NCBI GenBank assembly: GCA_964508345.1
Contig: CAZDTK010000001.1
Span: forward strand, 49,248 to 113,247
Reading direction: 5' to 3'
Length of the DNA: 64,000 nucleotides
From: an uncultured Actinomycetes bacterium
GTDB taxonomy: Bacteria; Chloroflexota; Dormibacteria; Aeolococcales; Aeolococcaceae
How positions within the stretch are numbered: position 1 is the first letter of the stretch; every line of letters starts with the position of its first letter. The notes below the pieces were generated by a model that was not told the DNA's origin, ran no database searches, and was given only the letters and a program-made list of their open reading frames with translations. Positions 1 through 64,000 of this stretch are shown here, in pieces. The position numbers and the translations under genes were made by a program.

Positions 1-1
1 C

Positions 2-1453
2 CCCGAAAACTTCCCCGGGGTGCCCCCCGCGCTCGCCTTCAACACCGCGGTGAGCTTCACCACCAACACCAACTGGCAGAACTACACGGGCGAGGCGACC
101 ATGAGCTACCTCTCCCAGATGCTCGCCCTCACGTTCCACCAGTTCCTCTCCGCGGCCACCGGCATCGCGATTGCGGTGGCGGTGATCCGGGGGGTCGCCC
201 GGCACTCCGCCAAGACCATCGGCAACTTCTACGTGGACATGGTCCGCTGCTTCCTTTACGTGCTGATCCCGATCGCCGTGGTCGGAACCATCATCCTGGT
301 GGCGAGCGGCTCGATCGACAACCTCAACGCCTACACGCCGGTCACGACTCTCTCCGGGGTTGGCCAGACCATCGCCCAGGGCCCGGTGGCTGCGATGGAG
401 GCCATCAAGGACCTGGGGACCAATGGCGGCGGTTTCTTCAACGCCAACTCCGCCCATCCCTTCGAGAACCCGACCGGCCTGACCGACGCGCTGGAGATCG
501 TGCTCTGCCTCTGCCTCCCCTTTGGCCTCGCGGTCACCTTCGGCAAGTGGGTCGGCAACGTCAAGCAGGGTCTGGCCCTTTTCGCCGCGATGGCCATCAT
601 CCTGATCGGCGGCGCCGCCTTCGCAGCCCAGCAGGAGCAGGCCGGCAACCCCGCCTTCAGCACCACCGAGGTGAGCCAGGTCGCCAGCGCGACCAACCCG
701 GGCGGGAACATGGAGGGCAAGGAGGCGCGCTTCGGTGCCATCCAGTCGGCCCAGTACAACACCGCCACCACGGGCACCAGCACAGGGTCGGTCGACGCCG
801 CCCAGGACAGCTTCACCCCCCTCGGCGGCATGGTGCCGCTGGTGCTCATCGAGCTGGGTGAGATCACCCCCGGGGGGACCGGCTCCGGTCTCTACGGGAT
901 GGTCGCCTTCGCCATCGTCGCCGTCTTCCTCGCCGGGCTGATGGTGGGGCGGACACCCGAGTACCTGGGCAAGAAGATCGAGGCGCGCGACATCAAGTAC
1001 GCGGCCATGGCCATCCTCATCCTGCCCCTCTCCATCCTCGGCCTGACGGCCATCGCCGTGCTCAGCCCGGCGGGTCAGGCGGGCCCGCTCAACCCGGGCC
1101 CGCACGGCTTCACGGAGATCCTCTACGCGTTCAGCTCAGTCACCGGCAACAACGGCAGCGCCTTCGCCGGGCTGAGCGGGAACACGCTGTTCTACAACAC
1201 GCTGCTGGCCATCGGCATGTGGCTGGGCCGGTTCATCTTCATCATCCCGGTGCTGGCGCTGGCCGGATCCCTGGCAGGCAAGAAGATCGTCCCCGCCGGC
1301 GCGGGGACTTTCCCCACCGACACCGCGCTGTTCACGGGTTTGCTGATCGGGACCATCCTCATCGTCGGGGCCCTGACGTTCTTCCCGGCGCTGTCTCTCG
1401 GTCCCATCCTCGAACAGCTCCAGCTGCACGCCGGCATCCTTTCGCACCCCTAG
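2..1453 (+). CDS. kdpA: K+-transporting ATPase subunit A (5'-truncated by window edge)
   Basis: Frame open from position 2; motifs [54 protein letters not shown]. Confidence 0.97.
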
Positions 1454-1467
1454 GAGCTCACAGACAA

Positions 1468-3546
1468 ATGACGGCCCTCACCGGCACCGACGGTCTGCCC
1501 CAGGCGCATAAGCGACGCCGCCAGAGCAGCCTGTACGACCCGGCCATCCTGGTCCCCGCCATCGGCGACAGCTTCAAGAAGCTGGATCCTCGCTGGATGG
1601 CACGCAACCCGGTGATGTTCGTGGTCGAGGTCGGCGCAGCGATCACCACTTACGTCTTCATCTCCGGGTTCTTCAACCACGGGAACCAGGGATTCGTCGG
1701 TCAGATCTGCCTCTGGCTCTGGTTCACGGTGCTCTTCGCCAACTTCGCCGAGGCGGTCGCCGAGGGCCGCGGCAAGGCTCAGGCGGCGAGCCTCCGGCGG
1801 ACGCGCTCGGACACCATCGCCCGCCGCTTGGTGGGTGGGATCGATGGTCAGGAGGAGGGCGTCCCTGCCCCCGAGCTGCGCCGCGGTGACATCGTGGTCT
1901 GCGAGACCGGGGACATCATCCCCAGCGACGGCAGCATCATCCATGGCATCGCCTCCGTCGACGAGTCGGCGATCACCGGCGAGTCGGCGCCGGTCATCCG
2001 GGAGGCCGGCGGCGACCGCAGTGCGGTCACGGGAGGGACCCGCGTCCTCAGCGACCGGATCGTGATCGAGATCACCCAGAATCCCGGCGAGACCTTCATG
2101 GACCGGATCATCGGCCTGGTCGAGTCGGCGTCGCGTCAGAAGACCCCCAACGAGATCGCTCTCAACATCCTCCTGGCATGCCTGACTCTGATCTTCATCA
2201 TCGCGGTCGTCACCCTGCAGCCCTTCGCCCTCTTTGCCGGGGCCTCGGTGTCGGTCGTGGTGCTCATCGCCCTGCTCGTCTGCCTCATCCCCACCACCAT
2301 CGGAGCGCTGCTCTCAGCGATCGGGATCGCCGGCATCGACCGGCTGCTGCAGAAGAACGTGCTGGCGATGTCCGGTCGCGCAGTCGAGGCCTCGGGTGAC
2401 GTCGACGTGCTCCTCCTCGACAAGACCGGGACCATCACCTGGGGCAACCGCCAGGCCTCCGAGTTCATCCCCGCCCCCGGCATCGAGATGCAGCGGCTGG
2501 TGAAGGCGGCCGACCTGGCGAGCGTCGCCGACGAGACCCCCGAGGGACGCTCGATCGTCGCCCTGGCTCGCCGCATTGGCATCGCCGAAGAGCCCGACAT
2601 CCAGTCCTGGGCGTTCGTCCCCTTCTCCGCGAACACCCGGATGAGCGGCGTCGACCACGACGGCACCAGCATTCGCAAGGGGGCCGGCGACGCCATCGCC
2701 TTCTGGTGCTCGGGCGAGAAGAGCCGCGAGCTGCCTGACACCGTGCGTGAGCAGGTCGAGACCATCGCCCGCAGCGGCGGCACGCCTCTCCTGGTCGCCG
2801 AGAACCGGACCGTGCTGGGGACGATCCACCTCAAGGACATCGTCAAACCCGGCATCAAGGAGCGTTTCGAGGACCTGCGCCGGATGGGCCTGCGCACAGT
2901 CATGATCACCGGTGACAACCCGCTCACCGCCAGGGCGATCGCCGAGGAGGCGGGGGTCGACGACTTCCTCGCCGAGGCGACCCCGGAGAACAAGCTGGAG
3001 CTGATCCGCAGCGAGCAGGCGGGCGGCAAGCTGGTGGCGATGACCGGTGACGGGACCAACGACGCTCCCGCGCTCGCTCAGGCCGACGTCGGCGTGGCCA
3101 TGCAGAGTGGCACCCAGGCGGCCAAGGAGGCCGGCAACCTGGTCGACCTGGACAGCGACCCCACCAAGCTGATCGAGATCGTGGAGACCGGCAAGCAGAT
3201 GCTGATCACGCGAGGCGCGCTGACCACCTTCAGCGTGGCCAACGACGTCGCCAAGTACTTCGCGATCATCCCGGCGATGTTCGCGGTGGCCCTCCCGCCG
3301 CTGCGGGCACTCAACATCCTGCAGCTGCAGACGCCCGAAAGCGCGATCCTCTCGGCGGTGATCTTCAACGCCCTGATCATCGTCGCGCTCATCCCGCTGG
3401 CCCTGCGCGGGGTCAAGTACCGGGCCGTGGGCGCCGCCGCGCTGCTCCGCCGCAACCTGCTCATCTACGGGGTGGGCGGCATCATCCTCCCCTTCATCGG
3501 CATCAAGGTCGTGGACATCGTGATCACCTCCCTTCACCTGATCTGA
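1468..3546 (+). CDS. kdpB: K+-transporting ATPase subunit B (P-type ATPase)
   Basis: ATG 1468 after AGGAG; [17 protein letters not shown] phosphorylation motif, [14 protein letters not shown]. Confidence 0.98.
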
Positions 3547-3560
3547 TCTGGACAAAAGAG

Positions 3561-4358
3561 ATGTTTCGCAACTTCCCCAAAGAGCTGCTGGTGGCGCTGC
3601 GGGTCACCCTGGTCATCGCCCTGCTGGGCGGCCTGGTCTATCCGCTGGTGCTGTTCGGATTCTCCCAGCTGGCCTTCAACAGCCAGGCCAACGGCAGCCT
3701 GATCAAGAACAAGAGCGGCACTGTGGTCGGTTCCAGTCTCATCGGCCAGTGCTTCTACGAGACCAAGAGCGTCTCGGGAACCCTGACCTACACCACCACC
3801 CAGTATCAGGGCCACACCTTCTACACCGTCGACCCCCGCTACTTCCAGGGGCGCCCCTCGTATGCCCAGGTGACCGAGCCCGACGGGACCGTGGAAGTGG
3901 TTCCCCTCGACCCGCCCTGCAACCCGGCGTCGTCGGAGGGCAGCAACCTCGCGCCGAGCAACGCCCTGCTCGTCGAGCAGGTGGACACCTACGCGGCCTA
4001 CCTGCACTGCGTGGGCATCGACACCAGCGGCTCCTTCACCGCCGCCCAGCTCCAGGCCGCCGCCACCGACCCGACCCATGACTGCCTGAGCACCGGGGCC
4101 ACGACAACTCCCATCCCCATCGACCTGGCGACCGGTGACTTCACCAGCTTCGATCCCGACATCAGCGTGGCGGCGGCTCTGGCGCAGGTCGACATGGTGG
4201 CCTCCGCCCGCGGCCTCTCGGAGGCCCAGGTGCACGCCCTGGTCGAGAACAACATCAGTGGCCGCATCCTCTGGATCTTCGGAGAGTCGGACGTCGACGT
4301 CCTCCAGCTCAACATCGCCCTGAACGCGGAGTTCGGCGCGCCACCCGCGCTCGGCTGA
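3561..4358 (+). CDS. kdpC: K+-transporting ATPase subunit C, enlarged with insertions
   Basis: N-terminal TM, GSSLIGQ, YFQGRPS, SNLAPSN, DPDIS, VLQLNIAL; follows kdpB. Confidence 0.92.
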   Translation: MFRNFPKELLVALRVTLVIALLGGLVYPLVLFGFSQLAFNSQANGSLIKNKSGTVVGSSLIGQCFYETKSVSGTLTYTTTQYQGHTFYTVDPRYFQGRPSYAQVTEPDGTVEVVPLDPPCNPASSEGSNLAPSNALLVEQVDTYAAYLHCVGIDTSGSFTAAQLQAAATDPTHDCLSTGATTTPIPIDLATGDFTSFDPDISVAAALAQVDMVASARGLSEAQVHALVENNISGRILWIFGESDVDVLQLNIALNAEFGAPPALG

Positions 4359-4473
4359 CCCGTGGGGCGACTTCGGGTGGGGAGAGCCGCCGGGGTTGCC
4401 CAGAGCCTCCCCGGGTACACTTGCCCCAGGATCAGCCCGCGCCGGGCCGGCTCGGCCGGCGGGCCAGAGGGCC

Positions 4474-6696
4474 ATGACCGAATCTCCACATGAGATAGCC
4501 GCCGTCGCCGCGAGTGAGGCCACGGCCGCGGTACCCGCGGACGTCGCGGGCCCGCCGCCGCCGCCGCGGGGCCGGCTCAAGGCATACCTGGGCGCCATGC
4601 CCGGGTCGGGCAAGACCTTCGCCATGCTCCGCGAGGGACGCGACCGCCGCGACGCCGGCGAGGACGTCGTGGTCGGCTTCATCGAGACCCACGGTAGGGC
4701 GCGCACCCAGGAGGCCGTCGGCACCCTGGAGGTCCTGCCCCGGCTGAGCGTCGACTACCGCGGCACCAAGCTCTCGGAGATGGACGTGGATGCGGTGCTG
4801 GCCCGCCATCCCCAGGTGGCGCTCATCGACGAGCTGGCCCACACCAACGCCCCCGGCGTCCGCCACCACAAGCGCTGGGAGGACATCGAGGACATCCGCG
4901 ACGCCGGCATCGACGTGATCACCACCATGAACATCCAGCACCTCGAGTCGGTGAAGGACGTGGTGGAGCGAATCACCGGGATCACCGTGCACGAGACGGT
5001 GCCCGACAGCGTCCTCGACCGCGCCGACGAGGTCCAGTTCATCGACATCACCCCCGAGGCCCTCCGTAAGCGGATGCGCCACGGCAACATCTACCCGCCC
5101 GACCGGGTGGACATGGCGCTGCGCAACTTCTTCCGGCCGGGCAATCTCGGTGCGCTCCGCGAGCTGGGTCTGAGGCTGGTCGCCGAGCGCGTCGAGGGCC
5201 AGCGCGGCGGCGTCCAGGCACCTCCCGAGGACGTCCTCGCCGCCGTCGGCGGGGGGGTGTCGGCGGAGGCCCTGATCCGGCGCGGCGTCCGCCAGGCTCG
5301 CCGCCGGCGCGGCTTCTGCACCGTGGTCCACGTCCGGACCGTGGAGGACCCCGTCCCCGGGCCCGGCAGCGACGAGGGCTGGCGCCGGCTGGCCGCCGAG
5401 CTGCAGACCTCGCTGGTGGAGCCGGAGGCCACCGACATCGCCGCGGCCCTGATCGCCGTCGCCCATGATCGGGGTAGCCGCCACGTGGTGATGGGCGAGC
5501 CGCACCCGCGCGGCTTCTTCGGCCGGATGCGCAAATCCATCGTCGATCGCGTCATCGAGGGGCTGCCCGACGCCGACGTCCACGTGATCTCGCGATACTC
5601 CGCCACTCCCTACGCCCCCCAGGACCGGCCCAACCCCGACTCCCTGCTCCGCGACCTGAGCATGACCCGGCCCCGTGGCGGGCTGCGCCTCTACATGAGC
5701 TACGCGCGGGGGGCGGGCGCGACCACGCAGATGCTCGACGAGGCCCGCCGCCGCGTGGCCCGCGGCACCGACGTCGTGGTCGGAGCGGTGAGCGGTGGAG
5801 GAGCGTCGCGGCTGGGCACCCTTCCCCTGCTCGGCGGGCACGCCTCACCGGCGGCGCGGGGTGTCCTCGACGTCGAGGCGCTGATGAGCCGCAACCCCGA
5901 CGTGGTGGCGATCGACGACCTCGCCGGCGTGACCACGACCGGACGGCTGGTGGCCCACGTGCTGCCCCGGATCCGCGCCGCCGGCATCAACGTCATTGGC
6001 ACCGTCCACCTCACCGACCTGCGCAGCACGGTGAGCGTGATGGGGCCGCTGCTCAACCGCCCCAAGGAGCGTCCCATCCTGGACGACTCGTCCGTCGACC
6101 CCGCCGACGAGATCGAGCTGATCGACGTCCCGCCGGCCGAGCTCGAGGAGCGGCTGCGCCAGGGCGAGATCATGCCGCCCGCCGAGGCCATCCAGGCTCT
6201 CCAGGGCGAGTTCCGCCCCGAGGTGCTCACCGCCCTGCGCGAGCTGGCGCTGCGCCGGGTCGCCGAGCACTGCGACCGGCGCCTCATCGAGTACATGAGC
6301 ACGGCTCGCATCAACGAGCCGTGGGAAGCCCGTCCCCGGGTGCTGGTCCTGGTCCCGCCTCAACCCGGACAGGAGGCCGTCATCCGCCGTGCCGCCGCCC
6401 ACGCGGTGCGCCGGGACGACGCCCTGACCGCCGTCTCGGTCCGCCGCCGGCCGCGCAGCGACGTCGAGAAACGCATCCTCGGTGGCTACGCCACCCTCAC
6501 CCATCAGCTCGGCGGTGAGTTCGTGACCATCGACGGGCGGGACGTCGCCGCCACGGTCGCCGCCTACGCCCGCGGCCACCGGATCACCGAGATCCTGGTG
6601 ATGCGGAGCATGAGGAACAGCAGCTCCCGGACGCTGCGCCAGCTGATCCGGCTGGTTGCCAACGTCGACGTTCACGTGGTCGCGGCGACCGACTGA
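4474..6696 (+). CDS. kdpD: Soluble KdpD-like sensor: (KdpD N-terminal domain + USP) x2, no TM or kinase domain
   Basis: YLGAMPGSGKTFAML, DELAHTN, KRWEDIE, NIQHLES, FFRPGNLGALREL; second degenerate copy from LRLYMSYARGAGATTQML; ATG 4474 chosen over TTG 4396. Confidence 0.85.
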   Translation: MTESPHEIAAVAASEATAAVPADVAGPPPPPRGRLKAYLGAMPGSGKTFAMLREGRDRRDAGEDVVVGFIETHGRARTQEAVGTLEVLPRLSVDYRGTKLSEMDVDAVLARHPQVALIDELAHTNAPGVRHHKRWEDIEDIRDAGIDVITTMNIQHLESVKDVVERITGITVHETVPDSVLDRADEVQFIDITPEALRKRMRHGNIYPPDRVDMALRNFFRPGNLGALRELGLRLVAERVEGQRGGVQAPPEDVLAAVGGGVSAEALIRRGVRQARRRRGFCTVVHVRTVEDPVPGPGSDEGWRRLAAELQTSLVEPEATDIAAALIAVAHDRGSRHVVMGEPHPRGFFGRMRKSIVDRVIEGLPDADVHVISRYSATPYAPQDRPNPDSLLRDLSMTRPRGGLRLYMSYARGAGATTQMLDEARRRVARGTDVVVGAVSGGGASRLGTLPLLGGHASPAARGVLDVEALMSRNPDVVAIDDLAGVTTTGRLVAHVLPRIRAAGINVIGTVHLTDLRSTVSVMGPLLNRPKERPILDDSSVDPADEIELIDVPPAELEERLRQGEIMPPAEAIQALQGEFRPEVLTALRELALRRVAEHCDRRLIEYMSTARINEPWEARPRVLVLVPPQPGQEAVIRRAAAHAVRRDDALTAVSVRRRPRSDVEKRILGGYATLTHQLGGEFVTIDGRDVAATVAAYARGHRITEILVMRSMRNSSSRTLRQLIRLVANVDVHVVAATD

Positions 6697-6706
6697 CCCC
6701 GCTGGG

Positions 6707-7891
6707 CTAGGCCGCGGGGAGGGTGAAGGCGAAGCGCGCCCCCTCGCCCTCCTCGGAGTCCTCGATCCACACCCGGCCGGCGTGGGCCTCGACCAGACCG
6801 CGGACGATCGCCAGCCCCAGCCCGGTGCCGCTGGGCGCGGCGTGGCCATCCCCCTCCCGGGCGGCACCGTCGGGGACGCCGCGGACGAAGCGCTCGAAGA
6901 TCCGCTCGCGCTGCTCCACCGCCACGCCGGGGCCCCGGTCGATGACCCGGATGACCACCATCGAGCGCTTGCCCGGGGCGGCGGTGACCCTGATCGCCGT
7001 GCGCGCGGGCGCGTGCCGGTCGGCGTTCTGGAGGAGGTTGTCCAGGATCTGGCCGAGCCGCTCCCAGTCGGCGAGCACCTCCAGCCCGGTGGGCGGGAGG
7101 CTGATCTCCACCTTCCGGCCCACCGAGGAGAGGCGGAGCCGGCCAGCCGCCGCTTCCAGGGCTTCGCCCAGGTCGATCTCCACCGCGTTCAGGGTCAGGG
7201 CGTGGGCCTCGATCCGGGCCATGTCCAGCAGGTCGGAGACCAGCCGCTCCAGCCGCCGGGCCTCCCCGATGATCGAGTCCAGCTCGCCGCGCACCTCCTC
7301 GGGGATGCGGGGGCGCTCGAGCAGGTCGGTGGCCCCGGTCAGGATGCTGGCCAGCGGGGTGCGCAGCTCATGCGAGACGTTGGCGAGCAGGTCGGAGCGC
7401 AGCTTGTCGGCCGCCTCCAGGACTCGCACCTGCTGCTGGGTCTGAGCCAGTCGCACCGCCATGGCGGCGGCCTCCGCCTGCTCGCGCTCGAGCCGTTCCA
7501 ACTCCGCGTTGCTGCGACGCAGCTGGGAGGCAAGCCGCTCCGCCTCGAACTGGGCGCTGCGGCGTCCGGAGCCCACGCCCCCGGCGACGGCGGCGACGGC
7601 GATCAGGACGACGAGGTCCACCAGGTCGCTGGGGTCGTCGATGGTCAGGGTGTGAAGGGGGAGCACGAAGAACCAGTCGACGAGCAGGAAGCTCAGAGCG
7701 GCTCCGCCCAGAGCGGCGCGAAGCCCGCTGACCGTGCCCAGCACGGCGACCAGCGCGACGTAGACGAAGACGTAGTCCCGCGCCGTGGACGGGCCGACCA
7801 GGCTGAGCACGGCCGTGATCGCGATTGGCCCGCCGATCGCCCCCGTCACCCCGGCGATGGCCGGAAGGTGACCGCCACGGCTGCTCCGCAT
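6707..7891 (-). CDS. Sensor histidine kinase, KdpD C-terminal type (4-TM DUF4118-like + HisKA + HATPase)
   Basis: Four hydrophobic segments with FLLVDWFFVLPLHTL; SHELRTPL H-box; NLLQNA, DRGPG, GTGLGLAI, GARF. Confidence 0.9.
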   Translation of the reverse strand: MRSSRGGHLPAIAGVTGAIGGPIAITAVLSLVGPSTARDYVFVYVALVAVLGTVSGLRAALGGAALSFLLVDWFFVLPLHTLTIDDPSDLVDLVVLIAVAAVAGGVGSGRRSAQFEAERLASQLRRSNAELERLEREQAEAAAMAVRLAQTQQQVRVLEAADKLRSDLLANVSHELRTPLASILTGATDLLERPRIPEEVRGELDSIIGEARRLERLVSDLLDMARIEAHALTLNAVEIDLGEALEAAAGRLRLSSVGRKVEISLPPTGLEVLADWERLGQILDNLLQNADRHAPARTAIRVTAAPGKRSMVVIRVIDRGPGVAVEQRERIFERFVRGVPDGAAREGDGHAAPSGTGLGLAIVRGLVEAHAGRVWIEDSEEGEGARFAFTLPAA

Positions 7892-8324
7892 GGCCTGGAT
7901 TGTGGGCTCCTCGCCGGTCGCCCGGCGCCCGCGCCGGGGGCAACCCGGGCCGGGTGCCCTCCAGCTCGCGCGTCACCTCGCGCTCGCGCAGGCGCAGCCG
8001 CCGGGCGTGCAGCGCGCGCCGGAGACCGGCGACCTGGGGCACGCAGATCAGCGCGGCGACGAGCGCCACCGCGAACGCCGCCCAGCCCAGCCAGCTGGGG
8101 CCGAGCAGGAGCGCCGGGGTTCCGGCGGCGAGCAGCCCCGCACAGAAGCAGGCGAGCACCGCCACGGTCACGACGCGGGCGGCGATCGCCGCCGGCTCCC
8201 GCGCCGACGCCACCCGCGTCCGCACCGCCTCGGTGTCGACCACCGGCTTGCCCGCTTGCCGGGAGCGCATGACCCGCCAGGCGATCAAGAGCAGGAGAAA
8301 CTTGGTGATCCAGCTCCAGGGCAC
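7368..8324 (-). CDS. Hypothetical membrane protein; only the N-terminal ~135 aa look real, C-terminal part overlaps the kinase out of frame
   Basis: GTG 8324 six nt after TACCAT; three hydrophobic segments; no stop until 7368. Confidence 0.45.
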   Translation of the reverse strand: MPWSWITKFLLLLIAWRVMRSRQAGKPVVDTEAVRTRVASAREPAAIAARVVTVAVLACFCAGLLAAGTPALLLGPSWLGWAAFAVALVAALICVPQVAGLRRALHARRLRLREREVTRELEGTRPGLPPARAPGDRRGAHNPGHAEQPWRSPSGHRRGDGGDRRANRDHGRAQPGRPVHGAGLRLRLRRAGRRAGHGQRASRRSGRSRSELPARRLVLRAPPSHPDHRRPQRPGGPRRPDRRRRRRRGRGLRTPQRPVRGGAACLPAASQQRGVGTARARAGGGRRHGGATGSDPAAGASPGGGRQAALRPARQRLA

Positions 8325-8440
8325 CACCCCATGGTACGGAGGCCCGCCGCACCGCGGCGGGTGGCGGTCGCCGTCCGGGCCGGTGGTGCCCGCGGCGCCG
8401 TGGTACATTCGCGGCGCAGTCGGGAAGGGAGGTAGCAGAG

Positions 8441-8671
8441 ATGGTTCGCGCCTACGTCCTCATCGGTGCCACCGCCGGCAAGACGCTGGAGGTGGCCAGG
8501 AAGCTCCAGGGCCAGGAGGGGATCGTCAAGGCCGACGCCATCACCGGTGAGTACGACGTCATCGCCGAGGTCGAGGCGGCCGACGTCGCGGGCATCGGCA
8601 AGCTGATCGTCGAGAAGGTCCAGGCCGCCGAGGGCGTCTTCAAGACCATCACCTGCCTGGTGATCCAATAG
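8441..8671 (+). CDS. Stand-alone Lrp/AsnC ligand-binding (RAM) domain protein
   Basis: 76 aa, AYVLI...ITGEYDVIAEVE...GVFKTITC pattern; GGAGG SD upstream; no HTH. Confidence 0.85.
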   Translation: MVRAYVLIGATAGKTLEVARKLQGQEGIVKADAITGEYDVIAEVEAADVAGIGKLIVEKVQAAEGVFKTITCLVIQ

Positions 8672-8853
8672 GGGGGGCGGCACCGCCCCGCTCCGGCGCG
8701 TCCGGCCTCGCCGTCCTGCTGGCGGGGTCGGCGGCCCGGCTGCGCGGGAGTGCGCGGCTGCGCCTGTCGCTCGCCGGCTGGCTGGCCGTCGGGCTGCTCG
8801 CCAGCGAAGCCTTCAGCCTCTGGGTCGCCCATCTCCACGGTTCGGGGACCCTG

Positions 8854-9534
8854 GTGGCTGGTCTGCTCACCCTGGGGTTCTGGGTGCTGGCCGGGCTGGT
8901 CATGGCCGCCGGAGCTGCCATGCTCGTCCGCCCCGACGGCTCCCCGGTCGACTTCTACGGCGTCCCCAACGGGCTCTCGGCGCTCCGCGCCTGGCTCTGC
9001 CCCCCGCTCCTCCTCTGCACCGGCTGGTCGCTCCCGGGCCGGGATGGTCTCGCCCTCTGGGTCTTCGTCGGCGGCTCGGTCGGGATGCTCGACGCCGTCG
9101 ACGGCTGGGTGGCGCGCCGCTTCGGCCCGGTGACCCAGCTCGGCAAGGCGATGGACCCCGGCACCGACGCCCTGTACTTCACCGTCGGCGCGATCGCCAG
9201 CCTGTGGCTGGGCATCTTCACCTGGTGGCTGATGGCGCTCATCGTCTTCCGCTACTGCGCACCGCTGCTGCTGACGCCGGTGGTCTTCCTGCTCCGCCGC
9301 CGGCCCGAGCTGGTGCGGACCCCGTGGGGCCGTTACAACACCATGCTCACCGGGCTGGTGCTCTTCGTCTGCATGCTGGTCCGGGTGGCCGGCGGGCCCG
9401 TGACCCTCGTCAACGCCGCGGTCGGCCTGCCCCTGCTGGTCCCCACCGCCCTGCTCCACTTCCGGGCCCTGGCCGAGAGGGTCGCGGCCGCGCCCCGCGT
9501 CCCCCGGGACGCGGTGGCCGCCCGGGCGCCCTGA
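8854..9534 (+). CDS. CDP-alcohol phosphatidyltransferase family protein (start uncertain; hydrophobic frame extends upstream to ~8668)
   Basis: DAVDGWVARRFGPVTQLGKAMDPGTD matches the DxxDGxxAR..GxxxDxxxD signature. Confidence 0.88.
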   Translation: MAGLLTLGFWVLAGLVMAAGAAMLVRPDGSPVDFYGVPNGLSALRAWLCPPLLLCTGWSLPGRDGLALWVFVGGSVGMLDAVDGWVARRFGPVTQLGKAMDPGTDALYFTVGAIASLWLGIFTWWLMALIVFRYCAPLLLTPVVFLLRRRPELVRTPWGRYNTMLTGLVLFVCMLVRVAGGPVTLVNAAVGLPLLVPTALLHFRALAERVAAAPRVPRDAVAARAP

Positions 9535-9558
9535 GCCGACGCCCATAATCGGCTGGCC

Positions 9559-10587
9559 GTGCGCGCCGTCATCAAGGATTCCCCCCGGCCCGGCATCGCC
9601 ATCACCGAGGTGGACGAACCCACTGCAGGTCCCGGCCAGGTGCTGATCGAGGTGGTCGCCGCCTCGATCTGCGGCACCGACATCCACCTCTATGACTGGA
9701 ACCCCTGGGCCCAGGCCCGGGTCCACCTGCCCCGGGTGATGGGCCACGAGATCTGTGGCGAGGTGATCGCGCTCGGCGAGGGGGTCGACGGGCGGGTGCG
9801 GGCCGGCGACCGGGTGGCGGTCGAATCCCACCTCGTCTGCCACCGCTGCCCCGCCTGCTTGCGCGGCGACTTCCACGTCTGCGCCGCCACCCGCATCCTG
9901 GGCGTGGACGTCGACGGCGGCTTCGCCACCCTGGTGGCCCTCCCCCAGGAGAACGTCTGGCCGGTCGGACCCGAGGTGGCGCCCGAGGTGGCCGCCGCGA
10001 TGGAGCCCTTCGGCAACGCGGTCCACGCCTGCTCCTACGGGGAGATGAAGGGCGCCACCGTCGCCGTCTTCGGCTGCGGCCCGATCGGCTGCGCCGCGGT
10101 GGCGGTGGCCAAGGCGCGGGGGGCCGCCCGGGTCATCGCCGTGGAGCCCAACCGCTACCGGCTGGAGCTGGCCGGCCGGATGGGGGCGGACGCCCTGGTC
10201 CAGGCGGGACCGGAGAGCGCCGAGGCCGAGGTCCACCGGGCCGCGCGCGGCGAGGTCGACTGCGCCCTGGAGATGAGCGGAGCCCCGGTCGCGGTGGTCG
10301 CCGCCACCCGGGTGGTCCGCTCCGGGGGCTGGGTCTCCCTGCTCGGCATCGGTGACGCGCCCACCACGCTCGACCTCTCCCAGGACGTGGTGATGCGCGG
10401 CGTCACCCTGCACGGGGTGACCGGGCGCCGCCTCTACGCCACCTGGGAGGAGACCTCCGCCCACCTGCGCAGCGGCGCCATCGACGCCCAGGCATTGATC
10501 ACCCACCACTTCGCGATGGCCGACATCGAGGAGGCGGTCGCCCTCATCAAATCGGGACGCTGTGGCAAGGTGTCGCTCAGGCCATGA
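9559..10587 (+). CDS. tdh: L-threonine 3-dehydrogenase
   Basis: SICGTDIHLYDWNPWA, GHE, structural Zn CHRCPAC, EPFGNAVH, GCGPIG; coupled to kbl. Confidence 0.93.
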   Translation: MRAVIKDSPRPGIAITEVDEPTAGPGQVLIEVVAASICGTDIHLYDWNPWAQARVHLPRVMGHEICGEVIALGEGVDGRVRAGDRVAVESHLVCHRCPACLRGDFHVCAATRILGVDVDGGFATLVALPQENVWPVGPEVAPEVAAAMEPFGNAVHACSYGEMKGATVAVFGCGPIGCAAVAVAKARGAARVIAVEPNRYRLELAGRMGADALVQAGPESAEAEVHRAARGEVDCALEMSGAPVAVVAATRVVRSGGWVSLLGIGDAPTTLDLSQDVVMRGVTLHGVTGRRLYATWEETSAHLRSGAIDAQALITHHFAMADIEEAVALIKSGRCGKVSLRP

Positions 10588-11804
10588 CCGTCACCCCGCA
10601 CCCCTCCGACACCGTCCAGGCGCTCGACCGCTCTCTCGCCGAGGACCTCGACCGGCTCCGCGCCGAGGGTCTGCTCCGGCCGCTCCGCGTCCTCGAGTCC
10701 CCGCAGGGGCACGAGGTGGTGATCGCCGGCAGGACGCTGATCAACCTGAGCAGCAACAATTACCTCGGCCTCAACACCCACCCCCGCCTGATCGAGGCGT
10801 TCATCGAGGGCGCGCGAACGTGGGGTGCGGGCACCGGCGCCGTCCGCACCATCGCCGGCACCCAGTCGGTGCACGAGCAGCTGGAGACACGGCTTGCCGC
10901 CTTCAAGCGGACCGAGGCCGCGCTCACGTTCCAGAGCGGATACACCGTCAACGTCGGCGTCCTCAGCGCGCTGCTCGAGGAGGGCGACGTGGTGGTGAGC
11001 GACAAGCTCAACCACGCCTCCATCATCGACGGCATCCGGCTCACCAAGGCCGACCGCATCCTCTATGAGCACTGCGACCTCGACGACGCCGAGCGTGCCC
11101 TGGCCCAGGCCCGGGCCAAGGGGTACCGGCGCATCCTGCTGGTCACCGACGGCGTCTTCTCGATGGACGGCGACATCGCGCCGCTGCCCGGGCTGGTGGA
11201 GCGCGCCGAGCACTTTGGCGCCGCGTTGATGGTCGACGACGCCCACGCCACCGGCGTCCTCGGCGACCACGGCAGGGGGACCACCGACCACTTCGGCCTG
11301 CACGGACGGGTGGCGCTGAACATCGGCACCCTCTCCAAGGCGGTGGGCGTGGTCGGCGGTTACGTCGCGGCCAGCCAGATCGTGCGTGACCACCTCATCC
11401 ACCGGGCCCGGCCCTTCCTCTTCTCCTCCAGCCATCCACCCGCGGTGGCGCTCGCCTGCGTGGCGGCGCTCGACGTCCTGGAGGCGGAGCCCGAGCTGAT
11501 CGAGCGGCTCTGGAAGAACACCCGGCATTTCAAGACGGGGCTCCGGCAGCTGGGCTTCGACATCGGGACCGGCGAGACGCCGATCACCCCGGTCATGTGC
11601 GGTGAGGCGCCGGTGGCGATGCAGCTCTCCGACCTGCTCATGGAGCGGGGCGTCTTCGCCCAGGGGATCGGGTTCCCGACCGTGCCCCGGGGAAGGGCCC
11701 GGGTGAGGACCATCGTGACCGCGACCCACTCCGCCGCCGAGCTGGATCGCGCGCTCGAGGCCTTCGCCGACGCCGGCCGGCGGCTCGGACTGCTCCACGG
11801 GTGA
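10584..11804 (+). CDS. kbl: Glycine C-acetyltransferase (2-amino-3-ketobutyrate CoA ligase)
   Basis: SSNNYLGL, SDKLNHASIIDGIRL, DGVFSMDGD, DDAHATG, TLSKA PLP lysine; ATGA overlap with tdh. BioF is the same family. Confidence 0.85.
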   Translation: MTVTPHPSDTVQALDRSLAEDLDRLRAEGLLRPLRVLESPQGHEVVIAGRTLINLSSNNYLGLNTHPRLIEAFIEGARTWGAGTGAVRTIAGTQSVHEQLETRLAAFKRTEAALTFQSGYTVNVGVLSALLEEGDVVVSDKLNHASIIDGIRLTKADRILYEHCDLDDAERALAQARAKGYRRILLVTDGVFSMDGDIAPLPGLVERAEHFGAALMVDDAHATGVLGDHGRGTTDHFGLHGRVALNIGTLSKAVGVVGGYVAASQIVRDHLIHRARPFLFSSSHPPAVALACVAALDVLEAEPELIERLWKNTRHFKTGLRQLGFDIGTGETPITPVMCGEAPVAMQLSDLLMERGVFAQGIGFPTVPRGRARVRTIVTATHSAAELDRALEAFADAGRRLGLLHG

Positions 11805-11978
11805 GCCGCGAGGGAGCTGTCGCGTCGCGCCCGGCGAGCGCCGTCGCCACGTCCGGCGGACCCTGTGGAAACGTGCGTAACGGCCCCACGGCGACGGGCT
11901 TCTGGTCGGTGACACCTCCGCGGGGGAGGCGCTGACATCGCACGCCGCACCGACGCCGAGCTCGAGGAGGAGCGTCAG

Positions 11979-12575
11979 TTGATCCTGGCCGCGCAGCGCG
12001 ACCGGGCGGCGTACGCGCCGCTCTACGAGCGCTACGTGGATCAGATCTTCGCCTACACCTACACCCTCACCAGGGATCGGGAGCTCGCCGAGGACGTGAC
12101 CGCCGCCACATTCGCCAAGGGGCTGGAGGAGCTGCCGCGCTTCGAGTGGCGCGGCGTCCCCTACTCGTCGTGGCTCTACCGTGTCGCCTCCAACCTGGTC
12201 GCCCGGCAGCGACGCCACCCGGGGTGGATCGAGCTCGGCCCCGGGCTGGCCAGCGACGAGGCCTCGCCCCAGGACGAGATCGAGAGGCAGGACAGCGCCG
12301 CCGCGGTGCGGGCGGCGGTGCGGACCCTCCCCGACGACCAGCGCCAGGCGGTGTCGCTGCGCTTTGGCGGCGAGCTGCACAACCGCGAGATCGCCGAGAT
12401 CATGGGGCGCAGCGAGGGGGCGGTGAAGCTGCTCACCTTCCGGGCCCTGACCACCCTGCGCAAGCGCTTCGGCGCGCCCCTGCCCAACGAGAGCCGAACC
12501 CCCGGATCACCGGCCGCCGCGGACACCCCGCGGACCCACAGTCCCCGATCGGGACATGCGCGAGGCGAGACATGA
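11979..12575 (+). CDS. ECF sigma-70 factor
   Basis: Region 2 AEDVTAATF..., WLYRVASN; region 4 LPDDQRQAVSLRF...EIAEIMGRSEGAVKLLTFRAL; TTG start (possible earlier start, see findings). Confidence 0.93.
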   Translation: MILAAQRDRAAYAPLYERYVDQIFAYTYTLTRDRELAEDVTAATFAKGLEELPRFEWRGVPYSSWLYRVASNLVARQRRHPGWIELGPGLASDEASPQDEIERQDSAAAVRAAVRTLPDDQRQAVSLRFGGELHNREIAEIMGRSEGAVKLLTFRALTTLRKRFGAPLPNESRTPGSPAAADTPRTHSPRSGHARGET

Positions 12576-12919
12576 GCGACGAAGTCGAGCGGCTGGATGC
12601 CGCGCTCAACCGGCAGCGGACCGGGGCTCGCGTGGAGGACCTCTCCCCCGCGCTCCGGGACCTGGTGGAGATGGCCACGGTGATCGGCGACGCCTATCAC
12701 GCTGGCTGCCTCACCACCGCCGATCGCGAGCGCATCTACGCGGAGGCGGTGCTCCGGCTGGAGACCGCGCTGGGCTCACGGCGGCTCTGGCAGCGGCTCG
12801 ATGGCCGTGGTGTCGCGGTGATCGGGGGCGCCGCCGCGGTGACCGCGATCGCGGCCGCCATCGGCGTCCGGCTGATCATCGGGCGCCGCGGCCACCGCCT
12901 CCACCTGGCCACGACCTAG
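12572..12919 (+). CDS. Putative single-TM anti-sigma factor, 115 aa
   Basis: ATGA overlap with sigma stop; soluble helical N-terminus then one hydrophobic segment and basic tail. Confidence 0.6.
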   Translation: MSDEVERLDAALNRQRTGARVEDLSPALRDLVEMATVIGDAYHAGCLTTADRERIYAEAVLRLETALGSRRLWQRLDGRGVAVIGGAAAVTAIAAAIGVRLIIGRRGHRLHLATT

Positions 12920-12928
12920 GCGGCCGAG

Positions 12929-12950
12929 CGAGGAGACCGGGTCTCCCTCG
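12929..12950. terminator. Hairpin between convergent genes
   Basis: CGA-GGAGAC-cgg-GTCTCC-c-TCG; no U-tract. Confidence 0.35.
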
Positions 12951-12959
12951 TCGTGCGGG

Positions 12960-14216
12960 TCAGACCACGTCCAGCTCGGCGCGGACGATGCCGGGTGGCC
13001 GGAGCTCATGCGGCGCCCCGGTCGTGGGGCGCCGGGGCAGGGCGCGGGCGCACACCGCCGCCGCCAGGACGCACGCGGCGGCACCCCCGAGAAAGGGGAG
13101 TGGCTCGGCGATCCCGTAGAGGGCTCCCAGGACGCCTGCTCCGAAGGCTCCGCCACCGGCTTCGAAGAGCCCACCGACGCCCATTGCCCTGCCCCGGAGC
13201 GACGCTGCCGTGGACTCGCTGATGACTGCGAAGAGGGTCGGCTCGACCACCATGAAGGCGATTGCCTCGACCGTCCCCACGGCCAGGATCGGGTAGATGC
13301 TCCGAAGCCACGGATAGGTGGCGGCGCACGCGGCGACCAGGGTCAGCGCAACGGGGACGAGAAGCCGCCGGTCAGAGCGATCGCTGAGCCTGCCCCCCTG
13401 GCGGGCGAAGACGAGGATGGGCAGCGCGAAGAACGAGATCGAGAGCCCGATGACCAGGCTGCTGTAACCGCGGGCACTCAGGTACTGGGGCCAGACGACG
13501 TCGTACATGTTGAACATCACCCCGGTCGCGGCCAGGGCTGCGCTGGGAACCAGAAGGCTGGGGCGCAGCCACCATCTCGCGGGGGCCGGAGCCGCGGCAC
13601 GGCTCCCGGAGAGGTTGTCGGGGTGCGCGCTGCGGGTCTCGGGCATCCGGGCGATGGCGCCGATGCCCATGAGGACGGCAACGCCGGACGCCGCGAAGAT
13701 CCCCGAGTACCGCCAGAGAGCGATGGCCCCGCCGATCGCCGGCCCGAGGAGAAGCCCCACCATCTCGCAGGCCTGGAGCTGCGCGTAGCGCTGCCCGCGC
13801 TGGCCGGTCGGGGTGAGGTCGGCGAGCGCCGCCCGGATGGCCGGGACATAGGCGCCGCCGCTCGCGCCCTGGCCGACCCGGAGCAGGGCCAGCAGCCAGA
13901 GCGGCCCCCAATTCAGGAAGAGGCCGCCAGAGAGGGCCGCGTACACGAGCCGGCTCCCGATCAGCACCGGCTTGCGCCCGACACGGTCCACGAGGTGTCC
14001 CGCGGGCACCTGGACCAGGGTGCTGGCCACCAGCGGACCGGCGACAAAGAGGGCGATGTCCGCGGAGCTGCCGCCATGGGCGCGGACGTAGAGGGGCACC
14101 ACCGGGAAGAGCGCGGCGATGCCCGTGAACATCACCAGCTGGCCGAGCAGGAGTTGGTGGGCGGGTTCGAGCCGGCGCGCCAGGAGCGCGCGAAGAAGTT
14201 CGAGCACAGCCGGCAC
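12960..14216 (-). CDS. MFS transporter
   Basis: About 12 hydrophobic segments, GHLVDRVGRK motif A, GRLSDRSDRR repeat; start placed at GTG 14216 inside longer ORF. Confidence 0.9.
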   Translation of the reverse strand: MPAVLELLRALLARRLEPAHQLLLGQLVMFTGIAALFPVVPLYVRAHGGSSADIALFVAGPLVASTLVQVPAGHLVDRVGRKPVLIGSRLVYAALSGGLFLNWGPLWLLALLRVGQGASGGAYVPAIRAALADLTPTGQRGQRYAQLQACEMVGLLLGPAIGGAIALWRYSGIFAASGVAVLMGIGAIARMPETRSAHPDNLSGSRAAAPAPARWWLRPSLLVPSAALAATGVMFNMYDVVWPQYLSARGYSSLVIGLSISFFALPILVFARQGGRLSDRSDRRLLVPVALTLVAACAATYPWLRSIYPILAVGTVEAIAFMVVEPTLFAVISESTAASLRGRAMGVGGLFEAGGGAFGAGVLGALYGIAEPLPFLGGAAACVLAAAVCARALPRRPTTGAPHELRPPGIVRAELDVV

Positions 14217-14300
14217 ATGATGGCACCGCCTCCGGCGAGCGCCCCGATCAGGATCCCTGCCGCTGCGGTCGGGCCGGCCACTCCGCGATACAGTCGGAGG

Positions 14301-14495
14301 ATGGCCAGCGCCGACGAGCCCGATTCCCTCGACGATCGCGAACGCGCGCGCATACGACGCCGCGATCGCAGGCAGCGGCCCCGGATGGTGGTCGACAACG
14401 CGGGTGTCAAGCGCGTGCTGCAGGCGCTTGCCTACCGGCGGCGCCGGGAGGGGTCGGAGCCGCCCCCGCCGCCGGAGGACGCCCCGCCCGGCTGA
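14301..14495 (+). CDS. Small basic hypothetical protein, 64 aa
   Basis: ATG six nt after TACAGT; MASADEPDSLDDRERARIRRRDRRQRPRMVVDNAGVKRVLQALAYRRRR... Confidence 0.5.
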   Translation: MASADEPDSLDDRERARIRRRDRRQRPRMVVDNAGVKRVLQALAYRRRREGSEPPPPPEDAPPG

Positions 14496-14590
14496 GCCCC
14501 GCCGCCACCGCGCTGAGCCCCACGCTGCCCCGGGTGGCGCTGCAACGGGACGCCCGCATCGCCCCCGATGCGCCACCGCCGTATCCCACA

Positions 14591-15958
14591 ATGGCGAGGA
14601 TGGCCGACCCCGTCGACCCGCAGCCCCCCCCGGCGGGTTCGGGTCCAGCCTCCGGCGCCAACCCGGCCCCGGGCCTCGGTGCACCTGCCGGGTCGGGCAA
14701 ACCCCCCGAATCGGGCCCGGCCGCTGGCGGGGACGCCCCTCCTGGCAACGCTCCCGCTCCCGGGTACAGCCCGCCTCCGGGGTACGGACCCCCTCCCGGC
14801 TACGGCCCCCCTCCCGGCTACGGCCCCCCTCCCCCCGGCTACGGCCCCCCTCCCGCGTACGGGCCGCCTCCCGGATACGGCCCTCCCTCCGGTTACGGGC
14901 CGCCTCCGGGGTACGGGCCGCCTCCTGGCTACGGGCCACCTCCCGGATACCGCCCTCCCTCCGGATACGGCCCTCCCTCCGGTTACGGCCCGCCCCCCGG
15001 GTACGGCCCGCCTCCCGGGATCGCTCCTCCGCCCGGATTCCCGAGCTGGGCCTGGGCGCAGCCGGTCACCGGCTCCGGCAGGTTCCGCGCCCAGTCCTTC
15101 GGCGAGCTGCTGGACTCCACGTTCACCGTCTACCGGCGCAAGTTCCTCCCCATCCTGGCGATCATGGCCCTCTTCCAGCTGCCCTACCTGGCCCTGCAGT
15201 TCTTCGGGGAGAGGTCGGCGCTGGCCAGCCTGACCACGTTCTCGTCCCAGGCTCAGACCATCAGCCAGACGGCCCTCCAGAACGAGCTGGGCACGATCTT
15301 CGCCGACCTGCTGGTGGTCCTCGCCATCAGCCTCGGCTACTACATCCTGCTCGTCCCCCTGGCCCAGGGGGCGGTGATCCGGGTGGTCGGGGACGACTAC
15401 CTGGACCGCTCCACCAGCGTGGGGGCCGGATTGGGCACGGCGCTGCACCGCCTCGGCGGCCTGGTCGGCTACGTCCTGCTCGAGCTGACGGTCGCCCTCG
15501 GCCCGCTGGTGCCGGCGGTGGCACTGGCGCTGCTGATCGGCGGCGACGCCGGCGCCGGTCTGCTGGTCGTGCTGACGCTGGCCTGGCTTGTTTACGTCAT
15601 CTTTGTCTTCATCAAGATGAGCCTGGGCATCCAGGCCGTGGTCCTGGAGCGCCTGTCTCCGGTGGCCGCCCTGCGCCGGAGCTGGCGGCTCACCGACCGC
15701 TCCTTCTGGCGGATCGTGCTTGCCTACCTGGTGATCGCGGTGGCGAGCGCCGTCCTGAGCGGCATCCTCAACGGTCTGGCCGGGATCTTCGTGGGCAGCG
15801 CCCCCGCCATCACCCAGGCATCGGTGGAGCTGGTCGCCTCCGGCGTCATCGACATCTTCACCTCTCCCTTCATCCTCATCCTGCTCACCCTGATCTACTA
15901 CGACATCCGGATCCGGCGTGAGGCCTTCGACATCGAGATGCTCGCCCAGTCGCTCTGA
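14591..15958 (+). CDS. Pro/Gly/Tyr-repeat N-terminus + polytopic membrane domain (GPDPase-membrane-like, MoxR-cluster associated)
   Basis: FRAQSFGELLDSTFTVYRRKF, ALRRSWRLT..FWRI, LIYYDIRIRREAFDI pattern; ~6 TM; start 14591 or 14600. Confidence 0.8.
   Translation: MARMADPVDPQPPPAGSGPASGANPAPGLGAPAGSGKPPESGPAAGGDAPPGNAPAPGYSPPPGYGPPPGYGPPPGYGPPPPGYGPPPAYGPPPGYGPPSGYGPPPGYGPPPGYGPPPGYRPPSGYGPPSGYGPPPGYGPPPGIAPPPGFPSWAWAQPVTGSGRFRAQSFGELLDSTFTVYRRKFLPILAIMALFQLPYLALQFFGERSALASLTTFSSQAQTISQTALQNELGTIFADLLVVLAISLGYYILLVPLAQGAVIRVVGDDYLDRSTSVGAGLGTALHRLGGLVGYVLLELTVALGPLVPAVALALLIGGDAGAGLLVVLTLAWLVYVIFVFIKMSLGIQAVVLERLSPVAALRRSWRLTDRSFWRIVLAYLVIAVASAVLSGILNGLAGIFVGSAPAITQASVELVASGVIDIFTSPFILILLTLIYYDIRIRREAFDIEMLAQSL
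14760..15040 (+). repeat. 18-bp coding tandem repeat (PPPGYG), 14 Tyr-containing units + 2 degenerate
   Basis: Read directly: ccN cct ccN ggN tac ggN units with synonymous variation. Confidence 0.95.
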
Positions 15959-15965
15959 CGCCGTG

Positions 15966-16892
15966 ATGGCCGGGCTCCGCCGCCCCCTCCTGCTGGCCGT
16001 GCTGCTGGCCGGCGCGGCCGCGCTCTTCGGCAGCACCGTCCCGGCTGCGGCCGCCACCTGCAGCGCGACCTACACAGCCCAGCTCGCCCAGGTCCGCGGC
16101 GATCTGCTGGCCGGCGGCTCCATCCCGCTCGCGATCGGACAGCTGCAGGCGCTGGCGAGCGTGGATCAGGCGGCGGCCCTCGACCCGGTCATCGCCGACC
16201 TGCAGGACGGCGACCTCGGCGGTGCCGAGCAGCTTCTCGGCGCGACCACCGGCGCCCTCCAGCTCCGCAACGGCTCCGGCTGCAGCGGGGAGAGCGCCGC
16301 CGAGCACCGAGCGCTCGCGGCCATCTACGCCTCACCGGCCTTCGCCAACCTGGGTCAGCCGGTCGCGCCCAGCTGGGTCCAGCAGCTGCTCAACGCCCTG
16401 GGCGGCTTCGTGGGCCGGGCGGTCAACACGCTGGGCCCGCTGGGCGCCGTCTTCCTCGCCGCGCTCCTGCTCGCGCTGGTGGCGGGGTTCGCGGCCTGGC
16501 GGGTCCGCCAGGTGATGGCCTCGGGCCGCCAGCCCCGGAGCGTCCCCTGGGAGCTGCCGGCCGGGACCGATGCCGAGGCGGAGTGGGGCCGGGCCCTCGA
16601 CGCCGCCCAGCGAGGAGATTTCCGCACCGCCATCCGCCACGCCTTCCGGAGCGCCCTGATCAGCCTTACCCGGGGCGGCCGGCTGCCGGTGCAGCCGGCG
16701 TGGACCACCCCGGAGCTGGTCGCCCACGCCCGCGGCGACCAGGAGCTGGTGGCGCGGCTGGTGCCGGCGGCCGCCGGATTCGACCGCGCCTGGTACTCCG
16801 CGGCGCCGGTCGGCGCCGACGGGTGGGAGGAGGTGCGCGGCCACTGCGAGGCGATGCGCGTGCTGGCGGGCCGGCACCGGGGTCCGGCATGA
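15966..16892 (+). CDS. DUF4129-domain protein with signal peptide and one TM
   Basis: C-terminal GDFRTAIRHAF...WTTPEL...FDRAWY pattern; operon position. Confidence 0.8.
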   Translation: MAGLRRPLLLAVLLAGAAALFGSTVPAAAATCSATYTAQLAQVRGDLLAGGSIPLAIGQLQALASVDQAAALDPVIADLQDGDLGGAEQLLGATTGALQLRNGSGCSGESAAEHRALAAIYASPAFANLGQPVAPSWVQQLLNALGGFVGRAVNTLGPLGAVFLAALLLALVAGFAAWRVRQVMASGRQPRSVPWELPAGTDAEAEWGRALDAAQRGDFRTAIRHAFRSALISLTRGGRLPVQPAWTTPELVAHARGDQELVARLVPAAAGFDRAWYSAAPVGADGWEEVRGHCEAMRVLAGRHRGPA

Positions 16893-18070
16893 GGCGGAGC
16901 ACGCTGGCCCCGGTCGCGATCCTGGTGACCGTCCCCCTCGCCCTGGTGGCGGTCGCCATCGTCGCCCCGGTGCCCAGCTCCGACCAGGACCCCTCCAGCA
17001 CCTCCAACGGCACGGCGGGCACCCTTGCCCTCTACGACTGGCTCCCCTCCGGGGGCGCGAGCGTCAGCCGGCTCTACTCCGAGTTCGACCTGAGCGGCAT
17101 CGACGTGCTCATCTCCGCCGGCCCTCTCGACGACTTCGCCTACACGTCGGACGACGCCGCCACCCTCACCGCCTTCCTGCGCGGAGGAGGAGAGGCGATC
17201 CTGGCCGTGTACCAGGACCCGGCCGCGATCGACGCCGTGCTCCAGCCGCTCGGGATCGCCGCCCAGCCCTCGAACCTGACCAGCGCCGGCCCGGCCCAGC
17301 CCTTCCCCGGGAGCAGCGCGGTCGCCGGCGTGCCCCTGGTCGCGCCGGGGGCCTCGGCGTCCGGGGCGGTCTGGTCGTTCACGGGTGACGACGGCAACCT
17401 GGTGCCCCTCCTGGGCGGGGCCGGAGCACCGGTCGCGGCCGCGGTCACGGTGGGCGCCGGCCACCTCTACCTCCTCGGCAGCGAGTACCCGCTCAGCAAC
17501 GACGGGCTCCGCCGCGGGGATTCGGCGGCGTTCGTGCTCGGCCTGCTCCAGAGCGCCCGCGGCCATCGCGTCGCCTTCGACGAGGTGCATCACCTCGGGG
17601 TGGCCGGGGCGTCCGACCAGGGCCTGAGCGCCGTCTTCCAGGGCCCGCTCCTCGCCGCCGCCCTGCTCCTGGTGGTGGTCGTCCTCCTCTTTCTCGTCAC
17701 CAGCGGCCGGCGTCTGGGGCGGCCGCTCCGAGGGCGCGACCCGGCGCGGGTCCCCAGCGTCCTGGAGCACATCGGGGCGGTCGGCGAGCTGCTGGCGCGC
17801 AGCCGGGAACGCGGTGCGGTCGCCTCCCGCTACGCCGACGAGCTCAAGCTGCGCGTGGGCCGGGTCACGGGGGTGGAGCCGCGCCTCCCCGACCCCGACT
17901 TCGTCCGCGCGCTCTCCGGGTACGGTGAGGAGCGGGCTCGTGCCGCCGGGACCGTCCTCGACCAGGCGCGCCGGCTGGCCTCCGGCCGGCCGACGGAGGC
18001 GGAGCTGCTCGGCCTGGCCCGCAGCGTCGACACGCTCGAGACGGAGTGGGGAGCTGCGGCGGTCCGCTGA
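16889..18070 (+). CDS. DUF4350-domain membrane protein
   Basis: PSSTSNGTAGTLALYDWL, FLRGGGEAIL, GHLYLLG, VAFDEVHH, RRLGRPL; ATGA overlap. Confidence 0.8.
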   Translation: MRRSTLAPVAILVTVPLALVAVAIVAPVPSSDQDPSSTSNGTAGTLALYDWLPSGGASVSRLYSEFDLSGIDVLISAGPLDDFAYTSDDAATLTAFLRGGGEAILAVYQDPAAIDAVLQPLGIAAQPSNLTSAGPAQPFPGSSAVAGVPLVAPGASASGAVWSFTGDDGNLVPLLGGAGAPVAAAVTVGAGHLYLLGSEYPLSNDGLRRGDSAAFVLGLLQSARGHRVAFDEVHHLGVAGASDQGLSAVFQGPLLAAALLLVVVVLLFLVTSGRRLGRPLRGRDPARVPSVLEHIGAVGELLARSRERGAVASRYADELKLRVGRVTGVEPRLPDPDFVRALSGYGEERARAAGTVLDQARRLASGRPTEAELLGLARSVDTLETEWGAAAVR

Positions 18071-18112
18071 CGGCGGAGATCCGCCTCCGCCCGCCTGCGA
18101 CAATGCCCCCCG

Positions 18113-19063
18113 ATGCCCGCCACCATCGACCTCCGCACCGCCCTGCAGACGACCGTCGGCCGCGCCGTCGTCGGTCAGGAGCAGGTGATCGACGGCCTGC
18201 TCCTCGCCGTGCTGAGCGGTGGCCATGTGCTGCTCGAGGGCGTGCCCGGCACCGCCAAGACGCTGATGGCCCGCTGCCTCGCCGCGGCCATGGATGCGCG
18301 CTTCACCCGGGTCCAGTTCACCCCCGACCTGCTCCCCTCGGACATCATCGGCACCAGCGTCTACCGTCCCGGCACCGGCAGCTTCGAGTTCCGCCCCGGG
18401 CCGATCTTCACCGACACGCTCCTGGCTGACGAGATCAACCGCGCCCCGGCCAAGACCCAGGCGGCGCTGCTCGAGGCGATGGAGGAGCGCCAGGTCACGA
18501 GCGACGGCCGGACCATGCCCCTCGGTCCCCGGTTCCTGGTGGTCGCCACCCAGAACCCCATCGAGTACGAGGGGACGTACCCGCTCCCGGAGGCGCAGCT
18601 CGACCGATTCTTCCTCAAGCTCGAGGTCCCCGTCCCCGCCGCGGCGGCCGAGGCGGAGATGCTGCGCCGCTTCGACCGCGGCTTCGACCCCCATGATCTC
18701 GCCGCTGCCGGGATCGCCCCGGTGGTGACCGAGGCGGCGCTGGCCGCGTCCCGTGCCGAGATCGCCGCGGTCACGGTGAGCGATGCCATCGTCGCCTACA
18801 TCGGGCAGATCGTCGCGACCACGCGGACCAGCCCCGACCTGACCCTGGGCGCCAGCCCCCGCGGTGCCATCGCGCTGCTCCACGCCGGCAAGGCGATGGC
18901 GGCGCTGCGGGGCCGGGACTATGTCGCCCCCGAGGACGTCAAGGACATCTGCGTGCCGGCGCTGCGCCACCGGCTGATCCGGCGTCCGGAGGCCGAGATC
19001 CAGGGCGTCGGCGAGGTGGCGGCCGTGGAGCGGGCGGTCAACCGCGTTCCGATCCCGCGATGA
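18113..19063 (+). CDS. moxR: MoxR family AAA+ ATPase
   Basis: HVLLEGVPGTAKT, RVQFTPDLLPSDI, LLADEINRAPAKTQAALLEAM, TQNPIEYEGTYPLPEAQLDRF. Confidence 0.96.
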   Translation: MPATIDLRTALQTTVGRAVVGQEQVIDGLLLAVLSGGHVLLEGVPGTAKTLMARCLAAAMDARFTRVQFTPDLLPSDIIGTSVYRPGTGSFEFRPGPIFTDTLLADEINRAPAKTQAALLEAMEERQVTSDGRTMPLGPRFLVVATQNPIEYEGTYPLPEAQLDRFFLKLEVPVPAAAAEAEMLRRFDRGFDPHDLAAAGIAPVVTEAALAASRAEIAAVTVSDAIVAYIGQIVATTRTSPDLTLGASPRGAIALLHAGKAMAALRGRDYVAPEDVKDICVPALRHRLIRRPEAEIQGVGEVAAVERAVNRVPIPR

Positions 19064-20355
19064 CCCGCTGGGGGGCCGCGCTCCTCCTCGTCGCGCTGGT
19101 GCCGCTCGCGGCCAGCGCCGCCTACTCCGCCCTCCTGCTCCCCGGCATCGCCGTGTTCGCGCTGGCGGCAGTCGCCGTCCTCGCCGACTCGCGACGGGCG
19201 CCCGGTCCGGACCGTCTCACGGTCAGCCGGGAGCACGACGAGATCCTCTCCGCCGGACGGGCGAATCCGATCGCCGTGCACATCGGGATGAACTCCCCGG
19301 CTCCGCCGCTCCCCGCCGTGGTGCGCGACGAGAGCCCGCCCCGGCTGGCGGCCGAGGGCGCGGTGGGCCGCCTCGGCATCCCCGGCACCCTGCGCTACAC
19401 CGTCACCCCCGTGGGCCGCGGCGAGGAGCGCTTCGGCGCCACCGTGGTCCGCTGTCCCGGACCCTGGCGTCTCGGCCTGCGCCAGTCGTCGGTGGGCGGG
19501 GGCGAGACGGTGCGGGTCGACGCCGACCTGGCCGCGATCCGCATCTACGAGGCGCTGGCCCGGCGTGGCCAGCTCGCCGAGCTGGGGGTGCGGACGCAGC
19601 GGCGGCCCGGAGAGGGCACCGAGTTCGAACGCATCCGCGAGGCTGTCCCCGACGACCCCCAGCGGCTCATCAACTGGCGGGCGACGGCGCGGACCGGCCG
19701 CTTGATGGCGAGCGAGCTGATCCCGGAGCGGGCCCAGCCGGTGATCGTCTGCCTCGACCACGGCCGCCTGATGGGGGTCGGAGCCGGCTCCCTCATCAAG
19801 CTGGACCACGCCGTCAACGCCGGGCTCCTGCTCATCCATGTGGCCCTGGCGACCGGCGACCGGGTCGGCCTCTTCGCGTTCGCCGACCGGGTCACTGCCA
19901 CCCTGCCCGCCCGCCCGGGGCGGCTGCAGATGCGGCGCTTCCTGGACGCGGTGCGGCCGCTCACCGCCGGCGAGGTCGAATCCGACTACGACGAGGCACT
20001 CGCCGAGCTGAGCCGCTGGCAGCGCCGCCGGGCGCTCGTCGTGATCTTCACCGACGTGCTCGACCCCGACCAGGGACAGGCGCTGGTCCGCCAGTGCGCC
20101 CGGCTGGCCCGCCAGCACCTGCCGCTCGTCGTCACCGTCCGCGACCCGGCGCTGGAGGACACCGCCCGAGCCCGGCCCCAGGACGCCGCCTCGACCTACG
20201 CGAGAGCGGTGGCGTCCGGGCTGATCGCCGACCGGGAGCAGACCCTGTCACTGCTCCGGCGGAGCGGGGTGGAGACCCTCGACGCCGATGCGCGGACGCT
20301 CTCCCCGCGCCTGGTGAACCGCTACCTGGAGCTGAAGCGCCGTTCGCGGCTGTGA
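19060..20355 (+). CDS. DUF58 (vWA-like) protein
   Basis: GEGTEFERIRE..PDD...INWRATAR, VCLDHGRLM, DRVGLFAF, VVIFTD; ATGA overlap with moxR. Confidence 0.92.
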   Translation: MTRWGAALLLVALVPLAASAAYSALLLPGIAVFALAAVAVLADSRRAPGPDRLTVSREHDEILSAGRANPIAVHIGMNSPAPPLPAVVRDESPPRLAAEGAVGRLGIPGTLRYTVTPVGRGEERFGATVVRCPGPWRLGLRQSSVGGGETVRVDADLAAIRIYEALARRGQLAELGVRTQRRPGEGTEFERIREAVPDDPQRLINWRATARTGRLMASELIPERAQPVIVCLDHGRLMGVGAGSLIKLDHAVNAGLLLIHVALATGDRVGLFAFADRVTATLPARPGRLQMRRFLDAVRPLTAGEVESDYDEALAELSRWQRRRALVVIFTDVLDPDQGQALVRQCARLARQHLPLVVTVRDPALEDTARARPQDAASTYARAVASGLIADREQTLSLLRRSGVETLDADARTLSPRLVNRYLELKRRSRL

Positions 20356-20426
20356 GGCCACGCGCCGGTGTCGGGCTCCCGCCCTGACCCGATCAGCGAA
20401 GGGGCCGGACCTCGCCGGTCCGCGCC

Positions 20427-21191
20427 CTACTCTGGGGCGGGCGGCGGCGGGGGGAAGCCGCCGGAGAGGTCCGGGGGCGGCGGCGGCGGGGGCGGCGGGG
20501 GCGGAGCCGGGAAGTCCTGCGGCGAAGCGGCCGCAGCGGGCTCAGCGCCTGGAGCTGGCTGCGCTGCCGGGGCCGCACCCGCTCCCGGCTGGCCGTACTG
20601 CACAACGGGCTGGCCGGCCGGCTGTCCGAAGGCCTGGGGGTAGCCGCCCGGAGGCGGGCCATAGCCCCCGCCCATCGGGTAGGCGGGAGGGGGCAGCGCC
20701 CGGAACGCCGTGCGGGCGCTGCCGGCGAAGCCGAGCGTGTAGATGATCAGGGCGTTGATGACGATCAGCACGATGCCGGGGATGGGGCTGGCGTGGATGC
20801 CGGTCCCACCGTCGGTCACCCGACTCGCTCCGCTGAGGGCGCTGATGATGCCGAGGATCAGCCCCAGCGTCGACAGCACCAGACCGGTCACCCTCGGGCC
20901 GCTAGTCAGCCGGCCCAGGGCCACCCCGGCCCAGATCCCGAGCACGGCGAGGATCAAGATCACCACGGCGAAGGCCAGCACGGTCCCGCCGACGACGCCG
21001 GCCGCCGTGGACACCACGTTGGTCCCGGTGTAGCCGATCTTGGCGAGGTCGTTGTTGATCGTCGCACCGGCGGAGAGGAAGAAGATGCCGACCGCCGCGA
21101 CAGCGAGGCCTCCCAGCAGCCAGAGCGCGGCCTCGACGATCAGCAGGACTCGGCCCAGGGTGACCGATCCGGGAACTGGCGGTCGTTGCAT
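20427..21191 (-). CDS. Membrane protein with Pro-rich C-terminal tail
   Basis: Four hydrophobic segments then GYGPPPGGYPQ...poly-Pro; ATG 21191 with GGGAG upstream. Confidence 0.7.
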   Translation of the reverse strand: MQRPPVPGSVTLGRVLLIVEAALWLLGGLAVAAVGIFFLSAGATINNDLAKIGYTGTNVVSTAAGVVGGTVLAFAVVILILAVLGIWAGVALGRLTSGPRVTGLVLSTLGLILGIISALSGASRVTDGGTGIHASPIPGIVLIVINALIIYTLGFAGSARTAFRALPPPAYPMGGGYGPPPGGYPQAFGQPAGQPVVQYGQPGAGAAPAAQPAPGAEPAAAASPQDFPAPPPPPPPPPPPDLSGGFPPPPPAPE

Positions 21192-21252
21192 CACTGTCGC
21201 TCCCTCGCTGGTGGTCGAGCCGGCGGTCCGAGTGGCCCGCGGCATCCAGCGA

Positions 21253-21762
21253 CTATAGAGGGGGCGAGGGGGCCACGTCCGGCCCGGACTCGCCGGGCCG
21301 CCGGCCCTCCGTCGTGGCCGCGGGCGCTGGGGCACCGGCCCGGGATGCGAGGTGGGAGGTGAGCTGCGGCCAGAGGTGGAGGAGGAGCACGGCGGCACCC
21401 GCCGCGGGCCCGAACGCCCATCCCCCGGGGGCGGCATCCACGAAGACGACCAGGTAGACGCAGATCGCGACCTCGGCCACGACCAGGGCCACCTGGGCTC
21501 CGCCGCCGTGGGCGGCCGCGTAGCGTTCGACGGCCACCAGGACCGCGGCCACCACCAGGAGGACCAGCGAGAAGGAGAGCACGCCGCTGCCGCTGATCGA
21601 GGCATGCGACGCGAGCCCCGAGAGGGTGAATGACGTCTGGCCGCTGATGGCCGCGACGCCGTACGCGAAGACGGCGGTCAGCACCAGGATGGCGGCCTGG
21701 CAGTACACGATCGCCCGCGCCGCGCGCAGGCGAACGGCGAGCTGCCGGGTGCCGAAGCTCAT
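21253..21762 (-). CDS. Small 4-TM membrane protein
   Basis: Hydrophobic 169-aa ORF; ATG six nt after TAATCT. Confidence 0.7.
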   Translation of the reverse strand: MSFGTRQLAVRLRAARAIVYCQAAILVLTAVFAYGVAAISGQTSFTLSGLASHASISGSGVLSFSLVLLVVAAVLVAVERYAAAHGGGAQVALVVAEVAICVYLVVFVDAAPGGWAFGPAAGAAVLLLHLWPQLTSHLASRAGAPAPAATTEGRRPGESGPDVAPSPPL

Positions 21763-21870
21763 GGGCGGAGATTAGGCCGGGGCCCGAAAACCGGATGATC
21801 TCGTGGTCAGTTCGTTGCCGATCTGCGGCGAGGCCCCGCCCGCCGCGCCCTGGCGGAGATCACCGCCCCC

Positions 21871-22764
21871 TCAGAGAGCCAGGGGGGCCCGCTCCCGGTC
21901 GGGCATCGCCTCCAGGGCGGCGACCACCTCGCGGGTCAGGTGGGTCGGCGTCGACGCCCCCGAGGTGACGCCCACCCGGTGCACGCCCTCGAACCACTCC
22001 GGCCGCAGCTCCGCGGCGTTGTCGACCAGGTGGGCCGGCTTGTGGCCCAGCTCCTCCACCACCTGGGCGAGGCGCAGGCTGTTGCTGCTCCGCCGGCTCC
22101 CCACCACCACCACGCAGTCGACGTCGTCCGCGGCCAGCACCGCCGCCTCCTGCCGCTCCTGGGTGGCCCTGCAGATCTCGTTGTGGACCTCGATCTGGGG
22201 GAAGCGCTCGACCAGCCGGTCGATGATGCTCTGGGTGTCCCACATGGAGAGGGTGGTCTGGCAGGTCACCGCCAGGCGGGTGCCGGGGGGGAACTGCAGG
22301 GCGTCGGCGTCCTCGATTGATTCAATCAAGGTGGTCTGGGCAGGCGCCACGCCCATCACCCCGGCCGGCTCGGGATGGCCCCGCTTGCCGATGTAGATGA
22401 CGTGAACGCCGTCTCGGGTCAGCTCGCGCACCAGGTCGTGGGTGCGGGTCACATCGCTGCAGGTGGCGTCCACGATGGTCAGCCCGCGCTCCCGGGCCGC
22501 CTCCACCACCTGGGGCGAGATGCCGTGGGCGGTGAAGATGACCGTGCCCTCGGTGATCTGGGAGAGGCCCTTCATGCGGTCGGATTCGGCCACCAGGCGG
22601 ACGCCCGCCTCCTCCAGCTCGCGGGTGGCGTGCTCGTTGTGGACCAGGTAGCCGAGCATCGTCACCGGCTCGCCGCGTTTCTCGGCCCCGACCTGCTTGG
22701 CCAGCCGGATCGCCTCCACCACCCCGTGGCAGTACCCGCGGGGGCGGATCCGCACGACCTCCAT
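21871..22764 (-). CDS. ispH: 4-hydroxy-3-methylbut-2-enyl diphosphate reductase
   Basis: PRGYCHGV, VHN, AHG, DATC, QTTLS, ICRATQERQ, VGSRRSSNS, TSGASTP. Confidence 0.96.
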   Translation of the reverse strand: MEVVRIRPRGYCHGVVEAIRLAKQVGAEKRGEPVTMLGYLVHNEHATRELEEAGVRLVAESDRMKGLSQITEGTVIFTAHGISPQVVEAARERGLTIVDATCSDVTRTHDLVRELTRDGVHVIYIGKRGHPEPAGVMGVAPAQTTLIESIEDADALQFPPGTRLAVTCQTTLSMWDTQSIIDRLVERFPQIEVHNEICRATQERQEAAVLAADDVDCVVVVGSRRSSNSLRLAQVVEELGHKPAHLVDNAAELRPEWFEGVHRVGVTSGASTPTHLTREVVAALEAMPDRERAPLAL

Positions 22765-22800
22765 GAGGCCAGTCTACGCGAGCTCCCCGCCTGCCCCCGA

Positions 22801-23820
22801 TCAGGCTCCGGCCATCCGCTCGTGGGTGCCGCCTCCCGCCGGCGCGACGGCATCCAGGTCGAGGGTGACGACGGCCTGCCGCCCGCGTCCCGCCAGCAGC
22901 AGCCAGGCGTAGAAGCAGGCGCCCACGCCGAGACCGATCGCGATCTTGACCCCGCCGGGGAGGCCGCTCGGTGAGACGAAGGCCTCCAGGGTCCCGGCGA
23001 TCACCAGCAGCAGCATGACGGCGACCGCCAGCCCCACCACCTCCTGCCCGGCGCGGGCCAGCGCGTCGCCCCGGCTGCGCAGACCCGGGCGCAGCAGCGC
23101 GTCGCCGAGGCGAAGGCCCGCGGCTCCGGCGGTGACGATGATGCTCAGCTCCAGCACCCCGTGGGCGGCGATCAGCGACCAGAACGCGTAGTCGTACCCC
23201 CCGGCGTGGACGGCGGCGCCCAGCGTGCCCAGGCTCCACCCCTGGAAGAAGATCAGCAGGGCGGTGGGCAGCCCCAGGCAGAGGCCGAGGACCATGAGGA
23301 CGACGGCGACCTCGATGTTGTGCAGGAAGATGCTGGGCGCGGCCAGGAAGGGCTGGGGCACGCCGATGCCCGGCGTGCCCTGGGCCATCTCGGCAAAGAG
23401 CGAGGACGGCACCAACACCCCGCGCAGGTCGGGCCGCAGGGCGTAGGCGAGCCAGCCCGCGACCGCCCCGGCCACCAGGCAGCCGAGCGAGGCCAGGAAG
23501 TAGCCGGCATTGGCGCGGAAGGCGCGGGGGGCGCCGGTCGCGAAGAACCCGAGGGCGTTGCCCAGCCGCGGCGGCGAGCCGCGGTTGAGGAGCACGTGAG
23601 CGCGCCCGCAGAGCGAGTTCAGGTACTCGGTGATCGCCTGGTCGGGGAAGTCGCGGCGGGCGATGGCGAGATCGCTGGCGGTCCTCCGGTACAGGATGGC
23701 GAAGCGCTCGACGTCTTCCGCCCGGAGCCTGCGCAGCCGGCTCCCGGCGAGCGTTGCGGTGCGTCCTTCCAGCTCCGCCCAGCGGGCACGCCGGCCGGCG
23801 ATGAACGCCTCCAGCTTCAC
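22801..23820 (-). CDS. SpoIIM-like (stage II sporulation protein M family) membrane protein
   Basis: LYRRTASDLA, YLNSLCGRAH, IFLHNIEV, HGVLEL, AGTLEAFVSP; GTGA overlap with RDD gene. Confidence 0.88.
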   Translation of the reverse strand: MKLEAFIAGRRARWAELEGRTATLAGSRLRRLRAEDVERFAILYRRTASDLAIARRDFPDQAITEYLNSLCGRAHVLLNRGSPPRLGNALGFFATGAPRAFRANAGYFLASLGCLVAGAVAGWLAYALRPDLRGVLVPSSLFAEMAQGTPGIGVPQPFLAAPSIFLHNIEVAVVLMVLGLCLGLPTALLIFFQGWSLGTLGAAVHAGGYDYAFWSLIAAHGVLELSIIVTAGAAGLRLGDALLRPGLRSRGDALARAGQEVVGLAVAVMLLLVIAGTLEAFVSPSGLPGGVKIAIGLGVGACFYAWLLLAGRGRQAVVTLDLDAVAPAGGGTHERMAGA

Positions 23821-24677
23821 GATGCGACCGGGGGCCGCCCCGCCTGCCCGGGCTGAAGGTCGAGCCGGTACACCGGGTACGGTGTCCCGCTGTCGAGCCG
23901 CGGCACCAGCTGCAGGTAGAGGCGCTCCAGGAACAGCTCCGGCGGCCACATCCGCTCCGGGGCGCCGGCGGGCAGCTCCATCCGGTCGAACAGGCGGGCC
24001 GCCAGCCGGCCGGCGAGGTCGGTCCGCATGTCGGGACGCAGCCCGGTCCGGCTGAGGAAGGTGCGGACCCCCTCGAGCTCGTGCTCGCCGAGGTGGCTGA
24101 GGCCGTCGATGGCCGGGCCGGGATCGATGCTGCGGAGGTAGACGGGCGACGGCACGGTCGCCGCCTGGAGGGTCACCGGTGTGCGCTCCCGCACCACCAC
24201 GGTGCCGGCGAGGAGGTCGCCGAGGCGGCGTGACTGGGGGTGGAAGAACATCAGCACAGGGCCCACCCCGAGGAGGGCGTCGACGATCAGCGCCGCGCTG
24301 CGCAGGAAGTACTCACCGAGGCTCGCCGTCCCCCCGTCGGCGCGGATCACGCGCAGGCCCATCACGGTCTTGCCCGGCGTCCGGCCGGCGCTCACCGCCT
24401 GGGCCACCGTGAAGTAGGCGACGACGATGAGGAGCCAGGCGGCGGCGAGCAGGTAGGAGGCCAGGCTGAAGATCTCAACCGCGCCATTGCCGCTCGTGTT
24501 CCCGGTGGCCGCGTCGGCGATGGCGACGATCAGCACAGTGGCGACGGTGAGGATGCAGGTGAGGATCAGCGCGTCGAAGATCGCGGCGGTGAGGCGCGTG
24601 GCCAGACCCGCGACGCGAAAGGAGATGCCGACGTTGTCGGCGGTGGTCACCCGCTGGGTGTCGTAACCGGTCGTCAT
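23817..24677 (-). CDS. RDD family protein
   Basis: AGLATRLTAAIFD, GRTPGKTVMGLRVI, RRLGDLLAGTVVV. Confidence 0.92.
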   Translation of the reverse strand: MTTGYDTQRVTTADNVGISFRVAGLATRLTAAIFDALILTCILTVATVLIVAIADAATGNTSGNGAVEIFSLASYLLAAAWLLIVVAYFTVAQAVSAGRTPGKTVMGLRVIRADGGTASLGEYFLRSAALIVDALLGVGPVLMFFHPQSRRLGDLLAGTVVVRERTPVTLQAATVPSPVYLRSIDPGPAIDGLSHLGEHELEGVRTFLSRTGLRPDMRTDLAGRLAARLFDRMELPAGAPERMWPPELFLERLYLQLVPRLDSGTPYPVYRLDLQPGQAGRPPVAS

Positions 24678-24794
24678 CTCCGCGGCATCGCCCTGGTGCG
24701 TCGCAACCGATTGGGCGCTGGGTGGGTGATCACTGCCACTTCGCTCGTGATGCTGTCACCTCCGATCGTCGCGCGGCGGACGGCTCGGTCGCGG

Positions 24795-25004
24795 CTACTC
24801 GACGATGGCCACCGTCTGACCCTCCTGGACGACCTCACCGGGCTGCACCAGGATGGCCGTGACCGTGCCGGAGATCGGGCTGGTCACCGGGATCTCCATC
24901 TTCATGGACTCCAGGACCATGATCGTCTCGTCCTCCTCGACCCGCTGGCCCACCTCGGCCACGATCCTCCAGAGGCTGCCGATCACCTCGGCCCGGACCT
25001 CCAT
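24795..25004 (-). CDS. Stand-alone biotin/lipoyl carrier domain
   Basis: 69 aa, LESMKMEIPV biotinylation motif. Confidence 0.9.
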   Translation of the reverse strand: MEVRAEVIGSLWRIVAEVGQRVEEDETIMVLESMKMEIPVTSPISGTVTAILVQPGEVVQEGQTVAIVE

Positions 25005-25096
25005 GGTCCGTCAGCCCGCTCCGACCCCGCGGTGGCGCCCGTCACCGCCGGCGGGTGCCTCCAGGGCGCCCGGCCCCGTGACTGATCGCGTCCGGA

Positions 25097-26167
25097 TCAC
25101 GCCCCGACGACTAGCAGACGGTCGTCGACCCAGCCGGTCCAGCCGTTGGAGCAGACGATGTGTGCCCAGGCTCCGCGCACCTCGGTGACCTGCACCGGAA
25201 GGTGACCTCCGAGGGTGGCGACCACTGCTCCGGCGGGATCGGGGGCCGCCCACGCCTGCATCCCCTGGGGCGGCACGCGGTGGCTGGGCGTCCACTGGTC
25301 CGGCCCAGGCGCCGGGGCCGGCGCCTGCTCGGCTGCCGGCGTGAAGACCTGGCCGTAGTCCTGTCCGGGGGTGGCCCCGAGTCCGCCGGCCGAGCCCGGA
25401 TCGGCGGCGCCCTGAGCCGGGGTGGCGACCGGCTCGAAGACCGTCGCCTCCGATGCCCAAGGGCTCGGTGTGGCGGTCCGCTCCTCGGTCCGGAACGCGA
25501 AGGCGTCCGAAGCCGGTTCGTCGGATGGGGCGGCCGACGCCAGGTCAGCCGCCGGAACCGCGGGTTGCGTCGAGACGGGGGGCCACTCCCAGGGCGTCGC
25601 GACCGGCGCGCCGGCCTGCGTGTCTGCCGGGGCTGCGGCGCCGAGGTCCGCGGGGGCGCCGGTCACTCCGACCCCGGCCGCGGCACCACCGTCGCCCCCG
25701 GCCAGCGAACTCGTGGCCACGCCGGCCAGGGAGGCGCCGGCAGCCTCGGGGGCTTCAACGGGCAGCCCGGCGAGGCGGAGCACGGCCAGGCGGGTGCGGC
25801 TGACGTCGCTGACGGCGGTGAGAAAGCTGTGCTTGGTGAGCCCGTCGAGGATCACCCAGGTGGCCACCTCGACGCGCTCCGCGTCAGCGTCGAGACCGAC
25901 CGTGACCGGCCCCGGACGGCGCTCCTCCAGGTCGGTGAGGTCGCTGGCGAGGGAGCCGCCCGCGGGCTGGACCCCCTGGCCGAGGTCCACGAGGCTGCGC
26001 AGCGCAAGCAGGTCTGTCCCGCTCGGCAGTCCGGCTGTCAGCTCGGCGCCACCGCTCACGAGCACCAGGGTGAACTCGGCGGCCGGGTCGCTTTCCTCTC
26101 CAACACACCGCACGGTGCTATCGGCGCTGCACCAATCGAGGATGCGCTGTTTGGCGTCAGTGGTCAT
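25097..26167 (-). CDS. Hypothetical protein: N-terminal globular domain, Ala/Pro linker, C-terminal SH3-like domain
   Basis: GGAGG SD; C-terminal LPVQVTEVRGAWAHIVCSNGWTGWV resembles SH3b. Confidence 0.7.
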   Translation of the reverse strand: MTTDAKQRILDWCSADSTVRCVGEESDPAAEFTLVLVSGGAELTAGLPSGTDLLALRSLVDLGQGVQPAGGSLASDLTDLEERRPGPVTVGLDADAERVEVATWVILDGLTKHSFLTAVSDVSRTRLAVLRLAGLPVEAPEAAGASLAGVATSSLAGGDGGAAAGVGVTGAPADLGAAAPADTQAGAPVATPWEWPPVSTQPAVPAADLASAAPSDEPASDAFAFRTEERTATPSPWASEATVFEPVATPAQGAADPGSAGGLGATPGQDYGQVFTPAAEQAPAPAPGPDQWTPSHRVPPQGMQAWAAPDPAGAVVATLGGHLPVQVTEVRGAWAHIVCSNGWTGWVDDRLLVVGA

Positions 26168-26265
26168 GGCCTGGGAACCTCCAGGGGAGCGGCCGGAGTA
26201 GCTCTTGGGTCGATTGTGGGGAGGGTGAAGATTCTCGCAGGTAACCGGGCATCGGGGGTGACGAT

Positions 26266-26733
26266 TCAGAGGTGATCGAAGTCGAAGTAAATGCGGAACC
26301 CCTGGGCGCTGGCCTCCATGCCGATGGCCCGGTAGAAGGCGTGGGCCTCCATTCGCTCCATTCGTGAGATGAGCTGGAGGCGGTGGCATCCCGCCGCCCG
26401 GGCCCGGCGCACCGCCTCCTCCATGAGCGCCCGGCCCACCCCCTGGCGGCGGAAGCGGGAGCCGGTCACCACGTTCTCGACAGCCGCCCACGGATGGCCT
26501 CGGTGGGTGAGGCTGGGCCGGACGATGAGCAGGTCGACCGTCCCCGCCACGGAGCCGTCGATCGTGGCGACCAGCAGGGTGCGGTCCGGGTCCGCGGCGA
26601 TGCCGGCGAAGTTGGCCTCGGCCTCGGCCACGCTCAGCTGCGGCCCCGAGGCGAACCCCTCGGCGAGCTGCGCGTAGAGGTCGAGCAGCGCCGGAATGTC
26701 GGCCACGACGGCGGGACGGACCTCGACGCTCAC
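26266..26733 (-). CDS. GNAT family N-acetyltransferase
   Basis: VENVVTGSRFRRQGVGRALM motif A; AHAFYRAIG. Confidence 0.92.
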   Translation of the reverse strand: MSVEVRPAVVADIPALLDLYAQLAEGFASGPQLSVAEAEANFAGIAADPDRTLLVATIDGSVAGTVDLLIVRPSLTHRGHPWAAVENVVTGSRFRRQGVGRALMEEAVRRARAAGCHRLQLISRMERMEAHAFYRAIGMEASAQGFRIYFDFDHL

Positions 26734-27359
26734 GAGCGCGGATTGTGCGCGGGTCCGCTCCTCTCCTGCCGGCGGGACGGCATGCTGCGCGGGTACTCGA
26801 GCGCGTCCGCGATCGGGTCGGAGAGCTCGGCTCCGAAGAAACGCGCCACCAGCCAGAGGCCCAGGTCGATGCCGCTGGTGACCCCGCCCGAGGTGACCAG
26901 GCTGCCCTCGTCCACGACCCTCTGGTCGACGACATCGACGCCCAGGGCGGCGAGGTCGGCCTGCGCCTGGTGATGGGTGGCCGCGCCTCGATCACCGACG
27001 ACGCCGGCATGCGCCAGCAGCAGAGTGCCGGTGCACACGCCCGCCATGATCGAGCCCCCCTGCGCGGCGCGCGCGAGCAGTGGCATCCAGTCACCGCGCT
27101 GCACCTCGCCCCAGGATCCCGCGTCGTGTCGAGCCACCCAGCCGCCGCCGGGAACCACCACCACGTCGGCACCCGGCTCGAATACCCCGTCGGGTTGGAG
27201 GCGGACACCGAGTGAGCCGGTGACCCATTCGGTCGCGGTGCGGGACACCAGGCGCACGGTGAGGTCGGCGCCCGCCTCGCCTGCCCTGCGCAGCACCGCG
27301 ACCGGCCCGGTGACGTCCAGCTCGTCGACGCCGTCGTACACGATGATGTCCACCCGCAC
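26730..27359 (-). CDS. DJ-1/PfpI family protein
   Basis: DELDVTGP, VVVPGG, GVCTG nucleophile, TSGGVTSGIDL. Confidence 0.92.
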   Translation of the reverse strand: MRVDIIVYDGVDELDVTGPVAVLRRAGEAGADLTVRLVSRTATEWVTGSLGVRLQPDGVFEPGADVVVVPGGGWVARHDAGSWGEVQRGDWMPLLARAAQGGSIMAGVCTGTLLLAHAGVVGDRGAATHHQAQADLAALGVDVVDQRVVDEGSLVTSGGVTSGIDLGLWLVARFFGAELSDPIADALEYPRSMPSRRQERSGPAHNPRS

Positions 27360-27426
27360 CTGGTGATGGTGTCACAGCGCGAGCCGAGGTCCAAGCCGCC
27401 CCGCCTCTCTCATCCAGACCTACCAC

Positions 27427-27457
27427 TCACCGCATCCGGGATTGCCAGATGCGGTGA
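27427..27457. terminator. 10-bp perfect hairpin downstream of response regulator
   Basis: TCACCGCATC-N11-GATGCGGTGA. Confidence 0.45.
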
Positions 27458-27490
27458 AATCCGGCCACGAGGTGCGGCCGGCTCTCCCCG

Positions 27491-28096
27491 TCACAGCCAG
27501 CCCAGGCGCTCCGCGACCCGAACGGCCTCGATACGGTTGCGAGCTCCCGTCTTCTGGATGGCCGACGAGAGGTAGTTGCGCACCGTCCCCTCAGAGAGGT
27601 GGTGTCGTGTCGCGATGGTGGCGATGCTCGAGCCGTCGATGGCGGCGGCCAGAACCTCACGCTCGCGCGGTGAGAGGGGATTGGGGCCCGCGCTGAGCGC
27701 CGCGGCAGCGAGCTGGGGATCGAGGACACGCTCGCCCGCCACAGCCCGCCGGATCGAAGCCGCCAGAGCCTCGACGGGCCCGTCCTTCACCAGGAAGCCC
27801 GACGCCCCGGCCTCCATGGCACGGCGCAGGTAACCGGGGCGACCGAACGTGGTGAGGATGATGATCACGCACCCGGGCAGGCTCGCATGCAGCATCCCCG
27901 CCGCGGTGACCCCGTCGCTCCCGGGCATCTCGATGTCCAGAAGAGCCACGTCAGGCCGGGTCTCCAGGGCCAGCGAGAGCACCTGGTCGCCCGACCCGGT
28001 CTGAGCCACGACCTGCATGTCCGGCTCCAGGTTGAGGAGGGTTGCCAGGGCGCCACGGACCATCCCCTGATCCTCGGCGATGAGGATGCGGATCAC
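27491..28096 (-). CDS. NarL/DesR-family response regulator
   Basis: IAEDQGMVRGAL, LDIEMPG, LTTFGRPGYL, LuxR HTH LSEGTVRNYLS; GTGA overlap with kinase. Confidence 0.95.
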   Translation of the reverse strand: MIRILIAEDQGMVRGALATLLNLEPDMQVVAQTGSGDQVLSLALETRPDVALLDIEMPGSDGVTAAGMLHASLPGCVIIILTTFGRPGYLRRAMEAGASGFLVKDGPVEALAASIRRAVAGERVLDPQLAAAALSAGPNPLSPREREVLAAAIDGSSIATIATRHHLSEGTVRNYLSSAIQKTGARNRIEAVRVAERLGWL

Positions 28097-29361
28097 CCGA
28101 CCGGCACCTGGACGCGGAGGCGGAATCCCCCGCCCGGTGCGGGACCCGCTTCCAGAGTGCCTCCCACTGCCGCCATCCGCTCCCGGAGGCCGCTCAGACC
28201 GCTTCCGCGCCGGCCGGTGGCCACATGGTCCGCGCCTCCGCCGGGGCCAGATCCGTTGTCGTCGATCTCCAGCCAGAATCCTCTCCCGTCGCACCCGAGC
28301 GAGATGCGACAGCTGTCGGCGCGGCTGTGGCGAAGAATGTTGGTCACCCCTTCGCGGACCGCCCAGGCGAGAAGGCTGTCGGCCGTCGCCGGCGGCTGCG
28401 GCCAGTCACCGGGCACGTCGACGCGGATCCCGGCGGCACCCAGAATCTCGTCGGCGTTCCGCAACTCCTCGGCCAGCGACAGCTGCCGGTACCCGCTCAC
28501 CATCTCCCGCACCGCGGTCAGCGATTCGTGGGCGACCGCCTCGAGCTCCTCCAGGGAGGTTTGGGCCGCCGCCGGATCGCGCGCCATCAGTCGGCGTGCC
28601 ACCTGGCTCTTGAGAGCGATCACCGACAGGCTGTGCCCCAGCACGTCGTGGAGGTCACGAGAGAAGCGGAGGCGCTCCTCGACCACCGCGAGGTGGGCGA
28701 TCTCCTCCCGCGCACGGCGCCGCTCGATCATCAGCCAGATCACCGCACGGTAGAAGATCACGGTGACACCCAGGGCGACCGTCATGAGGGCGTAGAAGGC
28801 GACCTGGGGGAGGCTGTACCCGACCGCCAGGCCACCGACGGTCAGGGCGGCCAGGAGCATCACGCCGAGGGTGGCTGCCGGGGGACGCAGGGTCCACCCG
28901 GTGACGACCCCCGCGTAGATCAGCAGGCCTCCGAAGCCGGCTCCAAATCCGAGGGCGAGGCCGATCGTGACGGCGATGAAGGCGGCATAGGGGATCAAGC
29001 TCACCCGGCGCTCCGGCTCGTTGCGGAATCCGGTGGCGAGCCACATGCTGGTCAGGTACAGAGCCGCGAAAAGGGACAGTAGCGCCCACGCGAGCACCGC
29101 TCTGGCGGTGCTCCAGCCGCCGGTGAGGATCTCGCTGATCGGAAAGGCCACGAACACCAGCCAGATGCCGGGCCAGAAGAGGCGATAGAGGATCCGCACC
29201 CCGGGTGTGTCGACTCGCGACAACCGGTCGAGCAGCCCCGAGGGCCGCGCCGCGACGAACGAGCCTTCCGAAATCGGACCGGCCGCGGGATCCCGCCGCG
29301 ACGCACGCTGACCTGGGTCGAGGCGTGCCCTCGGAGGACCATCAGCGAGCGGGTCCGCCAT
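28093..29361 (-). CDS. DesK-like sensor histidine kinase (HisKA_3); frame extends upstream to ATG 29535
   Basis: 5-6 TM, ERLRFSRDLHDVLGHSLS, REGVTNILRHS, DDNGSG, GSGLSGLRER. Confidence 0.93.
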   Translation of the reverse strand: MADPLADGPPRARLDPGQRASRRDPAAGPISEGSFVAARPSGLLDRLSRVDTPGVRILYRLFWPGIWLVFVAFPISEILTGGWSTARAVLAWALLSLFAALYLTSMWLATGFRNEPERRVSLIPYAAFIAVTIGLALGFGAGFGGLLIYAGVVTGWTLRPPAATLGVMLLAALTVGGLAVGYSLPQVAFYALMTVALGVTVIFYRAVIWLMIERRRAREEIAHLAVVEERLRFSRDLHDVLGHSLSVIALKSQVARRLMARDPAAAQTSLEELEAVAHESLTAVREMVSGYRQLSLAEELRNADEILGAAGIRVDVPGDWPQPPATADSLLAWAVREGVTNILRHSRADSCRISLGCDGRGFWLEIDDNGSGPGGGADHVATGRRGSGLSGLRERMAAVGGTLEAGPAPGGGFRLRVQVPVG

Positions 29362-29719
29362 CGGCGGCATCGTAACAGGGGGTGGACTCCCACGCTCCGA
29401 GAGGGCCCCGGCGTGCTCGACCCTCGACCGGTCGACGTCGCTGTGCTTGGCGCAGACGGCCCAAACCAGCACACCTCCGTGCAGCGCGTAGTCGGTGGCC
29501 TCCTCGGAGCAGCCGGCGACCCCGCAGACGATCATGCCTTCCTCTGCGACGCTGCGCTCCGATGATCGCGGGTCTCGTCGTTCTCAGCAGCGCATGGGAG
29601 AACGCCTCCCACACGATCTCGAGGCGTCCCGCTCGGCGTCATGCCCTGGTCAACCCTGCGCGCGTCGCGCCCCCCGCATGTCGGATGTCGACGTCGAGAA
29701 CGTAGCTGCCAGCTGAGGC

Positions 29720-29854
29720 CTAGCTGCCCGACGCCTTGGTGCGTGCGTAGGCAGCGCGCAGGCTCGCCCAGCCTCTCCAAATCAAGCCGATCCCGGCCAG
29801 GAGCACGCCGAGCCCGATCGGGGAACCCCAGCCCAGCAGAGTGGTCCAGTCCAT
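29720..29854 (-). CDS. Small membrane peptide, 44 aa (not in supplied ORF track)
   Basis: MDWTTLLGWGSPIGLGVLLAGIGLIWRGWASLRAAYARTKASGS; GGAGGT SD 9 nt upstream; 38 of 44 codons end in G/C. Confidence 0.75.
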   Translation of the reverse strand: MDWTTLLGWGSPIGLGVLLAGIGLIWRGWASLRAAYARTKASGS

Positions 29855-30016
29855 GTCAAACCCACCTCCCAGTAAACGTTTCTCGGCCGTTGGCAAAGTG
29901 TCGCGGTAAGCCCCGGCTCAACTGGTCCGCCGCCACCCCGACGGTGCGCGGCCGACCATGTCCCGAGCCTAGGGTTTCCTGGCTCCGACCTGTCAGTGGC
30001 GCAGCTCCGGAAGTCG

Positions 30017-30034
30017 CGGTGACATTTGTCACCG
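30017..30034. promoter_or_regulatory. Perfect palindrome CGGTGACA-TT-TGTCACCG, probable response-regulator box
   Basis: 8-bp inverted repeat with 2-bp spacer; half-site CTGACA at 29996-29991 and -10 TAGGCT at 29971-29966 on the minus strand. Confidence 0.65.
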
Positions 30035-30187
30035 TGAGCGTGCGCTGCAGCGCTCAGCGGTGTCTCCTGCCCTTGCGCGCGGGGCGCTCCGCGGCGGCCC
30101 GAGTGGAGCGCAGGGTCGACCGCCAACAGGACAGGATGCCGACCGTGGCACGGCCGGCCCTGCAGGCGGTCGTGACGAAGTCCAAAG

Positions 30188-30259
30188 TACCCCCGGCCGG
30201 AATCGAACCAGCGCACAAGGTTTAGGAAACCTCTGCTCTATCCACTGAGCTACGGGGGC
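30188..30259 (-). tRNA. tRNA-Arg(CCT)
   Basis: GCCCCCGTAGCTCAGTGGATAGAGC, anticodon arm GAGGT-TTCCTAA-ACCTT, GGTTCGATTCC; G1:U72; CCA not encoded. Confidence 0.96.
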
Positions 30260-30348
30260 CCGGCGCCCAGTTTAGGAGGGTCCCTCGATCAGTTGGGCAG
30301 GCCAGACGCCCTCGGCGGCTTCATCGAGCCCACCCGGCCGGCCGTTTC

Positions 30349-30738
30349 CTAGAACTCGTAGTCCAGGGTATAGGTGTGCTCGCCGCCGGGCCCGACCGTG
30401 ATCTGGCCCTCGCCGCGGATACCGTCCAGGTCGCCGGTCCCGCTCGTCTCGACGATCTTCCAGGTCATCCAGAGCGTGCCGCTCGTGCTGCCCGCGTTGT
30501 GCTCCAGGACGAAGCTGCCGGAGCGGCCGTGCACTGCGCCGTCGAAGCGTTCGATGCCCGCGTAGGCGGCGGGGATCCGGGTGTGCACCATGACGATGTC
30601 GGTCTCACTGGTGCCCACCAGGTCGCCGTGGAAGGTCTTGGAGATGTGAGCGCGCGTCAGCGTCACGCCCTCGCGGCTGTCGTGCGGCTCCTCGCTGTCG
30701 AAGCGGTCGATGTCGAAACTGCCCGCGGCCCTGGCCAT
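30349..30738 (-). CDS. DUF3224-like beta-barrel protein
   Basis: KTFHGDLVGTS, AYAGIERFDGAVHGRSGSFVLEH, SGTGDLDGIRG, YTLDYEF. Confidence 0.85.
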   Translation of the reverse strand: MARAAGSFDIDRFDSEEPHDSREGVTLTRAHISKTFHGDLVGTSETDIVMVHTRIPAAYAGIERFDGAVHGRSGSFVLEHNAGSTSGTLWMTWKIVETSGTGDLDGIRGEGQITVGPGGEHTYTLDYEF

Positions 30739-30803
30739 GGTCCTCATCCTACCAGGCGGCCGAACGCCGGTTCGATCGTCCCGGCCCGCCGGTGCCGCGG
30801 ACG

Positions 30804-31706
30804 TCAGCCGGCGGCGGGGCTCCCGTCCATGGCGATGGGGAGATAGAAGAGGCCGGGCGCGACCAGGCCATCGGCCAGGCCGATGCTCTGGAGCAGCGAC
30901 TCCATGGCCGTTCTCGCCGCCTCGCGGACCTTGGAGAAATCAGCCACCTTGAGCGGGTTCGCGATCCGGGGGCAGATGAGGGTCACCGGGAGGTGCTTGC
31001 TGAAGCGGTCGAAGTCGGCCAGCAGCCGGCGGTGGAGGGCCACCATGGTGACCCGCTCGAAGACGTCGGAGATGCGGCGCAGCGCGGGCACCGCAGGCTC
31101 CGCGGTGAGGTCCACCGCGATGATCTGGGCGGCCCCCATCCGGACCGCGGTGGCGAGGCTGCAGTTGTCGGTGACGCCGCCGTCCACGTAGCTCCGGTCG
31201 CCGAGGCGCACAGGTTGAAAGACGCACGGTATGGCGGCGGAGGCCCGCAGCGGGTCGCGGAGCGGGCCCTGGGTGATCACCACCGGGTCTCCCGTCTGGA
31301 GGTCGGTGACGATGACCTCCAGAGGGTGGCGCAGCTCCTCGAAGGTGGTCATCCCGGTCACCCCCATCGCGTAGTCGACCAGGTCGCCGATGGCGTCGTC
31401 GCTGCGCATCCAGGGCCGCCGCCGGGCGCGGTTCACCAGCATCTGCAGCGGGTGGGAGCGGAAGACCGCCCGGGTCTGCGGGCTGGCCCAGACCTTCTCG
31501 AGCATGTCCAGCGCCACCGGGAGCGGGTGGCTGGCGACCACCGCCGCGTTGAGGGCTCCCACGCTCGTCCCCACGCAGGCGTCGGGTTCGAGCCCGCGCT
31601 CGGCCAGGGCGCGAAGGATTCCCAGCTGGGCAGCTCCACGGCCCCCACCGCCGCTGAGCACGAGGACCGTCTCGATCTGCGATCCGGTCCTGCTCTTCAC
31701 CCTCAT
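30804..31706 (-). CDS. Patatin-like phospholipase
   Basis: LSGGGGRG, GTSVG nucleophile elbow, YVDGG. Confidence 0.93.
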   Translation of the reverse strand: MRVKSRTGSQIETVLVLSGGGGRGAAQLGILRALAERGLEPDACVGTSVGALNAAVVASHPLPVALDMLEKVWASPQTRAVFRSHPLQMLVNRARRRPWMRSDDAIGDLVDYAMGVTGMTTFEELRHPLEVIVTDLQTGDPVVITQGPLRDPLRASAAIPCVFQPVRLGDRSYVDGGVTDNCSLATAVRMGAAQIIAVDLTAEPAVPALRRISDVFERVTMVALHRRLLADFDRFSKHLPVTLICPRIANPLKVADFSKVREAARTAMESLLQSIGLADGLVAPGLFYLPIAMDGSPAAG

Positions 31707-31863
31707 AGAGTGACACGCCCCGCTCGGCGGAGGCCGCTTTGCGAGGGAGCGGCTCCGCCCGAGCCGGCGATCTCGACCGCCACGGCACGCGTCGCGCGCC
31801 GCGAGGGGGTCACCACCCGGGTGGCGACGGATGCTGGCGGACCTCGCCGCCAGACCGTGGGAT

Positions 31864-31977
31864 TCAGCTCTTTGCCTTGCCCCTGCTCATGAACCAGATC
31901 ACAGCCACGATGATGACCACGATCACCACCACGTAGACGATGATCTCCTTGGTTCCAAACACGTTGAATGCGAGCAT
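31864..31977 (-). CDS. Small single-TM peptide, 37 aa
   Basis: MLAFNVFGTKEIIVYVVVIVVIIVAVIWFMSRGKAKS; GGAGAGG SD 5 nt upstream. Confidence 0.7.
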   Translation of the reverse strand: MLAFNVFGTKEIIVYVVVIVVIIVAVIWFMSRGKAKS

Positions 31978-32163
31978 TGAGCCTCTCCCCGGGTCTGCGG
32001 ATTCAAGGTCGCGGCGGCGGCCGGACGGGACGAGGCGTGAGCCTACCCCAGCGGGACCTGGCCCTGCAGGACCGCCCGCGGCCGGGGCGATCCCCGCGCC
32101 GGCACGTCGCCGGCCAGCCATGAGGAGGCCGGCGCCCGCGAGTCATGAGGGAGGCGGCGCCCG

Positions 32164-32238
32164 TCGGGAAGGCGAGATTCGAACTCGCGACCTCACGGTC
32201 CCGAACCGTGCACTCTAACCTGGCTGAGCTACTTCCCG
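32164..32238 (-). tRNA. tRNA-Pro(CGG)
   Basis: CGGGAAGTAGCTCAGC, anticodon arm CACGG-TTCGGGA-CCGTG, GTTCGAATC; C1:G72, A73; CCA not encoded. Confidence 0.96.
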
Positions 32239-32408
32239 ATCGTCGGCATGATAGCAGCGAGGGAGCGGTCGGCCCGGACGCTTCGAACCCGCCCCTCCCA
32301 GCTTCGGACCCGGCCTGAACGCCGGAGCGACCACGAGCACCCTGCTAGGGTCTACGCGCCGGTCGCCGCGCCCCTGGCTGGGGCGGGTCGCCCGGGGAGG
32401 CGTGGGCG

Positions 32409-32984
32409 ATGCCCAAGGTTCTGATCCTGGCCGGGGACGCGGCCGAGTCCCTCGAGGTGATGTACCCGTACCAGCGGCTGCTCGAGGAGGGGTACACGGT
32501 GCACATCGCCGGTCCCACCCGCAAGCGCCTGCAGTTCGTCATCCACGACTTCGTGGACGGCTTCGACACCTACACCGAGAAGCCCGGCTACACCTGGCCC
32601 GCCGACCTCGCCTTCGCCGAGGTCGATCCTGCCGGGTACGCCGCGCTGGTCATCCCGGGGGGCCGGGCACCGGAGTACATCCGCAACGACCCGGACGTGC
32701 TCCGCATCATCCACCACTTCTTCGCGGCGCCCAAACCGGTGGCGGAGATCTGCCATGCGCCGCTGGCGCTCGCCGCCGCCGGGGTGCTCCGCGGCCGCCG
32801 CACCGCCGCCTACCCCGCCCTGCAGCCCGACGTCCAGGCCGCCGGAGGGACCTTCGTGGACGCGGCCGCCGTCGTCGACGGGATGATGGTCTCGGCCCGG
32901 GCCTGGCCCGACCACCCCGCCTGGATGCGCGCCTTCCTGGAGCTGCTCCGCGAGCAGGCCCCGGTCTCCCCGGGCGTCAGCTGA
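32409..32984 (+). CDS. DJ-1/PfpI family protein (PfpI/protease I-like)
   Basis: GDAAESLEVMYP, IPGGRAPEYIR, EICHAP. Confidence 0.93.
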   Translation: MPKVLILAGDAAESLEVMYPYQRLLEEGYTVHIAGPTRKRLQFVIHDFVDGFDTYTEKPGYTWPADLAFAEVDPAGYAALVIPGGRAPEYIRNDPDVLRIIHHFFAAPKPVAEICHAPLALAAAGVLRGRRTAAYPALQPDVQAAGGTFVDAAAVVDGMMVSARAWPDHPAWMRAFLELLREQAPVSPGVS

Positions 32985-33849
32985 GCTTGCCGAGCTGGGC
33001 GACCTGGTCGTCGGTGAGGCCGATCAGGGCGGCCTCCACGTTCTCCTCCAGGTGGCTGACGCTGGCGGTCCCGGGGATGGGCAGCATCACCGCCGACCGG
33101 TGCAGCAGCCAGGCCAGGGCGACCTGAACGGGGGTGCTGCCGAGCTTGCGGCTGAAGGCGGTGAGCGGTCCGTCGTCGCGCCCCAGGTCACCGGTCGCAA
33201 GTGGCGACCAGGGGATGAAGCCGATGCGCTCGCGCTCGCAGAGGTCGAGCACATCCTCGGAGCCCCGGTCCACCAGGTTGTAGCGGTTCTGGACGGTCGC
33301 GATCGAGGCGACCGCCCGCGCCGACTTCACCTGGTCGACGCTCACGTTGGAGAGCCCGATCAGCCGGATCTTGCCCTCCGACTGGAGTGCGAGCAGCTCG
33401 CCGACCTGCTCCTCCAGCGGGACCTGCGGGTCGGGGCGGTGAAGCTGGAGAAGCGGGATCTGCTCCAGGCCCAATCGCCGGAGGCTCATCTCGCATTCCT
33501 GGCGCAGATACGCAGGGCGCCCGACCGGGTGCCACTGACCGGGACCGGTGCGCACCAGGCCCGCCTTGGTTGCGATCACCAGCTGCTCGGGATAGGGGTG
33601 CAGCGCGGTGCGGATCAGCTCCTCGCTCACGTACGGCCCGTAGGCGTCGGCGGTGTCGATGAGGTCGATGCCCAGATCGACCGCTCGCCGGAGCACGCGG
33701 ATCGCCTCCTCCCGGTCGGCGGGCTCGCCCCAGATGCCGGGGCCCGTGATCCGCATCGCGCCGAACCCGAGGCGATGGACGGCGAGCTGGCCCCCCAGTG
33801 CGAAGGTGCCACTGGCTGTCGCCGGTCGCTCGATGCTCGGAGCCGCCAT
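32977..33849 (-). CDS. Aldo/keto reductase
   Basis: [39 protein letters not shown]; GAGGAGG SD. Confidence 0.94.
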
Positions 33850-34012
33850 CACTCTCGCCTCCTCAGTGCCGGCCGGGTCCCGATCCGGCCCACCGGGCCA
33901 TCCTGACACAGCCGCACGCCGCTTCCGGACGCGCCTCGCCCTGGCGGCGAGGCCGGCGCGGGCGTCTAGAATGGATCGGATAACCACCAACTGCACCAAG
34001 GCAGGCGACCCG

Positions 34013-34933
34013 ATGACGGCTGACGGCACCGACGCACCCACCCCCAACGGCGAGCACCGCGGAGGGCTGCGGGTCAAGCGCGGCCTGGCCGAGATGCTCA
34101 AGGGCGGGGTGATCATGGACGTGGTCACCGCCGAGCAGGCCAAGGTCGCCGAGGAGGCCGGGGCGGTGGCGGTGATGGCCCTGGAGCGGGTCCCGGCCGA
34201 CATCCGCCGCGAGGGCGGGGTGGCTCGGATGAGCGACGTCTCCCTGATCAAGGCGATCATGGCCGCGGTCACCATCCCGGTGATGGCCAAGGCCCGGATC
34301 GGCCACTTCGTCGAGGCTCAGGTCCTGGAGGCGCTGGGCATCGATTACGTGGACGAGTCCGAGGTGCTGACGCCCGCCGACGAGGAGCACCACATCGACA
34401 AGTGGGCGTTCACTGTGCCCTTCGTCTGCGGTGCCCGCGACCTCGGCGAGGCCCTGCGCCGGATCGGCGAGGGGGCGGCCATGGTCCGGACCAAGGGGGA
34501 GGCCGGCACCGGCAACGTGGTCGAGGCGGTCCGCCACATGCGCGCCGTGCTCGGTGGCATCCGCCAGCTCCAGGCGATGCGTCACGACGAGCTGATGGCC
34601 GAAGCCAAGCTCCTGGGCGCCCCCTACGAGCTGGTCGCCGAGGTCGCCGAGACGGGGAGGCTCCCGGTCGTGAACTTCTCGGCCGGCGGCATCGCCACCC
34701 CCGCCGACGCCGCCCTGATGATGCAGCTCGGCGCCGACGGCAACTTCGTGGGCAGCGGCATCTTCAAGAGCGACGACCCCCTCGGCTACGCCAAGGCGAT
34801 CGTCGCCGCCACCACCTACTACGACAAGCCGGACGTCATCGCCGACGTGAGCGCCGGCCTGGGCAGGGCCATGCGCGGCCTGGACGTCGCCTCCATGCCC
34901 CGGGAGGAGCTGCTCGCCACCCGCGGCTGGTGA
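34013..34933 (+). CDS. pdxS: Pyridoxal 5'-phosphate synthase lyase subunit
   Basis: [30 protein letters not shown]-type motif, [16 protein letters not shown]. Confidence 0.97.
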
Positions 34934-35079
34934 GCCCGGTCAGGCCTCGAGACCCCGCCGGGGCGCCCGCCCCGGCCCGGGCCGCATCCCCGGCTGTGAC
35001 ATCGGCGCGGCGACAGCGCCCCCTTCCTTGGGTACACTGGCCGCAGTGACCGAGATGCCGCTGGTGCCATCCCCCCGGG

Positions 35080-35718
35080 GTGGCTCGCGTGTCCGGGGGA
35101 CCTGAAGCCATCCTCCGCGTAGGTGTGCTCGCTCTGCAGGGGGACGTGCGCGAGCATCTGGCTGCGTTCCGCCGCTCGGGGGCCGAGGCCGTCGCGGTGC
35201 GGACCGCCGAGGAGCTGGGGGGCGTTCATGCCCTGGCCCTGCCGGGGGGTGAGTCGACGACCATGAGCCGATTGATCCGCACCTTCGGACTGGAGGCCGC
35301 GCTGCGCCGCCGCCTCGCCGATGGGATGCCGACCTTCTCCACCTGCGCGGGCACCATCCTGCTCAGCCGCGAGATCCTGGACGGCACCGAGGACCAGATC
35401 GCCCTGGGCACCCTCGACCTGCGCACCCGGCGCAACGGCTACGGCCGCCAGGTCGAGTCCTTCGAGTGCGACCTCGACCTGCCCGCCGCCGGAGCCGATC
35501 CCTTCCCCGCCATCTTCATCCGGGCCCCCGTCATCGAGAGCTGCGGGCCGGGGGTCGAGGTGCTGGCGACGGTCGAGGACCGCCCCGTGGCGGTGCGCCA
35601 GGGCCAGCACCTGAGCTTCACCTTCCACCCCGAGATGACCGCCGACACCCGCCTCCACCGCCTCTTCCTGGAGCGGGTCGCCGAGGTGCCCCTCCCCTCC
35701 GAGGACAGCGCCGCGTGA
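35080..35718 (+). CDS. pdxT: PLP synthase glutaminase subunit
   Basis: [40 protein letters not shown]. Confidence 0.96.
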
Positions 35719-36797
35719 ACATCCGGCTCGCCTCCTTCCGCGACCTGGCCCGCATCGAGCAGCTCTACAGCGAGGCCGGCAGCGGCGACGAGCAGGCCCT
35801 CCAGCTCTCCCCCGACCACCCGGTGCCGCAGGCGACCCTGCTGCGGCTCTGGTACGCGCTCAGCAAGACGGTCTCCTCACTGGTCCCCTTCAACGTGGGG
35901 ACGACGGGGGACACCCTGTTCGTCGCCGAGACCCGGGAGGGGATCGTCGGCTTCATCCAGGCGCAGACGTCGGGGGAGCGCGCCGCCACCCTGCAGATCC
36001 TCAACCTCTGCGTCGCCGCCAGCGCCAGCGGCCACTTCGCTCGCGCCCAGCTGCTGACCCAGCTCACCAATCACGCCCTGGAGCACGGCATCCACCGCTT
36101 CGTGGTGCGCCTGCCCCTGGACCATCCGCTCACCGGCACCTTCCTGGAGCAGGGATTCGTCCAGCTCGCGACCGAGCAGATCCTCTACAGCGACGACGTC
36201 CCCGCCATCGATGCCGGCAGCCACGGCCCCTCTCTCCGCCCCGCCCGGCCCGAGGACGTCGGCGCCATCTACCTCCTCTACCTGCGCACCACGCCCTCGC
36301 ACGTCGCCAGCCTGGAGGGGTCGTCCCTCAAGGTCTGGCAGGCGGGTTTCGCCGAGGGCGCGATGACCCGGATCACCCACGACGAGGTGCGTCACTTCGT
36401 GCTCGAGAATCCCGGGGTGGTCGCCTGGGCCGCGATCCGCCCGGCCTCGTCGACGCGGCCCACCCAGCTCTCCCTGATGTGCGACGGGCATCACCCGCGG
36501 CTGCGCGAGGCGGTGATCGACAGCGCGCTCCGCGAGCTCCCCCCCGGCCCGGTGTCGTCGGTTCTGCGCCATTACGACTCGGAGCTGATCCGGAGCCTGC
36601 AGAAGCGCGGCTTCGCGATCTACGGCACCCAGGTCCTGCTGGTCCGCGACCTCGCCACCAAGGTGCGGCTGCGCACCGCGCGCTCGCGCGAGAAGCCGGT
36701 GCTGGTGCACGCCCACCTGGCGCAGACGGTGCCCGCCGACGGAGCGCCCAGCCTCCGCGTGCTGAGCCGGAGGAGCGAGCGATCGCCACGGCCGTAG
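35715..36797 (+). CDS. Hypothetical protein with probable tandem GNAT folds
   Basis: Two starts of the IRxA/LRPA...D type, GIVGFIQ strand, degenerate acyl-CoA loops; GTGA overlap with pdxT. Confidence 0.6.
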
Positions 36798-38449
36798 AGA
36801 CAACCGCCGCCTACGGCGCCGGCTGGCGCGAGGAGCTGGCCCTTCTCTTCGACGCCCTCCCCCCGCGGGTGTCCGCAGCCGCTCAGGCCGCGGCGGCCGA
36901 TCGCGGCGACCTCCTGGAGGTGGTCCTCGACCTCGGCCGCGAGCCCGAGGCCCGCTTCGTGGACGGCGAGGTCATCCTCGACCGCGTCCCGGTCACCCAT
37001 GACGACATCGCCTACGTGGTCGAGCGTGTGGGCGACTTCGGCGACGACAACCGCGCCGGGATCGAGCGCACCCTGCACCGCATCAGCGCGATCCGCAACC
37101 GGGCCGGCGGCATCGTCGGCCTCACCTGCCGGGTCGGGCGGGCGGTGACGGGCACCATCGACATCATCAAGGACATCGTGATCCAGGGACGCTCCATCCT
37201 CCTGCTCGGCGCCCCCGGGATCGGCAAGACCACCATGCTCCGCGAGTGCGCCCGGGTGCTGAGTGACGACCAGGGCAAGCGGGTGGTGATCGTCGACACC
37301 TCCAACGAGATCGGTGGCGACGGTGACATCCCGCATCCCGGCATCGGCCGCTCCCGGAGGATGCAGGTCCAGACCCCGACCAAGCAGCACGCCGTGATGA
37401 TCGAGGCAGTGGAGAACCACATGCCTCAGGTGATCGTCATCGACGAGATCGGCACCGAGCTGGAGGCGGTTGCGGCCCGGACCATCGCCGAGCGCGGGGT
37501 CCAGCTGGTCGGAACCGCCCACGGCATGACCCTCGACAACCTGCTCGTCAATCCCACCCTCAACGACCTGCTCGGCGGCATCCAGACCGTCACCCTCTCC
37601 GACGAGGAGGCGCGCCGCCGCGGCACCCAGAAGTCGGTGCTCGAGCGCAAGTCGCCGCCCACCTTCGACGTCCTGGTCGAGATCCAGCAGCGCGACCGGG
37701 TGGCCGTTCACATGCCCGTCGACGAAACCGTGGACGAGGCGCTCCGCGGCCAGTTCAAGCCGCCCCAGATCCGGATGCGCGGCGAGTCCGGCCAGATCAT
37801 CAGCCGGATCGAGACCGGCGGCAACCCCGGCGCGTACGAGCCCCCGCCCTTCGGGGGTGGCGGGCGCCGGGGGCGCGACCGCGATCGCCGGCACCGCGGA
37901 TTCGACGTGGAGCAGTACACCGCCAGCCAGCAGCGCAGCCGGCGCGAGCCTGGCGAGCGGCCGGGCAACGGCTCGTCGCGGCTCGCCCAGCCGCTCTCGA
38001 TCTTCCCCTACGGGGTGTCGCGCAGCTACCTCGAGCAGTCGGTGCGCGAGCTGCACCTGCCGGTGCGCATCCAGCACCACGTCGAGGACTCCGACATCGT
38101 GCTCACCCTCAAGAACTACTACCGGCGCAAGGACTCGCCGGTCCGCGTCGCCGAGTCGTCGGGCATCCCCATCGAGGTGCTGCGGAGCAACACGGTGTCC
38201 CAGATCAAGGGTGCGCTCGCCCGCGTCTACGGCGTGGAGACGGCCGACCCCACCGACTCCGCCCTCCAGGAGGCGCGGGAGGGGATCGATCGGGCCCGCC
38301 AGCTCGGCGCCGAGGTCGAGCTGGCCCCCCAGAACTCCTACGTCCGACGCCTTCAGCATCAGCTGGTCGAGGAGCACGAGATGGTCGCCCGCAGCCAGGG
38401 CGAGGAGCCGAACCGGCACCTTGTGATCCTCGGCCCCGCCGAGGAGTGA
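36782..38449 (+). CDS. SpoIIIAA/Ycf45-like AAA ATPase with C-terminal R3H domain (start uncertain)
   Basis: [58 protein letters not shown]. Confidence 0.9.
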
Positions 38450-39375
38450 TCGCGGGGCCTCCCCCCTCGACGGCCCGGCCCGAGGCCGGGAGCGGCGGCG
38501 GAGTGGCGTGGCGAAGCGTTGGCCTCTTCGTGCTGCTCGCCTACGGGCTCAGCTGGACGGTGTGGATCGTCCTGGCGGCGCTGGGCGTTCCCTTCGGAGT
38601 CCTTGCCGTCATCGGGATGTTCGGGCCGGCCGCCGCGGCGCTGCTGACCCGGCGGGTCCTGGGCGAGGGCCTGGGCGACATGGGGCTGGGCATCTCGTCC
38701 ACGGGGTCGCCCGATCGCTGGTACGCGTATGCCTGGATCGGCACTCCGATCGTGCTCGCCGCCGGGCTCCTCCTCGCCCTCGCCATCGGCGGCCAGCACT
38801 GGGACCTGCTCGCCAACTTCCGCCACGCCCTCACCTCCGAATCCACGGCCTCCCAGCTGCGCTCGCTGCCGCCGACCGGGGTGCTCCTGGCCATCGAGAC
38901 CGCCGCCGCCCTGACCGTGGCGCCGGCGATCAACGGCTTCTTCGCGGCCGGCGAGGAGCTGGGCTGGCGCGGACACCTACTGATCCGGCTGGCCCCCTGG
39001 GGGCGGCTGCGCGCCGCGCTGGCCGTGGGAGTGGTCTGGGGGCTCTGGCATGCCCCTCTGATCGTGATCTTCGGCTACGAGTACTCCGGATACCCCTGGC
39101 TGGGGCCCTTCTTCTTCTGCCTCTTCACCATTCCCCTCAGCGTGATCCTGGCCTGGCTCCGCTTCCGCTCCGGCAGCGTCTGGCCGGGAGCGTTCGCCCA
39201 CGGCGCCCTCAACGCGCAGGCGGGCCTCGTCCTCCTGGCGCTGACCCACGCCAATCCGCTGCTCACCCCTCCCGTCGGGCTTCTGGGGATCATCCCGGTC
39301 GCCGCCGTGGCGGTCTGGCTGGTCGTCTCCGGGCGGCTGGACGGACCGACACCGGTCGCCGTGGCGCCCCGCTGA
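38446..39375 (+). CDS. CPBP/Abi family intramembrane glutamic endopeptidase
   Basis: [23 protein letters not shown]. Confidence 0.93.
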
Positions 39376-39419
39376 CGGTCGTGACGCCGCCCGCGACGGG
39401 GGCCTCATACTCCGTCCCC

Positions 39420-40094
39420 GTGGCGTCCTGGCCCGGTTTTTTCATCTCTCTCGAGGGGATCGACGGCGCCGGCAAGAGCACCCAGGGAGCGGCGCTCGCG
39501 GGGGAGCTGAGCCGCATCGGCCACCCGGTGGTCACGCTCCGTCCCAGTGACACGCAGCTGGGCGACCTGGTGCGCGGCTACCTGCTCCAGCACCATCAGG
39601 TCTCGGTCGACCCCTGGACCGAGGCGCTGCTCTTCGTCGCCGGCCGGGTGCAGCTGCTCCGGGAGCGGATCATGCCCGCGCTGCGCAGCGGCGCGATCGT
39701 CATCGCCGACCGCTACGCGGACTCCACCCTCGCCTACCAGGGAGCCGGTCGGGGCCTGCCGCTGCCGGCGCTGCAGTGGCTCCACCGCGAGGCCTGCCGG
39801 GACGTCTGGCCCGATCTCACCTTCCTGCTCGAGCTGCCCCGCCCCACCGCCGAGGAGCGGCAGCGCTCGCAGCAGCTCCCCCTCGACCGCTTCGAGACCG
39901 CCGCCGACGGTTTCCACATCGCGGTCCAGGAGGGCTTCGTCCAGCTGGCGGGAGCGGACCCGGAGCGGATCGTGCGCATCGACGCCAGCCGTCCCCCGGC
40001 CGTCGTCTTCGCCGAGCTTCGCGATGTGGCCCTGCTCCGGCTCGCCGAGCGGGGGCTGACCGCGCCCTTGACCGAGGGTCCGCCCACCGGCTGA
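39420..40094 (+). CDS. tmk: Thymidylate kinase
   Basis: FISLEGIDGAGKSTQ, DRYADSTLAYQG, PDLTFLL; start 39420 or 39381. Confidence 0.95.
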   Translation: MASWPGFFISLEGIDGAGKSTQGAALAGELSRIGHPVVTLRPSDTQLGDLVRGYLLQHHQVSVDPWTEALLFVAGRVQLLRERIMPALRSGAIVIADRYADSTLAYQGAGRGLPLPALQWLHREACRDVWPDLTFLLELPRPTAEERQRSQQLPLDRFETAADGFHIAVQEGFVQLAGADPERIVRIDASRPPAVVFAELRDVALLRLAERGLTAPLTEGPPTG

Positions 40095-40155
40095 GCGGCG
40101 GACGCGTGGCGACGAGGCGCCGGCGCCGGGCGGCCCGACCCCGGCCGGACCCTGG

Positions 40156-40184
40156 GTGACATCCCACGCGCCCCCCGGTATGCT
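40156..40184 (+). promoter_or_regulatory. Sigma-70-type promoter of first Gly-rich gene
   Basis: GTGACA-N17-TATGCT. Confidence 0.55.
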
Positions 40185-40249
40185 TCGAGGCGGCGCCGCC
40201 GGCGCGGTCGAGGGGAACCGTGCGGACAGCCCGGCGCCGGGAGGTTTCC

Positions 40250-41590
40250 ATGCGTCTGAGCCGTGCCCTGCCCGCGATCCCGGTGGGCCTGGTGGCCCTG
40301 CTGCTCGCCACCGCCGTCCCGGCGGGTGCGATCCCCGTCTGCACCACCGGCTGCCAGATCTTCGGGGAGACGGGCTCGCCGCAGGCGCTCACCGTTCCCG
40401 CCGGAGTGCTCGGGGTCACCGTCGATCTGGTCGGCGCCGGCGGCGGCTCCGGATACGACATGGCGAATGAGACGCAGCTTGCGGGCGCCCACGGAGGTCT
40501 CCTGATCGGGACCCTCGCGACCACCCCCGGCTCCACCCTCGAGGTGGTGGTCGGGCAGACCGCCGGCAACGGCACCAGCACCGCCGACGGAGCGGGCGGC
40601 TACAACGGCGGCGGCGACGGCGCCTACTACTCCGGGGGCGAGGACGCCTTCGGTGGCGGCGGGGGCGGGGGTGCGACCGACATCCGCACCGGGTCGTGCG
40701 CGACCACCCTCTCCTGCGGCGATGCCGCCCGCGTTGCGATCGCGGGAGGCGGTGGGGGCACGGGTGGGGGATCGGTGACCGCCAGCGCGGGCGGTGACGG
40801 CGGTGGCGCCAGTGGCGTCGACGGGACCGCTGCCGACGGCACGGTCGGCGGGGGCGGCGGGGCCGCGGGTGGTCCGGGCGCCGGAGGCGGGGGCGGGTCC
40901 ACGGGCGTCGGCGACACCGGTGGCGCCGGCAGCAACGGCGGCGGCGGCGGCGGCGGCGGCTACTACGGTGGTGGCGGCGGCGGGCTCTCCGCCGACGATG
41001 ACGGCACCGGCGGTGGTGGCGGTGGCGGCTACATCCTCGACCCCACCGCGGCGGATTACTCGGAAGCCGGGGCCGGGGCGCCGGGCGATACCAGCGGCAG
41101 CGCGACCATCTACTGGCCGGGCGCGACCAGCCTCAGCGTCGTGGCCGGCGGGTCGGTGACCATCACCGCGTACGTCCCGTTCTTCGAGGACGGCGGTACC
41201 GAGACCTTCACGTTCGGGAGCACCACCCTCTGCAGCGACGTCACCGTGGCGGATGGGGAGGCCAGCTGCACCACCTCGGCACTCCCGATCGGGACCGATG
41301 ACGTCACCGCCACCCTGAGCGCAACCGCGCCCGTGAGCTTCCGGGTGCCGGGGTCGGTGACCCTCGACTCTCACCTCGGCAGCGGTTCCGCGCCCGCCAC
41401 GGCAACCCCCGACGCGACAGCACCGTGGGACGGGACCACCGAGGTCCTGGCGGTCAGCGTCGCGTCGGCGGTCCCGGTGCCGGAGAGCGGAGCCGGCGTC
41501 CCCGCGGGCGTGCCGCCCCTGGCGGCGCTGCTGATCCTGGTGGGCGCCGCCGGCATCGTGACCACGAGGCGCCGGCGCCGGGCTGCCTGA
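40250..41590 (+). CDS. Secreted Gly-rich + Ig-like surface protein with sortase-type tail (paralog 1)
   Basis: Signal peptide (AGA|IP); TVPAGV..GAGGG, GGGGGGATDIR, GGGGGYYGGGGGG; Ig-like TF..TTLC..G.ASCTTS; VPESG + TM + RRRRR. Confidence 0.85.
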   Translation: MRLSRALPAIPVGLVALLLATAVPAGAIPVCTTGCQIFGETGSPQALTVPAGVLGVTVDLVGAGGGSGYDMANETQLAGAHGGLLIGTLATTPGSTLEVVVGQTAGNGTSTADGAGGYNGGGDGAYYSGGEDAFGGGGGGGATDIRTGSCATTLSCGDAARVAIAGGGGGTGGGSVTASAGGDGGGASGVDGTAADGTVGGGGGAAGGPGAGGGGGSTGVGDTGGAGSNGGGGGGGGYYGGGGGGLSADDDGTGGGGGGGYILDPTAADYSEAGAGAPGDTSGSATIYWPGATSLSVVAGGSVTITAYVPFFEDGGTETFTFGSTTLCSDVTVADGEASCTTSALPIGTDDVTATLSATAPVSFRVPGSVTLDSHLGSGSAPATATPDATAPWDGTTEVLAVSVASAVPVPESGAGVPAGVPPLAALLILVGAAGIVTTRRRRRAA

Positions 41591-41614
41591 CCCGCTCCGC
41601 GTCGGGGGGTGCGA

Positions 41615-41640
41615 GATCGCGCCGTCGCGGTGGCGCGATC
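41615..41640 (+). terminator. 9-bp perfect hairpin after paralog 1
   Basis: GATCGCGCC-N8-GGCGCGATC; no U-tract. Confidence 0.4.
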
Positions 41641-41800
41641 GCCCACTTCAAACGCGTCGATCACAGGTCGGCCGGGCGTCACCACACGGGGGAACGCCGG
41701 GCTGCCTGAAAACCGGGCGCCCTCCTGTATGCTCGACCTAAGCGCCGCCTGCGTGGTCGTGTGGGACCCCGCAGGAGAGCCCGGCGGCTGGAGGCTCCAG

Positions 41801-43132
41801 ATGCGACTTGGCCGTGCTCTTCCCGCGATCCCGGCCGCGGCTGTGGCCCTCCTGTTCGCCACCGCGGCGCCGGCGGGTGCGATCCCCGCCTGCACCACCG
41901 GTTGCACGATCTTCGGGGAGACGGGCTCGCCGCAGGCGTTCGTCGTCCCCTCCGGTGTGGTGGGCGTCACCGTCGAGCTCTACGGCGCCGGGGGCGGTGA
42001 GGGCTATGGCTGCGGCGGTGAATGCGATGCCGGCGGTGGCAACGGCGGCTTCACCGTGGCCAGCCTGACGACCGCGCCTGGCTCGACGCTCGAGGTCCAG
42101 GTCGGGGGTGAGGGCGGCAACGCCTCCAGTTCGGCTTATGGAGACGGTGGCTACAACGGCGGCGGCAACGGCTCCTTCAGCGTCGGAGGCGGCGGCGGCG
42201 GGGGTGGCGCGACCGATGTCCGCACCGGGTCCTGCGCTGCCTCGCTCGACTGCACCACCGCCTCAGTGGCCGCCGTGGCCGGTGGTGGTGGTGGTGGGTC
42301 GGGCGCGGCCGGATACGCGTCTGGCGGCGGTGAGGGCGGTGGGGTGAGCGGGGGCACGGGTGGCAACCCCGACTACACGACCGGCGGGGGGCCGGGAACC
42401 CAGAGCGGTCCGGGCGCCGCCGGGTCGGGCGCCGATGGGACGGGTGACCCGGGCGTGGGCGCCGTCGGCGGTGCCGCCGGGGGCAACGGCGGCGGTGGGG
42501 GCGGCGGCTACTACGGCGGCGGCGGCGGCGGCGAGTCGGATGACGCCAACGGCAGCGGCGGTGGCGGCGGCAGCGGGTACGTGTCCAGCAGCCTTCCCGG
42601 CGCCACCGAGGGCGGGGTCGGATCGGGCGACGGCATCGCGACCATCTACTGGGCGGCGGCGACCAGCCTCAGCGTCACGGCGGGCGGCTCGGTGACCATC
42701 ACCGCATACGTGCCGCTCTCCGAGGACGGCGGCACGGAGACCTTCACGCTGGGGAGCACCACGCTGTGCAGCGACGTCTCCGTGGCGGACGGTGCGGCCG
42801 CCTGCACGACCTCGACCCTCCCGGCGGGGACCGACGACGTGACCGCCACGCTCACGTCCCCACCCGCGGCGACCGGCTTCCAGGCGCCGGGGTCGCTGAC
42901 CCTCGACGCCGATCTCGCCGGCGGCCACTCTGGGGGTACGGCCGGCCTCGATGCGGGCCCAGGCGACCCGTGGAACGGGACCACCGAGGTGTTCGCGATC
43001 AGCGCCGCGGCGGTACCGGTGCCGACGACCGGCGCGGGAATTCCCGCCGGCGTGCCGCCGCTGGCGGCGCTGCTGATCCTGGTGGGCGCCGCCGGCATCG
43101 TGACCACGAGGCGCCGGCGCCGGGCGGCCTGA
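41801..43132 (+). CDS. Secreted Gly-rich + Ig-like surface protein with sortase-type tail (paralog 2)
   Basis: Same architecture as paralog 1; VPTTG + identical TM/basic tail; GGAGG SD. Confidence 0.85.
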   Translation: MRLGRALPAIPAAAVALLFATAAPAGAIPACTTGCTIFGETGSPQAFVVPSGVVGVTVELYGAGGGEGYGCGGECDAGGGNGGFTVASLTTAPGSTLEVQVGGEGGNASSSAYGDGGYNGGGNGSFSVGGGGGGGGATDVRTGSCAASLDCTTASVAAVAGGGGGGSGAAGYASGGGEGGGVSGGTGGNPDYTTGGGPGTQSGPGAAGSGADGTGDPGVGAVGGAAGGNGGGGGGGYYGGGGGGESDDANGSGGGGGSGYVSSSLPGATEGGVGSGDGIATIYWAAATSLSVTAGGSVTITAYVPLSEDGGTETFTLGSTTLCSDVSVADGAAACTTSTLPAGTDDVTATLTSPPAATGFQAPGSLTLDADLAGGHSGGTAGLDAGPGDPWNGTTEVFAISAAAVPVPTTGAGIPAGVPPLAALLILVGAAGIVTTRRRRRAA

Positions 43133-43157
43133 TCTCCCCCGGTCCCTCCGGTCCGGC

Positions 43158-43784
43158 TCAGGAGGGCGTGCCGCCCACACCCTCCGGGCCGGCCACCTCG
43201 ACGACCACGTCCTGCAGCCCGACCACCCGTTCGACCCGGGTGCCGGCGAGGTGGACCCGGACGCCGCGCACCCCGGCGGCGCCGGGCGCGCCGGGCTCCC
43301 AACCGTCCGCGTAGAGCTGCCGCGCCTCGCCCCAGGAGGAGGCGGTGCTGATCTGGCGGCCGTCGGTGAAGCTGAGCGTGCCGGGACGGCTGGGGTAGCC
43401 GAATCCCACCTCCCCGCCGCTCGCCAGGTACGCCCGCACGGCTCCGAGCGGCAGCTCCCCGGCGAGCGGCGTGGGCTCGGCCAGCAGGGCGTCGGCGAGG
43501 GTGGGCATGCCTCCGCTCCCCGCCAGCTCGCGGACCGAGATCCGGGCCGCGTGCCGCTCCGCCCGCTCCCGGCGCCGCCGCTCGGTGGCGACCTCCTGCT
43601 GGCGCGCGTGGATCTCGCGGAGCTGGCGATCGTACGGCGACATGGCCGTCCGGGTCGCCCTCTCGACCTCGGCCAGACGGGCGGTCTCGGCGTCCAACCC
43701 GGCCGGGTCCAGGTCGCGCAGCCCCTCCGGCTCGACACGCGGGGGGAGCGGGGGAGGAGGCGTCGGCGGGGGCGGCTCGGACAT
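43158..43784 (-). CDS. Hypothetical protein with N-terminal coiled coil
   Basis: GGAGG SD; heptad-like LDAETARLAEVER...QLREIHARQQEVATERRRRE; globular C-half. Confidence 0.7.
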   Translation of the reverse strand: MSEPPPPTPPPPLPPRVEPEGLRDLDPAGLDAETARLAEVERATRTAMSPYDRQLREIHARQQEVATERRRRERAERHAARISVRELAGSGGMPTLADALLAEPTPLAGELPLGAVRAYLASGGEVGFGYPSRPGTLSFTDGRQISTASSWGEARQLYADGWEPGAPGAAGVRGVRVHLAGTRVERVVGLQDVVVEVAGPEGVGGTPS

Positions 43785-43984
43785 CCAACCTCCATCATGG
43801 CGCCGGCCGGCTCCCCGATGAGATCGGAAGCCACCGCCTCGGAAACGGTGTCGAACCTGGGTCACGACCGGGCAACAGGGCGGATCGCGTCGAGCCGACC
43901 AGGTTAGCCCAGGCTACGCTCGCAGGGCTCACACCGTGCAAGGGGATCCTTTCGCCACCAGGATGGGGAGATCGAGGGCTCGCA

Positions 43985-46168
43985 GTGCTCGCCGACGTCG
44001 GTAAACCGCGCCGCGCCCGGCCGGCCTTGAAGGCCGCCCGGCTGAGCCTCAGCGAGGAGGCGCAGGCACTGGCACAGGGCATGCCCGATGGTCTGCTCCT
44101 GGTCGACGACCGGGGCCGCATCGTCTTCGTCAACGACCGGCTGCTCGCCATGACCGGGCACGCCGAGAAGGGACTGTTGGGGCTGCCCGTCGAGGTCCTG
44201 GTGCCTGCCGCACTGCGGCGCGAGCACGTGAGCCATCGCCGCACCTACGAGGCCAAACCCATGCACCGGCCCACCGGGACGACTGCGCCGGCCTTCAGCG
44301 TCCAGCGGGCGGACGGCACGGTGTTCCCGGCGGACATCGCCCTCAACCCCACCCGCTGGGCCGAACGCGATGTGGTGGTAGTCGTGATCTCCGACCTCAC
44401 CGCTCGCAAGCGCGCGGAGTCCCTGCGCTCGATGCAGTTCGCCGTCACGCGGCTGCTGGCCGACGCCGCATCGCTGGCCGAGGCCGGACCTCAGCTGCTC
44501 GAGCTGATCGCGGAGGCCCTCGAGATGGAGTTCGCCGAGCTGAGCCTGCGGTCCCGCGTCGGTGCCGGTCTCACCCTCAGCGGAGTCTGGGCGGCGCCCA
44601 CGCTGGCGGACGCCGCCCGCGAGGCTTTCGCGGGGAGAGCCCGGGAGGGGAGCGCCCTGCCCAATGGCGCAGCCCTCCCGCCTGCGGTGGCGCCGGCCCT
44701 GGCCCTGCCGGTGCGGCGCGACGGGGAGGTCATCGCGCTCCTCGAGTTCTTCCGGCGGGAAGGCGCGGCCATCGCCGCGAACGCTCTGGAGAGCGTGAAC
44801 AGCGTCGCCGACCAGATTGCCCAGTTCGTCCGCCGCCGGCGTGCCGAGGCCGCACTGGAGGAGAGCGTGGCCCGGCTGGCCGAGGTCGCCGCCACCGACC
44901 CCCTCACCGGGATTCGCAACCGGCGGGAGTTCGACCGGCTCCTCGCCACCATCCCCCGGCGGCGCTTCGCGGTCCTGGCCGCGGACCTCGACAACCTCAA
45001 GCGGCTCAACGACGAGTTCGGCCACGAGGCCGGGGACGTCGCCCTGCGCGCGGTCGCCTCCACCCTGGTCGCCGCCCTGCGCGGCTGGGACGTGGTGGCA
45101 CGCACCGGCGGCGACGAGTTCTCGGTGCTGATGTCCGACGTCGGCGCGCACGACGCGGCCCGTACCGCCGAGCGCGTCCGCGACGTGGTCCGGGCGATCT
45201 CGCTCCCCTATGGACAGGTGAGCGTCAGCGTCGGCTGGGCGACCGGCCCGGCGGGATCCGATCCGCGCGACATCGTCGAGCTCGCCGACGCCCACCTCTA
45301 CGAGGCCAAGCGCGCCGGACGCGACCGGGTGGTGGGGTCTCCGCGTCATCGACGGGGTGGGCTCGCCGCGCACCGCTCGGAGTGGTCGGCGCGCATCGAC
45401 GAGGTGCTCGCACTGCGGGACCTCACCATGCTCTATCAGCCGATCGTCCACCTTGCCGACGGCACCGTCGCCGGACATGAGGCGCTCGCGCGTCCCCGGG
45501 GCTTCGGCGCCGCCGACAGCGTGGAGGACCTCTTCAGCGAGGCGCATCGCACCGGCCGCATCCGCGACATCGATTGGCTCTGCCGGCGGCTAGCGATCTC
45601 CTCGGTCCCCTGGCCCGCCGTCGCCCCGGGGTGGGCGCTCTTCGTCAACGTCAGCGCGGTGCCGCTCCTCGACCCCGTGCACGACGTGGACCAGATGCTG
45701 ATGCTTCTGGAGGCGTCAGGAGCCCGTGCCGGCCAGATCGTCCTGGAGATCACCGAGCGCGAGCTGATCTCCGACCTGGAGCGGGTGCGCACCGTCCTCG
45801 CCCAGTACCGCGAGCACGGCTTCCGTTTCGCCCTCGACGACGTGGGCGAGGGCCACTCCACGCTGGAGCTGCTGGCGGCGGCGCGCCCGGAGTTCATCAA
45901 GATCGCCCGCAGCCTGACCATGACCGCCCCCCACTCCAGCTCCCGTGCCGCCATCCGCGCCGCCGTCGCCTTCGCCGAGGTCAGCGGGGCAGCCGTGATC
46001 GCCGAGGGCATCGAGAACGACTACGCCGTCGGGCAGATGATCGCGATGGGTGTGCTGCTGGGTCAGGGGATGGCGCTGGGACGTCCCGGCAGCCTGCTCC
46101 CGGCCGCCGAGCGCGCGGACCAGCACGCTGTCGGTCAGCGCTGGCACTTCCTCGCCCCCCTCTCCTGA
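43985..46168 (+). CDS. PAS-GAF-like-GGDEF-EAL diguanylate cyclase/phosphodiesterase
   Basis: PAS (MPDGLLLVD, GLPVEVLVP); TDPLTG, DLDNLKRLND, GGDEF; EALAR, FVNVS, EITE, DDVG, EGIE. Confidence 0.93.
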   Translation: MLADVGKPRRARPALKAARLSLSEEAQALAQGMPDGLLLVDDRGRIVFVNDRLLAMTGHAEKGLLGLPVEVLVPAALRREHVSHRRTYEAKPMHRPTGTTAPAFSVQRADGTVFPADIALNPTRWAERDVVVVVISDLTARKRAESLRSMQFAVTRLLADAASLAEAGPQLLELIAEALEMEFAELSLRSRVGAGLTLSGVWAAPTLADAAREAFAGRAREGSALPNGAALPPAVAPALALPVRRDGEVIALLEFFRREGAAIAANALESVNSVADQIAQFVRRRRAEAALEESVARLAEVAATDPLTGIRNRREFDRLLATIPRRRFAVLAADLDNLKRLNDEFGHEAGDVALRAVASTLVAALRGWDVVARTGGDEFSVLMSDVGAHDAARTAERVRDVVRAISLPYGQVSVSVGWATGPAGSDPRDIVELADAHLYEAKRAGRDRVVGSPRHRRGGLAAHRSEWSARIDEVLALRDLTMLYQPIVHLADGTVAGHEALARPRGFGAADSVEDLFSEAHRTGRIRDIDWLCRRLAISSVPWPAVAPGWALFVNVSAVPLLDPVHDVDQMLMLLEASGARAGQIVLEITERELISDLERVRTVLAQYREHGFRFALDDVGEGHSTLELLAAARPEFIKIARSLTMTAPHSSSRAAIRAAVAFAEVSGAAVIAEGIENDYAVGQMIAMGVLLGQGMALGRPGSLLPAAERADQHAVGQRWHFLAPLS

Positions 46169-46236
46169 CCCCGGCCTCCCGCACCACGGGCGTGCCGAAC
46201 CCCCAACCACCCGCCGGGTACGGTAGCGTGCGCAGC

Positions 46237-47004
46237 ATGGCCGAGACCACCGAGTCGGTCCGCTCGGAGCGCGACGGAGCCGTCGCCCTCGTCACCATCT
46301 GCCACCCACCGGTCAACGCCATCAGCCGCGCGGTCGCGGCCGGGATCCTGGAGGCGCTGGGCACCGCCGAGGTCGATCCCGAATGCCGCGCGCTCCTCAT
46401 CACCGGGGAGGGGGAGCGCTACTTCTCGGCGGGGGCCGACATCACCGAGTTCCCCACCGGCGGTGACGTGGCCGGATCCGTCGAGGTGACCCGCAGGCTG
46501 GAGGCGTCGCGCCTGCCGGTGCTCGCCGCCGTCAACGGGATCGCCTTCGGGGGTGGCTGCGAGATCGCCCTCGCCTGCGACCTGCGGATCTGCGCCGAGA
46601 CCGCCCGCTTCGGCCAGCCCGAGATCAAGCTCGGCATCATGCCCGGTTGGGGCGGCACCCAGCGGCTGCCCCGGCTCATCGGCCGTGGGCCCGCCCTCGA
46701 GATGCTCCTGACCGGCGACCCCGTCGGTGCCGCCCGCGCGCTCGAATGCGGGCTGGTCACCCGCGTCGTCGCCGCCGAACGTCTCCGCGAGGAGGCCCTG
46801 GAGCTGGCCCGCGTGCTCGCCCAGCGCCCTCCGCTGGCGGTCGCCGCCACCAAGCGGGCGGTGCACAGCGGCCTCGACGGCAGCCTGGAGGCGGGGCTGG
46901 CAGTCGAGCAGGAGGAGTTCACCCGGCTGCTCGGTACCGACGACGCCCGCGAGGGAGTCCTCGCCTTCCTGGAGAAGCGCCCGCCGACATGGCGCGGCCG
47001 GTGA
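46237..47004 (+). CDS. Enoyl-CoA hydratase/isomerase
   Basis: FSAGADI, AFGGGCEIALACD, FGQPEIKLGIMPGWGGTQRL. Confidence 0.95.
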   Translation: MAETTESVRSERDGAVALVTICHPPVNAISRAVAAGILEALGTAEVDPECRALLITGEGERYFSAGADITEFPTGGDVAGSVEVTRRLEASRLPVLAAVNGIAFGGGCEIALACDLRICAETARFGQPEIKLGIMPGWGGTQRLPRLIGRGPALEMLLTGDPVGAARALECGLVTRVVAAERLREEALELARVLAQRPPLAVAATKRAVHSGLDGSLEAGLAVEQEEFTRLLGTDDAREGVLAFLEKRPPTWRGR

Positions 47005-47044
47005 GGCCGGCCGCCCCCCACGCTCTGCGCCGGAGCGGACCCCG

Positions 47045-49294
47045 ATGATCGTCGCGGTCCTCTCGCCCATTGCGATGGTTGCGCTGGCCGGGACCGCATT
47101 CACCCTCAGTGGGCTGAGGTGGCGCCGCCTGGTCGCGCTGATGCGCCTCTCCCGCCGCCCCGACCCCCGTGGCGGCGACATCCGCGGACGCGCGCGCGCC
47201 TTCCTCGCCAACGTCCTGGGCCAGGGACGCCTGCTCCGCTGGCCCTATGCGGGCCTGCTCCACGCGCTCATCTTCTGGGGTTTCCTGGTGCTGCTCACCG
47301 CCATCGCCCAGGCGATCGTCGAAGCCCTGGTCGTCGGTGTGAGGCTGTACACCATCCCCGTCGTGGCGCCGGTGGTGGCCCATCTGCAGGACCTCTTCTG
47401 CGTCCTGGCGCTGACCGGGGTGCTGCTGGCGCTGGTCAACCGGCTGGTGGTCAGGCCGATCCGCTTCCGCGGCAGTCACACCGGCGACGCCCTGCTCATC
47501 CTGGGCTGGATCGCCGCGCTGCTCGTCTGCATGGAGCTGAACTACGCGACGCTGATCGCCGAGCACTCTCCCGAAGCGCTGGCCGCCGACCGGCCCTTCG
47601 CGGCAGCGCTCAGCCGCCTGTTCACGCCGCTCGGCAGTGACAGTCAGGCGCTGGTCGCATTCCACGGCGTGTTCTTCTGGGCGCACCTCTGCCTGGTCTT
47701 CGGGTTCCTCGTCTACCTCGGTTACAGCAAGCATCTGCACATCATCACCGCGCCCTTCAACGTCGTCCTCGCCGAACGCGGCCCCCGGGGCCGGCTCCGT
47801 CCCATCGACATCGACGCGGTGATGTCGGCCGCCGACGAGCGCGACCAGCACTTCGGCGCGGGCGCCCTCGAGCACTTCTCGTGGAAGGACGTGCTCGACC
47901 TCTACACCTGCACCGAATGCGGGCGCTGCCAGTCCCACTGCCCCGCCTACCTGACCGGGAAGGTGCTCTCGCCCAAGACCCTGATCACCGACCTGCGCGA
48001 CGGCTCCTACGAGCGGCTCAAGGGCGGCTACGCCGCCACCCAGCACAGCGCCCATGTCGTCCAGGGGGGCGACGCCGGCGGGAGCCCCGGCCCGGATGGT
48101 GGCGCGATGTGGGCCACCGGCGACGGCGATCGGGGAGCGGTCCATGGCCTCCCGGGCAGCTTCCAGCCCTCCTGGCTCAGCCCCGAGCGGGTGAGCGCGG
48201 CGGTGGCGGCGAACGGCGGCGAGCGCCCCCTGATCGGCGGCCTCATCGACGAGGAGACGCTCTGGGCCTGCACCACCTGCGGCGCGTGCATGGACCAGTG
48301 CCCGGTCTTTATCGAGCACGTCCCCAAGATCGTCGAGATGCGCCGCCATCTCGTGCTCGACGAGTCCCGGATGCCCCGCCAGGCCGAGACCGCGCTGCGC
48401 GCCATCGAGAACGTGGCCAACCCCTACGGGATCTCCCCGCAGAGCCGGGCCGACTGGGCGGCCGGGCTCGGGGTGCCGCTCATCTCCGAGCGGCCCGACG
48501 CCGAGTACCTCTACTGGGTCGGCTGCGCGGTCGCCTACGACGAGCGCGCGCGCAGCATCGCCACCGCCCTGGCTGCCATCCTCCAGGCCGCCGGTGTCGA
48601 CTTCGCCATCCTGGGCAACGAGGAGCGGTGCACCGGCGACCCGGCGCGGCGGATCGGCAACGAGTATCTCTTCCAGGAGCGGGCCCGCCAGAACATCGAG
48701 GTGCTGGGCGGGCACGGCATCCGCCGGATCGTCACCAGCTGTCCTCATTGTTTCAACACCATCGCCAACGAGTACCCCGACCTCGGCGGCAACTACGAGG
48801 TCATCCATCATTCCGTGCTCATCGAGCGGCTGATCACAGAGGGCAGGATCGTTCTGGAGAGGCCGATCGACGAGACGGTCACGTATCACGATTCCTGCTA
48901 CCTGGGGCGCTGGAACGGCGTCTTCGCGCCACCTCGCGACATCCTGGAGCGCATCCCCGGGATGCGCCTGGTGGAGATGAAGCGCAGCCGCCGCGAGGGG
49001 ATGTGCTGCGGCGCCGGTGGGGGCCGGATGTGGATGGAGGAGGGTCGACCGCGCGTCAACCACCGGCGTCTCGATCAGGCCATGGAGACCGAGGCGACCC
49101 GGGTGGCCACGGCCTGCCCCTTCTGCCTCACCATGTTCGACGAGGGGATCGCCGCGCGGCAGGCGGGAGACCGGGTCGCCGTGGACGACATCGCCGTCTA
49201 TGTGGCCCGTTCGATGCGGCTGCCCGCCACCGCCGACCCGACCACTGTGCGATCACCCACGGCCGGGTTGACACCCGGAGAGGGGGAAGGGTAG
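47045..49294 (+). CDS. Membrane Fe-S oxidoreductase (FadF/HdrD-like: TM domain + 2x 4Fe-4S + 2x CCG)
   Basis: YSKHLHI, CTECGRCQSHCP, CTTCGACMDQCP, YWVGC, CTGD, SCPHCF, HDSCY, CCGAGGG, ACPFC. Confidence 0.92.
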   Translation: MIVAVLSPIAMVALAGTAFTLSGLRWRRLVALMRLSRRPDPRGGDIRGRARAFLANVLGQGRLLRWPYAGLLHALIFWGFLVLLTAIAQAIVEALVVGVRLYTIPVVAPVVAHLQDLFCVLALTGVLLALVNRLVVRPIRFRGSHTGDALLILGWIAALLVCMELNYATLIAEHSPEALAADRPFAAALSRLFTPLGSDSQALVAFHGVFFWAHLCLVFGFLVYLGYSKHLHIITAPFNVVLAERGPRGRLRPIDIDAVMSAADERDQHFGAGALEHFSWKDVLDLYTCTECGRCQSHCPAYLTGKVLSPKTLITDLRDGSYERLKGGYAATQHSAHVVQGGDAGGSPGPDGGAMWATGDGDRGAVHGLPGSFQPSWLSPERVSAAVAANGGERPLIGGLIDEETLWACTTCGACMDQCPVFIEHVPKIVEMRRHLVLDESRMPRQAETALRAIENVANPYGISPQSRADWAAGLGVPLISERPDAEYLYWVGCAVAYDERARSIATALAAILQAAGVDFAILGNEERCTGDPARRIGNEYLFQERARQNIEVLGGHGIRRIVTSCPHCFNTIANEYPDLGGNYEVIHHSVLIERLITEGRIVLERPIDETVTYHDSCYLGRWNGVFAPPRDILERIPGMRLVEMKRSRREGMCCGAGGGRMWMEEGRPRVNHRRLDQAMETEATRVATACPFCLTMFDEGIAARQAGDRVAVDDIAVYVARSMRLPATADPTTVRSPTAGLTPGEGEG

Positions 49295-49395
49295 GCTCGG
49301 GGCGCGCGCCGCTGTGGCGCGTCTTTCAAGGTCCTCGTTCGTGCGCGCTCAGGGGGATTGGTGGCCGGTCCTGCGTCCTCGCAGTCTCGTCCGTG

Positions 49396-50478
49396 ATGCA
49401 CGTCCTCGCTGTCGCCGCGAACAAGGGTGGGGTGGGCAAGTCCACCCTTGCCTTCCAGGTCGCCGCCGAGATGGCCCGGCGCGGACTGCGGGTGCTGGCT
49501 GTCGACGCCGACAAGCAGGCCGACCTGACCCGCTATGCGCGCGGTCCGCGCCTGGCCGGACTGGGTCTCGACGCGGTGCTCGCCCACCCGCCCGCCTCCC
49601 TCGACCCCCGTCCGTACATCGGTCCGGTCGGCGACAACCTGGACCTGCTCGGCAGCTCGCCCCAGCTCGCCGACGTGGACCGGGTGCTGGCGGATGCCGA
49701 GGACGGGCCCTTCCTCCTCCTGCGAGCGCTCGGCGTGGTGGCGGAGGGCTACGACTGGACGGTGATCGACACCGGCCACTCCGAGCCGCTCATCGCCGCG
49801 GTGGTGGTGGCCGCCGACCAGCTCCTGCTCCCGACCACGGCGAGCGCCCCCGACGCCCGCCACGCGATGGACATGCTCCAAACCGCGATCCGGGTCCGGC
49901 AGCGGGTGGGTCTCGATACCGACGGTGTCGTGCGCCGTTCCCAGATCGCCATCTGGCGGCGCCAGCACAACGGGATCGCCGACGCCGAGGTCATCGCCTC
50001 TCTCCAGAAGCGGTTCGGCGACCTGGTCTGTCCGGTGATCATCCCCCACAGCTCGCGGATCTCCGAGGCCAACGACGGACGGCTCACCGTCCGCCAGCAC
50101 GCCGAAATGTACGGCACCGGCCGGGATCTGCCGCTCCACGCCGCGGTGCTGGCCTACGCGGCCATCACCGACCATGTGCTCGCGCGGGCCGGGATACCGG
50201 CCCGGCAGGCCTCCTCGGCCGGCGTGCTCGCCGAGATCGACTTCGACAGTCCCGACGTCGGCCAGGTGGCCCTGGCGATCCGCCGGGTCAAGTCGCGACG
50301 GGGCCTCGATGACGACCAGGTCGCCGAGGTGCTGGGCCGGTCGGTCGACTGGGTCCGGCGCACCCTCGCCTACGGCGCCCTGCACCCGGAGGGGGAGGAT
50401 CGCCTCACCATCCGGCGCGAGTCCCGCCGGGTGGCACGCGACCTGGTCGGGTCGGGTCCCTCGGGGTGGCGTCCCTGA
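49396..50478 (+). CDS. ParA/Soj-family ATPase with C-terminal ParB-like HTH
   Basis: NKGGVGKS deviant Walker A, DADKQADLT, VIDTG; C-terminal RRGLDDDQVAEVLGRSVDWVRRTL. Confidence 0.85.
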   Translation: MHVLAVAANKGGVGKSTLAFQVAAEMARRGLRVLAVDADKQADLTRYARGPRLAGLGLDAVLAHPPASLDPRPYIGPVGDNLDLLGSSPQLADVDRVLADAEDGPFLLLRALGVVAEGYDWTVIDTGHSEPLIAAVVVAADQLLLPTTASAPDARHAMDMLQTAIRVRQRVGLDTDGVVRRSQIAIWRRQHNGIADAEVIASLQKRFGDLVCPVIIPHSSRISEANDGRLTVRQHAEMYGTGRDLPLHAAVLAYAAITDHVLARAGIPARQASSAGVLAEIDFDSPDVGQVALAIRRVKSRRGLDDDQVAEVLGRSVDWVRRTLAYGALHPEGEDRLTIRRESRRVARDLVGSGPSGWRP

Positions 50479-51659
50479 ACGGGGCCGAGGCCCCTCGCTT
50501 CACCCGCGACCGGCTGACCTGGCTTGCCTACATCAGCATCTCCGGCTATGCCTTCTACCTCTATGCGCTGGGCCCGGTGCTCGCCTTCCTGCACAAGGAG
50601 CTGCACCTCTCCTACACGTTGACCAGCGTCCACTCCACCGTCTTCTCGGCCGGCGCCGTGATCACCGGTCTGACCTTCGATCTCACCACCCGGCGCTGGG
50701 GCCGCCGGCCCGTCTTCTGGATCTCCGCGGCCGCGACGGCGGCGGGCGCCGTTCTCTTCTTCGCCGGCCACCAGGTCGCGGTCACGCTCCCCGCCGCATT
50801 CGTCCTCGGTGTCGGCTGCACCTACCTGGGTGCGAGCTGCTCGGTGGCGCTCGCCGACCGCCATGGGGTCCAGCGTGACCGGGCCCTGGTCGAGGCCAAC
50901 GTCGGCGCCAGCGGAACCGGGGTGGCGGTGCCCGCGCTGCTCGGTCTGCTCGCCGGCACCGTCCTGGGGTGGCGCTCGGCCCTGCTCCTGCCGGCGCTGA
51001 CCCTGGGAGCGCTGTACGTCGTGCTGGGGCGGGTCAAATTCCCCGCGCCGGCCCTTCCTCTCGCCGCCGCGCGCCACCGTCTGCCCCGGTCCTTCTGGGG
51101 GCCCTGCCTGCTGGTGGCGCTCGCCGTCGCCATCGAGTTCACCGTCATCTTCTACGGCGTCCCCCTGCTGGGGATCAGCGTCGGCCTCTCGACGGCCAGC
51201 TCCGCGGCCGTGCTCAGCCTCTTCATCGCGGGCGAGCTGGGCGGGCGGCTGGCGGGCTCGTGGGTGACCCGGCGGCCGGGGCGGGCGGTGCCGCTGATCG
51301 GCGTGGCCCTGGGGGTCGCCCTGGCCGGCTTCCTGACCCTCTGGCTCGGCCGGGACCTGGCCATCGCCGCCGTGGCCATCTTCGTCACCGGTCTCGGGGT
51401 GGGCAACCTCTACCCGCTCAGCCTGGCCATGGCGCTCGGTGCCGGCGGCGGCAGCACCGACCGGGCGATGGCCAGGACCCAGGTCGCGGTCGGGCTGGCG
51501 ATCGGCACCGCCCCGCTCCTGCTCGGCGTGCTCTCCGACCGGGTGGGGGTGCTCCGGGCGCTGGCCGTCGAGCCCTGCCTCATCGTGATCGCCGCCCTGG
51601 TGCTGCTGGTGGTGGGGCGCTCTCGGCCCCGCGAGGCCGTGGCCGCCCAGGCGGCGTGA
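50466..51659 (+). CDS. MFS transporter
   Basis: About 12 hydrophobic segments; RRWGRRP motif A variant; GVLSDRVG. Confidence 0.88.
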   Translation: MASLNGAEAPRFTRDRLTWLAYISISGYAFYLYALGPVLAFLHKELHLSYTLTSVHSTVFSAGAVITGLTFDLTTRRWGRRPVFWISAAATAAGAVLFFAGHQVAVTLPAAFVLGVGCTYLGASCSVALADRHGVQRDRALVEANVGASGTGVAVPALLGLLAGTVLGWRSALLLPALTLGALYVVLGRVKFPAPALPLAAARHRLPRSFWGPCLLVALAVAIEFTVIFYGVPLLGISVGLSTASSAAVLSLFIAGELGGRLAGSWVTRRPGRAVPLIGVALGVALAGFLTLWLGRDLAIAAVAIFVTGLGVGNLYPLSLAMALGAGGGSTDRAMARTQVAVGLAIGTAPLLLGVLSDRVGVLRALAVEPCLIVIAALVLLVVGRSRPREAVAAQAA

Positions 51660-51684
51660 TGCCGCCGGCCGTCCTCTGCTTCGA

Positions 51685-52899
51685 TCAGTCGGGTGCCGCG
51701 GCCGCAACCCCCGGTTCCGTGCCGGCGGCGACCGGCGTCGGGCCGAAGGCGGCCAGGTACGCGGGGTCGGGCCGCCCCTGGGTGTGGTGGACGTAGGGAA
51801 CCAGCACCCGGGAGACCAGCACCTGGATGGCCGCCGCCACCGGGACTGCGAGCAGGGAGCCCACCAGGCCGGCGAGCGCATAGCCGATCACCAGGGCCAG
51901 CACCACCGCCAGTGCGGGCAGGGCAAGGACCCGGTTCATGACCAGCGGTACGACGGTGTTGGCGTCCAGCAGCTGGACCAGCCCCAGCACCAGCAGCACC
52001 AGCAGGGGGTACTCGGGGGAGACTGTGAAGCCGAGCAGCGCCAGCGGCACGATGCCGAGGAAGGCGCCGACCATGGGGATGGCCGCGGTGATGCCCGCGA
52101 ACAGCCCGAGCAGGACCGGGTCCGGCAGTCGGAGCAGGGCGCAGGCAACGCCGGTCACCACCCCGACCACCAGCATGTTGATGGCCACCGCGCGCAGGTA
52201 GCCCCCCATCCGGTAGCCGATGTCCCCGATCACCTCGGTGACCAGCTCATGGGCGCGCGGCGGGAAGAGGTCGACGACGAACGACTTCAGCCGTCCGCTG
52301 GTGGTGAGCCAGAGGAAGCTGATCACCAGCACCAGGATGAGGTCGGCGAGCACGCCGGCGATCGTCCCCCCGATCGTGAGCAGGTACTGTCCCGCCTGGC
52401 CCAGGGCACCCTCCACCTGGCCGGTGAGCTGGGCGCTGCTGATGCCGAGGTGCTTCTCGAGGGTGGTGATGAAGTGGACCACCGCCCTCTCGTAGCTGGG
52501 GAAGTGGGTGGCCAGGCTCTCGGCCTCGCTCACCACCGGCTGGACCAGCAGCGCCACGATCCCGCCCAGGACCACGAGCAGTGCCAGGAAGACCACGCCG
52601 ATGGCCGCGGCGCGCGGGAGGCGCAGCTCCTGGACCCGATGCACCAGGGGCCGGAGGCCCTCCGCGATGATCACGGCGATCAGGAAGAGGAGCACCAGGT
52701 TCGCGACCTGGGCGAGGACGTAGATGAGGCCGAGGACCGCAAGCACGATGAGCGCGGCCGCCACCAGCGTGCGCACGCGCACCACCGGGTGCACCTCGCG
52801 CCGGTGCTCGTGGGGATGGTCGGCCGCCGGCGCGTGCTCGGCGGGCTTTCCACTCTCGAGCCGGCCCCCCGGCGTCACCGGCTCGGTGGTCTCGGACAC
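51685..52899 (-). CDS. AI-2E (PerM/YhhT) family transporter
   Basis: GGYLRAVAI, AIPMVGAFLG, QLLDANTVVP, GSLLAVPVAA; GTG seven nt after TACGGT. Confidence 0.9.
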   Translation of the reverse strand: MSETTEPVTPGGRLESGKPAEHAPAADHPHEHRREVHPVVRVRTLVAAALIVLAVLGLIYVLAQVANLVLLFLIAVIIAEGLRPLVHRVQELRLPRAAAIGVVFLALLVVLGGIVALLVQPVVSEAESLATHFPSYERAVVHFITTLEKHLGISSAQLTGQVEGALGQAGQYLLTIGGTIAGVLADLILVLVISFLWLTTSGRLKSFVVDLFPPRAHELVTEVIGDIGYRMGGYLRAVAINMLVVGVVTGVACALLRLPDPVLLGLFAGITAAIPMVGAFLGIVPLALLGFTVSPEYPLLVLLVLGLVQLLDANTVVPLVMNRVLALPALAVVLALVIGYALAGLVGSLLAVPVAAAIQVLVSRVLVPYVHHTQGRPDPAYLAAFGPTPVAAGTEPGVAAAAPD

Positions 52900-52939
52900 G
52901 CTGCCAACCGTACCAGGGTGAGCCGGGCACCGATCCCGG

Positions 52940-53608
52940 TCAGAGGCCGGTGAGCCGGACGCCCACCAGGCGGTGGGAGCGCTGATTGATGCTGAGAAGC
53001 AGGACGGTGAGCTGCTCGAGATGGGCGGCATTGCCGAGCCGGCCGGCGTCCACGACCCGGACCCCCGGGATGAGTGCGGCGACCGCGCTCGCCTCCCGCT
53101 TGGCATCCTCGTCGTCGCCACACAGCAGCACGTCCTCGTCCAGCTCCCGATCCAGACGGGAGAGATGGGCGCTGCTCACTGTGTGGAAGCCGGCGACGAT
53201 GCGGCTGCGGGTCAGCAGGCCGGCGGCCTGCTCCGCCGCCGAGCCCTCGGGGACCGTCACCGCCACCGGACCCAGGACGCGGTCGAAGCGGACCGGAACC
53301 GTCGTGCTGACCACGACCCTGCCCTCCAGCGGGGCGGCGAGGCCGGGCAGGAGCTCCGCCTGCACCTCGTAGGGGACGGTGAGGATGGCCAGATCCGCCT
53401 CCGCTGCGGCCTCGGCGTTGCCGGCGCCCCGGATGGCCGCCCCGCCGCCCGCCGCGGCGACCTTGGCGGCGATCTCGCTGGCGCGCTCGGCGGCCCGCCC
53501 GCGATCGCGCGAGCCGATCACGATGGGTCGCCCCGCGCGTGCAAGCCGGAGCGCCAGACCGGGACCGAGGCGGCCGGTGCCGCCGATCAGGGCGATCGTC
53601 TCCGGCAT
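52940..53608 (-). CDS. npdG: NADPH-dependent F420 reductase (F420_oxidored family)
   Basis: IGGTGRLGPGLA, IGSRD, GNAEAA, LTVPY, GSAAEQ, FHTVSS, DAGRL. Confidence 0.8.
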   Translation of the reverse strand: MPETIALIGGTGRLGPGLALRLARAGRPIVIGSRDRGRAAERASEIAAKVAAAGGGAAIRGAGNAEAAAEADLAILTVPYEVQAELLPGLAAPLEGRVVVSTTVPVRFDRVLGPVAVTVPEGSAAEQAAGLLTRSRIVAGFHTVSSAHLSRLDRELDEDVLLCGDDEDAKREASAVAALIPGVRVVDAGRLGNAAHLEQLTVLLLSINQRSHRLVGVRLTGL

Positions 53609-53770
53609 CCGCCCAGTGTAGGAGCGGGACGCGCGACGGCGCCCCAGGTCCGTGGACGCAGCCCGGGCCGCGGCTGCCGGCGAGTGTCGCTCACGCCGGT
53701 TGCCGCGCCCGCTCGGTCAGAATGGGCGTTCCGAGCGGGCCGCAGGTCCCGAGTCCAGGGAGTCACGCAG

Positions 53771-54721
53771 ATGGAGTTTCGTCGTCTCGGCGAGTCCGGC
53801 CTCGAGGTGTCGGTCGTCGGAGTTGGCTGCAACCAGTTCGGTCGCCGGGTCGACGGCCCCGGTGTCGCCCGCATCGTGCACGCGGCCCTGGACGCCGGCG
53901 TGACCCTCTTCGACACCGCCGACGTCTACGCGGCCGGCGAGTCCGAGCGCCTCCTGGGGGCGGCGCTGCGGGGCAACCGCGACTCCGTGATCATCGCCAC
54001 CAAGGTGGGCAGTCCGATGGGCGAGGGACCGTACGCCTCGGGGGCGTCTCGCCGCCACATCCGGAGCGCCGTCGAGCAGAGCCTGCGCCGGCTCAACACC
54101 GACTGGATCGACCTCTACCAGATCCACCTCCCCGACGACGACACGCCCATCGAGGAGACCCTGTCGGTCCTCGATGACCTGGTGCGCGAGGGCAAGGTGC
54201 GCTACATCGGCTGCTCGAACTTCACCGGCTGGCAGATCGCCGACGCCGACTGGACCTCTTACATCCACCACCTCAGCCGCTTCATCAGCGCCCAGAACGA
54301 GTACAGCCTCCTCAACCGCAAGGCGGAGGAGGAGGTGGCGCCGGCCTGCGAGCACTTCGGCCTGGGGCTGATCCCGTACTTCCCGCTGATGCGGGGCCTT
54401 CTCACCGGGCGCTATCGCCGCGGCGAGGAGCCGCCCGAGGGCGGCCGGCTGTCCGGGGAAGCGGGTGAGCCGTTCCTCACCGACGAGAACTTCGACATCG
54501 TCGAGGGTCTCTCCGCCTACGCCCGGCACAAGGGGACCGACCTTCTCGGTGTCGCCATCGGGGGGCTGCTGGGCCAACCCTCGGTGGTCTCGGTGATCGC
54601 CGGGGCGAGCCAGCCTGAGCAGGTGCTGGCCAACGTTCAGGCGGCGGAGTGGGTGCCGACCCCCGAGGACCTCGTCGAGCTGGACGAGATCGCGCCGGCA
54701 CGGAGGCCCGCGGGGCAGTAG
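53771..54721 (+). CDS. Aldo/keto reductase
   Basis: GVGCNQFG, FDTADVY, IATKVG, SLRRLNTDWIDLYQIH, GCSN, QNEYSLL. Confidence 0.95.
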   Translation: MEFRRLGESGLEVSVVGVGCNQFGRRVDGPGVARIVHAALDAGVTLFDTADVYAAGESERLLGAALRGNRDSVIIATKVGSPMGEGPYASGASRRHIRSAVEQSLRRLNTDWIDLYQIHLPDDDTPIEETLSVLDDLVREGKVRYIGCSNFTGWQIADADWTSYIHHLSRFISAQNEYSLLNRKAEEEVAPACEHFGLGLIPYFPLMRGLLTGRYRRGEEPPEGGRLSGEAGEPFLTDENFDIVEGLSAYARHKGTDLLGVAIGGLLGQPSVVSVIAGASQPEQVLANVQAAEWVPTPEDLVELDEIAPARRPAGQ

Positions 54722-55051
54722 CGGGCAGCCCAGCCTGAGCTCGCGCCCGACCTCGCGGCGGGTGCGGGCGCCCGTCGCGGCCAGGTGCCTCGCTCAACCG
54801 CGCCGAGAGAGCCGTTCGGTTCGAGCCCTCCTCGGGCCTGCTCCCCCATCCTGGCGGTCGGGTCGCCGAGCTTCGGCCCCACCGCCGGCGGCACCGGCTA
54901 CTGGCTCCTCCAGGGAGGGTCGTCAGCGGCCCTCCTGTTCGCGCTTCTCATGGTCGCCGCCACGCACCAGCTCTCCATGGCAGGCGGCGGGATCACCACA
55001 CCGAACGCCGCGGCTGCTCACCCCGCCTGACAGACATCGTCGCCCGCGGGT

Positions 55052-55456
55052 TCAGTCGGCCTCTATGAGGCGGGTGCTGGCCGGGGCCGCCGCCGCGAGC
55101 CGGCTGTCCGTCGTCAGTACGGGGCAGACCCGGCGTTGGGCCAGGGTGACGTAGAGGGCGTCGAGGACACGCAGGTTGTCGCGGAAGCCCCACGCTGCCT
55201 CGAGAAGTGGTTGGATCGGGTGGCGCTCGATCGGCGCGGTCGCAACCGCCTTCAGGCAGCGTGAGACGTGGCTCTCACCGGTGATCCCAGCACGGGTCAT
55301 CCTCGCCAGCGCCGAGAGCGCCTCGGCATCGATGTGGCACGGCGCGTGCAGCTGATGACCTTCAAGGGCGGCAGCGACCCGGGGGCCGAGCTCCGGTGAG
55401 ACCAACAGATCCACCAGTGCCGACGCATCAACCACCAGCTCCGGCAGCTCAGTCAA
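55052..55456 (-). CDS. vapC: PIN-domain VapC-type toxin
   Basis: VVDASA, DAEALSAL, LDALYVTLA, LTTDSRL acidic tetrad; TTG start with GAGGAG overlapping antitoxin stop. Confidence 0.88.
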   Translation of the reverse strand: MTELPELVVDASALVDLLVSPELGPRVAAALEGHQLHAPCHIDAEALSALARMTRAGITGESHVSRCLKAVATAPIERHPIQPLLEAAWGFRDNLRVLDALYVTLAQRRVCPVLTTDSRLAAAAPASTRLIEAD

Positions 55457-55676
55457 GACCGAACTCCTCTCGTGCCTGGTGCACCGCGGCAATGACGTCG
55501 TCGTGGCTCACCGGCCGTCCGGACGGCCGAGCGGGGAGTGAGGTGAGCCAGTCCCTCACGCTGCGCAGGTCGAGGTGCTGGCGGATGGCCTCCTGCGTGA
55601 TCGCGGACACGTTGAGCCGCTCGGCGCGAGCGGCGCCGGCGAGGTCGTCGGGGAGGTAGACGGTCATCTTGGCCAT
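55449..55676 (-). CDS. Ribbon-helix-helix antitoxin (CcdA-like/VapB)
   Basis: KMTVYLPDDL, LNVSAITQEAI; immediately upstream of PIN toxin. Confidence 0.85.
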   Translation of the reverse strand: MAKMTVYLPDDLAGAARAERLNVSAITQEAIRQHLDLRSVRDWLTSLPARPSGRPVSHDDVIAAVHQAREEFGLD

Positions 55677-55683
55677 GAATGGA

Positions 55684-55697
55684 AGTATACATATACT
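55684..55697. promoter_or_regulatory. TA operator palindrome overlapping the -10 element
   Basis: AGTATA-CA-TATACT; minus-strand TATACT lies 7 nt before antitoxin ATG. Confidence 0.7.
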
Positions 55698-55777
55698 GAT
55701 ACCTCCTCATTGTCTGCGGGGCTGTGGACGGGCGACCCGCACCGTCCCCTGGATCTCCCCCCGTACACTCGCTGGAC

Positions 55778-56965
55778 GTGAAGCTGCTCGAGTACCAGGC
55801 CAAGCGGCAGTTCGCCCGGGTGGGCATCCCGGTGCCCGCCGGCCGGCTGGCGCGGACTCCTGAGGAGGCGGCCGGCGCCGCCCGGGAGCTGGGACGGGTC
55901 GCGGTCAAGGCCCAGGTGCCGATCGGCGGGCGCGGCAAGGCCGGTGGGATCGCCGTCGTGGACACGCCCGAGGAGGCCCATCGCGAGGCGGCCCGCATCC
56001 TGGCCATGGAAATCCGCGGCTACCCGGTGCGCTCGGTGTGGTGCGAGGCCGGTCTGGAGATCGCCCACGAGCTCTACCTCGGCGTCACCCTGGACCGGGA
56101 TCGCCGCCGCCTCGTCCTCATCCTCTCCGCCGCCGGCGGCATGGAGATCGAGGTGGTGGCGGCGGAGTCCCCCGAGCGCATCGCCAAGCTCTGGCCCGAC
56201 CCCTTCGCCGGCCCTCAGCCCTTCGAGATCCGCGCGCTCGCCTTCGCGGCACTGGCCCACGCCCCGGTGCTGGCCGAGAGGCGCGGCCGTCTCGCCGCCC
56301 AGCTCGTGCCGCTCGCCCAGACGCTCCACCGGCTGGCGGTCGACCTCGACGCGGTCACCTGCGAGATCAACCCCCTGGTGATCACCACCGACGGTGGGTT
56401 GGTGGCCGCCGACGGCAAGCTGGAGGTCGACGAGAACGCCGAGTACCGCCATCAGGAGCTCGCCGCCGAGCTGGCCGTCGACCTGGAGGGCGCCGACGGC
56501 AGGACCGGGGAGGACCCCTACGAGGCCGAGGCCAAGCGTCGCGGCCTCACCTACGTCCACCTTCCCGGCGGGAACATCGGCTGCATCGGCAACGGCGCGG
56601 GGCTGGTCATGAACACCCTCGACCTGGTCCAGCAGGTCGGTGGCCGGCCCAACAACTTCCTCGACGTCGGCGGCGGCGCAGGTGCCGAGAAGGTGCGCGA
56701 CTCGCTGGCGATGGTGCTCAGCGATCCCGATGTGCGCGGCGTCTTCATCAACATCTTCGGAGGCATCACCCGCGGCGACGAGGTGGCGCGGGGCATCGTC
56801 CGCGCCCGCGACGAGCTGGGCATCGGCGTGCCCCTGGTGGTGCGGATGACCGGCACCAACGAGGAGGAGGGACGGCGCATCCTCAGCGAGGCGGGGATCA
56901 CCCCCGGCACCAGCGCCCCCGAGGCGGCGCGCAAGATCGTCGAGCTGGTGGGGGGTGACGCATGA
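55778..56965 (+). CDS. sucC: Succinyl-CoA synthetase beta subunit
   Basis: [55 protein letters not shown]. Confidence 0.96.
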
Positions 56966-57002
56966 GCGCTGCGCTGGGCACGATCGTGCGGGGGCCGGGC
57001 TG

Positions 57003-57878
57003 ATGGCCGTGCTCCTCGACTCCAGCACGCGGGTTCTGGTCCAGGGCATCACCGGCCGAGAGGGCGGCTTCCACACCGAGCGGATGCAGGCCTTCGGAAC
57101 GCGGGTGGTGGCCGGGGTGGTGCCCGGCCGTGGTGGCAGCGAGGCGCTCGGCGTGCCCGTCTTCGACACCGTGGCCGAGGCGGTGGCGAGCACAGGGGCC
57201 GACGCCGCCTTCACCATCGTGCCCCCTCCCTTCGCCGCCGACGCGGTCATGGAGGCGGCCGCGGCGGGGCTCCGGCTTGGCGTCTGCGTCACCGAGGGCA
57301 TCCCGGTACTGGACATGGTCCGGGCCACCGCCTTCGTGGATCGCACATCGATGCGCCTGATCGGGCCCAACTGCCCGGGGGTGATGACCCCGGGCCAGGC
57401 CAAGATCGGCTTCATTCCCAACCACGTGGGCCGGCCCGGGCGGGTCGGGGTGGTCGCGCGCAGCGGGACGCTCACCTACGAGGTGATCCAGGGCCTCTCC
57501 GAGGCCGGCTACGGCGAGACGACCGCGGTGGGCATCGGCGGCGACCCGGTGCTCGGCTCGACGTTCGTCGACATCCTTCCTCTGTTCGCGAACGACCCGG
57601 CCACCGGGGCGGTGGTGCTGGTCGGAGAGATCGGCGGGTCGGACGAGGAGAGGGCGGCGGAGTGGATCCGTTCCACCGGTTTCGACAAGCCGGTCACCGC
57701 CTTCATCAGCGGACGCACAGCCCCTCCGGGCAAGCGGATGGGGCATGCCGGCGCCATCATCAGCGGAACCACCGGCTCGGCGCAGAGCAAGATCGATGCC
57801 CTCGCGGCCGCGGGCGCCGCGGTGGCAGACACCATCGAGGACGTCATCCGCCTGGTGGGCCAGAGCCTGGCGCGTTAG
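57003..57878 (+). CDS. sucD: Succinyl-CoA synthetase alpha subunit
   Basis: [41 protein letters not shown]. Confidence 0.96.
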
Positions 57879-60685
57879 CGCTCGGCGGTCGCGACGTCCT
57901 CGGTCGGGTCGCCCTCGCTCGCGTCACCCCGGCTGGTGTCGTCCTCGCCCGCGTCGCCCTGGTCCGTGTTATCCGCGCTCGGGTCGCTCTTGCTGGCGTC
58001 GCCCTCGTGCGCGTCCGCCGTGAACGGGCGCCGCGCCCTCAGCTTGGCCAGGTACATGGCCGCGTCGGCGCTGCGCAGGATGTCGTCGGGGCGTTCCCGA
58101 CCGGCCACGCTCACCGCCACTCCGACGGCGGCGCTGACCGTCACCTCCTCGCCCTCGATCTCGTACGGTGCGGAGAGGCGGCGAGATATGTCCTCGGCGA
58201 TCGCCTCCGCCGCCTCCGGCGTGCGCAGATCCTCCAGCAGGACGGCGAACTCGTCGCCGCCGAGGCGCGCCGCGGTGTCGCTCTGACGGAGGCGCTGACC
58301 GATGCGCTCGGCGACGAGGACCAGCAGCTGGTCGCCGGCCAGATGTCCCAGGTTGTCGTTCACCTGCTTGAAACCGTCGAGGTCCAGGAAGAGCAGGGCG
58401 ATGCGGGCGTCGGGATTGCGGCGGGCCCGCGCCAGACCCTGGGTCAGGCGGTCGAGGAAGAGGGTGCGGTTGGGCAGACCGGTGAGGGAGTCGTGCTGGG
58501 CACCGTAGCGGAGCTTCTCCTCCAGCTCGCGCTGGTCGGTGACGTCGGTGAGCGACCCCACCAGGCGGCTGGCGGAGGCGTCGGGTGCCGCCCGGACCGC
58601 CAGCGCCTGGCAGCGCATCCAGCGGTACGTGCCGTCGGCGGAGCGAACGCGGTGTTCGCACTCCATCACCGCGCGCCTTCCGTCGACGCAGTCGTTGACC
58701 GCCTGTCGCAGCCGTGCGATGTCGGCGGGGTGCACCCGGTCGAACCATTCCTCCGGGCTCGAGCTGATCTCCGAGCCGTGGTGGCCCAGCAGTGCCTTCC
58801 AGCGCTCCGAGTAGTACACGCTGGAGGTGTCCAGCTCCCAGTCCCAGAGACCGTCGTTGGCGGCCCGGGCCGCCAGCGCATAGCGCTCCTCGCTGCGCCG
58901 GATCTCCTCCACCAGGTCGCGCTCCCGCTTGTAGGCGCGGGCCAGGTCCTCGGTCTGAGAGCGGAGCCACTCGGTCATGACCTCGCGTTCGACCGCGACG
59001 CTGAGCAGGGCGTTGTTCTCGAAGTGCAGGTCGCGTCCGGTCACGTGGGTGATCTCGACCGGGACGACCATCCCCATGAGACCGAGATCCATGCCCTTGG
59101 TCCGCACCGGCTGGACCACCGCGATCTCCCCGGGACCCCACTCCACGTCCTCGAGGAGGGCGCGGGTGGGGAAGTCCTCGACCCGCACCTGGGCGGGGAC
59201 GTGCAGGGACAGCCCCTCCCGCACATAGGTGCCCGAGATCCGGAGCAGGTGCTGGTGGCCACCCCCCTCCTCGCGCTCCGCCGTCCACAGTCCGAGGCAG
59301 GCCGCCCGCGCGGTGGTGTGGGCGAGCCAGCCCAGCCGGCGCGGGTCGCCGGTGCTGCCGCTCAGCATGGCCATGCTGAGCTGGTGCTCGCGGCGCATCT
59401 GCAGATGGAGGTCGGTCTTCTCCGTCGACTCCCGCTCGGCCAGCGACCGGGACAGCTCGATCGCCAGCTCGGTGATGCTCGCATCGAACTGCACGGTCCG
59501 CGCGGCGGCGCCCGGGACCGAGCTCAGGTCCTTCCGGTAACGTCGCAGGCAGTCGACCGTGGCGCTGATGGTGGTCCAGCGTGGGCTCACCGAGTACAGC
59601 GCGTGGGCGGCGCCGCGAAAGTCGCAGGGCACCGGTTGCGCCTCGTCGTGGCTGCCCTCCGCGCACGCCGCGATCATCTCCACGGCGCCGTCGAGAGCCG
59701 ATGCCGTCGTCGGGGGAAGGGGCTCAGCGCCCTGGAGCAGGGCCTCGAGGCGGGCGCGGAGCCGCGCCCTGGGCGTCGTGAAGACGAGCGGATCCGGCTC
59801 ACCGCTCGCCGCCACCGTCGCTCCGATGGCGCACCCGCACGACTCGCGGGGCACGAACGTGGTCGGGATCAGATGGCGCCCCACCGCCACCTCCCGCCCC
59901 CCGATCATCTCCAGGAGCAGTTCGGCGGCGCGACGCCCGCTGGCGTCGAATCCCTGGCGCACGCTGGAGAGCGTGGGACGGACCGCGGAGTCGGCGTCGA
60001 TGTCGTCGAAACCGACGATGGCCTGGTCGCGGGGCAGGTGCAGTCCCGCATCGCCGAGCGCCTTCATCACGCCCAGGGCGTTGTAGTCGGTGCCTGCGAC
60101 CACTGCCGTGGAGGGCATGCCGGCCGCGATCAGCGCCCTGCCCGCCTCCTCCCCGGTCCCCTCCAGGTTGTCGGTGGTCTCGAAGAGGAGGCTCTGGTCG
60201 GGAGTGATCCCGTGGGTGATCAGCCCCTCCCGGTACGCGTCGTAGCGCTCCCGGATGTCGGCCTGGAAGAGGCTGCCCACGAAGGCGATGCGCCGGTGGC
60301 CGTGCTCGATCAGATGGTCCACGGCCTGATGGACCCCGCTGCGGTTGTCCGGGCGGACCACCGCGCAGGGGAACCCCTCCACCTCCTGGCTGAGGAGGAC
60401 CACCGCCTTCCCGGCCTCCTGCAGCGCCTCGAGGTAGGCGCGGTCCACGGCGTTGACCACCACCACGAAGCCGGCCACGTGCTCCCAGGTGGCGCGGAGG
60501 CCGTACTGCGGTACCTGCGCCGACATGCCGCCGCGGCTCATGTCCAGGGTCTGGACCGCAACCAGCCGGCCGCCGGCCCCGGTCACGACACCGGCGATCC
60601 CCGAGAGGACGGCGCTCATGTAGCTGCCGGCGACCAGTGGCGACAGCACGCCGACCCTGAGCGGTCCCTCCCGCCTCTCGGCCAC
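57875..60685 (-). CDS. LacI-type sugar-binding domain + PAS + GGDEF diguanylate cyclase
   Basis: [34 protein letters not shown]; [14 protein letters not shown]; [27 protein letters not shown]; no HTH, no EAL. Confidence 0.92.
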
Positions 60686-60926
60686 CGGCCTCTCCTAGCG
60701 ACGCTGCACGAGCGGCCGCGTCCGGCGGCCCAGGGCCGGCGAGGCGCAGCCTCGGCCCGATTCTGGCACCAGGCGCGCGCCGGTTCTGAGTGAACGAGGG
60801 GTTGTCATAATCTCTCCACAACTCCTCACCGCTCGTTCGCGTGGGCTTCGCGACGGCTTGGCGGGGACGCCTCCGGCCGGCGGATGGGCCCTCCGCCGCG
60901 GCCTGGACCGGTGCCATAGTCCCGGC

Positions 60927-62114
60927 ATGGACCCGCGCCTGACCGAGGAGCAGCTGGCGGTCCGCCAGGCGGCCCGCGACCTCTCCCGGTCCCGGATCGC
61001 CCCTCGGGCCCGGGAGGTGGACGAGACCTCCTCCTACCCGTGGGACTACGTCGACCTCTTCCGGGCCCACGACATCTACGGCATCCCGTTCTCCCCGGCG
61101 GACGGCGGGGTGAGCGGGAGCGCCCTGACCATGGCCCTCGCCGTCGAGGAGCTGGCCCGCGTCGACGCCACCGCCTCGCTGCTGCTCGCCGTCCAGGCGC
61201 TGGGAGCCACTCCGATCGTGCTCGCCGGCACGGAGGAGCAGCGGCGCCGTCTGCTTCCCGACCTGGCCAGCGGAGCACGGCTTGCCGCCTACGCGCTCAC
61301 CGAGCCCGGGGCCGGCAGCGACCCCGCCGGGATGGAGAGCCGGGCCGTCCGGCGGGGAGCCGGCTACGTCCTCACCGGCTCCAAGACGTTCATCAGCAAC
61401 GGCTCGGTCGCCGCCACCATCGTCGTCTTCGCCAGGACCGACCCGGCGGAGGCGGCGCGGGGGATCTCCGCGTTCGTCCTCGAGGACGCGCAGCAGGCGG
61501 CGGGCTTCCAGGCGACGCCGATCCACGGGAAGCTGGGGATCAGGGGCAGCGACACCGCGGAGCTGCGCCTCGACGAGGTGTTCGTCCCCGAGGCCAACCG
61601 GCTGGGCGCGGAGGGTGACGGGCTGCGGATCGCGTTCGCGGTCCTGGACCGCACCCGCCCCGCCATCGCCGCTCAGGCCGTGGGCATCGCCCAGGGGGCG
61701 CTCGACCATGCCGTCGCCTATGCCCGCGAGCGACATCAGTTCGGCCGGGCCATCGCCGAGTTCCAGGCGATCCAATTCATGCTCGCCGACATGGAGGCGC
61801 AGCTCCAGGCGGCCCGGGCGCTCACCTATCAGGTGGCGCAGCTGCTCGACGACGGTGGTGAGGGGATCACCAGGATGGCGGCGATCGCCAAGCTGGTCGC
61901 CAGCGACATGGCGATGCGGGTGACCACCGACGCCGTCCAGGTGCTGGGCGGATATGGCTTCGTGAACGACCACCCGGTCGAGCGGATGATGCGTGACGCG
62001 AAGATCACCCAGATCTACGAGGGGACCAATCAGATCCAGCGCCTGGTGATCGCCCGCCACCTCCTGGGACCCTCCCCGGATGCCGGCGGAGGCGCGGCCG
62101 CGGGGTCGGCCTGA
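60927..62114 (+). CDS. Acyl-CoA dehydrogenase
   Basis: AYALTEPGAGSD, GSKTFISNG, KLGIRGSDT, RHQFGR, QVLGGYG, IYEGTNQIQR. Confidence 0.96.
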   Translation: MDPRLTEEQLAVRQAARDLSRSRIAPRAREVDETSSYPWDYVDLFRAHDIYGIPFSPADGGVSGSALTMALAVEELARVDATASLLLAVQALGATPIVLAGTEEQRRRLLPDLASGARLAAYALTEPGAGSDPAGMESRAVRRGAGYVLTGSKTFISNGSVAATIVVFARTDPAEAARGISAFVLEDAQQAAGFQATPIHGKLGIRGSDTAELRLDEVFVPEANRLGAEGDGLRIAFAVLDRTRPAIAAQAVGIAQGALDHAVAYARERHQFGRAIAEFQAIQFMLADMEAQLQAARALTYQVAQLLDDGGEGITRMAAIAKLVASDMAMRVTTDAVQVLGGYGFVNDHPVERMMRDAKITQIYEGTNQIQRLVIARHLLGPSPDAGGGAAAGSA

Positions 62115-62286
62115 GGTCTGTCCCCGCGATATCCGGAGCCCCATCTTCTGCACGCGGTGGTTTACCCTTGCCGCCGAGCGCAACCTTCCCCGTCCCCGCA
62201 ACGTATCACCCAGGGACCCCACCCTCCGGGTCCGCGGTCGGGCGACCCCTCGCCCGCATCGCCGGGCCTCAACGGAGCAGATCGAG

Positions 62287-63726
62287 ATGGCATCGAGGAC
62301 CACGCGCCGTCGCCGCTCGCGGTACCGGTGGCTGCCCGGCTGGCTGACCGGCCGGCGGATCATCGTCGCGGCGGCGTTGGTGGTCGTGCTGGTGGTCGGC
62401 GTCTATGGCTACCGCACCCTGGACGGCCTGGCCGGCATCTTCCACACCAACGTGCCGTCGGTGATCGGGAGTCTCATCAAGGGCAAGAGCGGCTCGAGCA
62501 TCGAGACCAACCAGGTTGCCCAGGAGAAGCGGATCAACATCGCCCTCTTCGGCTACGGGGGACCCGGCCACGACGGCGAGTACCTCACCGACTCGATCAT
62601 GATCGTCTCCATCCAGCCGCAGCGGAGCGGTCCGCCCCAGGTCGCCGAGATCTCCATCCCCCGCGACTGGTATGTCCCCATCTACGACCCCTCCGGCCAG
62701 AGAGTCGACGAGGGGAGGATCAACCAGGCGTACGAGGACGGCATCTTCTACGGCGAGGGGGGGCTCCCCGCCGGTCAGACCGACTCCGGCGGGGAGATGG
62801 CGGACGCGGCGCTCACCCACCTGCTCGGCATCCCCATCGACTACTTCGTCGGCCTCGACTTCACCGCCTTCCAGGAGGCGGTGAACGCGGTTGGCGGCAT
62901 CGACGTCGACGTCCCCGCCGGATTCACCGACAACCAGTACCCTGCCTGCGCCGCCGACACCTGCCCCTACGAGACGATCAGCTTCCAGGCCGGGGAGCAG
63001 CACATGAACGGTGCCACCGCTCTGATCTACGCCCGATCGCGGCACGGTGACAACGGCCAGGGCAGCGACTTTGCGCGCAGCCGGCGCCAGCAGCAGATCG
63101 TCGACGCGCTCAAGCAGAAGGTGCTCTCCATCGGCGGCATCGGCGACCTGCCCGACCTGCTCAGCGCACTCGGCGACAACGTGGACACCAACATGAGCAT
63201 CGACGACGCCGAGGCCATCTACAGCCTGGTGAGTGGGGTCAGCTCGTCGGCGATCCTCCACGTCAGCCTGGACGACACCAACTTCCTCTACGACTGCGGG
63301 TATCCGACCGACTGCGGAGCCGACTACCTGTTCGCCCACGACAGCAGCTACGCGACCGTCGCCCACTTCATCCAGAACGTCTTCGTCAGCCCCTCGACGC
63401 TCGCCGAGAAGCCGACCGTGGGCATCGAGGACGCCAGCGGGACCGGCGAGGGGGCCTCCGGCCGCTGGGCCTCGATCTTCACGCAGCTGGGCTGGACGAC
63501 CCAGGACCTGGGCAAGGTCCCGACTCAATCCGGGACAGAGGTCATCGATGAGGGCGGCAGCGCCGACGCAGCGGCAGCTGCCTGGTTCGCGGCATACTTT
63601 GGTGTCCCCGTCACCAAGGTGTCCCCGCCCAGCCCGGGGGCGAGCTCGACCAGCGACGGGGTGCTCGTCGTGCTCGGCCAGAGCGAGGAGAGCGCCTTCA
63701 ACAACGACCCGGGGTACGGGAGCTGA
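62287..63726 (+). CDS. LCP (LytR-CpsA-Psr) family protein with C-terminal LytR_C-like domain
   Basis: Basic N-terminus + TM, LTDSIM, SIPRD, RINQAY, VGGIDV, YARSRH, DFARSRRQQ. Confidence 0.94.
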   Translation: MASRTTRRRRSRYRWLPGWLTGRRIIVAAALVVVLVVGVYGYRTLDGLAGIFHTNVPSVIGSLIKGKSGSSIETNQVAQEKRINIALFGYGGPGHDGEYLTDSIMIVSIQPQRSGPPQVAEISIPRDWYVPIYDPSGQRVDEGRINQAYEDGIFYGEGGLPAGQTDSGGEMADAALTHLLGIPIDYFVGLDFTAFQEAVNAVGGIDVDVPAGFTDNQYPACAADTCPYETISFQAGEQHMNGATALIYARSRHGDNGQGSDFARSRRQQQIVDALKQKVLSIGGIGDLPDLLSALGDNVDTNMSIDDAEAIYSLVSGVSSSAILHVSLDDTNFLYDCGYPTDCGADYLFAHDSSYATVAHFIQNVFVSPSTLAEKPTVGIEDASGTGEGASGRWASIFTQLGWTTQDLGKVPTQSGTEVIDEGGSADAAAAAWFAAYFGVPVTKVSPPSPGASSTSDGVLVVLGQSEESAFNNDPGYGS

Positions 63727-63728
63727 GC

Positions 63729-64000
63729 TTGCGCATCGGGATCCTCACCGGGGGCGGCGACGCACCCGGCCTCAATGCTGCGATCCGGGGGGTGGGGCGG
63801 CGGGCCCTGGCTCACGGTGATACTGTCATCGGTGTCAAGAACGGATGGGCCGGCCTGATCGGTGACGGCGACATCATGGAGCTTGACCGGCGCCTCTTCT
63901 CGGGGATCCTCCAGCTCGGCGGAACCGTGCTGGGCAGCTCTCGCACCAATCCCATGAAGCGCGAGGGCGGCCGCGAGGAGGTTTTGCGCAACCTCGGACG
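63729..64000 (+). CDS. pfkA: 6-phosphofructokinase (3'-truncated; absent from ORF track)
   Basis: TTG start; RIGILTGGGDAPGLNAAIRGV, GWAGLI, GGTVLGSSRTNP. Confidence 0.93.
   Translation, partial: MRIGILTGGGDAPGLNAAIRGVGRRALAHGDTVIGVKNGWAGLIGDGDIMELDRRLFSGILQLGGTVLGSSRTNPMKREGGREEVLRNLG

Follow-up and report, generated by a model that had tools for sequence, protein, structure and literature searches.

Two-component systems of the LnrJK-LnrLMN and ChrSA-HrtBA kind usually have an ABC transporter, a kinase and a response regulator encoded together; LnrJ is presumably of the HisKA_3 type and LnrLMN of the ABC-2 type. The accessory proteins LiaF and VraT are multi-helix proteins of about 240 aa with a conserved LiaF-like C-terminal domain, and the kinases LiaS and VraS have two membrane helices. 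MgrB has an N-in/C-out topology and extracytoplasmic cysteines that are functionally required. In the DesK/DesR thermosensor system the membrane helices sense membrane thickness or temperature, and the regulated target is a fatty-acid desaturase gene. In Bacillus subtilis, LnrJK signalling has the LnrLMN transporter operon as its only target and is also damped by it (PMC7472640), and ChrSA activates the adjacent hrtBA (PMC3353115). The promoter of vraUTSR is bound by its own regulator (PMC9380581). The 47-aa protein MgrB inhibits PhoQ by feedback, and mgrB is controlled by the associated two-component system (PMC2789325). A two-component operon that also encodes a small membrane protein is thus of a kind already known. 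The peptide family described below, and the exchange of a transporter for a peptide behind a conserved operator that the compared loci point to, were not met in the family libraries or the literature searched.

The window, by which is meant the whole stretch of 64,000 nucleotides that was analysed, contains a module with the order operator, promoter, leader, peptide, kinase and regulator (Table 1). As the earlier note had it, the 44-aa ORF lies between a palindrome and co-oriented genes for a kinase, here found to be of the HisKA_3 type, and a NarL-type regulator. The GTG start of the regulator gene overlaps the stop codon of the kinase gene by 4 nt. The immediate neighbours of the module in the window are tRNA-Arg and genes for DUF3224, patatin, DJ-1/PfpI and GNAT proteins, and the claim that neither a desaturase nor an ABC transporter is encoded locally held among the neighbours scanned.

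Table 1. Features of the module and its surroundings, listed in the direction of transcription of the module.
Feature	Position	Strand	Basis or remark
tRNA-Arg(CCT)	30187-30259		Upstream of the palindrome
Predicted palindromic operator GGTGACAAATGTCACC, core TGACAAATGTCA at 30020-30031	30018-30033	-	Conservation; centred near -65 relative to the inferred transcription start
-35-like CTGACA, in the conserved CCACTGAC block	29991-29996	-	Inferred from sequence reading; CACT[AG]A in all loci; 19-nt spacer to the -10-like box
-10-like TAGGCT (TANNNT type)	29966-29971	-	Inferred; conserved as TAGGCT/TAGGGT/TACGCT at a fixed distance to the palindrome
Leader, about 105 nt, moderately conserved, with short upstream ORF MVGRAPSGWRRTS	29855-29959	-	From the inferred transcription start to the peptide ATG
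Shine-Dalgarno sequence GGAGGTG	29863-29869	-	8 nt before the peptide ATG; GAGG[TA]GGG kept in all loci
Gene for 44-aa single-helix membrane protein, MDWxxxLGWGSPIG family	29720-29854	-	Substitution pattern, homologs, AlphaFold2 (predicted topology N-out/C-in)
Peptide-kinase spacer, 184 nt	29536-29719	-	About 141 nt (roughly 29567-29707) are a window-specific insertion
DesK-like membrane histidine kinase, HisKA_3 + HATPase_c, 480 aa, 5-6 membrane helices	28093-29535	-	Pfam HisKA_3 2e-18, HATPase_c 5e-8
NarL/LuxR-type response regulator, Response_reg + GerE	27491-28096	-	Pfam Response_reg 2e-21, GerE 4e-13
Flanks of the module in the window			tRNA-Arg and DUF3224 upstream; DJ-1/PfpI and GNAT downstream
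Flanks of the module in L001-L006			FAD-monooxygenase, type III PKS and ICMT upstream; GAF and RCC1-repeat genes downstream

The kinase and the regulator share with LnrJK and ChrSA the HisKA_3 and HATPase_c domains on a multi-helix membrane kinase and the NarL-type regulator. Among solved structures the best relative of the catalytic core is DesK of the DesK-DesR system of Bacillus subtilis (E = 1e-31), the likeness comprising the HisKA_3 dimerisation domain and the ATPase, and automated annotation names relatives of the kinase "DesK". In the predicted model the last membrane helix is continuous with the dimerisation helix, which is another likeness to DesK. The match, however, covers residues 272-467 only, and the sensor region is not detectably DesK-like; very few homologs of this region were found among 5.8 billion proteins. 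The kinase further differs from DesK in having an extra cytoplasmic N-terminal extension, and DesK-DesR differs from the system found here in that no desaturase target is present among the window neighbours scanned. The residues Cys4, Cys9, Cys28 and His31 of the extension are kept in the peptide-linked kinases, but absent from the ABC-linked ones described below. VraS gave a weak match to the ATPase domain; with five to six membrane helices the kinase differs from LiaS and VraS. The AlphaFold2 model of the kinase, made from a shallow alignment, has a mean pLDDT of 63.6, with values below 50 for the first 109 residues, and was used for the helix count only.

The DNA around the peptide gene has a GC content of 72%, and 100 ORFs of at least 30 aa are found within 10 kb, so an ORF of 44 aa carries no meaning by itself. 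The Shine-Dalgarno sequence and the strong GC bias in the third codon position reported earlier are, however, both present: the ORF, with the translation MDWTTLLGWGSPIGLGVLLAGIGLIWRGWASLRAAYARTKASGS, has a GC content of 0.56, 0.64 and 0.87 in codon positions 1, 2 and 3, a periodicity that is absent from the adjacent non-coding stretches. Comparison with the related locus L004 revealed 14 synonymous and no non-synonymous differences (P ~1e-8 under neutrality); the two peptides are 100% identical, while the L004 kinase is 77% identical to that of the window. When codons 1-33 of the five distinct peptide-gene sequences are compared, 13 of the 15 variable positions are third positions, one is a first and one a second. 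A synonymous-only pattern was not found in any of the other five frames, which mostly show non-synonymous changes or stop codons. Since the changes are synonymous only, and in this frame alone of the six, the ORF is, as judged from its substitutions, a real gene whose protein product is under strong purifying selection. Antisense or other-frame coding was also considered as the cause of the conservation, and is ruled out by the substitutions and stops in the five other frames. A protein search identified three close homologs of the peptide. Two of these are called as 44-aa genes in other assemblies (P0002 and P0003), so the description of the peptide as unlisted holds for this locus, but not elsewhere. 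The gene seems to be missed by gene callers in places, apparently in this genome too.

The AlphaFold2 model of the peptide (50 sequences, mean pLDDT 81.7) has a short helix at residues 3-7, a break at residues 8-11 (GWGS) and a helix that starts at Pro12 and extends over residues 12-43. The hydrophobic core comprises residues 9-25, in agreement with the single membrane helix proposed in the earlier note. The N-terminus has a charge of -1 and the C-terminal tail of +4, and the peptide is therefore predicted to be oriented N-out/C-in. The membrane helix contains the glycines G10, G14, G16, G21 and G23, and the 44 residues include no cysteine. When it comes to MgrB, the peptide is of similar size and has a single helix as well. 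It differs by having no sequence similarity to MgrB and no Pfam MgrB match, by its lack of cysteines and by a charge bias that predicts the opposite orientation. The mgrB gene is unlinked to phoPQ, whereas the peptide is encoded at the head of the putative kinase operon; its family is, in addition, widespread without a kinase. The arrangement resembles that of the autoregulated HisKA_3/NarL envelope-stress operons vraUTSR of S. aureus and liaIH-liaGFSR of B. subtilis, where the gene for a small or accessory membrane protein precedes those for the kinase and the regulator within an operon. No LiaF/VraT-type protein is encoded here, however; the peptide, with 44 aa and one helix, has no Pfam match and no similarity to any Pfam family.

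The peptide belongs to a family with the signature MDWxxxLGWGSPIG[LI]G, in a wider form M-[DN]-W-x3-[LF]-[GSA]-W-G-S-P-[IV]-G-[LI]-G, which in the window peptide reads MDWTTLLGWGSPIGLG. As defined here, members have 36-69 aa, the signature at the N-terminus, one helix directly after it and a basic C-terminal tail. In the members examined the signature is followed by a hydrophobic helix and then by a tail rich in lysine and arginine, and the window peptide has the length, the signature and this layout. W9, S11, P12 and G14 are invariant in an alignment of 50 members. A profile of the peptide, when compared with 1.84 billion cluster representatives (50% clustering), identified eight other proteins (nine representatives) at E <= 1e-3. 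Seven of these are of 30-46 aa and carry the signature, while the similarity of the eighth, P0016 (640 aa), is confined to an internal glycine-rich repeat. A second profile, which included the small ones among these homologs, was compared with 5.8 billion proteins and found 1,351 at E <= 10, the best with E = 1e-18. The best 120 of these 1,351 matches all have E <= 1.1e-8 and a length of 36-69 aa, and the family thus comprises at least 120 clusters. The named sources of members are Saccharimonadales MAGs, Dehalococcoidales MAGs and marine-sediment metagenomes. Neither Pfam nor NCBIfam has a model that matches these proteins; a scan of the peptide together with 49 relatives gave no consistent Pfam match at E <= 1, and the family motif is absent from the 8.3 million papers searched. 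As far as these searches go, the family is widespread and has not been described in Pfam, NCBIfam or the literature, and the word undescribed in the earlier note is in keeping with this. A conserved family of membrane proteins of about 40 aa that had gone unnoticed is thereby brought to light.

Outside the clade of the window, a HisKA_3 kinase adjoins the family gene in none of the eight contexts checked (L012, L013-15, L016-18, L019, L020, L021 and L022). The neighbours of these stand-alone genes are often encoded on the other strand, and the family gene therefore appears to be monocistronic elsewhere. The signature residues are identical in kinase-linked and stand-alone members. The occurrence of the family without an adjacent kinase argues that the basic activity of the peptide is independent of the window kinase.

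Conservation and synteny with desK/desR-like genes were found in the loci with an orthologous kinase, as all five distinct loci have the peptide gene directly before the genes for kinase and regulator. The clade consists of six loci with five distinct peptide-gene sequences, and it seems to be rare, since a scan of genomes gave only two further kinase-clade loci and a scan of metagenomes one. L004 and L005 are from MAGs labelled "uncultured Chloroflexia bacterium", while L006 is from a metagenome. At the DNA level the window and the five relatives are homologous from the palindrome, beginning with its first base at 30031, to the stop codon of the regulator gene (~27488). The flanks outside these borders are unrelated among the window and the relatives, and the flanks of the relatives are absent from the rest of the window. 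The sharp edges of the homology and the differing flanks thus indicate a discrete unit of about 2.54 kb that is found in more than one genomic context.

The gap between peptide and kinase gene measures 43 nt in L002 and L005, 85 nt in L004 and 184 nt in the window. No terminator-like site was found when the window spacer was scanned, no promoter was detected in it using the E. coli consensus, and it does not fold better than shuffled sequences (z = +0.93). An attenuator or terminator between the two genes was considered and rejected on the scan and this z value. Because neither a terminator-like site nor an unusual fold was found in the spacer, co-transcription of peptide and kinase is plausible.

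With up to two mismatches allowed, the window contains no second copy of the palindrome, i.e. no further operator copies that could form a regulon are found there. The palindrome is invariant in the five related loci and constitutes the exact 5' edge of the conserved module. The block CCACT[AG]AC, which in the window contains the hexamer CTGACA, is also invariant within the module. The -10-like box follows the palindrome at a distance of 47-48 nt, whether the locus is peptide-linked or ABC-linked. A promoter scan based on the E. coli consensus called no promoter here, and by this consensus the hexamers are weak. Transcription was assumed to start 6-7 nt after the -10-like box (~29959), which fits the ATG found at this position in the ABC-linked loci, and the centre of the palindrome would then be about 65 nt upstream of the start.

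The nearest homologs of the kinase outside the clade, P0008, P0009 and P0011, are 62%, 54% and 42% identical to it and lack its first ~85 residues; as compared with these LnrJK-LnrLMN-like systems, the window kinase has thus gained its N-terminal extension with cysteine and histidine residues. Their genes are found directly after genes for an ABC_tran and an ABC2_membrane protein (L007, L008/9 and L011), as is typical for the LnrJK-LnrLMN and ChrSA-HrtBA layout. Neither the window module nor any of L001-L006 contains genes for an ABC ATPase and an ABC-2 permease; the 44-aa peptide gene and, in the window, a leader of about 105 nt are found instead. Where the region upstream of the ABC operon is on the contig (L007 and L008/9), it could be compared with that of the window. 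In L007 ATGACAGATGTCAT is followed by 47 nt, TAGGCT, 7 nt and ATG, and in L008 ATGACGGATGTCAC is followed by 48 nt, TACGCT, 7 nt and ATG, so that the same palindrome, TGAC[AG][AG]ATGTCA, precedes the ABC operons of both. L007 and L008 also contain TTCCGGAG-like and CTCACTA blocks as in the window. The ATG of the ABC-linked loci, positioned 6-7 nt after the -10-like box, suggests that the ABC mRNA may be leaderless in loci of the L007 and L008 type. The regulators of L007 and L008 are 81-83% identical to that of the window, and the recognition helix GTVRNYLSSAIQKTG is identical. Because the kinase-regulator pair is the only partner of the palindrome across all contexts, the palindrome is most simply explained as the operator of that regulator, and it is probably the binding site of the NarL-type protein. 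A concrete candidate operator, TGAC[AG][AG]ATGTCA, is thereby available for this regulator subfamily.

The ancestral order was most probably operator and promoter, ABC ATPase, ABC-2 permease, kinase and regulator. Judged from the gene orders compared, a member of a pre-existing, autonomous micro-protein family replaces the transporter genes behind the conserved promoter in the clade of the window. The peptide gene thus occupies the place of the ABC genes behind the probable operator, and this supports the suggestion of the earlier note that the peptide is the regulated output of the system; real comparative support comes from L007 and L008/9, where the shared palindrome precedes the ABC genes, and the regulator would bind this palindrome and induce the operon. 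The two sister architectures, with the same operator, promoter, kinase core and regulator, and with differences in the first cistron and in the extension of the kinase, constitute a natural experiment. Their comparison asks what a "target" gene adds to signalling, which is a question also for systems of the LnrJK-LnrLMN type.

Several explanations of the peptide gene have to be weighed. Spurious ORFs of its size are plentiful in DNA of 72% GC, and the gene might accordingly be a chance ORF or a cis-acting leader ORF where the amino acid sequence is irrelevant. The frame-specific excess of synonymous changes noted above, together with homologs from distant low-GC lineages that have the same N-terminal signature, leaves hardly any room for this, and the substitutions in effect refute both readings. 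If the ORF were what is left of the last membrane helix of a lost ABC-2 permease, the position immediately 5' of the kinase gene would fit, and four sequences gave weak BLASTP matches (E 0.1-0.2) between the peptide and the C-terminal helix of a permease, including LGW and the basic tail. The peptide gene has, however, its own Shine-Dalgarno sequence and a conserved N-terminal Met-Asp-Trp, and its highly significant homologs belong to an independent small-protein family. A profile-profile comparison was null (probability 0.05%, E = 0.8), and a permease relic, very improbable on all these grounds, is taken as ruled out by this comparison and by the independent family. The explanation preferred here, and considered rather probable, sees the peptide as the regulated local output of an operon under its own control, with a membrane activity of its own that is independent of the kinase. 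A membrane or envelope signal would activate the multi-helix kinase, and the phosphorylated regulator would then bind the palindrome near -65. Transcription of the operon would increase, giving peptide as output as well as more kinase and regulator, provided that the three genes are co-transcribed and induced as proposed. The peptide would finally act in the membrane without depending on the window kinase, which is proposed because the family stands alone elsewhere.

By analogy with LnrLMN, which acts on LnrJK (PMC7472640), and with MgrB, which acts on PhoQ (PMC2789325), the peptide might alternatively be a dedicated accessory of the kinase, i.e. a co-sensor or feedback inhibitor that pairs with its helices and has inherited the modulatory role of the ABC transporter. 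The peptide gene stands exactly where the sister systems have their ABC genes, within the clade it is strictly linked to the kinase, and the arrival of the peptide coincides with that of the N-terminal Cys/His extension. A glycine-rich membrane helix is suited for helix-helix packing, and the peptide is fully conserved between loci where the kinase has diverged to 77% identity. Against this, the family is widespread without an adjacent kinase, and as the signature is the same in linked and unlinked members, no kinase-specific adaptation of the peptide is visible. In L001, moreover, the peptide gene is intact although the kinase appears to be deleted, with the membrane region missing, and frameshifted, an observation that is valid only if the assembly is correct. 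An MgrB-like role in particular is opposed by the lack of cysteines, by the opposite predicted topology and by the lack of sequence similarity. A role as accessory is therefore possible, but on the unlikely side. Somewhat more doubtful still is a specific form of it, where the glycine-rich helix docks on the membrane bundle of the kinase and gates its activity as a stand-in for the transporter. If this were true, a three-component system of peptide, kinase and regulator would have arisen by the swap of an ABC-2 transporter for a micro-protein, and the MDW-GWGSPIG family might by extension be a general, so far unnoticed class of micro-proteins that modulate membrane proteins. Finally, the peptide gene could be a mere neighbour, encoding a housekeeping micro-protein with its own regulation, while the palindrome serves another regulator or the kinase and regulator genes only. 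The typically monocistronic state of the family elsewhere, unlinked to kinases, would agree with this, and so would a peptide-kinase spacer that ranges from 43 to 184 nt. However, the only conserved promoter-like region of the module is upstream of the peptide gene, the homology begins exactly at the palindrome, and neither a terminator nor a promoter was detected in the spacer. The flanks, in addition, differ in every context (tRNA-Arg, FAD monooxygenase, purD and another ABC pair), which leaves the kinase-regulator pair as the sole common partner of the palindrome, and such a chance neighbourhood is improbable.

Some smaller observations concern the non-coding parts and the relatives of the module. 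An Rfam scan (E <= 1) identified only two tRNAs and no known RNA element in the leader. A consensus RNA structure of the leader was not supported by RNAalifold, which returned a positive, i.e. penalising, covariation term and many broken pairs. The upstream ORF of the leader has neither a fixed frame nor a fixed length (13, 33, 34 or 78 aa), and L006 lacks it. In the peptide-linked clade the ATG that follows the -10-like box by 6-7 nt is mostly kept, and it was considered as the start of a conserved coding unit here too, which is ruled out by this variation and by the loss in L006. Some points count against the preferred explanation, in addition to the weak promoter hexamers and the narrow clade. 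The palindrome could serve autoregulation of the kinase and regulator genes only, with the peptide as a passenger. The approximately 141 nt of the spacer found only in the window could contain a promoter for the kinase gene or make its expression independent of the peptide gene. The broken kinase gene of L001 is possibly an assembly artefact.

The ORF of the DesK-like kinase opens with an N-terminal extension (MIVCGVAGCS...LVWAVCAKH) in which Cys4, Cys9, Cys28 and His31 are invariant across all peptide-linked kinases. This set resembles a small zinc-binding motif. The Cys/His segment is followed by a variable, low-complexity linker that stays in frame, and AlphaFold2 confidence is below 50 over residues 1-55. 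The extension is missing from the kinase homologs of the sister loci, which are encoded after ABC ATPase and ABC-2 permease genes. P0005, the database version of this kinase from the window, is 425 aa long and begins only at Met56; the annotation of the source genome therefore seems to leave the extension out.

Features of the module and its surroundings (window coordinates)
Feature	Position	Strand	Remark
Kinase residues 1-55	29370-29535	-	N-terminal extension read from the kinase ORF
ATG 6-7 nt past the -10 box	29957-29959	-	counterpart in L001 ORF 5899-6135
Extra ~141 nt in the peptide-kinase spacer	about 29567-29707	-	window only
tRNA-Arg(CCT)	30187-30259	-	~155 nt past the module's conserved 5' edge
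tRNA-Pro(CGG)	32163-32238	-	2 kb beyond tRNA-Arg(CCT)

The ATG just past the -10 box is kept in most of the peptide-linked loci, and the ORFs that it opens differ in both frame and length. L006 lacks it. In L001, another locus of this clade, it shares the peptide's reading frame and gives a 78-aa ORF. In the ABC-linked sister operons, the ABC ATPase gene apparently starts, without a leader, at an ATG in the same position. In one of these, L008 (2157-2232), the called ATPase start (2164) falls within the palindromic operator. The more likely start is the ATG at 2230, 7 nt past TACGCT, and the deposited gene call is thus probably about 22 codons too long.

The L001 kinase (6140-7010) lacks about 670 nt, corresponding to the entire membrane region, and has a frameshift in its dimerisation domain; the peptide and regulator genes are intact. 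Either the kinase gene really is a pseudogene here or the damage arose in long-read assembly.

In the window, 184 nt separate the peptide gene from the kinase gene, versus 43 nt in L002 and L005 and 85 nt in L004. The additional segment had no Rfam match, no terminator-like site was found in it, and its folding energy is not unusual. The flanks of the window's module are entirely unlike those in its relatives, and the module may thus have been relocated beside a tRNA gene.

Outside the clade, Sua5/YciO/YrdC, VKOR, DUF1295 and HhH-GPD genes recur a few kb from members of the peptide family (L012, L019, L021, and L013). This probably reflects synteny among related genomes and not a functional link; among these outside-clade contigs only L012 carries a Saccharimonadales label. 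One family member, P0103, is present on 21 contigs. On L013-L015 (3501-4261) it is flanked by a divergent P-type cation ATPase gene and a convergent gene for a stand-alone receiver-domain protein, and a PAS-HisKA kinase is encoded at a distance of 2.5 kb. No other context outside the clade has any signalling genes nearby.

Follow-up and report, generated by a model that had tools for sequence, protein, structure and literature searches.

How does a ParA motor ATPase come to carry the DNA reader of the ParB it once worked with, and what could the product do? ParABS systems rely on two cooperating nucleotide switches: an ATPase in ParA and a CTPase clamp in ParB. In Candidatus Dormibacteria the motor and the DNA reader form a single conserved gene. 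One copy was analysed in a stretch of 64,000 nucleotides, called the window below, where the gene and its downstream neighbor have the following features.

49396..50478, + strand: ParA-ParB(DBD) fusion gene encoding P0001, a stop-free translation of 360 aa
49396..50211, + strand: ParA ATPase domain, type Ib/Soj-like, residues 1 to ~270-272, from domain matches, alignment, AF2 and Foldseek
50185..50238, + strand: fusion junction and linker, residues ~264-281, from alignment to the ParA P0049 and to ParB
50221..50445, + strand: ParB-derived DNA-binding domain, residues ~276-350, from BLASTP, hhalign, profile search and AF2
50466..51659, + strand: MFS transporter gene with a GTG start and a 13-nt overlap with the end of the fusion gene

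Two halves of one protein

Residues 1 to ~270 of P0001 match AAA_31 (E 3e-21), and CbiA and ParA-type models match as well. The protein is homologous to Soj of Thermus thermophilus (phmmer E 4e-14). The AF2 model has pLDDT >90 across residues 1-260 and shows a Soj/MinD-like fold with no N-terminal HTH. Its best Foldseek matches are ParA/Soj structures (8ray, 2bek and 1wcv; TM 0.83-0.87, target-normalised), and against T. thermophilus Soj the target-normalised TM is 0.85. The deviant Walker A (K10-GGVG-K15-S), Walker A' (D37/D39) and Walker B (D125) motifs are all present. G11-K15, D37, D39, Q41 and D125 are invariant in an alignment of 96 sequences and K10 is nearly so. Motif matches, Soj homology and alignment all agree with the original prediction of an intact KGGVGKS ParA domain. 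In the alignment to T. thermophilus Soj, SSR221-ISEAN falls opposite RNVRLAEA, and R221 is invariant. The equivalent Soj arginine (R189 region, NVRLxEA) was reportedly assigned to non-specific DNA binding by Hester and Lutkenhaus 2007.

Type Ia ParAs also carry an HTH, and NCBIfam SopA/RepA models do match P0001. These matches are weak, cover the ATPase core only and score far under the cut-offs. Type Ia identity was rejected because the HTH of P0001 stands at the wrong end and has a different origin: Walker A begins at residue 10 and the HTH is C-terminal and ParB-derived. The statement that the type Ia HTH is N-terminal, made in the original prediction, agrees with the literature (PMC9178275).

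The tail was detected by no domain model above threshold in a Pfam scan. Searched alone against Pfam, it gave sub-threshold matches to HTH_23 (E 5e-4) and HTH_ParB (E 0.26). Direct comparisons identified it. The tail matches residues 116-179 of a conjugative-element ParB by BLASTP (E 9e-11) and by hhalign (probability 97.5%, E 7e-12), and it matches the short chromosomal ParB P0124 by BLASTP (E 2e-17). A tail profile searched against 1.84 billion representatives retrieved, beyond its own family, almost solely ParB_N+HTH_ParB proteins, which it matched at the expected position. BLASTP, hhalign and the profile search rule out a chance likeness to an HTH. By these sequence comparisons the tail is firmly assigned as a homolog of the DNA-binding domain of ParB, with the homology running from the ENIQRE box across the HTH. 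A ParA ATPase with a C-terminal HTH of the ParB/Spo0J type had been proposed from the letters of the sequence, and the homology searches support both the architecture and the Spo0J-like nature of the C-terminal stretch. The HTH stretch quoted in that proposal proved to be the best conserved part of the tail.

AF2 places three helices in the tail (288-302, 306-313 and 317-328; pLDDT 82-88), and the recognition helix is SVDWVRRTLAYG. The top Foldseek matches of the tail-only model were Caulobacter ParB DNA-binding-domain structures, and since their E-values (0.25-0.8) are not significant they were taken as consistency only. Residues 271-284, in the linker, have pLDDT <50. The motif PEGEDRLT-R of the tail is invariant and predicted to be disordered, and a basic stretch of the tail lines up with the canonical ParB GHAR helix.

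Other parts of ParB are missing. ParB_N has no match in P0001 by Pfam and none in the window or the fused loci by tblastn with ParB N-domains. The ParB_C dimerisation domain is absent, P0001 ending ~30 residues past the HTH. The 20 fused loci retain no remnant of ParB_N or of the ParB C-terminus. Public annotations call the fusion proteins plain ParA, 'chromosome partitioning protein' or 'BcsQ'.

Descent from a chromosomal parA-parB pair

The ancestral arrangement was found in a sister lineage. At the corresponding chromosomal site, locus L028 contains a parA (P0049, 274 aa), a short parB (P0124, 206 aa) and the orthologous MFS gene, which is 59% identical to its ortholog in the window and follows the unfused parB. 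P0124 consists of a CTPase domain (ParB_N, AAGERRWLA), the HTH and a PEGEDRLTIRP tail, and is already without the C-terminal dimerisation domain. The neighborhood is that of the fused loci, with a SpoIIIAA/R3H ATPase, tmk, a minus-strand gene and the same putative promoter. The pair therefore shares neighborhood, promoter, MFS ortholog, HTH and PEGEDRLTIRP tail with the fusion gene, but it is encoded by two genes and its ParB retains the N-terminal peptide and the GERRW-containing CTPase domain. In the ParA tree the fused clade is monophyletic (100/99), P0049 is its sister (99/96) and ParAs of conjugative elements come next. At the junction, the ParA end, aligned with ...LARVPAEQALAV* of P0049, passes into ParB residues ~105-122, where LAEIDFDSPD is what remains of the ENIQRE box.

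The fusion gene is thus a descendant of a chromosomal parA-parB pair. One in-frame deletion took out the parA stop codon, the spacer and parB codons 1 to ~105-115, a region that held the presumed ParA-activating N-terminal peptide and the entire CTPase domain (ParB_N, GERRW). The product is an intact type Ib ParA ATPase joined through a flexible linker of ~15 residues to a ParB DNA-binding domain. The fusion has a single origin, within Candidatus Dormibacteria, and has remained at one place in the chromosome before the MFS gene.

Full-length orthologs of P0001 number ~45 (356-369 aa, 62-88% identity), and the fused form occurs in at least 16 species-level Dormibacteria genomes. Gene order around the fusion gene is conserved down to 63% identity, and the overlap with the MFS gene is retained in L007, L009 and L010. 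The Candidatus Dormibacteria hosts are uncultured peat-soil bacteria. Median dN/dS is 0.225 in the HTH (residues 282-337) and 0.264 in ParA, compared with 0.75 in the linker and 0.59 in the extreme tail. By these ratios both halves of the fusion protein are under purifying selection. An architecture search for ParA with a C-terminal HTH, as the original prediction had suggested, found this family alone: a profile search of 1.84 billion proteins and a word-based tail search returned no ParA with a ParB HTH outside it. The literature search found no paper on ParA-ParB fusions, and a preprint on ParB-CTPase domain fusions makes no mention of ParA fusions.

A decaying gene was also considered. The original prediction had named a frameshifted parB remnant as a finding that would refute it; homologs show that the tail is indeed a remnant of parB, but it is in frame and selected. 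A pseudogene was rejected, since ~45 orthologs keep an unbroken reading frame and the HTH has a dN/dS of 0.23. The 'broken' copies in L024 and L027 look technical, with conserved sequence in each frame of a nanopore-type assembly and an N-run at the shift, respectively. Because the fusion is in frame, of single origin, present in at least 16 species-level genomes and under purifying selection, we regard it as a functional gene. Wetland metatranscriptome contigs are identical to the window over 49914-50078 and 50089-50296, the latter spanning the junction; at a depth of 1-4 the signal is thin and may include DNA.

Upstream region, neighbors and candidate targets

Three elements were found between the upstream Fe-S/CCG gene and the fusion gene.

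49268..49297, + strand: putative fusion-gene promoter, TTGACA (49268-49273), 18-nt spacer and TAGGCT (49292-49297), assigned from conservation only
49302..49323, + strand: GC-rich hairpin at the predicted transcript 5' end, its stem at an equal place in 15/15 loci
49361..49396, + strand: short uORF preceded by a GGGGGA Shine-Dalgarno-like box, starting with GTG and encoding MAGPASSQSRP

The putative promoter overlaps the stop codon of the Fe-S/CCG gene. Across 15 orthologous loci and at the unfused locus L028, TTGACA never varies and TAGTGT/TAGGCT is conserved. A sigma-70 consensus scan did not call this promoter because the -10 element matches at 3/6 positions. Judged by eye, a stem stands at the hairpin position in all 15 loci although its sequence differs, and no Rfam family matches it. 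The TGA stop of the uORF overlaps the ParA ATG (TGATG). All fused loci have, despite indels, a Shine-Dalgarno-like box followed by a short ORF overlapping the ParA start (TGATG, or ATGA in L023). In unfused L028 the Shine-Dalgarno sequence stands directly before GTGATG with no uORF. The layout in the fused loci suggests that uORF and ParA are translationally coupled.

A search for partners and binding sites was carried out around the gene. No other ParA or ParB was found in the window by tblastn, and no canonical parS was found there at up to 3 mismatches, matching the earlier reading that parB, the ParB CTPase domain and parS are missing nearby. Searches with tblastn found no separate ParB or adaptor gene in the window, nor at 20 orthologous loci. 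No conserved palindrome or shared k-mer was found in or around 16 loci, and inverted repeats around the fusion gene and in L028 yielded no candidate site. The leader hairpin is an unlikely operator because its sequence varies while the HTH does not.

These results bear on whether the protein might regulate transcription locally, acting on its own operon with the MFS gene in it and with its ATP/ADP state tuning repression. The operon has a conserved promoter of its own, the fusion gene overlaps the MFS gene in every lineage, and the MFS gene already stood behind parB before the fusion. The uORF coupling suggests tightly limited expression, and type Ia ParAs use their HTH to repress their own operons (PMC9178275). 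However, the promoter and leader of 15 loci contain no conserved dyad or repeat, and the sole symmetric leader element differs in sequence from lineage to lineage, unlike the nearly invariant HTH. A full ParA domain, catalytically intact and selected, also exceeds the needs of a repressor. We consider such a regulator unlikely.

Conservation of the MFS gene next door also bears on the proposal, made in the original prediction, that the protein is an orphan ParA positioning non-DNA cargo. The cargo, perhaps a membrane complex that includes the MFS protein, would be spread over the nucleoid, and the ParB-derived domain would be an extra nucleoid anchor or a protein adaptor. The invariant disordered PEGEDRLT-R resembles a short linear interaction motif. 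A bioRxiv preprint (10.1101/2025.07.02.662783), by its title, reportedly finds that the ParA-like PldP influences TatA dynamics, and we count it in favor of cargo positioning. Orphan ParAs place chemoreceptor arrays, carboxysomes and other cargo (PMC9178275). Yet neither the 64-kb window nor 20 orthologous loci yielded a partner with an activating peptide, the recognition helix shows the conservation seen in ParBs that read specific sequences, and the MFS adjacency is older than the fusion and may be mere inherited gene order. Cargo positioning seems quite improbable.

The closest relatives outside the chromosomal site may point to a different target. The nearest outgroup ParAs are encoded in modules of small ORF, parA and parB beside TrwC relaxases, T4SS coupling proteins and integrases. 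In L004, L032 and L033 the ParA has 274 aa and the ParB 315-363 aa. Their ParA is ~60% identical to that of the fusion, the ParB HTH is 43% identical, and the stop codon of the small ORF overlaps the parA start in a TGATG, as at the fused loci. The recognition helices are near-identical, KS[VI][ED]WVRQVLAF in the element ParBs and R[SP]V[DE]WVR[QHR]TLA[FY] in the fusion. The modules differ from the fusion locus in their conjugation and integrase genes, in a full-length ParB, in the lack of an MFS gene and in repeat arrays upstream. Two different elements have an identical array upstream of the module, CATGGGATC 4-5 times followed by GATCCCATG 3-4 times.

The chromosomal ParA-HTH could accordingly be an incompatibility or exclusion factor that binds, mis-tethers or titrates the centromere arrays of incoming conjugative elements and so destabilises them. 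The GATCCCATG repeat has 0 copies in the window and all chromosomal loci, and for this reason the target may be non-chromosomal; the absence means little, though, since only ~2 chance copies of this 9-mer are expected per ~400 kb of chromosomal DNA. A precedent is ParI, an orphan ParA encoded on a genomic island of Pseudomonas putida, which destabilises IncP-7 plasmids (PMC9178275). Like the fusion, ParI is a chromosomal ParA from a mobile-element partition system. ParI is partner-less and can interfere with related replicons, as the fusion might, but it has no ParB-derived DNA-binding domain. Several points weigh against exclusion. The array is a candidate centromere only, and its binder could be a small RHH-like protein instead of ParB. 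The hosts of the elements are possibly other than Dormibacteria. It is unusual for a defence gene to hold its position and evolve slowly across a whole clade. PADLOC gave no defence match, its one hit being to the P-loop (E 1e-5), and a known defence system was rejected. Exclusion of incoming elements is a doubtful reading.

A proposed nucleotide-switched DNA binder and its meaning

We favor, with moderate confidence, the explanation that an in-frame parA-parB fusion now serves as an ATP-gated, nucleotide-switched binder or tether of DNA sites. As far as we can infer, site-specific DNA binding or tethering gated by ATP is the most likely function. ATP binding would bring the ParA halves into the usual sandwich dimer, and the dimer would pair two ParB-type HTH modules. 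Site-specific binding would be ATP-gated because the ATP-driven dimer unites the two HTHs. The dimer surface could still bind non-specific nucleoid DNA, and the protein would then be a nucleotide-switched tether or DNA-site binder. ATP-driven ParA dimerisation would substitute for both the CTP-gated engagement of N-domains and the C-terminal ParB dimer. Counting against this explanation, no DNA target turned up in the window or in and around 16 loci. The AF2 model is of a monomer; dimer geometry and the reach of the HTH lie outside it.

Since the CTPase domain, activating peptide and C-terminal dimer domain are missing, the protein cannot load as a CTP-gated sliding clamp. ATP turnover, and hence dynamic positioning, is uncertain because the ATPase-activating peptide of ParB was deleted. 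Hydrolysis would probably be slow unless stimulated by the conserved, disordered basic tail (PEGEDRLTIRP..RR) or another factor. This explanation does not account for the conserved MFS overlap, which hints at some further role.

The fusion resembles type Ib ParA/Soj in the fold and all nucleotide motifs of its ATPase half, and it resembles ParB/Spo0J in its tail, its direct ancestor being a parA-parB operon. It differs from ParABS in being one polypeptide instead of two, in lacking the ParB_N CTPase domain, the ParA-activating peptide and the C-terminal dimer domain, and in that no parS was found in the 64-kb window. A stronger version of the tether model makes it a complete partition machine in one polypeptide. 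The HTH would sit on a centromere at another chromosomal site, the ATP-bound ParA dimer on the nucleoid, and the basic tail would stimulate hydrolysis in cis or trans. ParA dimerisation would take the place of the CTP-gated ParB clamp, and this could possibly be the sole par system of Dormibacteria. We judge this version very improbable.

As an ATP-gated site binder, the fusion is inferred to be functionally closest to type Ia ParAs, which bind DNA site-specifically with their own HTH (PMC9178275), yet it was built independently. In P1 ParA and F SopA, as in the fusion, a ParA ATPase is covalently joined to its own HTH, which there makes a nucleotide-modulated, site-specific binder of operator DNA. 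However, their HTH is N-terminal (a winged extension of ~100 aa) and not of ParB origin, and a separate ParB is present and required, whereas the HTH of the fusion is C-terminal, ParB-derived and carried on an ATPase of type Ib. The likeness between the architectures is convergence and not kinship.

For annotation the lesson is that records name such a fusion as plain ParA, its tail being missed by domain models. The gene is a natural construct in which the CTP switch and ParA-activating peptide have been deleted and the ParB DNA reader tied to ParA, and it has been selected clade-wide. Together with the two-gene ancestral state in the sister lineage and the mobile-element cousins it forms a comparative series. 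This series bears on what the CTPase domain contributes and on whether ATP-driven dimerisation can substitute for it. It also bears on the roles, in regulation, tethering or plasmid exclusion, of chromosomal 'orphan' ParAs derived from mobile elements.

Architecture of the fusion gene

The fusion gene lies in DNA of about 72% G+C (the whole window) between a membrane oxidoreductase gene and a transporter gene:

Window 47045-49294: membrane Fe-S/CCG gene, 749 aa, two 4Fe-4S motifs and CCG domains, HdrD/GlpC/TfrB-like
Window 49396-50478, + strand: fusion gene, open frame of 360 codons, product P0001
Window 50466-51659: MFS transporter gene, sharing 13 nt with the end of the fusion gene

The identical protein was found on 18 metagenomic contigs, the longest of 567 kb. 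Residues 1 to about 270 form a ParA-type ATPase (Pfam AAA_31, E 3e-21; also the CbiA, MipZ and ParA models), and the NCBIfam model 'ParA family partition ATPase' matches with a score under its equivalog cut-off. Thermus thermophilus Soj matched P0001 with a phmmer E of 4e-14. In AF2 models, which are monomers, pLDDT exceeds 90 across the ATPase part, and the top Foldseek matches are ParA/Soj structures (TM 0.83-0.87, normalised to target). An alignment of 96 sequences showed no variation, or almost none, at K10-GGVG-K15-S, D37/D39 and D125. R221 aligned with the arginine of the Soj NVRLAEA motif. The ATPase is intact.

Databases label the fusion proteins ParA, 'chromosome partitioning protein' or 'BcsQ' and give no domain for the tail. 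The C-terminal 85-90 residues, the stretch singled out originally, gave alone only sub-threshold matches to generic HTH models (HTH_23, E 5e-4; HTH_ParB, E 0.26). AF2 placed three helices at 288-302, 306-313 and 317-328 (pLDDT 82-88), with a disordered tail behind them. Among orthologs the tail is the best-conserved stretch after the ATPase core, with the consensus PD..VA.A.RR.K.RRGLDDDQLAEVLGR.V.WVR.TLAFGARHPEGEDRLT.RP. It is 43% identical to residues 127-179 of P0122, a 330-aa ParB borne on a conjugative element (E 9e-11), and the tail profile matched residues 116-179 of P0122 with an hhalign probability of 97.5% (E 7e-12). This match takes in LAEIDFDSPD of P0001, what remains of the ENIQREDL box. 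With a tail-only model, Foldseek returned the Caulobacter ParB DNA-binding-domain structures 6t1f and 6s6h at probability 0.99 with non-significant E-values. The tail is the DNA-binding domain of ParB. The original prediction of a ParA ATPase with a C-terminal ParB-type HTH is borne out by the open frame, the hhalign match and P0124, the short ParB of the unfused sister-lineage locus L028.

Multiple alignment with canonical ParBs delimited the part kept, which starts at the ENIQRE box, includes the HTH and ends in the GHAR-helix region; no ParB sequence was found in the fusion before or after it. In addition, searches of the window and of 20 fused loci by tblastn detected no ParB N-terminal or C-terminal remnants. 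The fusion has lost ParB's CTPase domain and its N-terminal basic peptide (YRRRRRYGRL in P0124), and no C-terminal dimerisation domain is left. The claim that neither a ParB CTPase domain nor parS is nearby was confirmed within the 64-kb window by tblastn with ParB parts and by a search for canonical parS.

Selection on each part was estimated as dN/dS by the Nei-Gojobori method.

Median dN/dS over 15 orthologs
ParA part: 0.26
Linker: 0.75
HTH, residues 282-337: 0.225
Last 23 residues: 0.59

HTH dN/dS was below 1 in 7/7 phylogenetically separate pairs, and the ParB DNA-reading module is both intact and constrained. The linker between ParA and the HTH is flexible. The notion that the tail is a frameshifted parB remnant is right as to its ParB derivation, but the frame is intact, the HTH is under constraint and the fusion has been retained. 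Two frameshift-split copies were considered as pseudogenes and rejected as likely assembly artefacts: at L024 5189-6264 each frame is still conserved and the assembly is nanopore-type, and at L027 3582-4516 a run of N lies at the shift. Two wetland metatranscriptomes contain contigs identical to window 49914-50078 and 50089-50296, the latter crossing the ParA/ParB junction. They are weak evidence of transcription, as coverage is shallow and the contigs could stem from carried-over DNA.

Distribution and origin of the fusion

Sequence searches recovered about 45 full-length orthologs (356-369 aa, 62-88% identity), those named being Candidatus Dormibacteria MAGs. When one genome per GTDB species was scanned for the two best-conserved tail peptides, 16 species-level genomes proved to have the fusion. 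All are peat, bog or fen MAGs of Dormibacterota type, and NCBI labels some of them loosely (e.g. 'uncultured Chloroflexia', 'Binatia'). A word-based search with residues 276-360 returned only the fusion family. When HMMER was run exhaustively with the tail profile against 1.84 billion representative proteins, 12 matches reached E <= 0.001: the only 50%-identity representative of the family, three fragments, one short-ParB fragment, five proteins with Pfam ParB_N and HTH_ParB, and two generic HTH proteins. Two canonical loci, jag-gidAB-parAB and parAB-gyrB, were among database ParB matches. Among the papers searched, none was on a ParA-ParB fusion.

Unfused ParA relatives of 274 aa (about 57-68% identity) end exactly where the tail starts. 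One of them, P0050, is encoded on a conjugative/integrative element that also carries genes for a TrwC relaxase and two integrases, and its stop overlaps the start of P0122 (ParB_N 32-124, HTH_ParB 126-208). The relative nearest to the fused clade, P0049, is followed in L028 by a 10-nt gap, a short parB and an MFS gene whose product is 59% identical to that encoded 3' of the window fusion gene.

L028 5178-5798: short parB, product P0124, 206 aa, CTPase domain and HTH without a C-terminal dimerisation domain

The ParB_N domain of P0124 contains AAGERRWLA, and downstream of it the protein reads ...SESIQREELSRADVAAAFQKIKRQRRLSDEQLAQGYGKTVEWVRQTLAFGSRAPEGEDRLTIRPVSRR..., with the HTH and a PEGEDRLTIRP tail in common with the fusion. 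It matched P0001 with E 2e-17 and is 63% identical to P0039 over 62 residues. The upstream neighbours of L028 (SpoIIIAA/R3H ATPase, tmk and a minus-strand gene) match those of the fused loci, as does the putative promoter. Short chromosomal ParBs of this type are rare in public data, with two close clusters only.

When the ATPase parts were placed in a maximum-likelihood tree, all 19 fused proteins grouped together (support 100/99), with P0049 as sister to this clade (99/96) and nine conjugative-element ParAs branching next (84/95). Judged from sequence and locus comparison, the source of the tail can be named, with L028 as the decisive locus, and the fusion was a single event that was then retained. 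It came about when the CTPase domain was deleted. The gene, confined to this clade and kept by selection, joins ParA to the DNA-binding domain of the ParB that was once its partner.

Neighbouring genes and leader

The order enoyl-CoA hydratase, membrane Fe-S/CCG oxidoreductase, fusion gene, MFS is held down to 63% identity. The enoyl-CoA hydratase gene precedes the Fe-S/CCG gene; because this pair is absent from L028, it is probably functionally separate from the par gene. The fusion-gene stop overlaps the MFS start in all fused loci compared, and the same MFS gene lies 3' of the unfused parB in L028. This conserved linkage of par gene and transporter has no obvious explanation. That the fusion protein regulates the fusion-MFS operon locally is considered quite unlikely.

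All fused loci share TTGACA-N18-TAG(T/G)(G/C)T; in the window its -10 shares bases with the stop codon that ends the Fe-S gene. A sigma-70 consensus scan did not call this putative promoter. The leader features are:

Window 49302-49323: GC hairpin just 3' of the -10, at aligned positions in 14 other loci
Window 49352-49396: SD-like box and upstream ORF (uORF), also in L012-L026
L013 5236-5256: tandem duplication, at the same place in L010, L016, L017, L021 and L022

The hairpin stem is kept while its sequence varies between lineages, and the leader has no Rfam match; the hairpin could be a 5' mRNA stabiliser. Beyond it, the SD-like box is followed by GTG, TTG or ATG opening the uORF. In the window, L014, L012, L015, L020, L019 and L018 (about half of the loci), the uORF has 11 codons and its TGA directly overlaps the ParA ATG (TGATG). 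The uORF is longer in L023 and L026 (18-21 codons; overlap ATGA in L023). In L025 the SD-proximal ATG is in frame with ParA, and a separate 10-codon GTG uORF also ends TGATG. In L013, L016, L017, L021 and L022 the first uORF stops at a duplicated ATG that lies 14-17 nt upstream; the TGATG overlap with the ParA start is then made by a second mini-ORF, MRVLA, MRVIL or MRVL, 4-5 codons long. This mini-uORF results from tandem duplication of the gene's first bases in six loci, these five and L010, by 17 nt (ATGCGGGTNCTCGCCTG) in L013, L016/L010 and L017 and by 14 nt in L021 and L022. The duplication is present in two separate sub-clades. A stop/ParA-start overlap thus occurs in every fused lineage, indels notwithstanding, suggesting translational coupling. 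Unfused L028 has an SD directly before the start codon.

Proposed mechanism and element-borne relatives

ATP drives dimerisation of ParA-type ATPases. With one HTH per protomer, the fusion would become a two-headed, ATP-gated, site-specific DNA binder, and its ParA dimer would also hold non-specific DNA. Unlike ParB, it cannot act as a sliding clamp. Type Ia ParA also has its own HTH, which binds the par operator (PMC9178275); the fusion would work in a similar way, but it evolved separately and carries its HTH at the opposite end. A search for the DNA target across 16 loci turned up neither a conserved palindrome nor a non-coding k-mer in common.

In the partition modules of the conjugative elements, the first gene is a small ORF of 55-69 aa, its stop overlapping the start of parA:

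L004 7807-8001: small ORF, product P0123
L032 5801-6001: small ORF
L033 1087-1254: small ORF

The sequence reads RVRVRRETIATL followed by helices, has no Pfam match and looks ribbon-helix-helix-like by eye. The ParC-ParA-ParB order of Myxococcus plasmid pMF1 is similar (PMC7843461). Upstream of the module, two different elements carry the same array (L004 6990-7665, L032 4975-5475), with 4-5 copies of CATGGGATC and then 3-4 convergent copies of GATCCCATG, a candidate centromere of this ParB lineage.

The element ParB recognition helix, KS[VI][ED]WVRQVLAF, is almost the same as that of the fusion, R[SP]V[DE]WVR[QHR]TLA[FY]. The fusion protein might target incoming conjugative elements as an incompatibility factor, a role like that of the orphan ParA ParI (PMC9178275). 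This is unlikely, but it is kept alive by the absence of the 9-mer of the element arrays from the window and all chromosomal loci fetched. The original interpretation stands as to the ParA/ParB-HTH fusion; its cargo-positioning orphan ParA is now very unlikely. An ATP-gated, site-specific DNA binder made from ParA and the ParB HTH is a moderately probable description overall, with very high confidence in the origin and much lower confidence in the mechanism. The fusion is of interest mainly for ParABS mechanism and for the domestication of mobile-element partition genes.
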